DNA of 63,002 nucleotides, the filler included. It is 13 parts of 13 records of this genome, joined end to end, with 100 filler letters (N's around TTAATTAATTAA, not from the genome) between each part and the next. Parts side by side here need not be neighbours in the genome. Positions count along the whole stretch, not along the records: positions 38,814 to 43,845 come from SRR15195285_5447; 12 more parts are not named here. The stretch is one strand, 5' to 3'. Within the stretch, counting starts at the first letter, position 1; each line of letters begins with the position of its first letter. The notes beneath the pieces are model-generated. The model ran no database searches. It saw nothing but the letters and a program-made list of their open reading frames with translations, and was not told the origin of the DNA. The position numbers and the translations under genes were made by a program. Positions 1 through 63,002 of the stretch are shown here, in pieces.

Positions 1-227
1 ATTTTCGAATTTCAACCTGGGTACATGCATCGTAGGCCTGATTGGCGTTGCTGCTGGGGCGCCCTTGCGCCGGGTCTGTGCGCCGCGCGCGCGCGGTCGC
101 CGCCGGTGCGCGTGCGGACGCGACGGCGGCGCGGCCCACGCGTTCCGCGGTCGACGTACGTGGTAGTGAGATCGTTAGGTCGGCGACTGTACGCCACGCG
201 GTGTACGCCGCACGCGGCGATTCGAGA

Positions 228-3076
228 ATGTTGGTCACCCTGCTGTCCATCGTTGTGGCGCTCGCGCTGCTAGCTGGGGCCCCCGCTAGCGCTACTGCAG
301 CATCATTTGGTGCGAACACAGCAGCTGCAGCCGAACCGTCCGGTGCCGCTCAGCCTGCTCTTCTTCCAAACATGGTCTCCATCCCATCGGGTTCTTTCAC
401 GATGGGCTACTCGCGGACACCACTGCCTGCTTCGCTGCTCTCCGGACCGGGCAAAGGCTCGACACCCAAATCGATCTTTCCGAACGGCGACGCGGACGAA
501 TCGCCAGCCCACACGGTGTCCATCAGCTCTTTTTCGATCGGGGCGACTGAAATCACAAATGTGCAATACGAGGAGTACGACCCAGCGCATCGCGTTCTGC
601 GCGGGCGAGCAGGATTTTCCAAGGAAGATGACGAGGCGGTAGTTTTCGTATCGTACGAAAATGCTACTAGCTACGCCGCGTGGCTAGCTAAGAAGACGGG
701 AAAGCCGTACCGCCTGCCTAGTGAAGCCGAATGGGAGTATGCTGCGCGCGGTACTGACCCAGCTACAAATGCTTCGTACTTCTGGACTGGGGACAGCCTA
801 CCAGCTGCACTGATGAAGCAGCAGAACGTCGGGACCACTAAAGCAAGCTCAGGTGGCCTGCCCAATCGTCAGGGCGTTCCGCTTACGGTAGCACGCTACG
901 CTCCAAACTCGTTCGGGTTGCACGACACCCTAGGGAATGTGGAGGAGTGGTGTATGGACTGGCACGGTCCCTACGTTTCAGATGTTTTACAGGACCCAGT
1001 CGGTCCGTCAGATGGTATTTTCAGAGTCACTCGCGGTGGATCGCACTCTACCGAGCCATATTACCTTCGTACTGCGAATCGTCATGGCGCGTTGCCAGCT
1101 GAGCGGAGCTGGGTCATCGGGTTTCGAGTCGCGATGGGAGGGACAGCAAAACCTGTCGCAGAGTCACGCCGCCAAACTCCAGAACCAGCAGCCACAACAG
1201 CCTCAGACGCACCACCGGTGGTAGCTCCTGGCTATGTGGCACCGAGAAAAAATGCAAGCTGGCCGACGTGGTCGAAGGTGCCCATGGCTCCAGTGTTGCG
1301 GCGATACGTCATCTGGCCAGGCGATGGATCTGCGTTGCCTTTCTCCGTCCACAACCACGAGCCGACCATTGCAGCTTGTCCGAACGGAGACTTTGTGGCC
1401 AACTGGTACAGCACAAACTGTGGAGAGGCAGGCCGCTGCGTTGGCCTCGTACAGGCTCGACTTCGGAAAGGGACTGACACGTGGACAACTGCCAAAGTTC
1501 AATTGGATGCCCCGGATCGGAATCAGTGTTGCACAGCATTTTATTTCGACCACGACAGTGGTGTATTGTATCATTTTAGCGCCATGTCCGCAGCCGGGTC
1601 GTTTCAAGACATTATGGGAACCTTGCAGTGGTCGACCGATTGCGGAGAAACGTTTACTAAACCTAAAATCATCTGGCCAGACCACGGTATTGAGCACCAG
1701 ATCGTTGTCACCATCATCAAATCCAAGCGCGGCGAAGTGATGGTGCCGTGTGACCACTGGGGCATGACGCTGCCATATGGACCGATGGTCGGAGACCAGT
1801 CGATCATTCAGCACGCGCCAATTGGCCGGATTGCTGACCCTGCAGCATGGTGCGGCCTGTCTACCACACTGTGCTTGCGTGTCTGCAATCCTATTTCTCG
1901 TCGTCATTGTACAGATGGTGCCTCACCATTTGGATGTCTGATGGTCGATTCGTAACTGATCACAGTAATTGTCCCATGCCGGACTGGGCACTGCAGGCAC
2001 GTTAATGCTTCATCCGATCCACCAGCAACGTCGACACAGAGTCACCATACCTCTTTAGTGGAACTACGAAACGGCTCCTTCGCAGCAATTGGTGTGACTG
2101 GCTCCATAGATTATGTATGATTTAGTGTAATCGCTTGCGCTAGCCACAATCATGACACGCGTGAACGTGAACATTTGGCTTGGCACGCCTGCAGGACGGT
2201 CGCATGATATCGACGGCACAATGCCGTACGCGCTGTCAACTGACGGTGGTCACGTGTGGACGGCCAAGAAGTCGTCATTCACTGGGATACACGGTGGCGA
2301 GCGAGAAGTCATGATTCGCCTGGGGTCCATCGACCAGCCACTAATGCACTGTACATTCGCAAACGGTACAGGCCACGACCCACCAATGCTGCAATTGTGC
2401 CTGTTGCGATGCTGTGGATCGAATTTTGCCTGGAGAGATTGAAATCGCCCAGCGTGGAGCTGACTCACTTTGCATGCGTTCACAGGCCCACCCGCCTATG
2501 CAAGTACGACCATCCCTACCGCAAACGATGACCGGTTCACGATGACAGTACGTCAGACGATCGTTAGGCTGACTGACTCCAGGTCCCTCGCGAACGCCTC
2601 GTCGCTGCAGCTGACGTGATCTGCTCGTTTGATTTTTGTGCACAGGGAGTTTATTGCGCTGTGAGTTTCGATGACGGAGACTCGTGGGATACTCGCCGCC
2701 CAATAACTGCCGATTCGACGTTGCATGGTCGCAACCAATCTGGCTTTGACGGGCACAATTTTGTAAGGCCACCTTCCTTGCTGTTGCGCATCCACATACC
2801 AGTAAACACCCGTTCGTATCCCTTGCTTCGGGTAGCGGCAGAGTCGTGGTCTATTGTGAAACTTGTACCGTACTACTAAGAATGAAAATGTATGCGATGC
2901 ATGGTGTGCGTGGCTTGCAGACAATGAGCTACAACACGACCGAACCAAACGGCTACATGGCAGCAGCAGTATCTGATGACGGCATCATCACGCTGATCAC
3001 CTCTCGCAACTCCTACAGTTTCAATTTGGCGTGGCTCAAACTCAAGGCGTCGATCCCGCACATTAACGATGCATGA
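228..3076 (+). CDS. Secreted FGE/SUMF1-like domain plus BNR (Asp-box, sialidase-like) beta-propeller protein, 6 exons
   Basis: Signal peptide MLVTLLSIVVALALLAG. FGE-family motifs RLPSEAEWEYAARG, NSFGLHDTLGNVEEW, RVTRGGS and IGFRV. Asp boxes STDCGETF, STDGGHVW and SFDDGDSW. Manual splicing keeps the frame open: exons 228-1849, 1997-2091, 2195-2365, 2486-2547, 2646-2762, 2921-3076, all GT-AG. Confidence 0.85.
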
Positions 3077-3731
3077 TAATTGTGGCGTGCGCACCCCACA
3101 AAGAACTTACTGCGTAGGTGGGGGGTGCGAGTCACGTGGGCCAGTGTCCTAGCGACAGCCAAGCGAGAGTGACAGGCTGGGTTGGATTCTTGTGGAGTCC
3201 ATAGAACTGACTGATAAATGTAGCCAACTCCGCGGACCGCCCCGAGACACGGGTTGTTGTCGCACCCAGAATCGATTTGCACCAGGTACATCCGGACATG
3301 TAGCCGGATGGTTGTTAGTTCTGCCCCCGCCTGGCTCGGTGGATTGAATCCATCCTCGATCCTGACCCAGCCTGTTTCACTGTTCGTGAGGTGTTCCCGT
3401 TCGTGAGCCGGTCATATGCCTCGAATGTCAACGAGTCAATTCTTGATCAACTGTCCATCATGGCAGGATTAGAGGATCGGTCATGGCGCAGTCGTTGAGA
3501 ATATGAGATCAAGGGGGGTTGAGTCTACCCTTGATGAGATTGAGAAATGAGAATTACCGGTATCCTAGATATATACAATATAGTCAGTCACGCGGCGCCA
3601 CGGCACCTCGACGGACGAGGCGGCGGCGGCGGTGCTGTTGGTCTTCATGCCCGCCTGCTTGCGCTAGAACCCGCCCGCCACACAGCTTTGCGTTGGCTTC
3701 CTGCACGACCTGCCTACCAGACGCAGGAGCA

Positions 3732-3831
3732 NNNNNNNNNNNNNNNNNNNNNNNNNNNNNNNNNNNNNNNNNNNNTTAATTAATTAANNNNNNNNNNNNN
3801 NNNNNNNNNNNNNNNNNNNNNNNNNNNNNNN
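3732..3831. other. Artificial contig spacer N44-TTAATTAATTAA-N44 (first of 12)
   Basis: Identical 100-nt spacers with six-frame stops at 3732-3831, 8452-8551, 12450-12549, 21196-21295, 28095-28194, 31339-31438, 35075-35174, 38714-38813, 43846-43945, 49692-49791, 53229-53328 and 59350-59449. Genes on different sides of a spacer are not linked. Confidence 0.99.
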
Positions 3832-4890
3832 GCAGCAGCAGGAGCAGGAGCAGCAGCAGCACAAGCAGATGCATCCAAATCGTCGTCCGTACCGCCGGCG
3901 GGTGCAGCTGATTCCAGCCCTGTGACCAAGCAGCCAGTCGAGATGGAAATGCATACGGACAGTACGACTGGGAATACTGGGGCTCTGCGACAAGCGCCCG
4001 AAGCTGCCTGACACTCTTGCTGCCGGTACGACGTGTCTTCTCCGTCAGGTGCTCAAATCCCTTTCGTTGCTGTTGACTGGTACAAGCAGTTGCACCACTT
4101 GTCAACGCCAACATGGGTTTTGACTGCGAGCGAGTGCTGTGCCTGAAGACACGGGTGATTAATGTGCATGGTATACGTCCGTGCACCCGGCCAATGTCTC
4201 GAGCAGCGCGCATGTTATGAAACAGCCATATATCTATATCTATTCAATACTAAATTATGTAAGACGGCGCCTAAGTTGGTGCCCGGCAAGACTGTGAAGA
4301 CAATTAAACTGAATGCCGATATACTATCTTTTGCGGCTACACTCTACTGGATGCCTGACTGTTCCCCCCTCCGACTGCTGCTGCTGTCGTTGCGAGGCCC
4401 GTTATCGTCAGCCCACTGTCTCCACGAGCCCCGCTGTTGTGATAAAAGCGACTCCCCTGTCTGCAGCAGCGGTTCTGACATCCTCCCTGACACACCTGAC
4501 CACAGGGCAAAAGCCACCCACTGGTGTTAGCAAGTCTTCCTCAATCTAGCTCAGCCGGCAGCGCATGCAGCAATGCAGGGAAGCTGGGATTCACTGATTT
4601 GTTTGCAAAAACAAACCTGCCATCGGCGACGGAGGCGGGAGACTGGTTGTTTTGGATGATGCTGAGCGTCGGACAGCAAAGCCACTTCCGCCTGTGCATA
4701 CATAGTTGTGAGCATGAATCTTCAACGTGATGGCAACGAAATCATGGAGGCAGTTGCTCTAGGGGAATTGCAGATGCTTCAGCATCATGCACGCAGAAGT
4801 TTTCGCTCGTACTTGTTGACGCTGATAGGCGGGTCGCACTCGCCGCCGTCACTCGGCGCGCCACCTATTATAGCAGAAAATTCAGATCAT

Positions 4891-7800
4891 CTAGTTGATG
4901 ACAGTCAAAGTCGGAAACACCAGCATACAGAGCTTGAGAGCTAAGCTCTTGGTGGAGGGGTGTACCTCAATGTCGTCCGGGTTTACAGACGAAGCGCTAG
5001 GTACTTCACGGCAACTAGTGGAATAACCGCTCGGACCCTTGATTGCGTTGTCACCGTTAAGCTTCAGGATTGACGCCGGGTGCAGCCCTGTTCGTTGTGT
5101 TGCAGTGAAATGTGCAGACATGTAACACCAAATCAGTTAGGGAGTGTGTAGCGGGTGTGCGATCTGCACAACACGCAAACTACGCCGGCCCCGGGGTGGC
5201 GGTCGAAACTCACCGCCATAAATCGGTAGCAAAATTACCCAAAGCAGAATGAATCCACCAGCCACCACCAGCCAGATGGCACAGTCGCCGTAGTGCTCTG
5301 ATGCATACCCAACCCAGAAGCTGCCGAGCATTCGGCCGACGCTGGTCGCACTCATGAAGAGAGCCTGGTACATACCTTGCCCTGCGCTCCCGACCAAGTA
5401 CCTGAAAGAGGAAGAATGGCTTGAAGTGCGAGCTGCATACAACAGGTCAGACAGAGTGGGACGAGTGCACAACTAGGACAGTTTCCAACGCACAAGTAGC
5501 AACCCTGCAAGCCTGGCACTTGCCAGGCTTGGCCCATCGACTGCAGCGCGGCAAGCAAAAACGTTCCCCAGATCGGGAGATCCTAAAACGCATCCCACAG
5601 TCATCATGCGGTGAAACAGCGATTGTAGGTGCAGGGCGACAGGGCAACGGCGAGGGCTGTTTATAGCAGACGCACAGGGACCTCATAGCCGGCGATCTGG
5701 CATCCACCCCAAAGCACCACGCATGCTGCGACGCACAACGTCTGGACCGCCTCGCCACTTGCGAGGATTGTTCGCTGCACCAACCAGTCAGCTGTACATG
5801 AGCAGGGACGAACTAGACACGCCAGACAACTGAAACGCAGAAGTACCTCGTAGAATCGTGGGCTGAGTCTGGCTGCAGCGAATGCTGTCAACGCGGCGAC
5901 ACCGCCATAAACAGAGAAGACATTTGCTGTTTGCACCTGGCCGAAACCGTACTTTTCCTGTGTAATCAACAGTAATGCAACACATGAGCGCGATGTCTCC
6001 GATCAGCTTGGTCTGCGAAGCCGGAGATACCCCGACCACGTTGTCTAAACGCAAAGACGCAAGAAGGAGAAGGGCGCAATGGCGACTTGCCAGACAGTAA
6101 ATTGGCAGGAAGTACTGTAGGATTGCTAGTGCAAAATTGTTTGTGAAGCCGATGTACTGCATCACCCAGGCACGTGAACGCCACAGCTGATGTACAATCT
6201 TGGTCATCGCCACTGGCTGTACACGTTCAAAACGACTATGAGATCCTTCTTCTACACCAATGAAGTGAATGCATTCATTCGCTGTTTCAGGCACAACCAA
6301 AGGAAACCAAGCATTCTGCCTTACCTGCCGCGCAAGGGAGCCGTCCCTCCCGCCTGCTGCTTTGCTTTGATCCGACGCCGCAGGTTCAGGCTGTAAGAGC
6401 CAGGCAACCAGCACAATGTACAGCACCGAGGATGCAGCGATGAAGTAGCCCACCCTAAGAGCAGGCCACCGGAGCATCGCACCCGTACCACTCAAATAAG
6501 TAAGCGTGACGTCGTAGCATTGCCATGCTCTTGGCTGGTACTTGTAGAGACGAGATAGAGCGCGCAGAAGATGTCATCCGGCTTACCACGTCAAGTTTGT
6601 GAACGGCAGTCCAAACCATCGTCCATTTGGGACTGCGACGATTCCAAGGTTTACAACAGGACCAATGACCAGCCCGAGCCGCCAGCTTACAGCCGCCAGT
6701 CCCAGATTTGCTGTCTTACTTGCCGCATCAGAGTTGCGGGTCAGATATGCGCGAGCTGTGGCCCCGCTGCCGCTGGCTAGACCTGCACAACAAACGGCCC
6801 AGCTGTGAGTGAAAAACGCCATGACAGTCGGTACCGACACCACGCGACACACTGCAGACGTGAGATCCGCACCGATCAGGAAGCGGGCCGCAACCACAAC
6901 ATATGGGCCAGTGTATGTGATGGAGCCGCCGCCGTCGCCTGATGAGCTGCTGTCAGGATCGGCTGGTGTGTGGTGTCGCCCGTTATCGTGGTCACCTGGC
7001 AAGTCGTAGTCGTGATTCGGTGGGTGGTGACAAAGTGCTGCCAGCGCATAGACCAGACCGCCAAGTGTCTGGACAATCAGGGCGAGAATGATGACCTGCT
7101 TGGAGGATGCACGGTCAGCGAGCCAGCCGAACAAGGGGGCTGCCGCAAATCCTACGGCGTTCGCAATTGCTCCAGCCATCCCGTACACGCTCTTGGTGCC
7201 GCCGAGGTACTGTATGTAGATCCAGAGCGACGGCAACGATACACTCATGTCGATTCCCTGCCAGCCGATCAGCGAGAGTACCAACCAGATGTCTGCCCTG
7301 CATCGCTTACGCCGCGGTGACCTCGGCGATGCCCCTCTCACTCGCGATGGGCTGCTACGAGGGCTCTTCTGTGCCTGGTTTGCCGGCGTTACAGCGGGGA
7401 CGCTGCCCGTGCCAACAGCGTTGGCTATTGAGGATGAAGAGACCCGCTTCAGTTGCGCTTCAATGCGAGCCTGCGTGCGGATCACCAATGGTATAGTCCA
7501 CAGAGATGTGCAGTCTGATTGGGTGCAGGTGCATGCGACGTACTCTGATCGCCTTGGCGCGAGGCAGCTCCGCCGATGGCCGGCCGTCCACAAATTTGGC
7601 CTCCAGATCGCCCATGAAGTTGTCCATCGTATCGGCAACCATCTTGGCCTCCGGTTCGCTGAGGGAAGAGGCGCTCACGGCGCGCACCGCGGGCGACTGC
7701 TCCACCCGATCCAGGATCCGCTCTGCGCGTTCGAGGTCGTATTTAGCACCATCCATCCCCTGCTTAGTCACCGGCTCGGACCATTGCGGCGAAATGAGTA

Positions 7801-7966
7801 CCTGCTCCGACAACCCAGCCACTGTTCAATGGGCGGCGACTCCACTGGAGCGACTCCACTGGAGCGAACGACACTTGAGCGGAGAAGGTACGGCGGACAG
7901 TGTGGAGCGCAGGGCGACGACGTGCGGGCTGGGTCCCTGCTCCGCTTCGACTGTGGCATTCAGCAT
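4891..7966 (-). CDS. MFS transporter (MFSD8/CLN7-like), multi-exon; 5' end uncertain
   Basis: Minus-strand segments read SVSLPSLWIYIQYLGG, AAPLFGWLADRASSK (MFS motif A), ARFLIG, LGLVIGP, QGMYQALFMSATSVGRMLGSFWVG. They are separated by GT-AG introns, and the last exon ends at 4891. Confidence 0.75.
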
Positions 7967-8399
7967 CCTACTGATCACTGCGGTGCTATAATTATATATA
8001 CCAGCGACGCCTCTGGTCCTCTCGAGAACCTCTCGTCACGCGACTCAGTGCGGTACAGAGCCACAGCAGAGGGACCCCGCCGCCTACTGATGTGAGTAGC
8101 CGCTATGGATCATCCCGAAGCATACGTACAGTACTAGATCTAGTAGCCGGCGTACTAGCCCCGGCGCGCATACGCCGTACGTAGTAGCGCGCGCTCGCGA
8201 GGCACCCCCCCGGCGCGGCGGCGTTCGATGTACGGGATACGCGGCGCGTGCGTGCCCCCGCGGCGGCCGCCCGGCCGCGTACCCACGGCAGGTACCCGCC
8301 CGGTACCGGCCGGTACATCGATACCTTAAGGTAGTACACAGCGACAACGCCCAACGTGATTTGGCAGTCTTTGCAGCACCTTCCCGAGAATTCCGAGAT

Positions 8400-8438
8400 C
8401 GCCACACGATACAATTTTAAAAACGGTATCGTGTGGCG
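8400..8438. repeat. 13-bp perfect inverted repeat CGCCACACGATAC / GTATCGTGTGGCG with a 13-nt AT-rich loop, next to a contig end
   Basis: Read directly: arms at 8400-8412 and 8426-8438. Confidence 0.9.
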
Positions 8439-8551
8439 GCCGGTAGCGCTCNNNNNNNNNNNNNNNNNNNNNNNNNNNNNNNNNNNNNNNNNNNNTTAAT
8501 TAATTAANNNNNNNNNNNNNNNNNNNNNNNNNNNNNNNNNNNNNNNNNNNN

Positions 8552-11500
8552 TGTCTTTCTTCTCCTTCTTGTCTTTCTTCTTCTTCTTGTCTTTCTTCTT
8601 CTTCTTGTCCTCTTGCTGCTTCTTGTCCTCCTTGTTCTTCTTCTTGTCTTTGTCTTTCTGCTTCTTTTTCCCTTCTACTTGTTTGGCCGCTGCCTCCGCC
8701 GCTGCTGCCGCCTCCGCCTCCTCTGCGGCGACCTTCGCTGCTTTCGCCTCTGCCTCTGCCTTCTCCTTTGCCTCCGCTTCCAGATCGCGTGCTGGAATCC
8801 ACCCACACAATGGATCGTACTTGCGTGCGACTTCGAGCATTTTGCGCTCTTCTATGGCCCGCTTTCCACCACGAAGCGGTGCTGGCAGCTTCAGCAAGCC
8901 TCGGTGCCAATCCCAGGTCGGCAATACTAGCGCGAAGCGACCGCCATATTTCAGTGCTGATGCATGCAGGGCCTCGTCTCCGCGAGGCCCACCCTCGAAG
9001 TCGTGTTCTACGGTGTGCAGTGGTGTATCCAAGGCACTTGTTGACGGCGCGCCCTTGTCCTTTAAGAGTAGTGGTCCCGCTGCAGCACCCCGCGGCCCAG
9101 CAGCCTTTTCTAGTGCTGCTTGTCTCCGTACTGCCACGCCACGAGCTCTGCGCTGGATTACTGTTGCAGCAGCAGCAGCATTGTCAAGGGTTGCCTCGTG
9201 CATCCAGACTTTCGCGCCGTCGATTGAATGCGGTGCTTCTGTTTCACCCAGGCTCGCAGCCTCCTCGAGCGCAAGTATTGCATCCCGAGCTTTTGCCTTC
9301 TTGCGTGTATCGGCTTCGTCCTCATCCAGATTCGGCAGCACTCGACGCCGCCCGCGCCCCGTACAGCAGCTGCGTCCTGTTGTGCCTCCCTGTCCGCAGC
9401 AACAATCCGCCCAACCGTGCAGACATGGCCGTAGCCCCCATCCAATCACGGCCGCGGGAAGAGACATGAAGGGGAGGTATTCGCACAGCAGGCCAGAGAT
9501 CATCCCACCGAGGGGCCAATACTCTCCAGGCTCACCTCCGAAGATATAATACCCAACCTGCAGCTGCAGGCTCCCAGTTGGCCCGCCATTGACACCAATG
9601 GTTCCTCGCGAGAGTTCGTGCAGTACAAGTGCTGACAACGTGCCAGCATAGCTCAAAACCATTATTGTGTCAAGCGCTGCACGGAGCTGGTTCGCGCGCT
9701 CTCCGTAGTACGGAGCGTTAGCTCCTCGGGACAGCGACGACCGAAGCAGCATAAACGCACCAATTAACATCAGCAAGCTTGCGACTTTAGGGTGGCTGTG
9801 CCCAATGAACGTCCACAGAAACGTCCCGAGGGCCTTTGCAGTTACGAGGAGCAACCTGTGGTGAGAGCTCCGCATCGAGAACGGCTGGCGGTGAGGTAAA
9901 TCAGAGATATCATCTTCAGACCAGAGCTTCTTGCGTCGGCAGCACCATCCGCAACCGACGGCTCCAGCAAGGATCTGCTTGAAGGTAACAGAGAGTAGGG
10001 TGATGTCACCGCCGACGCGCAGTACTCTCAAACTAAGGGGAATATAGAGCAGCATCGTGAGCAGCCCAGCGGCAGCTACGGCACGATGCTCGCCTACCCA
10101 GCACTCCTGCCATGGTTTCACATCATCGACAGCCGTTGGGCTGCCGAGAGTACTGAGCGGATCGACAGACCACGGGAATCCCCCAGTGTCACTCAGTCGC
10201 GAACCTTGCTGTCCAGCGGTTGGGTCGATTTGGAGTGCAGCTTCTCGATCCGTTAGGACTGGGTTGATATCCCAGCGCCAAGGACTGTCCAATGGGCTGT
10301 CCCCTTGAAATACACTGTGACCCTCAACTTGCGAGCAGTCAAGCGAGCGCAGCAGCGTCTTGAACACTGGAATGAATGCCAGCTGGGTGAAAAACTGTGC
10401 GTAGGATGCAAGGAATACCAAGGGAACCAGAAAGCGTTTTGCCTTCGGATAGAAAAACAACCGATTTTTCAGCGGTTTGCTGAGCATAACGACGCCAATC
10501 AGCAGCAGCACTGCTCCTACACAAGCCCAAAACAGCCAGACGAATGCAGCACGTTGTGAGCTGTCGAGACCGAAACCCTCGATGTGCGCAGCCGCAAGAA
10601 TCCGTGCGAAGGCAGGTGGAACGTGAATGAGCGGATCCGTCTGGTTTACTGTGCCGAACACGTCTTCAGCCGAGGGTTGCATGGGCGGCAGCCCTGGTAT
10701 ATCAATACTGCCTAATAGGAACGAGGTCGATCCTGTGCAGGCACAGCAAACTTCTGTCGGCGCCACACCGTGCTCGTCCTTGTCATCGGCGAAGCTTCCC
10801 CAAGATTCTGTTTCCCATCCGACACCAGCCTTGCCAGTGGATGTACAGAGACTACGTAAGGTGTAGTTCCCACAGCTGAAGCCGGTGATGGAGCTTGTCC
10901 ACAAAGAGGCATCTTTGCACGTTACCCTGGCAAGGAACGCAAAACGAAGCAATTGTATCGTTTCGACGAGTAGCATCAGTACATGCACCCAGATTTCAAG
11001 CCGGGTGAGATACAACTTGGACACACGAGCAGCTTTTGAAGGCATATCAACCTGCTCAATGGCAGCAACCACTCCATACTTCTCCAGTGGTCGTAGTCGC
11101 ATGACAACAACGTGACAGGAAGCAGTCCATACGAGCCCACTGCCTGGGCTTGCGAGCGTCGACACCTCTTCCAGGTGGAGCTGGTCTATGGTGGCCATGA
11201 GTTTACCTGACTTTGGATTGACAGTGTGAATGTGTCCGGATTCGCAACCCACCAACAGGGCCTTCTTACTGAGCTCCAGACATTGAATTGCAGAGCGAAG
11301 ACCCTCGTGTGGCAAACCATGAGGGTAGTGCCAGCGTTCGCCAGAACTTTTTGATCCACCAGGTGACATAGCAGAAATATCGTATTCCCACGGACCTCCT
11401 TTTTCTTTCTTCCGAATGCTGCGCACGGTATCAAAACAACGGATATGATATCGTGCCTCGCCTCCACGCGCCTCGTGCGTGACGTAACGAGTCGCTAGAT

Positions 11501-12449
11501 ACAAGTGCTTCCCAGACTTGTCCAGACGCATCGCAGAGGCCAACCGAAGGAAGCTCACCGTCTGCTGCTCACTGGTGGAGCAGCTCCGCATCGCAGCCGT
11601 CTCTAGTGGGTCAACACGCATCGGCCAGATCGTCACGATGGAGCTAGTACTACCTGATTCTAGAACCGACACAGGAAAGGACATCCGCCACATCAGACCA
11701 CCGTGCTTCGCTGATTTTGCGAAGAGTTTTCCAGTCAAAGGCTTGTGCTTCTTCGTATCAATCTCATCAATGCCCAGGCTGATTGCAACTCTGCTGCCAA
11801 GGACTGCGATTTCACCTGCTGTCTTAGCCGCTTTACCTTGGCCGGGTCGCCATATTTCCATCCCCTTCTTCGCACCAAACATCCGACCCTCGCATCCACT
11901 TACCCCGCGTAGCATCAGCCGTGCTCCGTGTACTAGCAGGGCCTTGCCGCCTAGCACGTCTGCCCCTCGTCGACTGGGTACATTGTCACCACATCGATAG
12001 CTGCGCTTTTCCTTCCCAGATGTTACTGACAACACGTGCACGACACTGTCGTGCGTCAGTGCGTACACCTCGCTGCCGTGTACGGTCCACGCTTCAATAT
12101 TTTTTCCTGCAGCCTCAGACCACCCCCACTTCGGCGCTTCTTCCGCCGCAGCCTTCGCTGCTGCTGCTGTCATCTCCAGACGCGCATCTGAGACAGTCGT
12201 GACGTTGTGCCCTTTGACCATCTTTGCGATTTGTCGGCTCCTCCGCTTGTTTGCCAGAAACTCAAGACGGTCGTGCCGTACATTGCCAGGGGCCGGCAGC
12301 TGCTGGTACTGCTTGTCGGTCTTGGCGGGCTTGCTGGCTGGTTGGCGTGTCGCAGAATGTGGTGCGACAGAGTTCAAATCCAAATCTGTATCCAGCTCTA
12401 TTCCTGGACTCGCAAGCATCGGCTCAGGCTCAGGCTCAGGCTCAGGCTC
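8552..12449 (-). CDS. Large membrane protein: WD40/PQQ-like propeller, multi-TM region, IQ motif, Lys-rich tail (open at both contig ends)
   Basis: Uninterrupted ORF of about 1300 aa. Propeller-like blades (LLVGCESGHIHTVNPKSGKL, HLYLAT). About 8 hydrophobic helices with FIPVFKTLLRSLDCS...CWVGEH. IQ-like AAATVIQRRARGVAVRR. EPEP at the 5' edge and KKKKDKK at the 3' edge. Confidence 0.7.
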
Positions 12450-12549
12450 NNNNNNNNNNNNNNNNNNNNNNNNNNNNNNNNNNNNNNNNNNNNTTAATTA
12501 ATTAANNNNNNNNNNNNNNNNNNNNNNNNNNNNNNNNNNNNNNNNNNNN

Positions 12550-12573
12550 AAGGGCATAAGGCCTTATGCCCTT
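12550..12573. repeat. 24-bp perfect palindrome AAGGGCATAAGGCCTTATGCCCTT at contig start
   Basis: Read directly. A related palindrome lies at 31439-31464. Confidence 0.95.
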
Positions 12574-12589
12574 TATCACATCAGGCATC

Positions 12590-15500
12590 TTAGTTGAACA
12601 CCTCGTCTTGGCTGTGCAAGGCGCTGTCGGGAAAGTTTGCCGCATTCGGTACCACATCGAGTATCCGGTCCTCAGCGACACCAAACCACTGCGCCAGTCC
12701 ATACCACATTCCCTCCCTGCACCAACAAACAAGCACACGTCAATGCACAGCAAATCGACCTCGCCCAAGTGCAAGAGCCACGTCCGTACCATGGCGTTGT
12801 TGGAATGAAGACACCACGGCCGCGGCCGACCTCAAGATCTGAGGTGTCTGGGTTTATGTCCTCTGGATACACACCGTGGATGTGGCGTCCCTTGACCGAA
12901 CCACCCTGCACGCTCGCATACCAGCAACACGACAAGTTTGCTCAGGAGGGATAGTGTGATGGCAGTTCGGTTTGGCATCAGCAGGTGGTTTGACCGAGAA
13001 CAGCAACAAGGGTGTACTCAATCTAGGCGCATACTTACTAGGATAAAGTTGTTGCCTCCCCAAGCATGGTCGGTACCAATTCCATTGGACGAGATCGTGC
13101 GCCCGAAATCACTTATCGAAACTATAGTGGTGGCGTCCCACAAATCCAGAGCAACCAAATCGGCGTGAAGTGCAATGAGATCTCTGTTGACTCTACCGAG
13201 CAGCATGTTGATGTCCATGTGAGGCGGGTTCTGATGGGCATCAAACGTGCGGATGCCGATCATGAACACATCGCGCTCGGACTCATGGACGGAGTGATCG
13301 AGACTCATCACTCTAGCAATTTGCTGCATGCCTGTGCCTCCACTGTAGTCGCCTTGCAAGTTGATTGCAGCCATTTGCGCCCCTAGCCTTTCCGTCTGGC
13401 TCAATGCCTCTTCCAGGATTCCCGCGTACGTATCGGCATAAAGTGATTCTGACTCGCGGCCTGTGAGCTCATGGAGAGTGGAACCAAGTGAGTCGTACTG
13501 ACTGAAGCGAATTACGCCACCGCCACCAATGACAGTCGGCGGCACGGCTCCCTCGACAAGCTTGCGGATGCCGTACATGGAGTACACCTTAGAGCGGTAC
13601 GGGTTCTCTTGCGTGGTCAGCGCGTCCACGATGCGTCCAAGCACACCACTGGCTCCTTTGTTTTGAGCATGCACACTTTGCGCCTCCCTTTGCTGCGAGT
13701 CATGTCCAAATAGGCCCCCCGGACGGTTGACTTTCCGCTGGAAGTCGTCCCGTGTGATCGGGGCTATGAGTGTTCCAATGTTCGCGAACCAAGAAGCCTG
13801 GCCGGCGTCCCAGAGCTCCTTCACCTTGGTTAGCGCTGGGTGAGTTCCGTATGTCGTGCACGGTTGTGGTGGGCTGCCTGCATGGAGCTCCATAGGAAGG
13901 ATGCTCCCCAGCGGCAGCGCGATATTGCTTCGGATTTGCGCGTACTCGGCGTACAGGTCCCTCACGCACCCACTGTGTGGAATCAACATGTTGAAGGAAT
14001 CAGCGCCGCCTTCAAGGAAAATCACTACGATAGCCTTGTATGGGCGGTTCTGCGTCGGGATCTCCGGCAAAGCTGGACGCGGATGGTCTCGAAGCACGTT
14101 CTGGTTGGTGGTAGCGTACTCGGCAGAGAACGTAAACAGCTTGATCAAGTCAGGGAGCAATTCTGCTTCGGACGGCACCGGCTCAGTCGGGAGTCCCGGG
14201 GTGTAGCTGCATCCCGCAGCAACACAGGCGGTTTCATCACCCAGCGACGTGACGGCCGTACACGCGGAAACCCCGTCGGGATCAACTGGAAGAGAAGGCG
14301 GTTCTTCGATAGACAGCAAAATGCTGCCATCAGCGGCTGTTGCCGGTATTGGTGACATATCTGCCACGTTGGACACCCCCACAGCAAGATTGTCGCCACC
14401 GCCTCCTTCGTTAGCAATCGCGCGCAAGAAGTACCAGTTGCCAGCAACAAGGGCTTGCGGTGCAGATTGCTGCTGGCCGTACTTATTCCACTGACGGCTG
14501 CTAGTCCATCCAGGGACAGCAGCAATTTCGGAAGCACTCATGGCAGTATCGAGATCTGTGCCGAACCACAAATGGGCGTTGTCATCGGCGGCGATCTGGA
14601 ATACGTAGTCGCCATCTACTGGAGGGCTAAACCATGCGTCCATTTCGGTACCGCAACCGTTGCACACATTCGTTGGGGCTTCGAAGATGTCGAAGATCTC
14701 TTCGACATTCGGAGGATTGTTGATGTAGTTGTCGTTCGCGAGCATCTGCGCGACAGCACCACCACTCACACCAGCCCAGCGCCGATAGTTGACACCGGCT
14801 GTAGCATCACCTCGCGGTGGAACATACGAGCATGTAGGCTCGCCAATAACTCCATCCCTCATCGCGTTCACCTGCAGCTCCTGTACCTGCAGGCACTGCC
14901 CTTCCTGCCGCACGGTGACGTACCGCCCGGACGTGCCAGGGCACGACAGGGTCGAAACAGGGTCGCCCGTGAACACAAGCGGCGCGGCGCACTGTGCACC
15001 GGCGCTGAAGTCGGGCGTGTCGCTGACAAGGACGGTGCCACCGTTGATGCGTTCTCCGCAGCAGTCCATGCGGTGGAAAACCTTTACGTTGTCGATCGCA
15101 ACCACATCTCCAAGGTCAACCTGCACGTACTGCTCCCCACTACATGCTGAGTGAAAGATCGGCCCATCGGTTAGACCATCGACAATGTTCGACGCTCCAC
15201 AGCAACCAGTGTGCCATTCTGAAGACGCGGACGTTGGTCTGTTCCGGGCGAGATTTACCCACTGCACTTGAGACCTTTCCCAGAAGTTGCGCACGGCAGC
15301 CGGCTCACGCCCATTGGTCAGCAGCAAAGCCAGCTCTGAGATGACATCGCCAGCTCTGTTTTGATATTCGTAAGTGAGAACGCCATTGCTAGTCATTCTC
15401 TTCGCCGCCTGCTCGGTACAGCTCGTAGGCAAGTATAGATACTTAGCTGGTGCCGCGGTGTTGTACCCGAAGCCCCCGCCGCATGGTGTCAGCCCGTCGT

Positions 15501-18500
15501 CCACAAGCGCGGCCATGCCGTTCATGTAGCCAATAAGAAACGGGGTGATCAGTATCTCCGCTTCTGGAGCGTACAGACCAGCCTTGGCAACGGCGCCTGC
15601 CGGTGAATAGTCAGGCAAGTAGAAGTTGAAAACTGACGGTGCATTGTACGCTTGCTGCCCGATCTGAGTAATCAGGTGCGGCATTTCAATCTCCATGCCA
15701 CGGCTGGGCACGTACTCTAGGGATCGGAACGCGTGCAGCAACTTCAGCAGCGGCTCACGCACCTTGCCTGCTGCCGGGTCGAGGTCAAGGGTGAGGTCAC
15801 GTGCCTCACGGTCCAAGAAAATTGCGGCAACAGCGGCACCCAGATCGCCGTACTCCCCGGAGTATACGCGTCCTCCGTACTCGCCTGTTCGGAAGGCTGT
15901 CACGACCTCCAGAACATACCTTGGAGACGGGTTAGAGCTCGTCAAGAGCTGCATAATCTTTTTGCAGATGAAAGGGGCCGTCGATGGGTGTGTCGTAAGG
16001 TGATCCAGCACAGCCTCAGTCTCGAGCTCAGCTTGGCGTAGGGTTGGGTGCTCAAAGTCCATTACGGTGGGGGGGTTGCGAAACGATGAATCATCTATCA
16101 GGACGCTGAGGGCTTCGTTCTTCAAGAACTTGGGCGAGCCAGTTGCTGTCGGCACCTCAAATATGGTATCTGTGTTGTAAACAAGGTCGCCAGATGCTGC
16201 AGTGAATTCGTAAAAGGCAGGGGAGTACACGTAGCCGTCCGGTGTTTGGATTGCCTCTGTGAGGACCTCGACCTCCTTCAACTGCAAGCACCCATTGCCC
16301 AGCCTCACTGTCACGTAACGTCCGGACATCCCGTTGCACATATTCACCGTAGAGGGATTGGCGTGGGCCAGCGTGTCACCGCACTGGACACCAGTGGAGA
16401 AGTCATCGGTATCGCTTATGAGGATCTGACCACCGTTGATTCTATTGCCGCAGCAGTCCGTGCGGTGCCAGATCTTGACAGCGTCAATTCTAGTCACCTC
16501 CTCCAAATCGATTTGCGCCCACTGTTCTCCAGAGCACGCTGAATGATACAGGCCATCTGTTGTGCCGTCTGTAATGAACGCATTCTGTGAGGCACCGAGA
16601 TTAGACGATGATGCAACCGGCTTGTTTAGGGCAATATTGATTTCTTCGATCTCAGCGTCCAGTACTTCGTGCATTCGCATGCGTCTAGACCACACACCAA
16701 CCTCAGACGCGCTGCATAGTTCCGAAGTGCAGCGGAAGTACTCGCCGTCGTCGTATGCCGTTGGATCCAAGGCACCAACGTGAAGGTTCGAAATCTCACC
16801 CATAGTCGGGATGCGCGAACTATCTGTGAATGCAGCTGAGCTGACTGCTTCAACGTCACACAGGCAGGTATCATCAACCACGGTGCACGAGCTGGAGCAT
16901 CCGTCTGCGGCTTTTGGATAGGATTCCTGGCTCCACAAGACATCAAACACACTCTTTGAGCCAACTGCCAGGACGTCAGCAACCGTCTCAGGCTGTATCC
17001 TCGAGTTGAGTGCTGAATTATCCACCAGCTCGCCAGCGTGCACGACGTTGACGCGACCATCACGCTGGATCTGCACTTGCGTTGAGCAGCTGCGACCCAT
17101 CCACGTCGAGAAGCGCCACTGCGAGAACGGGTGGCAGGTTCCCCAGCCAGCCATAGCTGCATTGCCTTGGCAAACGTCTCTCCCTGTGGTTGCGCATCGG
17201 TGGGCTGCATTTGCGTACGTCACTCGCTCTCGTTTGTACTCGCACATCGCGGTACCCTGGCCATCTGTGGCATCATTTGGGCAACACAACGGGGCTGCGG
17301 CAGCACTTCTGGGGTCGGAGCACGACATCGTGTTGACGAAAGGTGCGCCATATTTGACAAACTGTCCATCCTCGAAAAATGGAAAGCGAGCGCACGCGAA
17401 GTCGATGCCCTCGTAGTACGCATCTCTACCAGAGCCGTCCACGACTCGCAGGTACGGAGCGCGATCCCAGTCGCACTCGGGGCCGGAGCACGGCAAAGAC
17501 TGTTCCAGAGAAACTTCGCTCGGGAATGTGCAGTCCCCTCCCACCGGATCGCACAGAGCCTGGAATAATGACGAGGATGGGTCGTTCAGGGTGGCGACGG
17601 ATACAGCCCCAGACTCATCAGCTGGAAGGTGCTCAGTGGTGTCGCCACGATACGCATAGGAGAAGCCTTTACGTAAGAACGGCCGCTTGGGCAAGTCAAC
17701 GCACGCAGGCAAACCATCGCCTATGAAGCCATCGAACAGATCCATTTTTGGCGATGCGTCCCGATCACCGGCAACTATCTTTAGTGTGTCTGTTGCACCA
17801 ATTCTGTTCGTCCGCAAGTCGTTTCCCGTCGACACGAAACCAGTCCACGTTCTCGCAAAGCTGGCCACGTCCGACACGCCGTAAGTAGCAATGCGGTTGC
17901 CGTCGTCATCCAGGACCGGTGTGCCGTCAAGGTTCAGGTGCTCTGTCCCAACAGTGAACAACCTGCGTCGCAGCCTCTTGTCAGTTCACCGGCAAGTCGA
18001 GAGCAAGGAACGAATGAAAACGACTGTGATCGACGTACTGTATGCACTCGCGTGCGAAGTTTTCATCGGCGAAATCACCTGATACTTTAGCTGACTTGGA
18101 GTTGAGATAGGTAAGCATGACTGCCATGGACTCACTGTAGGCTACTTCCTTGATCAAGTCGTGAAAATTTCCGAATGCGTTCCTCAAGAAGATATCGTAG
18201 TACTTGGCCGTCACTTCCATGTTCCCGGCAAATCCAACGTCTGCCACAACGTAGATTTGGCTGAGGGCCCATGCGACCCTCTGGCGCAGCTGGTCCTCTG
18301 CGTAGAACACAGCATTTTGCCACATCATCGACTTCGGCCAGTAGGAAGGTCTCTGGATAGATCTGGACCCTCTCCCGCCATACTTGTGTCCGAACATTGG
18401 ATCATTAGCCACCTCACCGATTGAGCCGCAGGATTCGGAGACGCCAGGGTCGACCGATATATCCTCAACACCAACCATCTCGGCCAGCCAGGGCACCTGA

Positions 18501-21195
18501 ACAGTGGTGGGCAGAGAGCTGAACTCCACCTGCTCTCCGAGGACACCCATGTAGCGAACCAACGGTGTCGGATTGTTCCTATTCCACCGTGTAGGCCAGC
18601 ATGATAGGTCTGCACAGACAGACGTAAGATCCAGTTCAGTCTGCCCCAGGGTAGCCGGACGCGTCAACACGCGGTCCCCACCCGGACCACCTCCGTACTG
18701 TATGTGTTCTCCGCTGAGTCTTCCCCTCCAGTACGCAATATCATATACGTCGTAACTCTGCGGGTGAACCTGTTCGTAACACGTGCCGTCCAGAGTCACT
18801 TTCGCCCCCACGATAGAAACGTCGTTCAACTCCGTAGTGCATTCGCCTTGGACAGCCTCAATGATGATGATGTCAGCGGTCTCCAGAACGAGTCCAGTTT
18901 GCGCGGGACCCTCGCCCTTGAGCATGGTGCATGCCGCACTCCCTGCAGCCATGTCAGAGACAGGCCCACACGCGCGCCAATTATTGGCGTCGCAGCCATA
19001 ATCATGGAGCCAGCCACAGTTCGGATCGGCGTCGCACACAGCCTGCATGTCCTCGAGTGTCCCATGTCTACCTGTTGTGCCACTACCCGCATCACATGCC
19101 GCAGGATCATTCGCGTTGTTTGGGCCTGAGGTGTACTGAGGGCCAAGCCCCTCAACCGGCACCTGCTGCAGCGCGGCAGACAGAGAGGCCAGAGTCGCGT
19201 CGTCAAGCGGTGTATCCGCGTCGCACGAGCCAGGTGACTTCTTCCATCGTGTCTGTACGGAGCACGCCGATATATCGTCGTTGCTGAAGCCTTCTAGGGA
19301 GAAGCCAGTGACGGCATAAACGTACTTCTGACTTTTCGTGAAGAGCGACTGCATCAGCTCAGCGTCAAGCGTCACGTTTCCTTCAGTCCACTCCGGCTGC
19401 GCACAAGAGTTCTGGCGCACGCAGCCACGGGCGTTGGTAAACGACGGTCGTGCCGCTGGGCAAAACTTTGGGGTAAGTGACGGAATGAATTGCTTATCCC
19501 GCTGGTAGATTATGCGTTCTTCGATGTACGGTGAATCAACGGTGTTCTCAACCAGCTGGCTTCTCGGCTCGTGCCGATAGTACTTCTCACCGTGAAAGAT
19601 GAACACTGTCGGATTAGGCGGGAGCTCACAGGGGTCTACAATGTTGCGCAGTGAGAACGCGTTCAACAGCGGAAGCGGCATAGGAACCATATCGATTGCT
19701 TCCAGCTGCTGGGTAATGAACATATCTGGCTCAAGAAGGTTGACCGGTGGATTTCCGAGGATGATCTGATTCTGTCCTGGAGCGCCACAGCTGGAAAGCA
19801 TCCAGTTGAAGCCAGGGTAATCTATGCCTGGAAGCAGGAAAGACACATCGCCACCCTCGAACTCTTGTACCATGCAGATCTGACAACAACAAACATTCCG
19901 CATACGTCCGCATACGCACACACATGTGGAACTAGAGTCAGAACAGTTTGGATGCACAGCGCGAAACAGCAGTTGATCTCCACATGCGCACCGTGTAAGT
20001 TGTATTTGCCAGCAGCCGAGGGGCAGGTGCTGGGGGAGGGGCCGGCATCGACGGATCTGGGATGCACCGGTGTGATGATGCCTGACGAACACAAAATCGT
20101 ATCAGGCTGAGATAATCGCAAACGGCACTTGATGCGCCGCAGCAAGCAGACGAATCGTCACTAGTCCTGTGAATGATGAAACTAACTAATAGAAGGATGA
20201 GCGTCGATGACAGGCCAGCATGAGTCCAATGCGTCTCGAAGCTCGTTGACACTCACTGTAGGGTCGGTGGTTACGCAGCCGTTGAGATCTCTGCCAAATC
20301 TGCAACAGTAGCCGTTGGCCCCACAGCGCCCAGGGCATGGGCCATGAGCACCACATTGCCCCCAGCAAGCTTCGCCCATATTTCGTAGGCCTGAGTCTTC
20401 GCCTGGGACCTCTGCAGGCGGATACTGATATGTACTGAGACTGCAATCCGCAGGACCATTCCTCCATGCACCTCCCGCTCCCCTACGCGGAGATGCGGAG
20501 GTCTCTTGGAGGTGGCATTCCATGGTGTCTTCGTTCAAACTAAAATAGCCACAGCCATCCGTTGCGATACAGCGCTGATGGCATGCGTGAACTGAGACCT
20601 CAACGGTGGGACCAGTGCCTGGCATGTCTAACGGGGTGCGGAATCCCCGCTTATAGCACGACCACTCAATATCTTCTCGGATGTCTTTTGTACTCTGAAC
20701 CACTGTTCGGACAATGCCTTCGATGCTCAGCGAGTATGATCCGTCTGCATTGAGCGAAACGTCAAGCTGTTTTCCCTCATCAAATCTCGAGAACGCAAAA
20801 GTCACCCAAGATGAAGCTTCGCTACACGGTGGCCGCATCATCGTTTGAGGCTTGTTGTAAGCCTGGGGGTTCGTGCGTCGCCGCAGGTACGCCCTGTGTA
20901 AGTTGGGCTCCATCTCCATCTGTGTGTACAGCCACTCTTCGATGGCTGCCTCAGTCTCTTCGACTGTAGACGCGCTGAGGCTCTCGATTTCATCCATCTT
21001 TGGACCAAAGGTCGTCTGACCCAGGAAGCGAGAAGCAATTACCTTCGGGTCTTGTGAAATGAGTGAAGTTCCGTCATAAGTGCGCAGCTGGTACGTGGCT
21101 CCATCGGGCAGCGTTGTTGAACACGTGACCGGTGGCGTTGTCGTGCACTCAAAAGACACTGGGCTCGGCATCGTGCCTTCCCACTCGTTGCCATT
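12590..21195 (-). CDS. Giant DUF1800-DUF1501 fusion protein with PAN/apple-like, two F-type lectin and PA14 domains (5' truncated)
   Basis: DUF1800 motifs ASRFLGQTTFGP, DQLRQRVAWALSQIYVV, DENFARECIQ|LFTVG (split by intron 17963-18038), HPSTAPFI, GKVREPLL and APSVFNFYLPDY. DUF1501 motifs YKAIVVIFLEGGADSFNMLIP, LFGHDSQQ, SDFGRT and GTDHAWGGNNFIL|GGSVKG. Exons approximately 21195-20257, 20082-19993, 19880-18039, 17962-13039, 12905-12790, 12716-12590 (TAA). Confidence 0.88.
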
Positions 21196-22594
21196 NNNNN
21201 NNNNNNNNNNNNNNNNNNNNNNNNNNNNNNNNNNNNNNNTTAATTAATTAANNNNNNNNNNNNNNNNNNNNNNNNNNNNNNNNNNNNNNNNNNNNCGCTG
21301 CAGTATGCCTCTGAATCGCTGCAGCGGAACAATTTATTGCGGTGGATGTGCACTGCCGATGTGACGTTGGAAGCGTCGAAGCTTCGCTTGGCTTTGGCTT
21401 CTTGCTTGCTCCCTAATCAGCCCTTCAACGGCGTCCTAGGTCTTTCAGCGGTACCACGAGATGTAGTTGAATTGACGGGTGCTAGCGTCTCACGCGATGT
21501 TGTACTGGAAGGGTTAGCGTGTCGCCACCACTACAGGCACGGCGTCCATGCCAACAGCACCACAACGCTTGCGGCACACGATCTAGCGCACAAAAGGCGC
21601 AAGGTAATGAAACCGGTGTGAAAGAAAGAACTTGTAGTCGCGACCACGTACGCTACACTACCAGCGTTGATAAAGGGCATAAGCTACATAATTATTGAAA
21701 AAAGCAACTCCCGGTGGCGCCACACTCCACTGAAATCTTAACACGCCAGCCAGCAGGCAGAGAATTACACTGTCATCAGTGGTTGTTACAGGCAGCAACA
21801 TGCCACGCCTGTGCAGATGCGTGCTTGGTCTTCACTTGCTACAGGGAAGATGGCCATCTTCCCCGTGACACTTGATTATTATAAGCTCTCGCTCCCTATC
21901 CTAGGATCCGTTCTCTCGCTCTCTAGGCGGCTCGTCCCCTGCATCGGACCATAAGCCGGGGCTGACCCGCTGTGATCTGCAGGCTAGGGGTGCGCTGCAG
22001 GATAGTCGGCGCCGCCATAGCTTCGCCCCTAGGGCGCGAGAGAGAAGAGTATACATATTTTCACATCGCTCATCCACGGTTCCACGCGCTGTTTGTCAAA
22101 ATCACTGCTGGGTGTAGACCTCGAAATCATGTCGTTTTCGAAGGAAAACGCCCGGCCGCCCGCCGAGAAGAGCCAACCGTTTTGCAGCAGCTCTGAGCTA
22201 GAAACGCAGGACCAGCAGCTAGAAACGCACGCAGTGTTCCCCCGCCTGCCCATACGGGGGCACCCGGGGAGTGGTCGCCGTGTTTTGTTCGCCCCATACA
22301 GTGAGGTGGGTGGTGGCCTCCCATGGCGCCTTAGAGCGGGATACACCGTTGATTCAGTCCAGGGGGTGGCAAAAGCCAGCGGCTTTAAGTGGTTGCATCA
22401 CCATACCGTACGTATGGTGATCTGAACGTCAGCCAGAAGTACCTCCGGAGGTACTGCAGAGAGCGCTGCAGGCCTCTTCCTCCTGCTGCTGCTCCTCCAG
22501 TCTCGAGCTGCAGCTCCAGCGCCCTCACACCACACCAGCGCCCTCACAAAACCACAGCACGCGCCCGGCAGTGGCAGTGGCAGGGGCGGCGTGT

Positions 22595-24694
22595 ATGGTG
22601 AGCTTCGCTCCGTGGACGCAAGAGCCGGGAGGTGAGGATGCGGAGGAGACGCCGCTCGCTGAGACAACGGCAGAGGCGGGGGCGGAGGCGGAGGTGGGGG
22701 CAGCTGCGGAGGTGGCAGTGGGTGGGGGAGGGGAGAATGACGAGCAGCTCCGGCGGATCTTCGACAAGCTGGATGAGGATGCGAGCGGTGAGCTGGACCG
22801 CGATGAGGTGCGGAGCTTGGTCACGCAGCTCGGCATGGACGCGTCGGAGAAGGACGTCGACAAGGCTATGGCGACCATGGATGCGGACGGGGGTGGGACG
22901 GTGGACTTCGAGGAGTTCTGTGCGTGGTGGAGAAGCCGCCCGTGCGCGACCGACAACATGGCAGACCGGATGAAAGAACGGCTGCAGTCGCTCCAAGGCG
23001 CTGACCCAGTGCTTGAGCAGCATGTGCTGTACGCTTTTGAGCTGATCGATGCTGACAATTCCGGGCGGCTAGACAGGGAGGAGGTGCAGGCTGCGGCCAA
23101 GCGGCTCGGGGCGAACATGGAGGCTGCAGAGGCGGCAAGAATGTTCGATGAAATGGAGAAAGGGCCGTCTGGCGAGGTGGGGTTTCATGCATTTCGCCGG
23201 TGGTATCTCCAAGCACTGGAGGACGGGCGCGTGCCAAAACCAGACATGGGCGGGCCACCAGTCGAGACGGAGGCCAGCAGCGGGCGGCAGTTGTGGGGGC
23301 ACGCGAAGACCCGGCTGAATGCGTTGCTGATGTTCAAGACTGTCGCCGACGAGGAGACTCTGAGCACCATCGAGTTCGAGAACATGACACCAGACCAGTG
23401 GGCAGAGTGGGTGGCAAACGCCAAGTGGTGGGAGCGGATGAACGCAGGGCATGCGCCGCGACCGCGGCCCCAGACCGAGCCAGTCAATGCCGCCTCGTTT
23501 CGCCTGGAACGACCGCTGCCGCCGGGAGGCAAAAAGACACGGGGTATCGGAGTAGGAAGGCACGCAGCGCGAGTGCTGGAGAGCAGGAAGTACGAGAACG
23601 GGGTGTCAAACGACTGGCCTTCAGTGGGCACACAGCTGCCCGGCCGGCCGTGTGGCTACATTCCGAAGCCGGAGCCGCCGCCATCACCTCTGTCGAAGCC
23701 TGGGCAGACAGCGTCGAGTGCATTTCGTCGACAGATGCTGCGGCGACGTGTAGCCGCCACCGGTAGCGCTCGTCTGGGCACTGGGAGGGACGGCGCCAGA
23801 CTCGCCATGCATAGCCGCCGCTCTGCTAGGCTGGTCGCGCCTGAGGATGTTCCACGTGTGAACCACATCCGGGCACAGCGCGCCCATCACGAGCTGGGTA
23901 CAGTCGTAGCAGAGGCAGCTTGGGAAAAGGCTGGTCGGCGAGGCGTAGCGCAGGTATTAGCTGAAGTGATCGATATTGCTGAGAACAGACCGACCGCGTC
24001 TCCGATTGGTCTCAGTCCACCCGGTAGTCCTGAAAATCAGTACTTGCTGAACTACGAGCCAGATTTGGGCGAACGGTCGACCCGTCCGAGTAGCGGAGGA
24101 AGTACCCACAGCAATAGCAAACAGCTCGACCCGACTGGGACTGCGACCGCGGCAAACCTGAGGCGCAAAGATATTGGGAAACTAGGAGCGGCCATGCTCA
24201 CGGTTGACCATGGGGAAACAAACGTGCCTGGTCATACTGGCAGGTGGCAACCTTTGACCTGGAGCGTTCGCCCGCCGGCATCAGACTTTTTCATGGTGCC
24301 ACCGCATACCACGGAATTTGACAAGAGCCGTGTGGTCATGTCGACAGAGAATGGCAAGCGGCTCAACGTCACCTGGCGTGAGAGGTACCCGTACAGACAA
24401 CTCGACTCGCATTCAGCGTTCCTTGGCGCGAGCACTGACGGGACAGTCGCGCCGCAAGCCTCACAACTATCACAAGTTTCGACAACATCGACCAGATCCG
24501 GAGGCAGCACATTCCGACGAGAGCGTGCTCTGACGTACAATCACACTCACAGCACACAACATCGGCCATCCCAAGGGATTACCGAGACAGCTATTTATGA
24601 GGACATGAAGAAGGGCTTCTCAGAATCGAATGACAGCTTGCAGTCATTTAGGGAGTCGCAAGCTAAGTCTGAGCTTCCTTTTGTGAACAATTGA
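22595..24694 (+). CDS. Calmodulin-like EF-hand protein (about 4 EF-hands) with a long disordered C-terminus
   Basis: Loops DEDASGELDRDE, DADGGGTVDFEE and DADNSGRLDREE, plus degenerate EKGPSGEVGFHAF. First ATG at 22595. Confidence 0.85.
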   Translation: MVSFAPWTQEPGGEDAEETPLAETTAEAGAEAEVGAAAEVAVGGGGENDEQLRRIFDKLDEDASGELDRDEVRSLVTQLGMDASEKDVDKAMATMDADGGGTVDFEEFCAWWRSRPCATDNMADRMKERLQSLQGADPVLEQHVLYAFELIDADNSGRLDREEVQAAAKRLGANMEAAEAARMFDEMEKGPSGEVGFHAFRRWYLQALEDGRVPKPDMGGPPVETEASSGRQLWGHAKTRLNALLMFKTVADEETLSTIEFENMTPDQWAEWVANAKWWERMNAGHAPRPRPQTEPVNAASFRLERPLPPGGKKTRGIGVGRHAARVLESRKYENGVSNDWPSVGTQLPGRPCGYIPKPEPPPSPLSKPGQTASSAFRRQMLRRRVAATGSARLGTGRDGARLAMHSRRSARLVAPEDVPRVNHIRAQRAHHELGTVVAEAAWEKAGRRGVAQVLAEVIDIAENRPTASPIGLSPPGSPENQYLLNYEPDLGERSTRPSSGGSTHSNSKQLDPTGTATAANLRRKDIGKLGAAMLTVDHGETNVPGHTGRWQPLTWSVRPPASDFFMVPPHTTEFDKSRVVMSTENGKRLNVTWRERYPYRQLDSHSAFLGASTDGTVAPQASQLSQVSTTSTRSGGSTFRRERALTYNHTHSTQHRPSQGITETAIYEDMKKGFSESNDSLQSFRESQAKSELPFVNN

Positions 24695-24787
24695 GGTCGA
24701 AACTGCAGTCCACTCGACTAACTGGCATCGGAAGCACTGATGCTTGTACTTTTCTCAATTGAGTTCTGAAAATTCATTGTGGCGTAA

Positions 24788-27700
24788 CTAGGGATAGCTC
24801 CAAACCGTCAGCTGGCCCGTCCAGTCAGGTCCTCGCACGCTCCTTCCCTGCAGGTCCGCCGTGGCTGTACCACCAGCTTGATAATCAGCGGTTGGAACGG
24901 TGATCTGCATCAGTGTGATCGGGTCTGAGCCACCTGGTCCAGCAGATGGGTCCATCCAAAATACTGCGACGTTTTCCTCATGTAGTGCAGTCTCAGCTGT
25001 CCACGCTGTTCCTAGATTAAAACCAGGTGATACCGACATCGCGCCTGGCTGACTGCCGTCCGTCACCCCAATTGTAAGCCAGGAGTCGAATTCAGCAAAA
25101 CCCAGGGCAGCATTGTTGGCAATCGCGTAGAATGCTGGATTGACGCCTCCGATGTCTGCGCCGAACGGTACGGCGCATTGGTATGCAGCAGGCACACTAA
25201 GTGGGACGTCTGCACTTGTGCCGGCCATTGCATACACATTTTGTTGCGTGGCCGTTAGCGTCACGGACATCCGCATCGTTGTGAAGCCGTCAATTGAAGC
25301 GGCCATAACTTCGACTTCGCCAGGAAAGCCTGTCTCCAGCTCCGGCTCCGGCTCCGGCTCATTCTCGCAGCATACCAACGGATCGCTCGACACGGTGGAA
25401 TTGGCTTCAGCAACTAGCTGTTTGCTGATAGGACAAGATGTGTCGAGTTCTGCCAGCGCGTTGCCCGCACACAAGGCGCACGACACCGAGTGTCCTGGCA
25501 GTGTACAGGTTGGGGTGCAGTAGCCACACGATACATCACAGTGTCCTGAGAAGGGACGGCCTGGTGCAAACCATCTGTCACAAGGAAACTCAGGCATATC
25601 TCCGCCCATGAGTGCCTCACATGGCGCCTCTGCTTCGCCTTGATGGTGCAGAACGTCTTGTAAATCGTGTCCAGAGCCTAGCAGATTGTCTATCGCTTCC
25701 TCATCTAACCAGTCTGGTGGATCGTTTCGTACGCTACAGCAGTCCTCTGTGTCCTGACATTGTGCTGTTGCGAACTGACACGTTCCACCAATGTAGCCTC
25801 GGTCACACTCGCACGAGCCATCGACGCAGTTGCCGTTGCCACAGTCGATTGTAGCGCAAATGTCCACCTCCTCGCAGAATCCACATGCAAAGTCGCACTG
25901 ACCTTCGTGGGCTCGTCCTGGCGCGAAATGTTGGTTGCACGTCAGAACACCAGCCTGCAATGCCCTCGTGCACGTTTCGAGCCCGTCTTCAGTGTCCCAG
26001 AAATCAGTCGAGGTCGATAGCATGAAGTTTCGGGCTGAGGCAACAAACCGCGTCGAAGACAGTGTGTAGCAACAAGCGGGGTCGTAGGTGTCGGCTCCGG
26101 CTGAGCATTGCTGAGTGGTGAACTGGCACTCGCCACCAATGAATCCGTCATCGCACTCACAAGTTGCAACTCCAGTTGCCCCATTGCAATGTCCGTTTGT
26201 CCCGCAGTTAGTATCTCTACAAACTCGTTCCGGTGACTGAGTGCAGTAACCGCAGTAAAGGTCGCAGTGACCCGCAAAGACCCGGTCCGGTGCATACACC
26301 ATTTCGCATTCAAATCCGGCTTCGCTGGACCCACTGCATGCAGGATCGTCACCATCGTACGCTTCCGAGTCTCCTGTGCTGCAACAGCCACCCGGCGTTT
26401 CACAGTCAGGGCGCTCTACTGTTGGTGCTACGTAATGGGCCGTATCAGTAGACTGGCAGATACCACATGTGAAATCACACCAACCGTAATCCACAGCTGG
26501 AAAGACCCCGTGAGGGGCGAACTGGGTTGCACAGACATCTACACCCAGGTCAGCAAATGATTCCACCAAGAACTGGCAAATTCCTGGCTCAATAACTTCC
26601 CCTTGTTCGGACAGCACAGGACCATGCATCATAGCAATCATCTCGTCGACTGTACTCACTCCTGCCATGCTTTTGAAGTAGTCTGCGACAATGCGGATTG
26701 AACTCTCGCTCAAGTAGGCAGACGGATGCTCCAGCGCGTTGTTTTGGCACGCTAAGTTACACAGTCCAGAATTTGCTCCCTCACCATGAAAGTGCTCTGT
26801 GCACGTCATCGTCCCTGATGAAATCAGTGTGCTGCAAGAGCCCGGTGCGAAATTTTCTGCTGTATCAAGCTGGTCTGACACTGCGCAGCTCGAGGCTACT
26901 GCAGGGGGCGGGGGTGGTGCTGGGAGCGCGGAAACGATTGGACAAAGCCCGCAGGAGTAGTCACAGTAGCCAGCGTAGTCACCTGATGTAAACTGTGTGC
27001 AAGTGAAACCCCCTGCAAGCAATAGGTCGCATTGCCCATCTCCCATCGAGACGTCGTACAAGTTGAGTTCACATTCGCGGTTGCAGTAGCCTGCGTATTC
27101 TGCTTGGAAACCGAACAACCCGATGCATAATTGAGGCCATGCTGACCGTGGGGCCTGACCAGCCAGCAGAGAAGCACACGTTGTGCCGTCGTCAACTTGC
27201 ACGTCGTACTCGTTCACGGTCTGACACTGCGGCCAGTCATCCCAGTCGATTTCAGTCTGTTCGGCCTGATCACAGAGCTCACCGGTCCAACCTTCCGCAC
27301 ATCTGCAGCTGAAAGCATCAAATTGATCAGCGCACACTCCGTTTGCACACGGTGCTGATGAGCAGTCATCGATGTCGACTTCACAATTGTCACCTGCCCA
27401 ACCCGTAGTGCAAGCGCATGCGTACTCGTTGGCACCATCGGTACATGCGCCCTCGTGTAAGCACGGAAGAGATGAACATTCGTCAGTCTCCAATTCGCAA
27501 GTCGACCCGAAGTACCCCTGGCTACAAGTACATGAAAACGACTCAACCCCGTCCGTGCAGGCTCCCCCGTTTTCGCAGGGTTGGACGGCGCAGTCATCGA
27601 TGTTCGTGCATGCCCCATCATCGACTGACACGTACCCAGACACGCAACTGCAAGTATAGGATCCAGGACCGTCATACTGACACGTTGCCAGCACGTCGCA

Positions 27701-28094
27701 CGTGTACTCGCCAGTTGCACAAACATTGACCTCTTCGGCACAGTTTGAGCCAGAATATCCCGCCCCACACGTGCACGAGTACGAATCTACTCTGTCAGTG
27801 CACACACCGCTGTTGAGGCACGGCTGGGCTGCGCACTCATCAACATTGATGCATTCCACAGTAGCTGACACCGTACCATCGTTGCAACTTGGCTGCTCTC
27901 CTTGCAAAGCATAACCCACGTCACATTCCAGCTGGCATCCACCTAAGTGCGCAAGTGCCGTCGTGCATGTGCCGAGTGATCCGAAAACAGGTGCAACGGG
28001 TGGGTGGCAGCCCGCCGGTGCTTGAGCGGGCGGAGGAGCAGGTGGTGGTGCCGATGGAGTCCGCGGAGGAGGAGGAGGAGGAGGAGGAGAAGGA
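24788..28094 (-). CDS. Extracellular Notch-like EGF-repeat protein with sushi-like domain and repeated Cys modules (5' truncated)
   Basis: Ca-binding EGF repeats (NVDECAAQPCLNSGVCTDRVDSYSCTCGAGYSGSNC and others). Frame stays open to the contig end (Pro-rich, then GCQLECDVGY). Repeated GxCDxxCGxC modules. C-terminal domain with FDSWLTIG. Confidence 0.88.
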
Positions 28095-28194
28095 NNNNNN
28101 NNNNNNNNNNNNNNNNNNNNNNNNNNNNNNNNNNNNNNTTAATTAATTAANNNNNNNNNNNNNNNNNNNNNNNNNNNNNNNNNNNNNNNNNNNN

Positions 28195-29340
28195 GACGGC
28201 AACGACGAAACAATGCATGACAGCTGCCAGTCACTAGTTGAAAACATCTGCGAAGGAAAAACGTCTATGTCTGGAGTTGTGACATTTGACGTGGAGCTGG
28301 TCAGTCTTCCTCGCCTATTAGTAACTTCAGTCGATGACAGCGACCTGGCTGAGACCGTCAAGGGGTCGCTGTCGCAAGCGTTGTCTGCAGGTGGTATGAC
28401 TTGCAGCCCCGACGACATCACCATCATCTCCTTTGAAATGGGTTCCTTGATAGTCGAGTACACCGTCGATGTGATGCCTCAACTGGCCACACCTACGATT
28501 CGGGCGAATGCCGTTGCTGCTGTGGCCGACCCAGCGAGTTTCAATCTGCCGCCAGAAACGATGGCGATCACTGTAGATAATGGTGACGGTCAGATGGTAA
28601 CCGCCGCGGCTGCAGTGGCTGTTCCGATGTCCGTGCTGGTCTGGGTTAGAACGCCGGGGGAGTGTGCCAGCGACCTCGTATGCGCAATGTCGTGTGAGTC
28701 CGATGAAATTCTTGCGGACGACACGTATGCATGCCAGAGAGATGGTACTGTGGTGGGTGCTAGTGAATGCGAACACTGGCTGGGTGAAGAGCCAGAGACA
28801 ACATCTGTATGCTGCCCTGAAACCGCAGCGTGCACCCAAGACGAGTGCGGCTGTGCTGTAGGCGTGACCCCCGTATGCTACGACGGGGACACCCTTGACT
28901 CATTAGCGTGTAACCAATGCTGCAGCCACGACATGTGGTGTGTGCTCGATGAAAATGTGCTAGACAGCAAATGCCTTGACAGTGGTGTGGCTGATCACGC
29001 ATTTCGACTGGCCAAGGCCAACCCGAAATACACTCTAGCGATCGTGCTGGTGGTCGGAGGTCTAGTGACACTGTTCTGCATGTGGTGGTGCCGTGCAAAG
29101 GTCAAAAGCTCTGCGGACGAAAAGATCGACGATGACGAAGCAAAGATCGACGTCGTCGTAGACGATAACGAGGAGGCCGTACCGCCCGTGGAGATCAAGG
29201 ACGATGACAAGGAGGCCGCCGCGCCCGTGGAGATCAAGGAGGATGTCAAGGACTCACAAGACCAGCATAAACACAAGCATAAACACAAGCATAAGCATAA
29301 GCATAAGCACGATCATAAACACAAGGAGGAGAAGCCGTGA
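28195..29340 (+). CDS. C-terminal part of a type-I membrane protein (SEA-like and Cys-rich ectodomain, TM helix, acidic tail ending in an HK repeat)
   Basis: SEA-like ISFEMGSLIVEYTV. TM helix YTLAIVLVVGGLVTLFCMWWC. Tail HKHKHKHKHKHKHDHKHK. Frame is open from the contig start. Confidence 0.7.
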   Translation, partial: DGNDETMHDSCQSLVENICEGKTSMSGVVTFDVELVSLPRLLVTSVDDSDLAETVKGSLSQALSAGGMTCSPDDITIISFEMGSLIVEYTVDVMPQLATPTIRANAVAAVADPASFNLPPETMAITVDNGDGQMVTAAAAVAVPMSVLVWVRTPGECASDLVCAMSCESDEILADDTYACQRDGTVVGASECEHWLGEEPETTSVCCPETAACTQDECGCAVGVTPVCYDGDTLDSLACNQCCSHDMWCVLDENVLDSKCLDSGVADHAFRLAKANPKYTLAIVLVVGGLVTLFCMWWCRAKVKSSADEKIDDDEAKIDVVVDDNEEAVPPVEIKDDDKEAAAPVEIKEDVKDSQDQHKHKHKHKHKHKHKHDHKHKEEKP

Positions 29341-29462
29341 GCGAGTGAGTGGGTGGGATGGCAATGACCGCGAAAGCCTGGCAATTATCCAGGCCTCTGG
29401 CCTATCAAGAACGGGGTCCACAAAAAGCTCAGAGTTAGTATTCGAATACTGTACGTGCACTT

Positions 29463-31277
29463 TCACGAAACACACTCGGCAATCACTTCACTCATCATGA
29501 GCCTTCCTACATGCAATCCAACGCGAGTCATGTTTCCAAAGGTCTCAGTCCACCAGCTGCTCCACCAGGGCGGTGGCGCGGCTGTTGCAACCATGCGCAA
29601 GTATTTCGGTCGAGCTGTCGCCGTTGTAGTGGCGTTGAGGTGCATCAAAAACACCTCTGTCCTTGTGTCATAGACTTCTCTCGCCCACCACTGCGGCTTT
29701 AATGGCTCCCCTAGCGCTCGCCACGGACCAGATGCGGAGACTGAGCTGACTGACCATCGCACATCTGCGGGCAGCCAGGTCGTCACATTGCGAGCAACAG
29801 GCTTCGCATGATCGCCGTCCACGAAAAATACCGGTGGCGCAGCCAAAAAGTTAACGCCGAGAGACTGCAGCTGACATGTGTTGTCCTCGGGCAACTCAAG
29901 AATAACGACTGCATCTCCACCAGGCTTGAAGCCGACCCATTTCTGATCCCAGGGACTCTGGGCGCCAGTCAAACCATCGGTAAGGTTGCCATGTGCAAAA
30001 GCTGGGTCAGGTGCTCCCGTTCCTGTTTCATAGAGCACACGCCATCCAATACCTCCATGATGCACTCGACCATTAACCACTTGTCGCTCAACTTGCTCCT
30101 TGGACCCAGGAGCTGGTGGGAGCAATCCAGCTGCGCCCAGTGCTTTCGTATACGCTCGCCATTCTCTCTGTGCATCTGGTGGCCCCCACAAGGGTGGTTG
30201 CACGCCAGTTCCAACAGACAGTTGCGTGCTGGTTGCGCCGACGGCCTCTGCTGTTGCTGGCGGCTGGTAGATCGCCTCGACCGTGAATGTGATAATATTC
30301 TCGACAAAAGGTGTGACCGCATCAAGCTGGGCCAGAATTCGCGGGAACGGAGCAGGAATTAGGGCGCTACTAGCAAAGTTCGGGACGCCTTCCCAAGTGA
30401 AGGACTCCACATTGGCCCACAGCGCAGGAGTGCCAGGACTCGAGTGTGCTACTGCCAGGTTGCGGAACGCCGCTCGGCTGAGCTCCACTGGCAGTTCGTT
30501 GCGAACGCATCCCACTTCATCCTGATAAGCCACGACGTCGACATCCAATTGTTGAAGTTGCTTGATGAACGCAGGTGAGTGAGTGGCCGTCCACGTCCCA
30601 TACGGTGAAACGAACTTTCGAGCCGCAGGTGTCAGCGTCTTGGACCAGTTGGACATCGTGTTGATATAGATCATAAACGTGTCTGGGAAACACGCTCGGC
30701 ACCCAGCTGGAGGGGTCGGTGCGGGTGCTGGTAGGTTGGCTTCTTCGTGCGGCGGCGTCGTATCTGTCAGGTAGGCCTCAGAGCTGAAGTACCACCCATG
30801 GAAGGACGGCAGTTCAGTATACCCACCGGCTACGAGCTCTTTCATAATCGTGTACCGCCCCTGCATCAGCTCGGGGTCAGAGACGCCGTCCGCATCGGTC
30901 TTCGTGTATTCGCACGACAGCCAGACCTTCATGCCATGTTCAGCTGCTGCACGCATGATGACGCCAACAGCATCTGGGCATGCACCAGCCCAGCGGCTGT
31001 GCACGCTGGAGTTGTAGTACGCACCAAAGCGATCGTCGTGTACCGCTTGGAAAATCAAGAACTCTAAGCCAAACGAAGCCATCTCTTCAACTTTGCCTGC
31101 CCACGCTGCACAGCTCAACTCCAGCGTTACTTCGTTCGCGTACTTCAAGCGCCCATCGTACTGAATATCCAGAAAGCTACCACGGATCGGCTTCAATTCA
31201 TCAGTCAGTGCAGATTGTGCCGCGGCGTGCAGCCCTGGAACAGAGATTGTCAGGAGTGTGAGCAGAATCACCAGCAT
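29463..31277 (-). CDS. Secreted DUF4434-like (GH-like TIM barrel) protein with C-terminal F5/8-like beta-sandwich, intronless
   Basis: Signal peptide. Barrel motifs EEMASFGLEFLIFQAV, AAAEHGMKVWL, SFHGWYFSSE, DVVAYQDEVG, LWANVESF and PAPFPRILAQL. C-terminal LTDGLTG...WVGF...YLRMVA. Confidence 0.72.
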   Translation of the reverse strand: MLVILLTLLTISVPGLHAAAQSALTDELKPIRGSFLDIQYDGRLKYANEVTLELSCAAWAGKVEEMASFGLEFLIFQAVHDDRFGAYYNSSVHSRWAGACPDAVGVIMRAAAEHGMKVWLSCEYTKTDADGVSDPELMQGRYTIMKELVAGGYTELPSFHGWYFSSEAYLTDTTPPHEEANLPAPAPTPPAGCRACFPDTFMIYINTMSNWSKTLTPAARKFVSPYGTWTATHSPAFIKQLQQLDVDVVAYQDEVGCVRNELPVELSRAAFRNLAVAHSSPGTPALWANVESFTWEGVPNFASSALIPAPFPRILAQLDAVTPFVENIITFTVEAIYQPPATAEAVGATSTQLSVGTGVQPPLWGPPDAQREWRAYTKALGAAGLLPPAPGSKEQVERQVVNGRVHHGGIGWRVLYETGTGAPDPAFAHGNLTDGLTGAQSPWDQKWVGFKPGGDAVVILELPEDNTCQLQSLGVNFLAAPPVFFVDGDHAKPVARNVTTWLPADVRWSVSSVSASGPWRALGEPLKPQWWAREVYDTRTEVFLMHLNATTTATARPKYLRMVATAAPPPWWSSWWTETFGNMTRVGLHVGRLMMSEVIAECVS

Positions 31278-31438
31278 GGACGGACGAAGAGGCAGCCCTG
31301 CAATTCGGCTCAGCTGGTGGAAGTGGCACGCGTGGACCNNNNNNNNNNNNNNNNNNNNNNNNNNNNNNNNNNNNNNNNNNNNTTAATTAATTAANNNNNN
31401 NNNNNNNNNNNNNNNNNNNNNNNNNNNNNNNNNNNNNN

Positions 31439-31464
31439 AACGGGCATAATGCATTATGCCCGTT
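31439..31464. repeat. 26-bp perfect palindrome AACGGGCATAATGCATTATGCCCGTT at contig start
   Basis: Read directly. Confidence 0.95.
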
Positions 31465-31838
31465 GTCAGTCAGGTACGGTAAAGGGTCATTGCCGCAATC
31501 TGCACGCACCGCGAGATGCACCGGCTGCGGCGCGACACAAGCAACAGGGGGCTGATGCGCTGCCCAGCTGTGATACTCGTGACCCCCGGCGGGCATAAGG
31601 CTGTTAGTCCCCATGCAGCCATGCTAAACCGCTTGCCGGACCGCCCATGGTGGTCATGAAAACAACACGTTGTTCATCTCTGCCTCTCTTAACTTGGTAC
31701 CCACGAATGCGTTCAGTGACACAATAATGATTAGGGAGAAAGGATTACCTTGCAACTCATGCAGGAGTGTCACACGGCAGCCGCGTGGGAAGTGCCATGG
31801 GCGCGGTGCGGGCATGCGAGGGAGTGTCACAGAGAGAG

Positions 31839-31892
31839 CAGGGAAAAGAGTATCACGTTGCGCGGAGGGAAAAGAGCATCACGTTGCGCGGA
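31839..31892. repeat. Two near-identical tandem copies of a 26-bp unit (AGGGAAAAGAGYATCACGTTGCGCGG)
   Basis: Read directly in intergenic DNA. Confidence 0.85.
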
Positions 31893-32163
31893 GGAGGTTT
31901 TGATCATTGGTGCAAAGCCCGTTGCGGATGTGGTAGTGCAAACGGTTCAGATCCATGTCCCCTTCCCCTAGCACTCCCCGACAACCCCGCCACACATACC
32001 CACTGCACCTTGTGCAGCTCCAAGTACGCCGCGCCTATGGACTTTCAGCTTTACCACCCTGAAGGAGGGCCGAGTGCAAAACGCTGGTCGGGCGCGTAAT
32101 CGTATGAGGGTGGTAGTGCAGGAGTAGTTTGGCTAATAGATTCAACATTGCCTCAGAGAATAC

Positions 32164-34853
32164 TCATTTGTCACCCTTGCTCGTAGACGTGATGTCGGGC
32201 GGAGTCAAAAGCACAAACGCCGAGTCTCGTGGTCCGACCGTAATCTCGAACACGCCGCCCTTCACGACGGGCAAGTCTTTACGAGCCCAAATGTCCCGGA
32301 CGGTAGCGGTTCTACTCGACGTTATACCAACCTCGGCAAGCGTGATCTTGATGCCAGTATACGTATTTGACTGGTGGTTGTTGATGAGATGTACCGCTAC
32401 CGCGCCGTTTGGTTGTGGCTTTGTCCACAGCTGCAACGCCTCCCCACCACCAGCGGTTGGCGAAATATCTAGACAGACATCGTTTGGAAGTGTCCCGCGT
32501 GCGCTGTTCGTTACAAGCGTCCCCTTCTTGTCGTTGAATACCAACACTGTACCAGGCCCTACGCTACCACGCGTGAGAACCTGGCCTGGCAGTCTCGTGC
32601 AGTCACCCAAGCAGACTGCGGCGCCTTGGTACCATGCGTCGACTGTGATGCTCCTATTGTCCGTGGCAGTGATGTGGTTGTTGACGTATTTCCAGACCTG
32701 TGTCTTGTCGCCTCGATCACATCTCTTCGCGACCAACATAGAGTCACCAACATCAGTGTTGGCCTCACGTTCGCTATCTTCCAAGTATGCTAAGCAGCTT
32801 GGGTCAGGACCAAAGGTACGCCCAGGAGCTGGCCTGTTGCGATGCATCATCATCCGGTTAGCCGCGCTACCATCAAGCACAGCGAGAGCAACGATACCAA
32901 AATGATCTCTCCTTACGTGCTGATGTGGCCTGTGTCTGCTTGGTATTTCCATCCCGTCCCACATAGAGCTTGATCTGCAGTGTGCCCAAGCGACTGGGTG
33001 GTGACATAGTAGTACTCAACACTAGGAGAACTAGGCGTCCATGACTTGACTAGCGTTCCCGGATGCCCCTGGTCACCACCAGCACAACAATATGAGTCCA
33101 TACACAATCTAGTATCCAGGTCGCGGGCATGCCACGATCATCTCACCGCAAATTGCTGATTGACAGAAATAGCTTCCGGATTGCCGATGATTGGCATCAT
33201 CAAATCCACGAGAGATCGATTGCGTAGGTCGAAACCCAAATATAACGGCGCGCTGATGACACACCAGGCACCAAAGTGGGCGCGATTCTGCTCAAACGTC
33301 CGCAAATTTCCAACTTGCAGCACTGTTCAGTCGCAGACAAATTCATTCAATCGGCAACCCGAACGTTGTCTAAGGGATCATGTACGCAGTTCAATAGGCC
33401 CACTCACTGTCTGGATATGCCCAGCAGTGTGGCTGGCTTATCGGTGTATCCTTGTCGAGGTACGGCAGTGTGGTCTGCAGATTCCTGAACACCGAGGCCC
33501 ATGTCTGCCGAATGTCGCCTGATGTGCGAAATCTGTACATTCACATTCACAGCAGCAGCTGCGTAAGCATTTCTGCAAAGAAATAACACACGGTGAGATC
33601 AGGTCTGTTCACAGATTGAAGGGACACCACTCTTTGGTTGGAGCAGAGCTCCGATCCATCCCAACGCCGATGTTGTTTGATGGGTCATCGTTGGGTCCCG
33701 TCACGACACCCCAGTGGCCTGGTTGGTGCACAAGCGAGTGCTTAGTAATCTACTGGTGCAATGATATTGCAACAGATACTGCTGTACTAGTAGGTATCAC
33801 TTGTGGCGAAGCATTAGGGCGGCTCACAATTTTCAGTCTCAAACGTTTTGCCTGATTGTCGCTGCAGCTCGGCGTAGAGAGACATGTTTGTTTGCTTGCC
33901 ACAGCCATCAAGCTTGACGCTGTCGAAGCCATCGTTGACGAGGGCGCGCACATCTCCCTGCACAATCACACACAGCAAATGTGGATCTATATCGGGCATC
34001 ACAGTAGGATAGGCTGCTCATTGCCGTGACTCAACTTTGCGGACCTCATAATTGATGGTGTGCTCGGTCTTCTCTCCACAGGCACAGCCGTTTTGGTAGA
34101 ACCCCATTTTGACACCTTTGCTGTGGCCGAAATCAACTAGCGCGCTCATGTTCGGGAACTTCTTCGTGTCCTGCTTACATCCATTCTGATGATCTAGAGA
34201 CATTTTACGCGAGCAGGGCACGTGAGTATGTTGCTGATCGTACCACCATAGGGTTGCCCATCGAGTCGTGCTGAGTTCCGTTCACACCCAGGCCACAACC
34301 CTCCCACCCTGGAGCCAAGGAATCCGGGGAACGAGCCTGTCAGCGACAACGGAGGGCTGCAGAACCGGCAGCTGACGCAGACTTACCCTCGTCGATCCCA
34401 ATACTCTTGTAGCCGGCTTCCCAGAGGCTCGGGCCTGGGCCGAGAGATGTGTCCGTCGTCCTAGTCTTCGCGACCATGGCCTGGATGCTCTCGCGGATGA
34501 GGCTGTCGTCTATGTCTGCCAAAAAGCAGTTCCAACTTCTCCACGCCATGGGGGGTGCGACAGCCTCACCCTGTGGCGCGGCAGTTCGGCACCCAACGTG
34601 GTGTGAAGGAATGACCAGGCAGCGCCTCCAAGGGTCCCACGCGCACGCGCGCACTGCTGCAGCGGGCAAGCATGGGAGCCGACGCAGGGCAGTCACGCAT
34701 GCATGCGCAGGCCGCAGGGCAAGCATGGCGCTCTACAGCAACAAGGTGGCATGGAACCCAAGGAACGGCCCTGCGCACATTCCAGCCAGGTGGAAAGTGG
34801 CCGTGGTGGCCGGTCGGCAGCGAAGACGTGAGCAGTCCCAGCCCCAGCAGCAT
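32164..34853 (-). CDS. Glycoside hydrolase family 27 (alpha-galactosidase / alpha-N-acetylgalactosaminidase-like), about 10 exons, with a ricin-like insert
   Basis: Spliced product reads PPGWN|GEAVAPPMAWRSWNCF, IGIDEG|W, KFPNMSALVDFGHSKGVKMGFY, GFDSVKLDGC (nucleophile Asp), FRTSGDI (acid/base Asp), WAYPDMLQVGN, RAHFGAWCVISAPL, AISVNQ, then C-terminal LWTKP...VRDIWA. Confidence 0.9.
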
Positions 34854-35174
34854 CCTCAACGAGATACTCGATACCGCCGTCGGTATTACGTACGCAATTT
34901 CAAGCGCGCCCCGGCGCTACCAGTCTGGTGCATGGGAACTCGCTACCGGCCGCATGAGGGTGATCACCACCAGGGCCCGCAGGGCGTGTAACCATCCAGT
35001 CAGAATCATCAAAAAGTGCAACCTTTTTGCATGTGCTGGCGATGCGATGCACAGGATCAGCTCATGATCCTCGANNNNNNNNNNNNNNNNNNNNNNNNNN
35101 NNNNNNNNNNNNNNNNNNTTAATTAATTAANNNNNNNNNNNNNNNNNNNNNNNNNNNNNNNNNNNNNNNNNNNN

Positions 35175-35221
35175 GGCTCCGGCTCCGGCTCCGGCTCCAA
35201 CTCCAGCTCGGGCATCGCCAT
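35175..35221 (-). CDS. 5' fragment of an unknown gene (MAMPELELEPEPEPE), truncated by the contig end
   Basis: ATG followed by an EP repeat, divergent from the gene at 35684. Confidence 0.4.
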
Positions 35222-35683
35222 TTTCCGCGTGTCGACGACTGGACGGCGGTGGACGTTGCGGCTTCGCGTACTCCGTACTGCCTGTGCCTCTACGGTACTA
35301 CCTAAGGTATTACATATTCGAATAGTACACGTGTACTCACTGGTGTACGCATGCGCGCCAACGCCTCGCCGCGGCGGTGGCGCGTGCGCCGGGCGCGCCG
35401 CGCTGCTGGGGAGTCCGGCGGCGCAGTCCGAGCAGCTCTGCAGGCCTCTAGATCTGCTGCTCGTCGCGAGGAGCATTTTAACTGCTATAGTGCTACCGGT
35501 ACCAGCGAGTGTCAACATCATAAAGATAAACCCACAACATCGAACGAACCCTCCGCGTCGCGGGGGGCCGCTAGAAACTCCAGTATATCCCGCTGGATAG
35601 ATCCACTAGTACTCCGTCAAGTACCGCGGGGGGGCGGAGCGCGTGCGTGCAAGGGTTGCAATACTCGCTTGCGGGTGGGCCGT

Positions 35684-37123
35684 ATGGCGAGAATTTCTGC
35701 GACTGCAGCGACGCTGTCGCTTGTGGCAAGTGTGCTGGCGCAGTCTGGTTATGAGCCAGGCCCGTGGCCACCGCTGCCGAAGCCACACGCCCCCCCACTC
35801 GAGCTGCGCTGCACGGGTGCGACGCCGCGCTCCGTAGAGCTCAGCTGGAGACAACAAACGGAGATTGACGTGGACATGTTCGACGTGGAGTGTGGTCCGC
35901 CGGGGCGCCGGCCCTTCGTTTCACAAACTGTACCAGCGGTCACTGGCGCCGTCGTACAGACAACAAAGCTGATGAACCTCACGGCGTCTCTCGAGCTGCA
36001 GTGTCAGGTCCGCAGCCACCTGGCGGGGGCACCAAGCATTGTTGGGCGGTGGTCCACACTCTCACAACCACCAGTCAGCTGCAGCACGGCAGGGACAAGA
36101 TACGCCGGTCGCCCTCTGCCACCAGGCAGCTCAATACCCGAACATGGCTTGGAAGATGATAGGCGGTCGGACGACGTGTCGACGCTTGGTACTCGAGTGG
36201 TGCCCATGTGGCGCATCTCAGAATATGCCTACACTGAGCATGTGGACTATCTCGTAAACCACAACAGCGGCACGTTCGGCGGGATGGTCGCTCTGCTCAA
36301 CAACAATGGCCTTACGCTGTGGAATTTTACAAATGCGTGTATCAACGCCATTCGGCATGTCTGTCCACACATCCCCGGCAACCAAACCAGTGGTGTTGAG
36401 TGTCTCGACTGTGCAAGAGCACACTCGCCACAGCTGGCGGCAGCAGGGCTGTGCGATGCAAACGCTTCGTCCACTCTCGCAAAGAGCCAGTTTGAAGTCG
36501 ACAAGGTTGCAGCGTGTGGAATGGGCAACGACCCGGTGCCACTTTTTTTGCCTCTTGAGTCGCCAATGGTGGGTTACTGCGTTGAGATGCTGGACGTGCC
36601 ATTCAGTCGCTATCAATCATGCAATGGAGGTGCGATGCGCGATGGTGGGACGGAACCTATCTGCGAGTGCCAGCTGGGTGGAAATCGCGAGGAAGCCGCG
36701 GACTCGAAAGCCTCGATTGCTCTACACTGCAGTGGTCCCTCTGGGTGCACTTGCACAGACGATGGACAGCATTTGTCTGAGCGTTTCGTTGGGCGAATGG
36801 ACTATGTCATGACAACGAGCGACGCTGGTGCGCAGCCTTTTGTAGCAGGATATTGGTACTCGACTCCTCGGCTTGGCGAATGCCCGCCCAACGTATCGCT
36901 GGGGACGAACGGCTGTACTTGGCGACGCAGACCACAGGCCCACATGCTTTGGCTGAGCGACATGATCGAAGCAGGGTTTGACAACACTCCTACCACATTA
37001 AACTTCACACATGCACGCTATGCACATAATGCTGCCATTCTGAATGGCTCCATGATGGATTTATGGCAGCACTTTAGTTATCTGGGAGGCGCTGGTCCAT
37101 GTGCGGAGACTTTTCCGCAATAG
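35684..37123 (+). CDS. Secreted FN3-domain, Cys-rich protein of unknown function
   Basis: Signal peptide MARISATAATLSLVASVLA. FN3-like ATPRSVELSW...LMNLTASLELQCQVRS...WS. Cys-rich C-terminal part. Confidence 0.7.
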   Translation: MARISATAATLSLVASVLAQSGYEPGPWPPLPKPHAPPLELRCTGATPRSVELSWRQQTEIDVDMFDVECGPPGRRPFVSQTVPAVTGAVVQTTKLMNLTASLELQCQVRSHLAGAPSIVGRWSTLSQPPVSCSTAGTRYAGRPLPPGSSIPEHGLEDDRRSDDVSTLGTRVVPMWRISEYAYTEHVDYLVNHNSGTFGGMVALLNNNGLTLWNFTNACINAIRHVCPHIPGNQTSGVECLDCARAHSPQLAAAGLCDANASSTLAKSQFEVDKVAACGMGNDPVPLFLPLESPMVGYCVEMLDVPFSRYQSCNGGAMRDGGTEPICECQLGGNREEAADSKASIALHCSGPSGCTCTDDGQHLSERFVGRMDYVMTTSDAGAQPFVAGYWYSTPRLGECPPNVSLGTNGCTWRRRPQAHMLWLSDMIEAGFDNTPTTLNFTHARYAHNAAILNGSMMDLWQHFSYLGGAGPCAETFPQ

Positions 37124-37321
37124 CGTAATACGCTGTAGGCAGTACGCCATTGTCGTTAGATTAGAAGCCACGCAACGACAGCGATGGCGAAGCTGACCGA
37201 CAGGGCTCCTTGCTGGCTAACACGGTACAACATATAAATCGTTTGCGAATCCCGACATCCAAACATGCTACGGTATAGCATGGACTGCGTCAGTGTGTTG
37301 CAATGATTGTATTGGATCCAC

Positions 37322-38494
37322 CTATGGGGCGCTTGCTATCTCACTGCATCGGGTGGCTGGCGTACCCAACCGCCTGGTTGTACGTTGGTCTGCCTGCGAC
37401 CGTTCGCTCATCAGCCACAGATTCACGCACATAATCAACAGCGACAAACATGCCCAAGGCGCTACCTCAGCCCCACACGACCTGCTCCTGGTCGCGGCCT
37501 CCCTTGCGCTTAATACGCTACAGTGCACGATGAAATCCACGTGGGTGAAGTTTCGCCGTAGGTAGGCGTTTCCTTGGGTGGTAAGAGTCGCAGGATTGGG
37601 CCCAGAACCCCACGGAGGCATGTCGCCGTAGCCGCTGTAGACTTCACGCAGGCTCGCGAGTGACTGGTCGCTCAGATGACCGATTGGGGTCTCCCACGGG
37701 TTTCTACCAAGACTGGAATGGTCGCCTAAACTGAAGAACAGCTGAGTTGTCCGGGTGTCTGCAGAGCTGCCAGCGTAGCTCAGTGTGCCCTCGTGGAACA
37801 ACACCGCAGGGGACGGCGGTATATCGTCTTCGATAGTGGCACTGCTCCATTGATGTTGCATTGTCCGATTCCCACTGATGCCAAATTGTGCGACGAAGCC
37901 AGGTACCACGCGGAAAAACGCAACGTCTGTAAAAAACCTGACAGACACCAGCTGTAGAAAGTGCGCCACGCCTAGAGGTGACCAGTCCGATCGCAGTTGA
38001 ATCTCGAGCGGTCCCGCGGTCGTCGCACACACGACCCACTGCACCACAGGTCCGTTCCACCGTCTAGCTAGCCCACCATCATGAGAACGACTAGGGTCTC
38101 TTGTGTCTCCTGGCGAAGGTACGAAGGTGCTTTCGAGACACCACCCACTGGATGACCAGACTCCGCGCCAGGTGAGCAATGCGAACACTAGCATCAGCGC
38201 GCATCTCATCTGCGATCGTCGTGACCGACACACACCGACCAATCGTTGTGACCGAAGCCGTTCATCCGCAGCAGTGGCACAGCACACCAGGACAACACTG
38301 CAGGCGGCAGTGATGCGGGCCACGTCGGAGTACAGGCACCACAGCCCAGCCTGTTGAACTGCCAGCCCCGCCGCAGCCGCGAGCAACGGGCGCGAGCAGC
38401 GTCGTCGGTGCAGCACGCGTTCTCCCGCATCCTCGTGCGAATCCACTTGAGTTGACGGGCGTGGTGGAACCGCTGGCGCCGCCAGCGGTTCCAT
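37322..38494 (-). CDS. Cyclophilin-type peptidyl-prolyl isomerase with N-terminal hydrophobic segments
   Basis: TTAGPLEIQLRSDWSPLGVAHFLQLV, FFRVVPGFVAQFGISG, GTLSYA, RTTQLFF, PWETPIG, YSGYGD. Confidence 0.85.
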   Translation of the reverse strand: MEPLAAPAVPPRPSTQVDSHEDAGERVLHRRRCSRPLLAAAAGLAVQQAGLWCLYSDVARITAACSVVLVCCATAADERLRSQRLVGVCRSRRSQMRCALMLVFALLTWRGVWSSSGWCLESTFVPSPGDTRDPSRSHDGGLARRWNGPVVQWVVCATTAGPLEIQLRSDWSPLGVAHFLQLVSVRFFTDVAFFRVVPGFVAQFGISGNRTMQHQWSSATIEDDIPPSPAVLFHEGTLSYAGSSADTRTTQLFFSLGDHSSLGRNPWETPIGHLSDQSLASLREVYSGYGDMPPWGSGPNPATLTTQGNAYLRRNFTHVDFIVHCSVLSAREAATRSRSCGAEVAPWACLSLLIMCVNLWLMSERSQADQRTTRRLGTPATRCSEIASAP

Positions 38495-38813
38495 CGGCGC
38501 GAGCAGTGCAGCCTGAATCCTTGGCGCTCTCGATGTGCCCCGGCGCCAGGCAAGCTAAGCGGGCGGCGATGACGAGGCAGCCCCACGCGTGCTAGAGCCT
38601 CGGTGCGCTCGTGCGTCTCCTGCACGCCGTTGGGCGTTGGCACACTCGCGACACACAGCATCACGCATGTATGGTACACGCAGCTGTTTATATCTCCGAG
38701 TTCCAGCTGCGAGNNNNNNNNNNNNNNNNNNNNNNNNNNNNNNNNNNNNNNNNNNNNTTAATTAATTAANNNNNNNNNNNNNNNNNNNNNNNNNNNNNNN
38801 NNNNNNNNNNNNN

Positions 38814-40098
38814 CAGCAGCAGCAGCAGCAGCAGCAGCAGAGGGAGCAAGCCGGATGAAGCGGAGAGCGTGCGTGTCTGCCTTACTACGACGCCAACCTC
38901 TGCCCGGCCTTTCCCGCCAGGCCCCCGCATCGGTAGGAACGCCATTTTCTGATCGCAGCAAGCGTACGAGAGCCGAAAGGGTCAAACGAAACTCAACCAA
39001 AACTCAACGCACAGCTGCACGAAATGCCGTAGGCACCCAACTACAAAAGGACGGCGGAAGGAAAAAGGCGGGGGCCTAGGTTGATCTTACCTTATCTGTG
39101 AAATTGCGAAAGTCGACAATTGAGGGCCGCCGCAGCTGATATCCCTGGTGCAGCCTGTCATACGGAACGCCGCCCTCGAAAATGGTCGCACGCAGCGGAG
39201 CGGGTGCCGCGGCATCGCCCTCAGCTGCCGCCGGCCCAAGACCTGCCGCTTGCCTTGCCTTGTCCAGATCCAGGTGAGCACCAGAGCCGCCGTGGACTTG
39301 CAGCTGGAAGACAATCGCTTGACCTTTGGACACCACGATGCGCTGAAACAATTCGTCGAAATTGTCGAAGGTGAAGCACAGCAGCGGGTAGGTATACAGC
39401 GTTTGCCCCTTGACCACTACGCTCTCTGGTCGGCTGATCGAAGGGTACGCCTCTGCCACCACCTTCTCTGCCGCCGAGAAGCGGTCGTCCGTCATCTTGC
39501 CCACGGCGACAGTGACGGTGTAACGCAGCTGCAGGAGAACGTTGAGACAGAAAGTGTCGCGCCAGCGCACGCCCGTGCCCGGGAAGAGGCGCTGGACATT
39601 CTCAGGATCCGAGGGCTTGCTTCGCCGCTTGACGAATACCAAGTCCTCAGACCCTCCTAATGCCTTTGCGTACATCTCTTCGTTACTCTCCTCGCTCACA
39701 ATATCCTCGAGCGACTGATCGGCATCCGAACCTGCCACGTAAAAGATCAAGTCGTCCACTGCACACGAGATCCAACAGCGTCAGCACATCGGCACCTCCA
39801 CCACACCACGCGGGCTGGACTCTCTGGGCTCGGCGCGCAACGCATCCCCCGGGGACGGGATTATACGCCGGCTGAGCATGCGCTGTTTGTGCCGAGCTGA
39901 CTGGACTGTGACCAGCAAACCCCAGAGACGAGATGATGGGAGCGAGGCATAGGAGGACGCAGACTTACGGTGAGGGTCGTGATTGGCGTGGAAAAACTTC
40001 CGGGCCCCCTCCATCCATTCTTCTGCCTCTGTCGGCGGCGCTTTAGCTACGGCACAGATGAACCCTGCCAAGGAGTCGCACCCGGCGGCTGCTGCCAT
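38814..40098 (-). CDS. KIAA0930/DUF2045-like protein, multi-exon, 3' truncated
   Basis: DDLIFYV, VFVKRR, VRWRDTFCLNVLLQLRYTVTVAV, TYPLLCFTFDNFDELF and TIFEGGVPY fit the family pattern as I recall it. GT-AG introns. Confidence 0.7.
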
Positions 40099-40763
40099 CG
40101 CCACGGGGCGAGACCACCAGCCAGAGCAGCCAGCGCTGCACAGAGCCGCGCCCTGCCCGCCACCTGCGTTGGAGAAGCCGCCCTGCCACCTCTGCAGGAG
40201 CCCCTGCCACCTGGGAGCCTCTGGGAAGGCCCGCCACGCGCCGGTGTTTCCCAGGCAGCGCCCTTGCGGCTTGGGCACTGCGCCACGACCACAGCACAGC
40301 CGTTCCAGCACCCTGCGCCACCCCGCGCGGTGACTGAGGATTGACAATTATGCAAACTGGTATAAATGTCTAATGGATTCTTCGATTGACGACTACATGT
40401 ATACTACATTGTATTCGGCTTGGTGAACCGGGTCACGGACCAACGTTCCAAAATACCAGGTATCAAATTTAGAAGACTCAGCTGCTACCGATTCTATCCA
40501 GCTGGTACACGATGTGCCGGGTGTAGTCTCAGTTGTCCCCTAGCACCGGACAGCAGGCCGCTCGTGCATATATGCAGCTCGTGGCTAGGGGCAGGCTGGC
40601 AGCCCGCACCGCGTGTCGCATTGCGCAACAAATGGCGCTGCGAGGGCCCCTCGGGCTCGTTGCAGAACCGACGCAGTGAGAGCATGCCCATGGTCGCCAA
40701 GAGATCGCTCGCACGATGTGGCGCGTTGTGCACCGGCGAGGATATCATCCGCTACCGACTTGT

Positions 40764-43577
40764 TCATTTCAAGCTTGACTGCAAGCTCGTGTAAGCCGCT
40801 TTTGCTTTGTAGTGGTCGTCGAGCATGCACCCTCCCGCTTTGGCTGCTCCTGCGCCGGCTGGACCGCCACAGAAAGTGTCCGTGAAGCCCTCGAAGTGGA
40901 GCGCTTTGCAGTAGTGGGCGCCAGCGCATGCCGCGCCAACCGTATGGTAAACGTCCGCGAGCGCTTGCGAGCGAAGGTCCGCACGAGCAGCCAAGTTTTC
41001 AGCCACCGGGGCTGTCTGCAACGATATCCATACAGGGAAACCAGCTCCACCGAACGCTGCGATCGCCGCACTGAGCGCAGACAGGTTCGTACACTCATCG
41101 GAGGACTGGTCTGTAGCGACAACACCAGTGCACTGCAGCTTGAAAAGCACGCCATCGATCGGTGTGCCCTGTGTCTTCGCTGCCTGCAGTAGCTTTAGTG
41201 TTGCAGAGGCCTTCGTGCCCAGGCCGGTTATCTGGTCCCGTGCACCCGCCGCTGCCGTGATGCCTGTGTCGGCGTAGAGCAAAGACGGCTGCTGTGCAGC
41301 GTGCGCCTTTGTAGCGTCCACTGCGTTGCGTGCTGCAACAAACGCAGTGTTAAGCAATGCGGCGTTGCCATCAGAGCTTGAGCCGTAAGCTTTCGCCCAG
41401 ACGTTGTCTTGCGGCCCAGTTCCAGCACTACGCGGGGCACCCGAATCATCGAGCAAGTCCGAAACAACCACTGCTGCACCGAATGGGATGGCATCAAAGT
41501 CATCAAACATGATCTTCTGTCCCGCGCAGGCCGTGACAATGTATGACAGCACGTTCGACACATGCTCATTGATCAACGCAGCTGCGGTGGATCGAGCTGT
41601 ACCCACCGCTTGCAGCCACCAGCTCGGCAAGTCTTCACGGAGGGCCGGCACAAGTGGCGTGTCGAAGAATGCTGTGACTCCATCCTGTGACTGAGCATAG
41701 TGCAGCAGGCTTTGTGCGCAGTGGTAGTCAAAGGCGCTGCGGTTCGGCCGGAGGTAACGCACACTGGTACAATTTGCCCACGCAAACATCGAGAACTGGT
41801 TGAAGAAGACCATGTGGTACGGCTGGTATGCGTCGCCATACGCGAGATCCCCCGTCTTGTGACTCTTATCTCCGCGCACATGTGGTGGGGGCTGGTCTAC
41901 AATCGTTGCACCGACCAAGATTGACCGCGCAGCGCCAAGACTTTTCAGCGGGGTTCCAGGCGGTAGGACATCGCAGTCCTGGGTTGTCGCCACAACTGAG
42001 CGTAGGTATGTGTGCAGCTGATCATGGACGAAGCAAACCGTGCCGCCTCCCCGCTTCTGCTGCGAGCTCATTCGATTGATGCCACCCACGCAGATGACGT
42101 TCGGGTTGGTGCTCCGAGCGACGGCGCCCATGTTAACCCCTGTTTGATTGGCCGCAGCAACCCTGCGCTCCATCGATATCGCTCCACCAGCGTGAGCTTC
42201 GGCAGCCGTGACTGACACTCCCCACTTCGCATGATCGCTGGTGTAGTGGTACGAGCAGTGACTTCCAGGGCCAGGGTCGGCTGCCACTGGAGTCATTGAG
42301 GTCCCCAGGTGCCTGCGGAGAGTCGGCGCTGTCGGTGCCTCGGTGGCCTGCACGCCGTCGATTGCTCGCTGTATGAATTGCTGCCGCGATGTGTTGTGCT
42401 TGCAGGGGAACTCCATATTGATTGCGTTGATCGACGGCATCGTGTGCTCCGGCGGACAGAAAGAGTCGAGGATCGATGGATTGCGCCGCCAGGTTTCCCA
42501 GAGCATCGCCTCTACCTTGTGCGTTGTGGCGAGGCTCGGCATCACCTCGTCCTCGTAAACGTTCTCGATATGCAGTGGAGATTTCACGAACGACGTCGCC
42601 GCAAGCGCAGGGCTGCCGCCCATACCACGCGTCTTGACGGCGGCGCGGCTGGAGTTGGCGAGACCGCGGTAGCCACGGGCGAGCGCAGCAAGGGACGGGA
42701 CGTCTGCGGCCAAGGAGCCCGGCGTCGCGACACCCCCTACGAGCCCCGGCATCTGCATGCCGTAAACAATCGCGTGGGCAGTAGTCATTTGCGTCGCCGC
42801 CTGCTCCACACCCTCCGCGCTCAGCGAGAGGCAGAGGTATGTCTGGCCGAACTTGGGCGAGCCCGTGTAGGCGTATTGCGCGAGGCGCACGTCCGGCAGC
42901 TTCGGCGTGGAGTGCACCAGCCAGAAGCCCACCTTGCCATCTGTCACGAGCACACCCTTCGCGTGCGCGCCTTTGTCACCCTCTGGTGCTGGCGGGCCGA
43001 GGATTCGCGCGCCGTCTGGGGGCTGATCGTTGTACGCGACATAAGCCAGGCCGGCGTCGCCTTTACCCGCGTAGACGTGTGCAAAGCTGCCGCCCAACAT
43101 GCCGGCGGACGCATTCGGCGCAGCGGGCTGCGCCGATGGGTCCGTAACCACGTCGCCTCGACTGTCGCGGTACGCGTAGAAGAGCCCGGCCGGGAGCTTG
43201 TACATGAACGCCCAATCGACCGCGTTGCCAGCGCGCCCGCGGCAGCTCGGCGGCTGGCGCTGCGGCAGCACGTCGGCGAGGCATTCGCCGAGCGTCATGA
43301 CGTCGCCATCGACCGCGGCCGGGAAGCAGTGACGCGCCTCCGCCATTGAGGCCACGTCGTGCTCCGTCAGACAGTCGGCGACCGCGCGGCAGCTCGGGTT
43401 CCTATCGCAGTGCTCCAGCACCCCGGGGCACTTGTGCTCCAGCGGAGATCGGCACGCAGTCGGCGTGCGGGCCTGCAGGTCGCACACCCCGCGCCCTGTC
43501 GGCAGCGTGTGGGCCTCCGACGGCACGGCGGCGGCAATCACCACCATCACCACGGCGGCGATCACAGCGCCGAGCAT
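40764..43577 (-). CDS. Deoxyribonuclease II fused to a C-terminal GH10-like pseudo-glycosidase domain
   Basis: DNase II motifs VDWAFMYKLP, YNDQPP, HAKGVL, GFWLVHSTPK, GQTYLCLS, DHAKWGVS and CVGGINRMSSQQKRGGGTVC. The C-terminal ~390 aa follows GH10 motif order and ends in MLDDHYKAKAAYTSL. Confidence 0.85.
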   Translation of the reverse strand: MLGAVIAAVVMVVIAAAVPSEAHTLPTGRGVCDLQARTPTACRSPLEHKCPGVLEHCDRNPSCRAVADCLTEHDVASMAEARHCFPAAVDGDVMTLGECLADVLPQRQPPSCRGRAGNAVDWAFMYKLPAGLFYAYRDSRGDVVTDPSAQPAAPNASAGMLGGSFAHVYAGKGDAGLAYVAYNDQPPDGARILGPPAPEGDKGAHAKGVLVTDGKVGFWLVHSTPKLPDVRLAQYAYTGSPKFGQTYLCLSLSAEGVEQAATQMTTAHAIVYGMQMPGLVGGVATPGSLAADVPSLAALARGYRGLANSSRAAVKTRGMGGSPALAATSFVKSPLHIENVYEDEVMPSLATTHKVEAMLWETWRRNPSILDSFCPPEHTMPSINAINMEFPCKHNTSRQQFIQRAIDGVQATEAPTAPTLRRHLGTSMTPVAADPGPGSHCSYHYTSDHAKWGVSVTAAEAHAGGAISMERRVAAANQTGVNMGAVARSTNPNVICVGGINRMSSQQKRGGGTVCFVHDQLHTYLRSVVATTQDCDVLPPGTPLKSLGAARSILVGATIVDQPPPHVRGDKSHKTGDLAYGDAYQPYHMVFFNQFSMFAWANCTSVRYLRPNRSAFDYHCAQSLLHYAQSQDGVTAFFDTPLVPALREDLPSWWLQAVGTARSTAAALINEHVSNVLSYIVTACAGQKIMFDDFDAIPFGAAVVVSDLLDDSGAPRSAGTGPQDNVWAKAYGSSSDGNAALLNTAFVAARNAVDATKAHAAQQPSLLYADTGITAAAGARDQITGLGTKASATLKLLQAAKTQGTPIDGVLFKLQCTGVVATDQSSDECTNLSALSAAIAAFGGAGFPVWISLQTAPVAENLAARADLRSQALADVYHTVGAACAGAHYCKALHFEGFTDTFCGGPAGAGAAKAGGCMLDDHYKAKAAYTSLQSSLK

Positions 43578-43588
43578 CTGCTGCCGCG

Positions 43589-43678
43589 GATGAGGATGAG
43601 GATGAGGATGCGGATGAGGATGAGGATGAGGGTGAGGATGAGGATGAGGGTGAGGGTGAGGATGAGGATGAGGATGAG
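43589..43678. repeat. (GATGAG)n hexamer microsatellite just upstream of the DNase II ATG
   Basis: Read directly. Confidence 0.9.
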
Positions 43679-43945
43679 GCGCACCGCCTGCGTTCCAAGC
43701 GCCGGGATGGGAGTGTTAAAAGCACGGTAGGCGGCGTGCACTCTACGCCATACACCGTCCCAGCCGACGCGCTGAGTTCACACCCTTCCGCTGAGGGTAT
43801 CACAGAAATGGTACCATTTTCCAATACAGACTGCACAAAAGTTGANNNNNNNNNNNNNNNNNNNNNNNNNNNNNNNNNNNNNNNNNNNNTTAATTAATTA
43901 ANNNNNNNNNNNNNNNNNNNNNNNNNNNNNNNNNNNNNNNNNNNN

Positions 43946-44934
<989 letters not shown>

Positions 44935-45633
44935 GGTTTTCACTCCGCAAAGCAGCAGCAAAACGAGGCTGCGCTTGTCCTACCTGTAGCTAAAGTGCGC
45001 ACCCGCCAACTCCCACCAAGCGGCGTCTGCTGGCCACGTTCGTCTGCTCCGGTGCCGCCTGCGTCGACCTCTCGACCAGCATGGAGTCGACTCGATCGAC
45101 CGCATCGCACGACCGGATCGCTCGTGGGATCGACTGCGTGCTGCTGCCTGCTCGCTCCCGACTACGGTACTGTGTACACCATAGTCGACATAGTACATGA
45201 TCATGTGAACATGTACCGGTATGTACTGTGCATGCAGTAACCGGACTACATTTGGGAATGTTTCTGCACTTGCCGGCGCTAATTATCACGTGCGTACGTG
45301 ATTCTGACTGCTTCGCATTTCGGACCCTGGCTGAGCCCTCAGTTCTGTGACTGACCATCGGTCCCGCATATACGCAGCGCATCCCCGACGCGAGTACTTG
45401 TGACATGGGTTGTGGTAAATGTATCTTGTAGGGGATATCAGTTCTCACTGAAATCGACTGTATTCGAAAGGTCGCATCGCTACCCACAACCCAGCAACCC
45501 GAGATGCCGAGAACGATGGTGCTCGCGCGTAGGAAGCCCACCCACCACGCAGCGCCTCAAACTGGTCGATCAGTGACAAACAAGGGCGCGTCCACGTCTA
45601 GGTAGGGCTTCTCGTTGGGGTTTCATGCGATGG

Positions 45634-48600
45634 TCAGCGCCGTGAGCTGTGCGACTTTTTGGCCTTATCTTTCTTGTTTTTGCGTTTTTTCTTCTTGTGT
45701 TTGCTCTTCTTCTCCTTCTTGTGCGAACGCTTGCTCTTCTTTCGTGCCCTCCGTTCCTCCTCACTATCGCTCTCTTCACCGTCGTCGCTAGAGCTCGTGG
45801 AGCTGCCAGCCGCACCCGGCAGTCCTGTCACCTCTTCCGCCTGTTCGGCTCCTGCGACGCGCCGTCGGTCCACTGCGGATGCTATCATTGCCTGCCGCAG
45901 CTCGTGCTCCCGTGCGTCTCCACGTGGCGAACTCGCCGGGCGCTGCACGTCAAATCTACGCGGAGCTTTCCTAGCCGCGGTGTCTACATTTCTATTCCGT
46001 ACAAAGCCGCAATTATCAGGCCCGACAGGACGTTCAGCAGCAGGAAAGTTTCTGCCAGAACGCGACGGTTGCGTGTCAGCAGTCATCCACGCCGGCTGTG
46101 TAGCTCCCATGCCACGACCCATTGGCCCTCTAGATTCCGCATGCACGCCTACTCTGCCACCTGGCTCAACATGAGGTGGCCCTGTTCTCCCTTTGCCGCC
46201 AGAATTTGGAATCGGATCACGGCTGAGCCAGCCTCCTTGCTGGAACACGCCACGCTTGAGCGAGCCCTGGGGCACAACCACTGCTGGCGAGTCTGGAGGT
46301 GCGTCACCCGCGGCTCTCCCTGCCCGCCCGTCACTCTTTCCTGCCACTGTGCCTATGCCCCGCGCAGGTTGACCTGGTAGCGGATCATACCGCCCAGATT
46401 CACGAAACAGCGATTGCAAAGGATCCTCTTCAACTGCACCCATTGCGCCTCTAGTCACCTCCGCAGGCGTTCCATTTGGTCTATCCTGCTGCTCCTTGTT
46501 CTCCCCTTCATCCTCATTATCCTCGTCGTCCTCGTCGTCCTCGTCGTCTTCGCTGCTGGACTCTTCGAAAATGGCTTTGAAAATTCCGTTCGGCACAGGC
46601 TTCTCCGGCACATCCTCTGCAGCTGCGCTATAACCACTCACATCTGCTGGCTGTTTTGCTTCCTCGATGTTGTCCTGCTTGGATGGCGCAGAGATGCTTG
46701 CTTGCTGCTTGTGCGCAAGTGAATACATCTCGTCCGGCAAACTGAGCAGCTCCCTCGTTTGCCCTTGACCGCTGTCCTCTGGTCTCCCCTGATTTCCACC
46801 TTTTCCACCATACGGGTCCGGTACGTTGAAACGTTTGCACAGCAGCTTCACTGGCGCCCAGGCAGTGGTGGAACGACGAACTGCCTTCGCTGCCTTAGCT
46901 GCAGCTGCAATTTGTGAGCCAGTCTGAAGCCCACCCGAGGCCGCCTGGCTACTTTTCAGCGCCTCAGCGGCTGCTGCGCCGCCGCGAATCAGCTCAGCAA
47001 ACTCTTCTTTCTCTCTAGACACTTCCCATTCCGTCATTCCTGCGCCTGCCCATGGACCTACTTCTGAAGCCACACCATCCATCTTGCGGAAACCCGTCTT
47101 GTTTTGCTCCCTGTAGTAAGCTTCCAGGCGTGCCTGCTTCGCGGGCTCGTCCGGTAGGAAGCACCCAGCAAGCGCAGCAGGTATACTGCCTGCAGCCAGA
47201 CCGGCGCCAGCCCCTGGGGCAGAATCACTTGCCTTTACGAAACGCGAACCAGCCGCGAGTGTCGCAGCGATCTTCTGGCGGTCAGACTCAGACATGCCTG
47301 GGTTGTTTAAGCTCATCAGCGACGGTCCCACACCTAATCTGGGTGGCGGAGGCGCGACAGAGACTGCGCTGACACCAGGAGGTGGGCGAGAAGGCGCAGC
47401 AAGTTCGCCAAGCATGCTTCCTCGCTGTGATGAACTTAAATTCGCCGCCGCTCTTCGATTACCAGCTTTGCCTGCATTGGGCTCTATCCGTTTCGGCTTC
47501 TCCAGCCTCCAGGATCCAGTGGTTTCGTCAACCACCCAGTTCCCCGACGTCACTGCTGCCGCACCCGTCTCGCCCTCCTCCGGCTTAAACATGTGAAAGG
47601 GCCGAAAGTCGTTAGGCACAGTTGGTGCAGTGTACCATTTGGCTGGCAAGCTGCTACGAGTTGCAACGACGAAGCCGACCAGGGCTGGCATGCCATCAGA
47701 GCATTTGCCTCCGTCTCCAGCCCCGCTGAGGCTCGAGGTAGCAGCACTCGACGGACCAACTATTGAACTTGCAGAGGGGCCGTGGCGACCTCGCCTGCGT
47801 GTTGCTTCGTCCTCTGCTTCACCTGTCTCAAAGTCGTATTCGGAGCGCTCTGTGTGGTCGTAGACTTCGTGGTCGTCCTCGTCTTCCAGAGCACCGATGC
47901 CAAAAGCACCACGCTTCTGCTGCGAGATCCCCAGGGAAGCATGCGACGGCTGTGGCTCATCCTTACGAAACTCTGGGGCCCCTACGAATGGATCGAACCC
48001 CAAGCCGAAGAAGTTGTCTTTTCCAGTGCCCGGGTCGAAGGTTGCGGTGTTCTTCGGCGCGAACAGGAACGCTGCTCCGTACGGATCATCGTCCACTTCA
48101 TCGTTGCCGTCTTCTTGCCGTTCTTCTGTGCCGCTGCCACGGCTATCGTGCGCGTCAGACTGTGCTGCGCCCCCCCAACCTGGCGGTAATGGACAGCTGT
48201 AGCGCTTGGCTGGTGGTTCTTTGTCATCAGCTGGCTTCTGCGTGGTGCTGCTTTGCGTGTTACGCTTGCGTGCTTGACGTGGACCCACGCCTTGGCCTTC
48301 GCGCCAGCCCATCAGTCTGAGCAACTGTTTGCCTATCCCTTCAGTTGTGGGCGTCACAAATTCATCAGGCGCATCCCCAGGGATGACACTGCGGCTGGTC
48401 TCAGCCGCTCGCTTGGCCTGCCGCTGGATGTCCGCTGCAGTGCTGCCGAGGCTGTCGTACTGGCTGTTGGTCTGCAGCTGCTTACCGCCGAAGCTGGTCA
48501 AGTCATCTTCGTCCATAAACTCCTCGGCGGTCTGCTGCTGCTGCTGCTGCTGCTGGCTGTTCCGGTTGCTTCGGGACGACTTGAAAGATTTCGGAGCCCA

Positions 48601-48801
48601 GCCCTCAGCACTGCCGACGGTGTTGAAGTACCCAGCGGAGTAGCCACCGGTGAACGCACCATGGAAACGCCGCCGCCCCTCGGCATCGACCACCTCCTGC
48701 TTCCAGAGCGGGTCGACCTTCTTCGTCGGCACGAATGAGCTCGGGCCGCGCGCACCCTCCTCCTCCTCATACAGAGGTGTCCCTACCAGCATGCCGTCCA
48801 T
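45634..48801 (-). CDS. GPATCH1: G-patch domain-containing protein 1 (GPATCH1 / plant TOUGH homologue)
   Basis: DUF1604 motif [42 protein letters not shown], G-patch [54 protein letters not shown], and a Lys-rich tail. Confidence 0.93.
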   Translation of the reverse strand: [1055 protein letters not shown]

Positions 48802-49349
48802 CCTGGCAGCGCTGGCCGCGCGACGCGGAGTGAGCTGGAGAGCCAGTGAGCAGCTCGTGAGAACCCGGCAGCGTGGCAGACACTACCCCCGCATGCGCAT
48901 CTCACGCCTCACGTAGGACTGTCCAGCCCGGCGGTGCGGTCCACCTGCGAGTTCCTCTCCTCGGCTCCTTCGGTTACACCCCAGGGGCTTAAGCAGGGCC
49001 AGCAGGGCTTAAGCAGGGCCAGCCGCGCCGGCGCGGCTCCCACGACCATCCAGAATTATGAATATATACTATGAATAGTATGGACTGTCCGCGTGTCCGG
49101 GTGGGTGGTCCCGCCTCGCGCGCTGACCGCTGAGGACTGAGGGGCGCTTCCGGCGCTTGGGCTTCGCTCTGGTGGCCGGCCGGCGATCGCCGCACGCCGG
49201 CCCAATGCGCATTACCATTAGCCATTACGGTACTGTGTGTACACTGATCCGGGATTCAAACATGACTATTATACTGTACTTGAGTACAATTGATTGATAG
49301 ACTGAGTCTAGATCTAGTACTCAGAGTACTATTCATAGAGGACGTCGCG

Positions 49350-49691
49350 ATGAGCGAATGTGTAATCTGCCTTGAACCATTGGGGCGAGACTCTGTGACT
49401 CGCTGGACAGGCTCGCATGCTGGTTCCTCGGGCACCCCATGTGGACATCACTTTCACGTGGCATGTGCAGTGCGAACTGCATCGTCTTCCAATCAATGCC
49501 CGCAGTGTCGAGCACCACTTGAGAGAGATGCTCTTATGGACCGGCCACGGGTGCCGCGGCGGGTTCAGCAACCCACTCGGGTGACTTCCTGGCCACAGAT
49601 TCCTGCGGCACGCCTTGAGGCGCAGGCGGCGCAACATGTGAACAGAATCACACTATGGCTGCGTACTCGGCCAAATCTATACGCCTCCTCA
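49350..49691 (+). CDS. RING-H2 finger protein (3' truncated)
   Basis: CVICLEPL...CGHHFHVAC...CPQCR. Confidence 0.8.
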
Positions 49692-50190
49692 NNNNNNNNN
49701 NNNNNNNNNNNNNNNNNNNNNNNNNNNNNNNNNNNTTAATTAATTAANNNNNNNNNNNNNNNNNNNNNNNNNNNNNNNNNNNNNNNNNNNNGCACGACGA
49801 CGCTACCTCGCCCGCAGCGCTTGCGAGTGGGTCTTTTCGTGGCCGCGGGGGTACGCGCCCATGTCGCGTCGTTTTTGCCGTCCGTACTGGCTGTGCAACC
49901 AAGCCACAGGGCCCCATGCGGCAGCGGTTGGGGGTGGGTGGGGAGGCGTGCTCGGTCGCCCACGATATACTGTCTTTTGACGACTAGTTACGACCTTTTC
50001 CTGTTGCCGATTGCCGTACCTAGTCGCAGCGAGCAGGAGATGACGTGCCCAAACGATGAGTGCAACAAGTTTGGAGAACGCGCGTCGCGCACACTATAGC
50101 ATCGAGTGGCAATGAAATAGTGGTCGCTGTGAAATTCAATCTAAGAAAATTCGATTTACTAGAATCTAGAATCGTGGACCCCTCCCTATC

Positions 50191-51660
50191 CTACCCGAGT
50201 CGAAACCCAGGACTGTTCGCGAGCATGCGCTGAAAGTGGGTTGTGCGTGGCGACCGTTGCGATGCAGAACCCACTCGAATCGCCGGCTCAGGTGAGGTCG
50301 GCTGACCAGCATACCCATCGAATCTGAAGCCTGTCCCTGGTCGGATTTGGCTGTCGCCAACTATATCTGTTTGCATGCGTGGTGTGCCGATGCCATCTTC
50401 GCTATGGGATGACATTGTGCCAGCTACCGGTACAGCCGCAGAATGCATCGCTTCTTCGTGCTCACGACGCACTGCCTCCCATGCCGCGCAAGATGACATC
50501 TGGCTGGCGTTGTCATCGATGTCATTGTCGAGGCTGACATTGCCCGTCTCCTGATCGCCGCGATCCTCGTAGATGATGGTGAACCCAGCTGGGCTCGTCG
50601 AAACATGCTCGGAACTCCGGGGTGGCTCCAGTGTGTTTCCAGGCACACCCCACGTCGCGAGTCGCTCTGTGCTGGGACGTGTGGGCGTGGCGTTGCTGCA
50701 ACTGGTCTGACTACTGTGTAAACGCGAGGACGAAGTGGGTTGGCTTTGTGTATCTCTGCATCCATCTCTGGTTTCGCCCTTGACCGTACGGGTCTCTTTC
50801 TCGTGTGCTGCACTGGCAGCAGCGGCAGTGGCAGCGTGTGAGTCAGCGGGCAGACTGGTCGACGGCTTATCTGTGGTCACCCTGCCAAACAACTCGGCTG
50901 CTGTGATTGAACCACGTCGCTGCGGTGGCTGGCTGCTGATCGACCCGGACCGTGACTGCCCACCGCCGCCGAAGAGCTCGATGGCTGTGACGCTGCGCCG
51001 TCGCTGCGTAGCATCACGATTCTGCACGGCTATGCCCGAAGCATCATGCCCGTGACTAATCAAATCTCGCGGCCCGCTCTGTTCGCATCGATCCCAACAC
51101 GCAGTCCGTTAGTGGATAGAGTGAAGCCGTCAGGCTATAATGCAACACCAACCCCACGGGTATGCGGATCGACTTACCGCAGCCTCCCAGCCACCAGTGG
51201 CTAGGTCGGTGCCACGGCGTCCGAGCACCTCTTTCATGGGCCGTCCGGCAGGATCCTTCGGCATCGCTGCCTTGATCTGCTCTGGTTGGAAGGCACCGTG
51301 CATCGTGTGTGAATGGGAACCGGCTTCCGTGGCATCACTGGCGTCTGTCTCCCAATTCCCCCCGCGTGGGATTGTGCCCCTATCAATCAATGTACGGCAG
51401 ACAATTTACAGACAGTGTAGCGAGATACCTAGGCAACGACTCGCTGCAGCGTTGACAAAATGGGAGACGAATTCAACGCACTCTCCGAGTGCAGAGCGCT
51501 GCGTGCCGTCGCCGCTCTTGTGTGCGAAGACTTTGCGGAAATACGGGGACTGCGCATGCTCCATCCAGCAGTTGAGTCGTCCCGCACCGACTGTCCACGG
51601 CGCCTGAACGAACGAGGGCAAGCATGATTTTGGAGCGGCTGTGGCACTGGCTGCAGCAAT
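50191..51660 (-). CDS. Hypothetical multi-exon protein, mostly low-complexity
   Basis: Three consecutive minus-strand ORF segments (51406-51717, 51130-51390, 50191-51063) with plausible GT-AG junctions. No family recognised; start uncertain. Confidence 0.4.
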
Positions 51661-52197
51661 TTGACGCCGCAGAGGGCTGAAAACTGCCAGCTTACGGATC
51701 AACGGGTAAGACCTCACGCGTCAGTTCAGCTCGCGTCAATAGAGATCGGTGCACACTGCACAGCGCCCGCCGAGCACAACGTCAATGCACAATGGCGACG
51801 ACCGCTCGTGAGCGAGCGCGCGACTCCGGTCCATCCCGCCGGACTCGCTCGCCGGCCGGCCCGCGCGCGCCGCCGGCGGTACGAGGGGTACGTATACAGC
51901 CGGTGTACCGCTCCATACGATAAGTCTAGGGCGTATGATTTTGGAATCGGTCGTTCGTTACGCGTTCGTTACGTGTTATACGTCCCCTGGGTACGCATAC
52001 ACGTGTTATACGTACCGCGCGCGCGCGCGCCGGTGCGTGCGTCGCGTATGCGTGTCGCACGTGCGCCGAGACTACGATACGGCACTACTGTACGCGTCGT
52101 GCCCGCCCAGCTGTGCGACGATCGAGTGTGCGTCGCGCTCGCGGCCTCGCGACTCGCGGCGCGCGGCGGGGTCGCGGACGACGGAGCGCGCGCGATC

Positions 52198-53049
52198 ATG
52201 GCGACGCTTGCCGGGAAGGATGCGCTGCTGCACTGGTGTCAGGAGCGGACGGCGCCGTATCGTCGCTGTGGCATCTCGGTCGAGAACTTTGCGACATCGT
52301 TTCAGGACGGCCGTGCGTTTGTCGCGCTAGTACACTCTCAGTGGCCTTCGAGCATTGCGTCTCCGGAGACGTTGTCGGCCGAAGACGCACGGACAAACCT
52401 TGATTTGGCTTTTGGCGTGGCCGAGAGCTTCGGGGTGTTCAAGCTCCTCGATGCCGACCTGATAGCGACAAGCGGCAAGCCGGAGCCGAAGACAGTGATG
52501 ACGTACCTCGCGGAGCTCCGGAAGCAGATCCGCAAGTACGATGGTTCAGAAAAGACCCAGGAACCATCGCGGTCGAAGAGCATGCCTGGAATGCGCGTCG
52601 TCGCTGTTAGCGCGAGCGACGATGTGGCGTCGCTCTTGGCAGACGTAGACCTCTCAACCCTCAAGCGGCCATCGCGGCCGCGCGCACAGACAACCGCTGC
52701 ACCTGCTAAACCACGAGCAGAGACAGCTGGGCCGCCAGCGATTCCAAAACAGAAGAAGAAGGCCGTTCCCCCTGCGATTCCAAAGCAGAAGAAGAAGGCG
52801 GTCATCCCTGGGCGGGTGGTGGCTGGGGCGCAAGTAGGCGGCGCTGCCGTGCAGCAGAGCACAACTGGTGTGACTGTAGCCTTCCGGGACACAGAAGGAG
52901 GAAGCGACGGGAGTGGCAAGAGCTTTGGAGATATGCGAACGTACGAACTGAAGGTAGAGTGCAAAAAACGAGCCCTACCGGATACCGGAGATCGGGACGA
53001 GATGCTGGCGCACCTCGAACTCCATACGGACGAGGCAGAGGACGTGTAG
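52198..53049 (+). CDS. Calponin-homology (type 2 CH) domain protein with C-terminal SAP-like motif
   Basis: KDALLHWCQERTAPY, VENFATSFQDGRAFVALVH, NLDLAFGVAESFGVFKLLDA, PEPKTVMTYL. SAP-like MRTYELKVECKKRALPDTGDRDEMLAHL. Duplicated PPAIPKQKKKAV. Confidence 0.88.
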   Translation: MATLAGKDALLHWCQERTAPYRRCGISVENFATSFQDGRAFVALVHSQWPSSIASPETLSAEDARTNLDLAFGVAESFGVFKLLDADLIATSGKPEPKTVMTYLAELRKQIRKYDGSEKTQEPSRSKSMPGMRVVAVSASDDVASLLADVDLSTLKRPSRPRAQTTAAPAKPRAETAGPPAIPKQKKKAVPPAIPKQKKKAVIPGRVVAGAQVGGAAVQQSTTGVTVAFRDTEGGSDGSGKSFGDMRTYELKVECKKRALPDTGDRDEMLAHLELHTDEAEDV

Positions 53050-53328
53050 CACACCAGCACATTCAGACCTCTTTGGTATTCACGATTTCACGAACGCCAG
53101 CCAATACTAGTACTTGGCTGGCCTCGTATCAGAGCAAGGCAAAACCGTACGCTCGAATGATTATACTCCGAGAAATGCACGCGTTTCGGAGTTAGCAGCC
53201 ACCTGGTTGTTCGCCCACCCTTCCTCCANNNNNNNNNNNNNNNNNNNNNNNNNNNNNNNNNNNNNNNNNNNNTTAATTAATTAANNNNNNNNNNNNNNNN
53301 NNNNNNNNNNNNNNNNNNNNNNNNNNNN

Positions 53329-55065
53329 GCTGCTGCTGCTGCTGCTGCTGTTGCTGCGCCAGAAATAGTTGACCTCGATCGTGCACGAGCGTTCCGTCAG
53401 CCTCTGTCATGTGCTCGTCGGCTGACCCTACCGTCTCGGCTTCCGAATCATCATCTCCACCTGACGTGATGTCGTCACTTCCCTTGTCCGGTACCACTGC
53501 AGGCGCGGTGGTGGCTTGCTTCGATGCTGGATCTTTCGTGGCCACTTCCTTCCCGGAACGGCCTGATTTTGTGTCCGTTAAATCCGGCAGGTACAGCTGT
53601 GTTCTCTGGACGATCGGTGGCTCGTTGAGTGGACCACCCACGTGATAAAGAACGTCTGCTCCAGACTCTTGCACCAGCCCATCTGGAGAGGTTTTGCCAA
53701 CGCAGAACTGATCGTAGCGGAGGGTTGGCAGCCCATCACGCAAAATCTTGCCCTTTCGCCTGATGATCGCTAGCGACTTGTTGCCACGAACTCGCATCAC
53801 CACTTTTGAACGCTTTCCACCTGGACAGGTGACAAAACGGCAATCGGTGAGTCGCACGAATCACCAAGCAGTAAATGTTGCACATGCGCGAGCGACACAG
53901 CTCAGTCAGAAGTCAGGAGCGCACCAAGATTTTTCCAACGGTCCGCCGAACGAGAATCGACCTGCTGACGCATCGCCTGACGCCTGGCAAAGCCAATACG
54001 TCGGTCCTCCTTGAAAAGGAGTGAAGACCCGTCCTTTTCCCGACGCTTCAATAGCTCCTCATCCACATTCTGCGGTCGGCGCGGTAGCGCGCTACCATCA
54101 CCGAACACCCCAGCACACTTGCCCTCCAGCAGGGCGAGAGCTTGATCTGCATCCAGGGCGTCCAACTCTGGGATCGACGACCTCAGGATTTTGCTAGTCT
54201 TGGTGCGCGAGGTCTCCCTTCCAGCAGTGGCGGTCGTAGTTGCTGTAGTTTTGGCATTGGACTTGGTGCTGACACTGATTCCAATGCCAAAATCGCGGAA
54301 TCGCAAATCGCGCTCCGACAGCGTCCGTTTCCGGACCGGCGGATCGATCGCTGCGCGTAGGGGCTTGACCGGCTTGACTGCCGTGCAGTCCACAGGCAGC
54401 GTCTGAAACAATCTGCGCTGCATCAACTCTGGTGACAGCGGGGCGTCTGGGTTATCGACCAGCGAGTACTCCAGGAACTTGAGCTCGTGCTGGCTAGTTT
54501 TCTGACCCACACGCTTGATTTTGCCATACTGGCGACGAACCCGGGACGGGACGGAGCTCTCTGGTGCTGGCCAGATGGTTGCGCCCCGCAACCCGCCGCT
54601 GTTCGTCCAGAGGTCTCGCTGGCCCCCTTTGCCACGCCGCGGCACCTTCGGCGACTCGCGGAAAACTGCCCAGCCTCGCGCGCACACTGCCGGCCGGTTC
54701 AGGAACGTGTAAGTGTTATCGAGTAGGAGCATTTCTACCTCTTGCCAGGAGTCCAACCGCGCCTTCTGTCCCTTCGCTACGACCTCCGCGACGGTCATGC
54801 GTGAAGGACTGGCGTGCGAAGTACCGCATTCGCGCTTGCACAACAGCTGATCCATAGCGGCACCCCCAGCGGCGCGGCCGCTCTTCTCGCTACCTTCCGG
54901 TGCGTCGTCACCTCCCCTTATGGTCTCCGTTCTGAGCGGCTCCGGACCGCGCTCCATCGACTCTGCCATCTCCATGAGCAACTGCAACGAATCGCGGGGC
55001 TCATCCAGCCGACCAGCCGGCACTATGCTCACGCGTGGCGCGAGCCCCTCCTTGGGCGGCGGCAT
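53329..55065 (-). CDS. Unknown protein with two copies of a basic domain (possible DNA-binding), 2+ exons, 3' truncated at poly-Gln
   Basis: Intron 53924-53821 (GTGCGC...CAG) joins DRWKNLG|GKRS in frame. Repeat 1: DLWTNSGG...VRRQYGKI...LKFLEYSL...LFQT. Repeat 2: DRWKNLGG...IIRRKGKI...LRYDQFCV...LYHV. Confidence 0.65.
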
Positions 55066-56594
55066 CTCAATCCCGTAACCTGCCACCCCCAATCTAACCC
55101 CACACAACCCCCCTCACACACACTCACCCCCCTACCGCGCCCACCACAGCGCCCTCTATCGTCTCTCCCTCTTCTGACACCACCGCCTCAGCCAAACCCC
55201 GCCAGACCTGCTGGCCGCACGTGCGTCAGAACACCGCCTCTCCCTCACCTCCCCCTCCGCCCCTCCATACCCCTCCTCCCCATACCCCTCCTCCCCTCCC
55301 CGGGTGATCACCCCAAACGCACGGTACACTATATCTCTGTGTCTATACCCGCCGTCTTTTCACCTCAGAATGCGCAGAAGCAACGAACTTCCTGACGGTG
55401 CGTCCGACGCTGTTCTCAGACTCTACAAAACTCGTAGTTACGCTCGCTCCATTCCAACGCCGCCCCATCCGGTTCGTTTGAATTTCTGTGTGTTTAGTGT
55501 GCAGATTGCCCTGGAAACACTGCTTAGGATCCTCCTGCACACGAATCAACACCACCCAGAGCGTAACAATGGTGGGGCTCATTCAGAAAATGACTACGAG
55601 ACTGTAATGAAATGTCATTCGCCGTCACAAACTCGCATTAATTTCCCCAACACCAATCATTCGTCGCTCTCGAAGATGACTGGCTCACTCGATTTCTCAG
55701 CGAGGACTCCTGAGAACGAATGTCGTTGCACGAATGAACACTGAGTTCTTCGCAGGTCAGGAGTTCTCCTGAGGAGTTCTCCTGACCTCGGGAAGTCTGC
55801 GAAGGTTTACGTGGTGGTCGGAATCCACATGTCTACGAGTGTTCGGACGCTGACTGCATCCGTGAAGCTGGATGATGACAGCGAATGTGTGGAAGCACAC
55901 ACCACCGTGAGGGAATCGAATAAAATGCACGAGCAGAGTGTCGCTTTTGTTATACAGCTGTAGAAAACTTGCAGGGATTCCGACACAGAGGTCGTGCAAG
56001 GCCTCTTTTGAGGAGAATCCGCACCGAACAGTCAGGGAGTCGCTTGTGGAAGACGTTCCTTGTCACTCTGTACCGTACAGCTGTACCAAAAATTACTACA
56101 GCTGTACTAGTACAGTAGCTACTCAGCCGGAGATCTATTAGAAGATCAAGTGTACGCTGTACACTAGCTGGCAATGGTACCTACCGGATAATACCGTAGT
56201 ATCAGCTATCATCACGTGCGTGAGCGGAAACCGTGAGCGGCAATATGTTCAGACAGACAGACCCACGCGCGTACTCAAGTACTGTGGGTTGGATAATTGT
56301 TCCGCCACCATCCGTGCACTCAGAACCAGTCAGATTTCCGGTCAAATGCAATTCATGATCAGAGTGAGATTCTGAATGACATTAGATCCATCTCATAATC
56401 AGTCATGATTCCAGTCTGAGAAGTGACTGATTCATTCTCCAACCCACAGTATGTGAAGCACCTATCCTCACCGCCGCTGGCAAAAGACACTGTCGTTGGC
56501 GGGGGGTGGGCGCGGGCGATGGCGGGATAGCGAGGCGGCTCACTGCTGCTGCGCTGCTGCGGGGCTCCCTGGTGCGGCGGATTGTTGCAGGAGG

Positions 56595-57835
56595 ATGGCC
56601 GGCGCGGACAAGGGGGATGAGTACCTCTTCAAGGTGCTGGTGGTGGGGGAGGTGCGTGCGGAGGCGGAGGAGCCGAGGTGATGTGTGGCGCTTCTTCCCA
56701 TGCTTGGGCGTGTCGCTCACCTGGGTGCATGATGGGCGTCGCAGGTGGCTGGGGGCAAGACCAGCCTGGTGAGACGATATGTCTACAACAACTTCAGCGA
56801 GAACTACCAGACTACGATTGGTGAGCCTCTGCCAGCCAACGACGCACACCCGGACCAAGCCCCGGCGTACTCGAACGCGTTCTCAGACGCACTAAGGCCG
56901 GCAGGCCCGCGCCATCTCTGCCTCCCCCCACCCCGCCCACCCTCTTCCCCTTACCTCACACCCGCCACCCCGCCATCGCGCGTAGCCTCTGGAGACTGAC
57001 GCCTTGGCCTCCCAATCCACGCAGGGGCCGACTTCGCGCTGAAGATCATCCGCTGCGAGGACGGCAATGTCATCCGTCTGCAACTATGGGACATCGCCGG
57101 CCAGGAGCGGTTCGGCAACATGACGAGGGTGCGAGCCTGCTCTGCTTGCATGCGTGCGGCACGCGCTGCAGGCGGTAGCCTCACCGACTACGCTGGTTGG
57201 CCGTACGTCCACCGCAGGTATATTTCAAGGGAGCGGTGGGAGCGATCGTGGTCCACGACATAAACAAGAAAGGCGAGAACTGGTAAGCCGCCCTCGCTCA
57301 CCAGTCTGCCACGAAAACCTTGGTAGTGACAGAGGTGCATCGTTGCAAAAAGGACCTATGTGTGACCGTTCTGTCCATGTGTGCGCCAGCTTCGATGCCC
57401 CGAAGCGATGGAAGAAGGAGCTGGACGAGCACGTCGGAGTGGCTGGAAAAGCGGCGACTGGGACAGGCGTGCCCACAGTGCTCCTGGCGAATAAATGCGA
57501 CATGCTCGGCGATCGCGCCGTTCCTAAGGAGGCATTGGACAAGGTTGCACAAGAAAGCTCCTTCTTCCGGTGGTTCGAAACTTCTGCCAAAACTGGTGCG
57601 TGCGTTCGTGTCTTGTTTGTCTGGTAGTCTGCGCGGCCATTCTCGCTGGTATTGCTGTTGACGCGGCCTTCAAATTGGCCATGGCGCAGGGCACAACGTC
57701 GATGCGGCCATTACTGCGTTGGTCGAGCAAGTCATGCACAACCAAGGCGTCACAGCGGCTGCGGGTGATAGCTACAAGGTAGTCAAACTCGGCGAAGGGG
57801 GTGCCGCCGACTCCGGTGACGGCGGTTGCTGCTAG
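56595..57835 (+). CDS. Rab GTPase, Rab32/Rab38/Rab29 subfamily, 6 exons
   Basis: Exons 56595-56651, 56745-56820, 57025-57128, 57218-57282, 57390-57595, 57690-57835. They give YLFKVLVVGE-VAGGKTS, TTIGADFALK, LQLWDIAGQERFGNMTRVYF (WDIAGQE is typical of this subfamily), LLANKCD, ETSAK and a C-terminal CC prenylation motif. Confidence 0.93.
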
Positions 57836-58028
57836 CTCCTCACTTTGCAGCGCATACGGTGGATGCAACCTTCGACAGTTGGAGGCCTCGATACGACGGG
57901 AGCATTCTAGGACGGCAGACGTGCAGGTGCCAGGCGGCCGCGAGGTGGTGAAGACACGTTAGTAAAAATGATCATTCCTTGCTGGCTGCAACGACCACCC
58001 GGAATGCATCATCATTCCTGGCTCAGCC

Positions 58029-59349
58029 TCACTCTATATCTGCGACCACCTTAGTGTGCTGTCGTCTCCACAAGCTCATGACGCAAACGTACAGCCATTG
58101 GGGTCCTTCTCCGTCTCGAAAGATCCTCGCTGCGCGAATGTAGTAGCATCGAATTGTGGTCAACAAACGTCTCCAATGAGGAGAGACGCCAGCGCAGACG
58201 GTTAGGGAGCGCACCGGTGGACTATACTTCGCCGGGTCGGCGTCGTGGCTTACGGCGCCGGTGTGCAAGTACGAGCTAGGCACGTGCTGATTGAAACGGT
58301 GGCTCGTGGGTGGACCCCATGCGACTCCCTTCTCGAGACCCTTGGGTCGAGGCGTAGCTGAACTCTTGGAGTCACCCGTGCTGTCTGCTCGACCTTGTTT
58401 GACCGGAGCACCGGACTCCTCCGACTTCACGCCCTGATAAAAGTGGCTTTTGGGATCAGTATCCTTGAACCGTCCCGTCGGGCTGCCCCAGGCAACTGCC
58501 TTGCTGGAGCCAGTTCTGCGGTAATGGCGTGGACTGCGCTCGTCGTATTTGTGAGCATCGTGATGCGAGGCGTCGGCGCTTACAGCTCGCTCGTGGCTCT
58601 GCACGGTGGTGCGTTTGTTCACTGGCCGCTCGGCTGGATTCTGTTTGAAACCGCGCTCGGCACGGCGTTCGCGGGTGCTCACAGGCGCACGTGCACGTGG
58701 CGGGGCACCGAGTTCGTCGCGGCGCTCGGCGCTTTGAGGTGTCGCACTAGCTGAAGCAGCGACATTGATCAGCATGCGTGATGGTGTCGTGATGAGTTCG
58801 CGTGTCGGTGTCGAGGGCTGCTGTCGTCGAGAGCTGTCCGAGGAGTCACGGACCAGCTTAGGCCTGAGTCGAAGCGCTCGTTCCATCAGTTCGTCCACAA
58901 GAGCGCGTAACGGAGGTTGGCTATCAACAAGCAGTAGCGCCTCAGCAATGGCTGTGTTGTAGGCTGCCAGGGCTTCGACGAAGTCCCCTTCTGCCTCGGC
59001 CGCCTCCCCTGCTTGCAGCGTCGCGACTCCGCACGGCAGCTCAGACGCCTGCGGGACAGCGATTTGGTGCGGCAGAGTGTAAGTGCTCTCGCCCGTGATT
59101 TGGTTCCAGTAGTAGCGCTGCCCTGTTTTGGATGACGTCTCCACGCCCCATCCCCACGGCAACGTCCCCTTCGCCGCCCGGCGCGGCCCGGGCTCCGGCT
59201 CCGGCTCCAGCTCTTGCTCGGGCTCTGGTTCCGGCTCCGGCCCCAGCTCCGCTTCCAGCGCGGGCTGCTGCTGCTGTTCCAGCGCTCCAGAGTCAAATTG
59301 GCGGCCGTCATGACTGTAATGCACGGAGTCGACGGCATCGTCGTGTGGC
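58029..59349 (-). CDS. WW-domain plus MIT-like domain protein (5' truncated, 3' splicing uncertain)
   Basis: WW: LPWGWGVETSSKTGQRYYWNQITGESTYTLP. MIT-like helices AEAEGDFVEALAAYNTAI...LMERALRLR. EP repeat. Confidence 0.7.
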
Positions 59350-59450
59350 NNNNNNNNNNNNNNNNNNNNNNNNNNNNNNNNNNNNNNNNNNNNTTAATTA
59401 ATTAANNNNNNNNNNNNNNNNNNNNNNNNNNNNNNNNNNNNNNNNNNNNC

Positions 59451-61001
59451 TGCTGCTGCTCCTGCTTCTGCTGCTGCTGCTGCTGGGCTCTATGCTGCTG
59501 CATATACTGCTCTATCGTGCCGTATGCTGCACGACGTGCTGTAACTATGGTTTCGGCGGACATTCAATTCGTCGGTGCGCAGTTTGGGTCGGCTATGGTA
59601 TCTCCGTGGTGCGCCATCATCGCTGTGGGTGGCTGCCGTGAAATCTATGCGCTGAAGTACCACGTGGATGTGGGTGTCGTGGGGACGCTGCACGTGCTGC
59701 ACGGCTGTCTGGAAATACTGTTCAGCCTGGCCATCGGCTATATGCAGGACAAGGAGAAATTTGTCTTCGCTTGCTTCAACAAGGAGCGCTGGGGGCGGCG
59801 AGCACCCTGGCTGCTGTGGCACTGCCCACTGATGGCTGTGGCCATGTATTGTAGCTGGGCTCCACCATCGCTGGAAAAGAACTTCCTCGCAGGATGGTAT
59901 TTTGTGGTCGTGGCCTTGGGCATGTGGTCATGGGAACAAATTCTCATTGCCACGCAGGCCGGCACTGTCGAATGTTACCCGTACAAAGAGGAGCGTGTGG
60001 TGGTCGAGGCGTGCAACGTTGCGTTCACGGCGGCGGGGGTGTCAATAGCGGTGGTACTCATCGCTGTCGCTTTTCAGTTCGAGCTCAGCGAGCACCCAGA
60101 GATACGTACTGTCCTTGGAGCAACTTGCAGCGGTATTGGATTGCTGTCGCTACCATCTGCGTTTGCGTTGCGGGACGCCCGACAGCTCAGTAACGCTAGG
60201 GCAGTCCCGGCATTTCTGGACTCTATACAAGAGGTAATGCAGAACTCAGCGTTTCGGTGGTTGGCGGCAGAAAACGTGGTATCAGGGATCGCCGGTGGTA
60301 CTTTGACCTCGTTCTTCCTCTATTATTTTACGTTTGTCTGTAGGTTGACGGATAGCGATATCTCAATCTTTGTCGTTGCTATCCCGGTGTTGGGCTTAGT
60401 CATGCAGAGCGTGTGTGCTGTATTCTGGGGTAAGTTCTTTGCATCTAAACGGCGCACACCACGAGGCTGGACTGTCGTCGGACGCGTGCTGGACGCTGCG
60501 GCATCTTTTGCCATCATTCTGAACAGCACATCGATCGAAAGTTTCTTGCTGTGGTTTTGCGTCAACCGTGTCGCACAATCACCGCGCTCCTTCTGGAGCA
60601 TATCCGCTCGTTCGTGGGTGATCGATGAAGATGCTCACCGTGTGGAGGGTCGGCGACGCGAGTCGGTGTTCACGGGGGTAGCCTCAGCGATCGGTAAAGT
60701 GGCAACCCTGCTTGGTTCAGCGCTCATCGCTGGACAGGCGCTCGCGGGAATCGACACAACGCGCGATCGTACTTTCGAGCAGCCAGCAGCCGGTATCTTA
60801 TATATCCGGTGCATGTACATGGTTGTACTGCCTGTGCTATATCTTCTCCAGGCCTACTGCATTTGGCAGTTTCCAATAAAAGGTGCAAGACTGGAACGTC
60901 TAGAGGCGCAGCAGGCAAGGTTGTTTCAGGCTGTCTCCCGCGATGGTGGCACGAAAGCAAAGAAGAGGGGCGCATCGCAAAGAACTAGCCTGTATGCGTG
61001 A
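59451..61001 (+). CDS. MFS transporter, GPH/MelB (MFS_2) sugar:cation symporter family (5' truncated)
   Basis: IGYMQD...RWGRRAPWLL, PYKEER, FFLYYFTFV, WVIDEDAHRVEGRRRESVFTG, FPIKG. About 12 hydrophobic helices. Confidence 0.85.
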   Translation, partial: CCCSCFCCCCCWALCCCIYCSIVPYAARRAVTMVSADIQFVGAQFGSAMVSPWCAIIAVGGCREIYALKYHVDVGVVGTLHVLHGCLEILFSLAIGYMQDKEKFVFACFNKERWGRRAPWLLWHCPLMAVAMYCSWAPPSLEKNFLAGWYFVVVALGMWSWEQILIATQAGTVECYPYKEERVVVEACNVAFTAAGVSIAVVLIAVAFQFELSEHPEIRTVLGATCSGIGLLSLPSAFALRDARQLSNARAVPAFLDSIQEVMQNSAFRWLAAENVVSGIAGGTLTSFFLYYFTFVCRLTDSDISIFVVAIPVLGLVMQSVCAVFWGKFFASKRRTPRGWTVVGRVLDAAASFAIILNSTSIESFLLWFCVNRVAQSPRSFWSISARSWVIDEDAHRVEGRRRESVFTGVASAIGKVATLLGSALIAGQALAGIDTTRDRTFEQPAAGILYIRCMYMVVLPVLYLLQAYCIWQFPIKGARLERLEAQQARLFQAVSRDGGTKAKKRGASQRTSLYA

Positions 61002-61294
61002 CCTTCTGGATAGGTCCCTCTCAGGATGTAGCTCTCACCGTACGAGAAATGTTGCAGTGCATTTAACTGACAGGGCCGCTGGACTATTCACTCTCGGTTC
61101 TTAATACACACTGGCGTTTGATATTTTGCGCTGCGCTCCATTGCGTACTCACTCTCGCGATGGAAATATGCTGCTGGAGCGGCCCTCAGCAGATTCCCCT
61201 GTGGTTTAGCTTTTGCTCAAGTACTAGATCTACAGACGTACCTGACCAGGTACTAAGTATTCAGTGAATGTAATCTCTCTTGCTTGTAGGAAGA

Positions 61295-62694
61295 TCAGGC
61301 CATCGGCTGTGCAAGCGTCCCGTTAAGTGTAGTGATTGCCTTTCCCCGCAGCGCGACGCGCTTCTCTCCTACACTCACACCAACCACACCACCTCGCGGG
61401 CTCGCAGCATGTGCTACAAGCTCGATTTTCCCCAGCCTGGCTGCCCAATGTGGCCCAAGAAAACAGTGCGCTGAGCCACAGACGGGGTCCTGCAGGTTCC
61501 AAACCCAACACCATGCACGAGCGTTAGCGATTTCAAGCACACACTGAGACAGATAGACGACATAGCGATACGCCAACCTTCCTCACCTCGTCCACACCGA
61601 CTGCGGGGGCGTAGGATCGGGATGAGAAGTCGTACCCAGTCTGTTCGTAGTCAGACTCCTGTCAACACTCAGTCCAACAATGCCGATCATCCGCACAATG
61701 TTAGCCACTATCATGAAGACTACTCTATGAAGTTGTACACGAGCTGGGGGCTACCAGGTATAGGAATGAGACATCTACCTACCGTCGTCACGCTGAGGAC
61801 GCGGCAGTCAGTCAGCTTGCCCAAGATGCCAAAGTCGAGCTCCTGTTGCTTGAAAGCATCAGGTGTCACCTCCACAAGTATGTCCATTCGATTCCGCGTG
61901 ACGCTTAGAATTTGACCGGATGTATGCAGCCCGAGGCCATCTTGCAGCAGTCGCATGGTCTCCTCCTCGGTGGGTGATGAGTCAGTGCTGTCCTGCAGGA
62001 TGACTGCTGTCGCTGCTTCGGATGGGAAATCGAGCTGGATCGAGCCACTGTTGTCGACCCGGCTGGCAATCAGAGTTCCCGACAGTGTCTCGAAGTGAAT
62101 TGGTTGGTCCTTGTCGGTGTGTCCCGCCTCCCACAGCGCGTGCGACGATGCCAGCGTGGCGTGGCCACACAGGTCCACCTCGTCGGTAGGAGTGAACCAT
62201 CTGAGCAAAAAGTGCCCTGGAGCTGTTCGGCGGAGGAAGGCAGTCTCGCTCAGGTTCATCTCGGCCGCCACGTTCTGCATCCACTTAACGGACGGGTCTG
62301 GCGAGCTACCCACGTCGCCGATAAAGCAGACTGCCGCCGGGTTGCCAGAGAATGGGATGGGCGTCCCAGCCTCTCCAGGCTCCTACGCGTGAAGCAGCGC
62401 GGACAACCGAGGGCAGGTTAGGTCTACAAGTTGAGGGCAAGGGGGACGAGAGGCGCGTGGCATTTGGTTTAGAGTTTATAATTACAGAGCCGAGAAGTAA
62501 TGAATGTAGAAGTTCAGTAGCAGTGCGCGCAGCGCAGGACTGGGCATACAACTCCGTCTGCTCCGTATACGCACCTGCAGACAGAAGGCGTCGACAGTGG
62601 CGATCGGCTTGCAAGTGCTCGAGGTCGAGACGGTCCGGCGGCGCATTACATGTAGCCCCGCGGCTGCGTGCCTGCAGAGCGTACGAATACTCAT
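61295..62694 (-). CDS. PhzF/PBLD-family isomerase-like protein, 4 exons, possible mitochondrial presequence
   Basis: VDAF|...PFSGNPAAVC, MQNVAAEMNLSETAF, LRWFTPTDEVDLCGHATLAS, YDFSSR..P..GVDE|DPVCGSAHC, SPRGG. The N-terminus is Arg/Ser-rich with no acidic residues. Confidence 0.92.
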
Positions 62695-63002
62695 CGGCGC
62701 TGAGCCTCCTCGGTCTATATGTGTGCTGCTCCACTCTACGAAACGGGGCCCCCGGCTCGCTGATACAGTATACGTAGCGCGAGTTCTGCCGGCGCCGCGC
62801 GTGCTCGCCGTGCGTCGTCTTGTTTTTCAAAACACGATAGTAGTGTCAACTGTCATAGGATCAAATCGCAAGTGATACCATCAGTGTGTACACTACACAC
62901 ATGTTGATGAATTGAAATTGAATATTCGTACCCGGACTGTACTAGAGTAGGATCCTACAGTACGTTCGTCCGTCTGCTGCACCAGACGAGTCGATGAGAC
63001 TG

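Follow-up and report, generated by a model that had tools for sequence, protein, structure and literature searches.

A predicted acid DNase joined to a GH10-derived pseudo-glycosidase barrel in an uncultured marine protist

Results

A single-exon gene that joins two known domains in a new architecture

The gene described here comes from an uncultured marine protist. It is genuine, lies in a single exon and is apparently expressed, and its product combines a DNase II domain with a barrel derived from GH10. This is a new domain architecture built of known parts. Our preferred reading, to which we assign a probability of about one half, is that the protein is a predicted digestive acid DNase of the secretory pathway, to which a non-catalytic pseudo-glycosidase is rigidly attached as an accessory domain.

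The gene lies on a contig of 5032 nt (38814..43845) within the window, the whole 63,002-nt stretch of DNA that was analysed. The remainder of the window consists of other contigs joined by spacers, and spacers of the form N44-TTAATTAATTAA-N44 flank the gene-bearing contig at 38714-38813 and 43846-43945. The open reading frame (40764..43577, minus strand) encodes 937 amino acids plus a stop codon, has no intron and opens at the first start codon after the upstream stop; it is the only ORF listed at these coordinates on this strand. A preliminary description of this DNA had reported one uninterrupted ORF, and all of the motif strings that it named are present in the 937-residue translation: HAKG at residues 205-208, DHAKW at residues 448-452, and ANCTSV, DTPLVPA, AVVVSD, YADT, IDGVLFKLQ, ISLQT and LDDHYKAKAAY. 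In run X2, a DNA contig that is 2863 nt long and shows 9 differences spans positions 40755-43617, with no joints reported. Sixteen studies contribute the 19 runs in which the stretch or part of it was found, and almost all carry a seawater or marine metagenome label; contigs were aligned onto the stretch for four of the 19 runs. An Rfam scan of the window gave no match.

The N-terminal half is an intact-looking DNase II behind a hydrophobic, putatively secretory N-terminus

Residues 1-22 (43512..43577, minus strand) read as a hydrophobic N-terminus that is probably a signal peptide, and the homologues P0003 and P0005 likewise start with a hydrophobic stretch. The following Cys-rich module (residues 23-112; 43242..43511, minus strand) has no family match, with nothing in Pfam at E<=10 and no usable Atlas match. 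Eight Cys are invariant in alignment A1 (C42, C50, C57, C63, C69, C84, C99 and C112), the last of which is probably part of the DNase II domain.

The DNase II domain itself occupies residues 111-536 (41970..43247, minus strand). Its assignment in the preliminary description was borne out by Pfam, in which PF03265 matched with an E-value of 2e-52 and 178.9 bits against a cut-off of 23, and by the intact state of both HxK motifs; the domain also matched PDB entry 5i3e (E 5.1e-13). The first motif, H205-A-K207 (42957..42965, minus strand), aligns to HtK of 5i3e_A, and the second, H449-A-K451 within DHAKW (42225..42233, minus strand), aligns to DHAKW of the same chain; these residues of 5i3e_A are numbered H100/K102 and H279/K281 (PMC5449587). 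In A4, an 11-row DNase II alignment in which six of the sequences are metagenomic and probably of bacterial origin, the first HxK is nearly invariant and D-H-A-K is invariant in 11 of 11 rows.

The protein resembles other members of the DNase II family (5i3e and 5unb from Burkholderia thailandensis, and animal lysosomal DNase II) in its two HxK motifs and its CVGxINR...KRGGG block, and its hydrophobic N-terminus may be of the secretory type. It differs from them by the N-terminal Cys-rich module, by two internal insertions that are lineage-specific (residues ~392-435 and ~455-490), and by a C-terminal GH10-fold barrel of 394 residues. By analogy with the family (PMC5449587), this half of the protein would cleave DNA at acid pH independently of metal. 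H205 would attack the phosphodiester to form a phospho-histidine intermediate, and H449 would next activate a water molecule that releases it. The hydrophobic N-terminus, together with the 25 Cys and seven N-glycosylation sequons of the whole protein, suggests that the nuclease would digest ingested DNA, either extracellularly or within the lumen of endolysosomes or food vacuoles.

The fusion is real and its linker is conserved

Between the end of the DNase II domain (TTQDCD) and the start of the barrel lies the Pro-rich linker VLPPGTP (residues 537-543; 41949..41969, minus strand). The four proteins aligned in A1 all share V537, L538, P539, P540, G541 and P543, and the linker reads LPTGTP in the more distant fragment P0012. 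A custom GH10 profile places the beginning of the barrel at about residue 544 (nt 41948), in agreement with the start near 41950 proposed previously.

The window is a set of short contigs strung together with spacers, as expected of a fragmented assembly, and a fusion found there might be an assembly or amplification chimera or the read-through of two genes. The junction, however, is inside contiguous sequence, and seven other distinct sequences span it (P0003, P0004, P0005, P0012, P0016, P0062/L001 and P0063). It is also crossed by metagenome DNA contigs of two studies (X2 record 27 and X1 record 2). A check for junction-spanning reads or transcripts had been advised, and contigs from two RNA libraries cross the junction with 0 differences (X14 record 12, 41611-42059; X18 record 17, 41776-42022), X18 being an oligo-dT RNA library, although contigs of RNA libraries can contain DNA. 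Contigs of X14 cover 23 of 30 bins and those of X18 cover 5 of 30, the bins left uncovered being uninformative. The relative L001 has two canonical GT-AG introns with the junction inside one exon, and its DNA ends at residue 577. We conclude that the fused architecture is real, and consider an artefactual origin to be extremely improbable.

None of the true GH10 relatives that were examined carries a DNase II domain. Homology searches with the full-length protein and with the DNase II region returned the same four proteins only; these searches were word-indexed and are uninformative on distant DNase II fusions. Literature searches found no description of a DNase II-GH10 architecture, consistent with the earlier suggestion that it had not been described; for DNase in Picozoa, the papers retrieved gave, by title, nothing beyond mentions as a method.

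The C-terminal domain has the GH10 fold

On the basis of Pfam PF00331 and a structural model, residues 544-937 (40767..41948, minus strand) form a GH10-derived (beta/alpha)8 barrel, which we classify as a pseudoenzyme. Positions 27-308 of the 311-position Glyco_hydro_10 profile match residues 586-932, with an E-value of 1.1e-08 and 35.1 bits against a cut-off of 22.1, which upholds the family proposed at the outset. Both Pfam scores exceed their curated thresholds, and the two matches are therefore more than chance. A custom profile of 34 true GH10 domains scored the C-terminal part at 121.7 bits.

Structure prediction pointed to the same fold. An alignment-based model of the barrel reached a pLDDT of 87.8 and a pTM of 0.90 with eight strand-helix units, from an alignment that included true GH10 sequences, so that the model leans towards the GH10 fold. 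Foldseek matched this model to 1xyz_A (E 1.7e-17), and superposition on solved GH10 xylanases with VIA-align gave a Z of 37.9 and an rmsd of 2.3 A over 312 residues. A model built from the single sequence had a pLDDT of 40.3 and was of no use. The full (beta/alpha)8 barrel and the order of motifs are common to this domain and the GH10 endo-beta-1,4-xylanases (1xyz, 7wha and Cex, 2exo). Several structural residues of GH10 are also kept: D770 of YNDY, IDGV, GFTD, the DxxYxxKxAY at the C-terminus, and a Cys pair located in helix 7 and strand 8.

The catalytic site is lost and the pocket appears remodelled

Directly after strand 4 (VVVS-D), the position of the GH10 acid/base Glu is occupied by D707 (41457..41459, minus strand): the NE of the GH10 motif VVNE corresponds to S706-D707 (VVSD), with Glu replaced by Asp and the preceding Asn by Ser. 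At the end of strand 7, the ITELD site corresponds to I851-S-L-Q-T855 (41013..41027, minus strand), in which S852-L853 stand in place of TE and L853 falls in the column of the nucleophile Glu. There is no carboxylate in residues 849-859, and the nearest one thereafter, E860, is not conserved. In all pseudo-family rows that cover the nucleophile column, the residue is L, Q, L, S or a gap, never E or D.

The -1 subsite has changed as extensively, from E/N/K to A/N/S, from H/W to T/P, from Q/H to K/Q and from W/W to E/G, with only N602 kept. The sugar contacts of GH10 that are replaced comprise E and K of ENxxK, H and W of GHxLxW, N of NE, Q and H of QxH, and both Trp of WGFTDxxxW. The preliminary description held that every key site is changed; this is correct for the nucleophile and for nearly all of the -1 subsite residues, but N602 (of ENxMKW) and D770 (of YNDY) are retained. 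Similarly, the acid/base Glu is gone, as had been stated, but its substitute is an Asp and thus acidic. As judged from these substitutions, the barrel lacks the canonical catalytic apparatus and is predicted to be one that cannot act as a retaining glycosidase.

Residues at the former active site are nonetheless conserved within the pseudo-family. Position 707 is Asp in 6 of 6 rows covering the column, E896 is found in 8 of 9 rows, and K or R is present at 813 in 6 of 7. Read from alignment columns and strand ends rather than from 3D distances, the pocket appears remodelled yet conserved, with W600, D707, K813 and E896 in place of E, E, Q and W.

The barrel is conserved as a fold and evolves faster than the nuclease

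Identity to P0003, P0004 and P0005 is 94%, 85% and 73% in the DNase II domain and 88%, 80% and 51% in the barrel; the barrel evolves faster than the nuclease. The family extends down to ~40% identity with the frame intact (P0007 and P0008), and P0006-P0008 fall short of Pfam at 1e-4. The fused design is thus shared by a small set of uncultured relatives. In a quick tree, the six pseudo-family rows group together as a single clade with an SH-aLRT of 100, and the stem branch that leads to the family is long. Conservation of the barrel across these sequences argues against neutral decay. When the window protein was compared with P0007, 60% of strand positions were conserved, versus 37% in catalytic-face loops, 39% in helices and 33% in back-face loops. 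An excess of conservation confined to the strands would be the pattern expected from fold maintenance alone.

Among true GH10 rows, those placed closest by the quick tree belong to a eukaryote-like subgroup (P0015, P0042 and P0043) that shares with the barrel a long loop after strand 4 and extra Cys residues. Unlike the barrel, these proteins keep NE and TELD and carry no DNase II domain. Variants among contigs amount to two synonymous and one non-synonymous in the barrel, and to three and five, respectively, in the rest of the protein, too few to infer selection.

Discussion

What the barrel contributes to the nuclease

Inactive glycosidase folds have been put to other uses: GH18 chitinase-like lectins and the xylanase inhibitor XIP-I are pseudo-glycosidases used as binding proteins. 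The barrel described here is like them in that a glycosidase TIM barrel was retained after loss of a catalytic carboxylate. Those proteins are stand-alone and have kept or rebuilt a ligand-binding groove, whereas in our barrel the ancestral groove residues are gone and the domain is fused to a nuclease. The precedent of the GH18 lectins and descent from a glycanase would both fit a lectin-like module, in which the old glycan cleft would anchor the enzyme on virions, on the surface of prey or on polysaccharide outside the cell. The biology of the host would suit such a module if the host were a picozoan, as Picomonas is reported to feed on colloids under 150 nm (PMC3608682) and viral DNA to be found in 100% of picozoan single cells (PMC7541821). 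Almost all of the GH10 -1 subsite residues are replaced, however, and the catalytic-face loops show no excess conservation. The linker also speaks against this role, since an invariant stretch of only about seven residues is no flexible tether. In tethered carbohydrate-binding modules the linkers are long and variable. The lost sugar contacts and the short conserved linker would thus argue against a classical module of that type, and we consider a lectin-like tether unlikely.

About equally doubtful is a purely structural or trafficking role, in which the barrel would protect or stabilise the nuclease against the acid and proteases of a vacuole, bear glycans or signals for sorting, or take the place of part of the DNase II dimer architecture. 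The short invariant linker and the centring of conservation on the core are what such a role would predict, and the barrel has nine Cys and sequons at N602, N612 and N831, with N612 and S614 invariant in A1. The charged residues D707, K813 and E896 occupy columns that once belonged to the active site, and salt bridges between them could make a plug. Yet a barrel of 390 residues is a costly stabiliser, and most DNase II proteins are not known to carry such a domain. The constancy of Asp707 at the acid/base position (6/6 rows) could instead mark a neo-enzyme whose active site has arisen anew; its substrate might, for instance, be a different glycosidic or phosphoester compound met during the breakdown of DNA. 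In more distant relatives a D or E follows the nucleophile column by one to two residues (VDE in P0007, LDA in P0009, VEA in P0010 and P0041), but the same position is Q or H in the window protein's own clade. With no second conserved carboxylate found and no metal-binding motif seen, we regard new catalysis as distinctly improbable.

The reading that we favour, in which a non-catalytic accessory domain is fixed rigidly to a digestive acid DNase, would have the barrel offer a binding or positioning surface. Our best guess is that this surface would most plausibly serve glycan-rich food material or vacuolar glycoconjugates. The barrel would then be neither a flexible tether nor an ancestral xylan cleft, and because the GH10 sugar contacts are almost all gone, any glycan binding would not have been inherited from the old cleft.

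Implications for DNA digestion by marine protists

A bolder reading, which we hold to be unlikely, casts the barrel as a re-purposed recognition domain. Rigidly coupled to the acid DNase, it would dock this digestive enzyme onto particles that carry DNA under a coat of glycans (virions, vesicles or gel colloids, for example) in a colloid- or virus-feeding protist lineage. If true, the protein would be a molecular tool dedicated to feeding on viruses or colloids, and its barrel the first functional pseudo-GH10.

DNase II is regarded as a lysosomal nuclease that is simple and stands alone, and the GH10 family as catalytic throughout. Here an apparently active DNase II is joined, in a conserved and apparently transcribed gene, to a GH10 barrel that has kept its fold but not its chemistry. 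Nature would thus provide an example of a nuclease that has taken on a pseudo-glycosidase as its accessory domain, and the domain pair is tractable for asking what a dead TIM barrel contributes to an enzyme. Given its presence in marine-type runs from so many studies, its host may be a grazer that is common in the plankton, and the gene may bear on the digestion of DNA-rich particles by small heterotrophs.

A single reading frame joins DNase II to a GH10-type barrel

The gene is one open reading frame of 937 aa (40764..43577, minus strand), beginning at the first start codon past the upstream stop. Its translation contains every string quoted in the preliminary description, and the DNase II plus GH10 architecture proposed there was borne out: DNase_II and Glyco_hydro_10, the only two Pfam families in the protein, both scored above their curated thresholds, and sequence searches of the PDB found matches to both.

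About 13 short contigs, strung together by spacers, make up the window; its 24 N-runs, each 44 N long, flank the 12-mer TTAATTAATTAA in pairs, and gene order across the spacers is therefore no evidence of linkage. N-runs place the N44-TTAATTAATTAA-N44 spacers that flank the gene's contig (5032 nt, 38814-43845) at 38714-38813 and 43846-43945; a domain scan found one other clear gene on this contig, a DUF2045 ORF (39076-39759, minus strand). The remaining contigs encode EGF, TIR, PAN, fn3, CH, G-patch and EF-hand domains, and the source is therefore a eukaryote.

Elsewhere in the window, a 1647-aa ORF (13018-17961, minus strand) combines DUF1800, DUF1501, F5/8 type C and GLEYA/PA14 domains, and its 703-aa neighbour (17981-20092, minus strand) has DUF1800 too. 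Pairing of DUF1800 with DUF1501 is typical of Planctomycetes-type bacteria, and the whole set of domains is unusual for a protist contig. The opening ORF (42-1955, plus strand) has an FGE-sulfatase domain and a weak BNR match. On the contig following that of the fusion gene, a TIR_2 ORF (E 1.1e-07; 43894-44961, minus strand) extends into the spacer and is therefore truncated.

The fusion recurs in relatives and in independent assemblies

The junction between DNase II and barrel lies within uninterrupted sequence. Protein searches returned three close relatives, P0003, P0004 and P0005 (89%, 78% and 59% identity); the first two are full-length fusions, and P0005 ends at its contig edge about 104 residues into the barrel. 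Four fragments (P0012, P0016, P0062 and P0063) also cross the junction, P0012 representing a more distant clade (about 40% identity to the window protein). In L001, a related metagenome locus (76% identity), canonical GT-AG introns interrupt both the nuclease (L001:1042-1305, 264 nt) and barrel strand 1 (L001:1876-1989, 114 nt), and the junction sits inside one exon. The window gene is continuous at both positions, which means that the family has seen intron gain or loss; P0062, P0063 and P0064 are gene calls that read into such introns.

Of 23 listed runs, 19 contained the stretch, whole or in part; these came from 16 studies. Contigs from four runs were compared with the window, and no joints were reported. 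Two DNA contigs cross the junction, one spanning the whole ORF (X2 record 27; 2863 nt, 9 differences) and one of 1871 nt (X1 record 2), with the proviso that the best-matching DNA run may be the window's own source. Contigs from a metatranscriptome (X14 record 12, 41611-42059) and an oligo-dT library (X18 record 17, 41776-42022) cross it with 0 differences, and such RNA libraries may contain DNA. Together, the relatives, the L001 exon and the DNA and RNA-library contigs effectively exclude a chimera as the origin of the fusion, and the junction of the preliminary description is genuine.

Immediately 5' of the start codon lies a (GAGGAT)n-like repeat (43588-43650), at which contig depth rose thousands-fold in all four runs, with numerous loose ends belonging to unrelated organisms. 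Depth there is uninformative.

The nuclease half retains its catalytic motifs

A hydrophobic N-terminus is followed by a 90-residue Cys-rich module (residues 23-112; 43242-43511, minus strand) with eight invariant cysteines and a conserved, helix-like HDVASMAEAR stretch; it matched no Pfam family at E<=10 and gave no usable Atlas match. The DNase_II match that follows (E 2e-52, 178.9 bits against a cut-off of 23) falls in two stretches, the best being residues 111-391, and the domain is enlarged by two insertions specific to the lineage, at about 392-435 and 455-490. The Burkholderia DNase II 5i3e was matched at E 5.1e-13; H205-A-K207 and D448-H-A-K451-W line up with the HxK pair of its chain 5i3e_A. 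In an excerpt of PMC5449587, these motifs are numbered H100/K102 and H279/K281, and catalysis proceeds through a covalent intermediate on the first His with water activated by the second. In an alignment of the domain with four relatives from protists and six DNase II sequences from metagenomes, the latter probably bacterial, DHAK, CVG-IN and an RGGG-type block were invariant or close to it, and H205 and K207 (numbered H96 and K98 in the domain fragment) nearly invariant. On its sequence, the nuclease half looks competent.

The barrel is a GH10 homolog that has lost the canonical catalytic residues

The Glyco_hydro_10 match (E 1.1e-08, 35.1 bits against a cut-off of 22.1) aligns residues 586-932 with profile positions 27-308 of 311, and GH10 xylanases were recovered from the PDB (1xyz, E 2.4e-06; 3wub, E 6.3e-05). 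Against a custom profile of 34 true GH10 domains, taken from a barrel search of 1.84 billion representatives, the C-terminal 393 residues scored 121.7 bits. GH10 homology is thus established by sequence evidence alone. A single-sequence model of the barrel was uninformative (pLDDT 40.3); an alignment-based model (37 rows) showed eight strand-helix units (pLDDT 87.8, pTM 0.90), the inclusion of true GH10 sequences in that alignment biasing it towards the GH10 fold. Its best Foldseek match was 1xyz_A (E 1.7e-17, TM 0.83 on target), and VIA-align against 7wha_A gave Z 37.9 and rmsd 2.3 A over 312 of 319 residues, with comparable results for around 50 GH10 entries.

Profile alignment and a site table located the lost residues. 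The acid/base Glu of VVNE is now D707, in VVSD directly after strand 4, and the nucleophile Glu of ITELD in strand 7 is L853, in ISLQT, within a carboxylate-free segment (849-859). ENxxK has become ANxxS, GHxLxW DTxLxP, and QxH KxQ; the W of WGF is E896, and the second Trp of WGFTDxxxW is Gly. In the related barrels lacking GH10 catalytic residues (the pseudo-family), no row has E or D at the nucleophile column, which is occupied by L, Q, L, S or a gap; the acid/base column is Asp in all six covering rows, E896 is kept in 8 of 9 rows, and position 813 is K or R in 6 of 7. As aligned, with the canonical sites replaced and the nucleophile column without E or D, the barrel cannot be a canonical retaining GH10.

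The barrel search gave 57 matches at E<=0.001. Twelve, mostly fragments, belong to the pseudo-family (P0002, P0006-P0012, P0016, P0021, P0024 and P0041), P0006-P0008 lying below Pfam's reach at 1e-4; the other 45 are true GH10, each with at least one canonical motif. When 21 true GH10 relatives, mainly long proteins with several domains, were scanned with Pfam, none had DNase II. P0046 (843 aa), a true relative, carries an FGE-sulfatase domain fused to its GH10. A quick tree (40 rows) grouped the six pseudo-family rows in a single clade with SH-aLRT 100; its stem is long and, under an arbitrary root, it adjoins the eukaryote-like true GH10 group P0015/P0042/P0043. By this distribution, the architecture seems to have arisen once, in a single protist lineage, with catalysis lost afterwards.

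A conserved barrel of candidate accessory function

Full-text literature searches, with InterPro architectures outside their scope, found no description of this architecture; its parts are well known, and the combination and the conserved pseudo-GH10 appear new to us. The hydrophobic N-terminus, 25 cysteines and 7 sequons suggest that the protein would enter the secretory pathway, and it may serve as an acid DNase, either extracellularly or within a digestive compartment. Should the host be a picozoan, two published accounts offer ecological context, neither being evidence on this protein: Picomonas feeds on colloids <150 nm (in an excerpt of PMC3608682), and viral DNA occurred in all picozoan single cells examined (PMC7541821).

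In a rival reading, that of the preliminary description, the barrel may be a glycan-binding or targeting module tethering the nuclease. The custom-profile alignment opens at barrel strand 1 (LKSLGAARSILVGATIV, from residue 544), which reduces the interdomain linker to VLPPGTP; V537, L538, P539, P540, G541 and P543 are invariant in the window protein, P0003, P0004 and P0005. The barrel could instead be a neo-enzyme: in the distant fragments P0007, P0009, P0010 and P0041, a D or E stands one to two positions past the nucleophile column, where the window protein's own clade has Q or H, and other chemistry has little support.

A purely structural or sorting role is a further rival. Identity to P0003, P0004 and P0005 is 88%, 80% and 51% in the barrel and 94%, 85% and 73% in the nuclease; on these comparisons the barrel evolves faster than the nuclease yet is clearly maintained. 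Against P0007, identity is 60% in strands, 39% in helices, 37% in catalytic-face loops and 33% in back-face loops, by which measure the pattern is one of fold maintenance without special signal on the former active-site face. Despite this pattern, the strand-end replacement residues are conserved. An RGD tripeptide (residues 568-570; 41868-41876, minus strand), in a low-confidence insertion of the strand 1-helix 1 loop, is invariant in the four proteins aligned for the linker and occurs in P0016 and L001; the distant P0012 lacks the loop. We favour the reading in which the barrel would be a rigidly attached, non-catalytic accessory domain of the nuclease, whose remodelled pocket may bind or position something.
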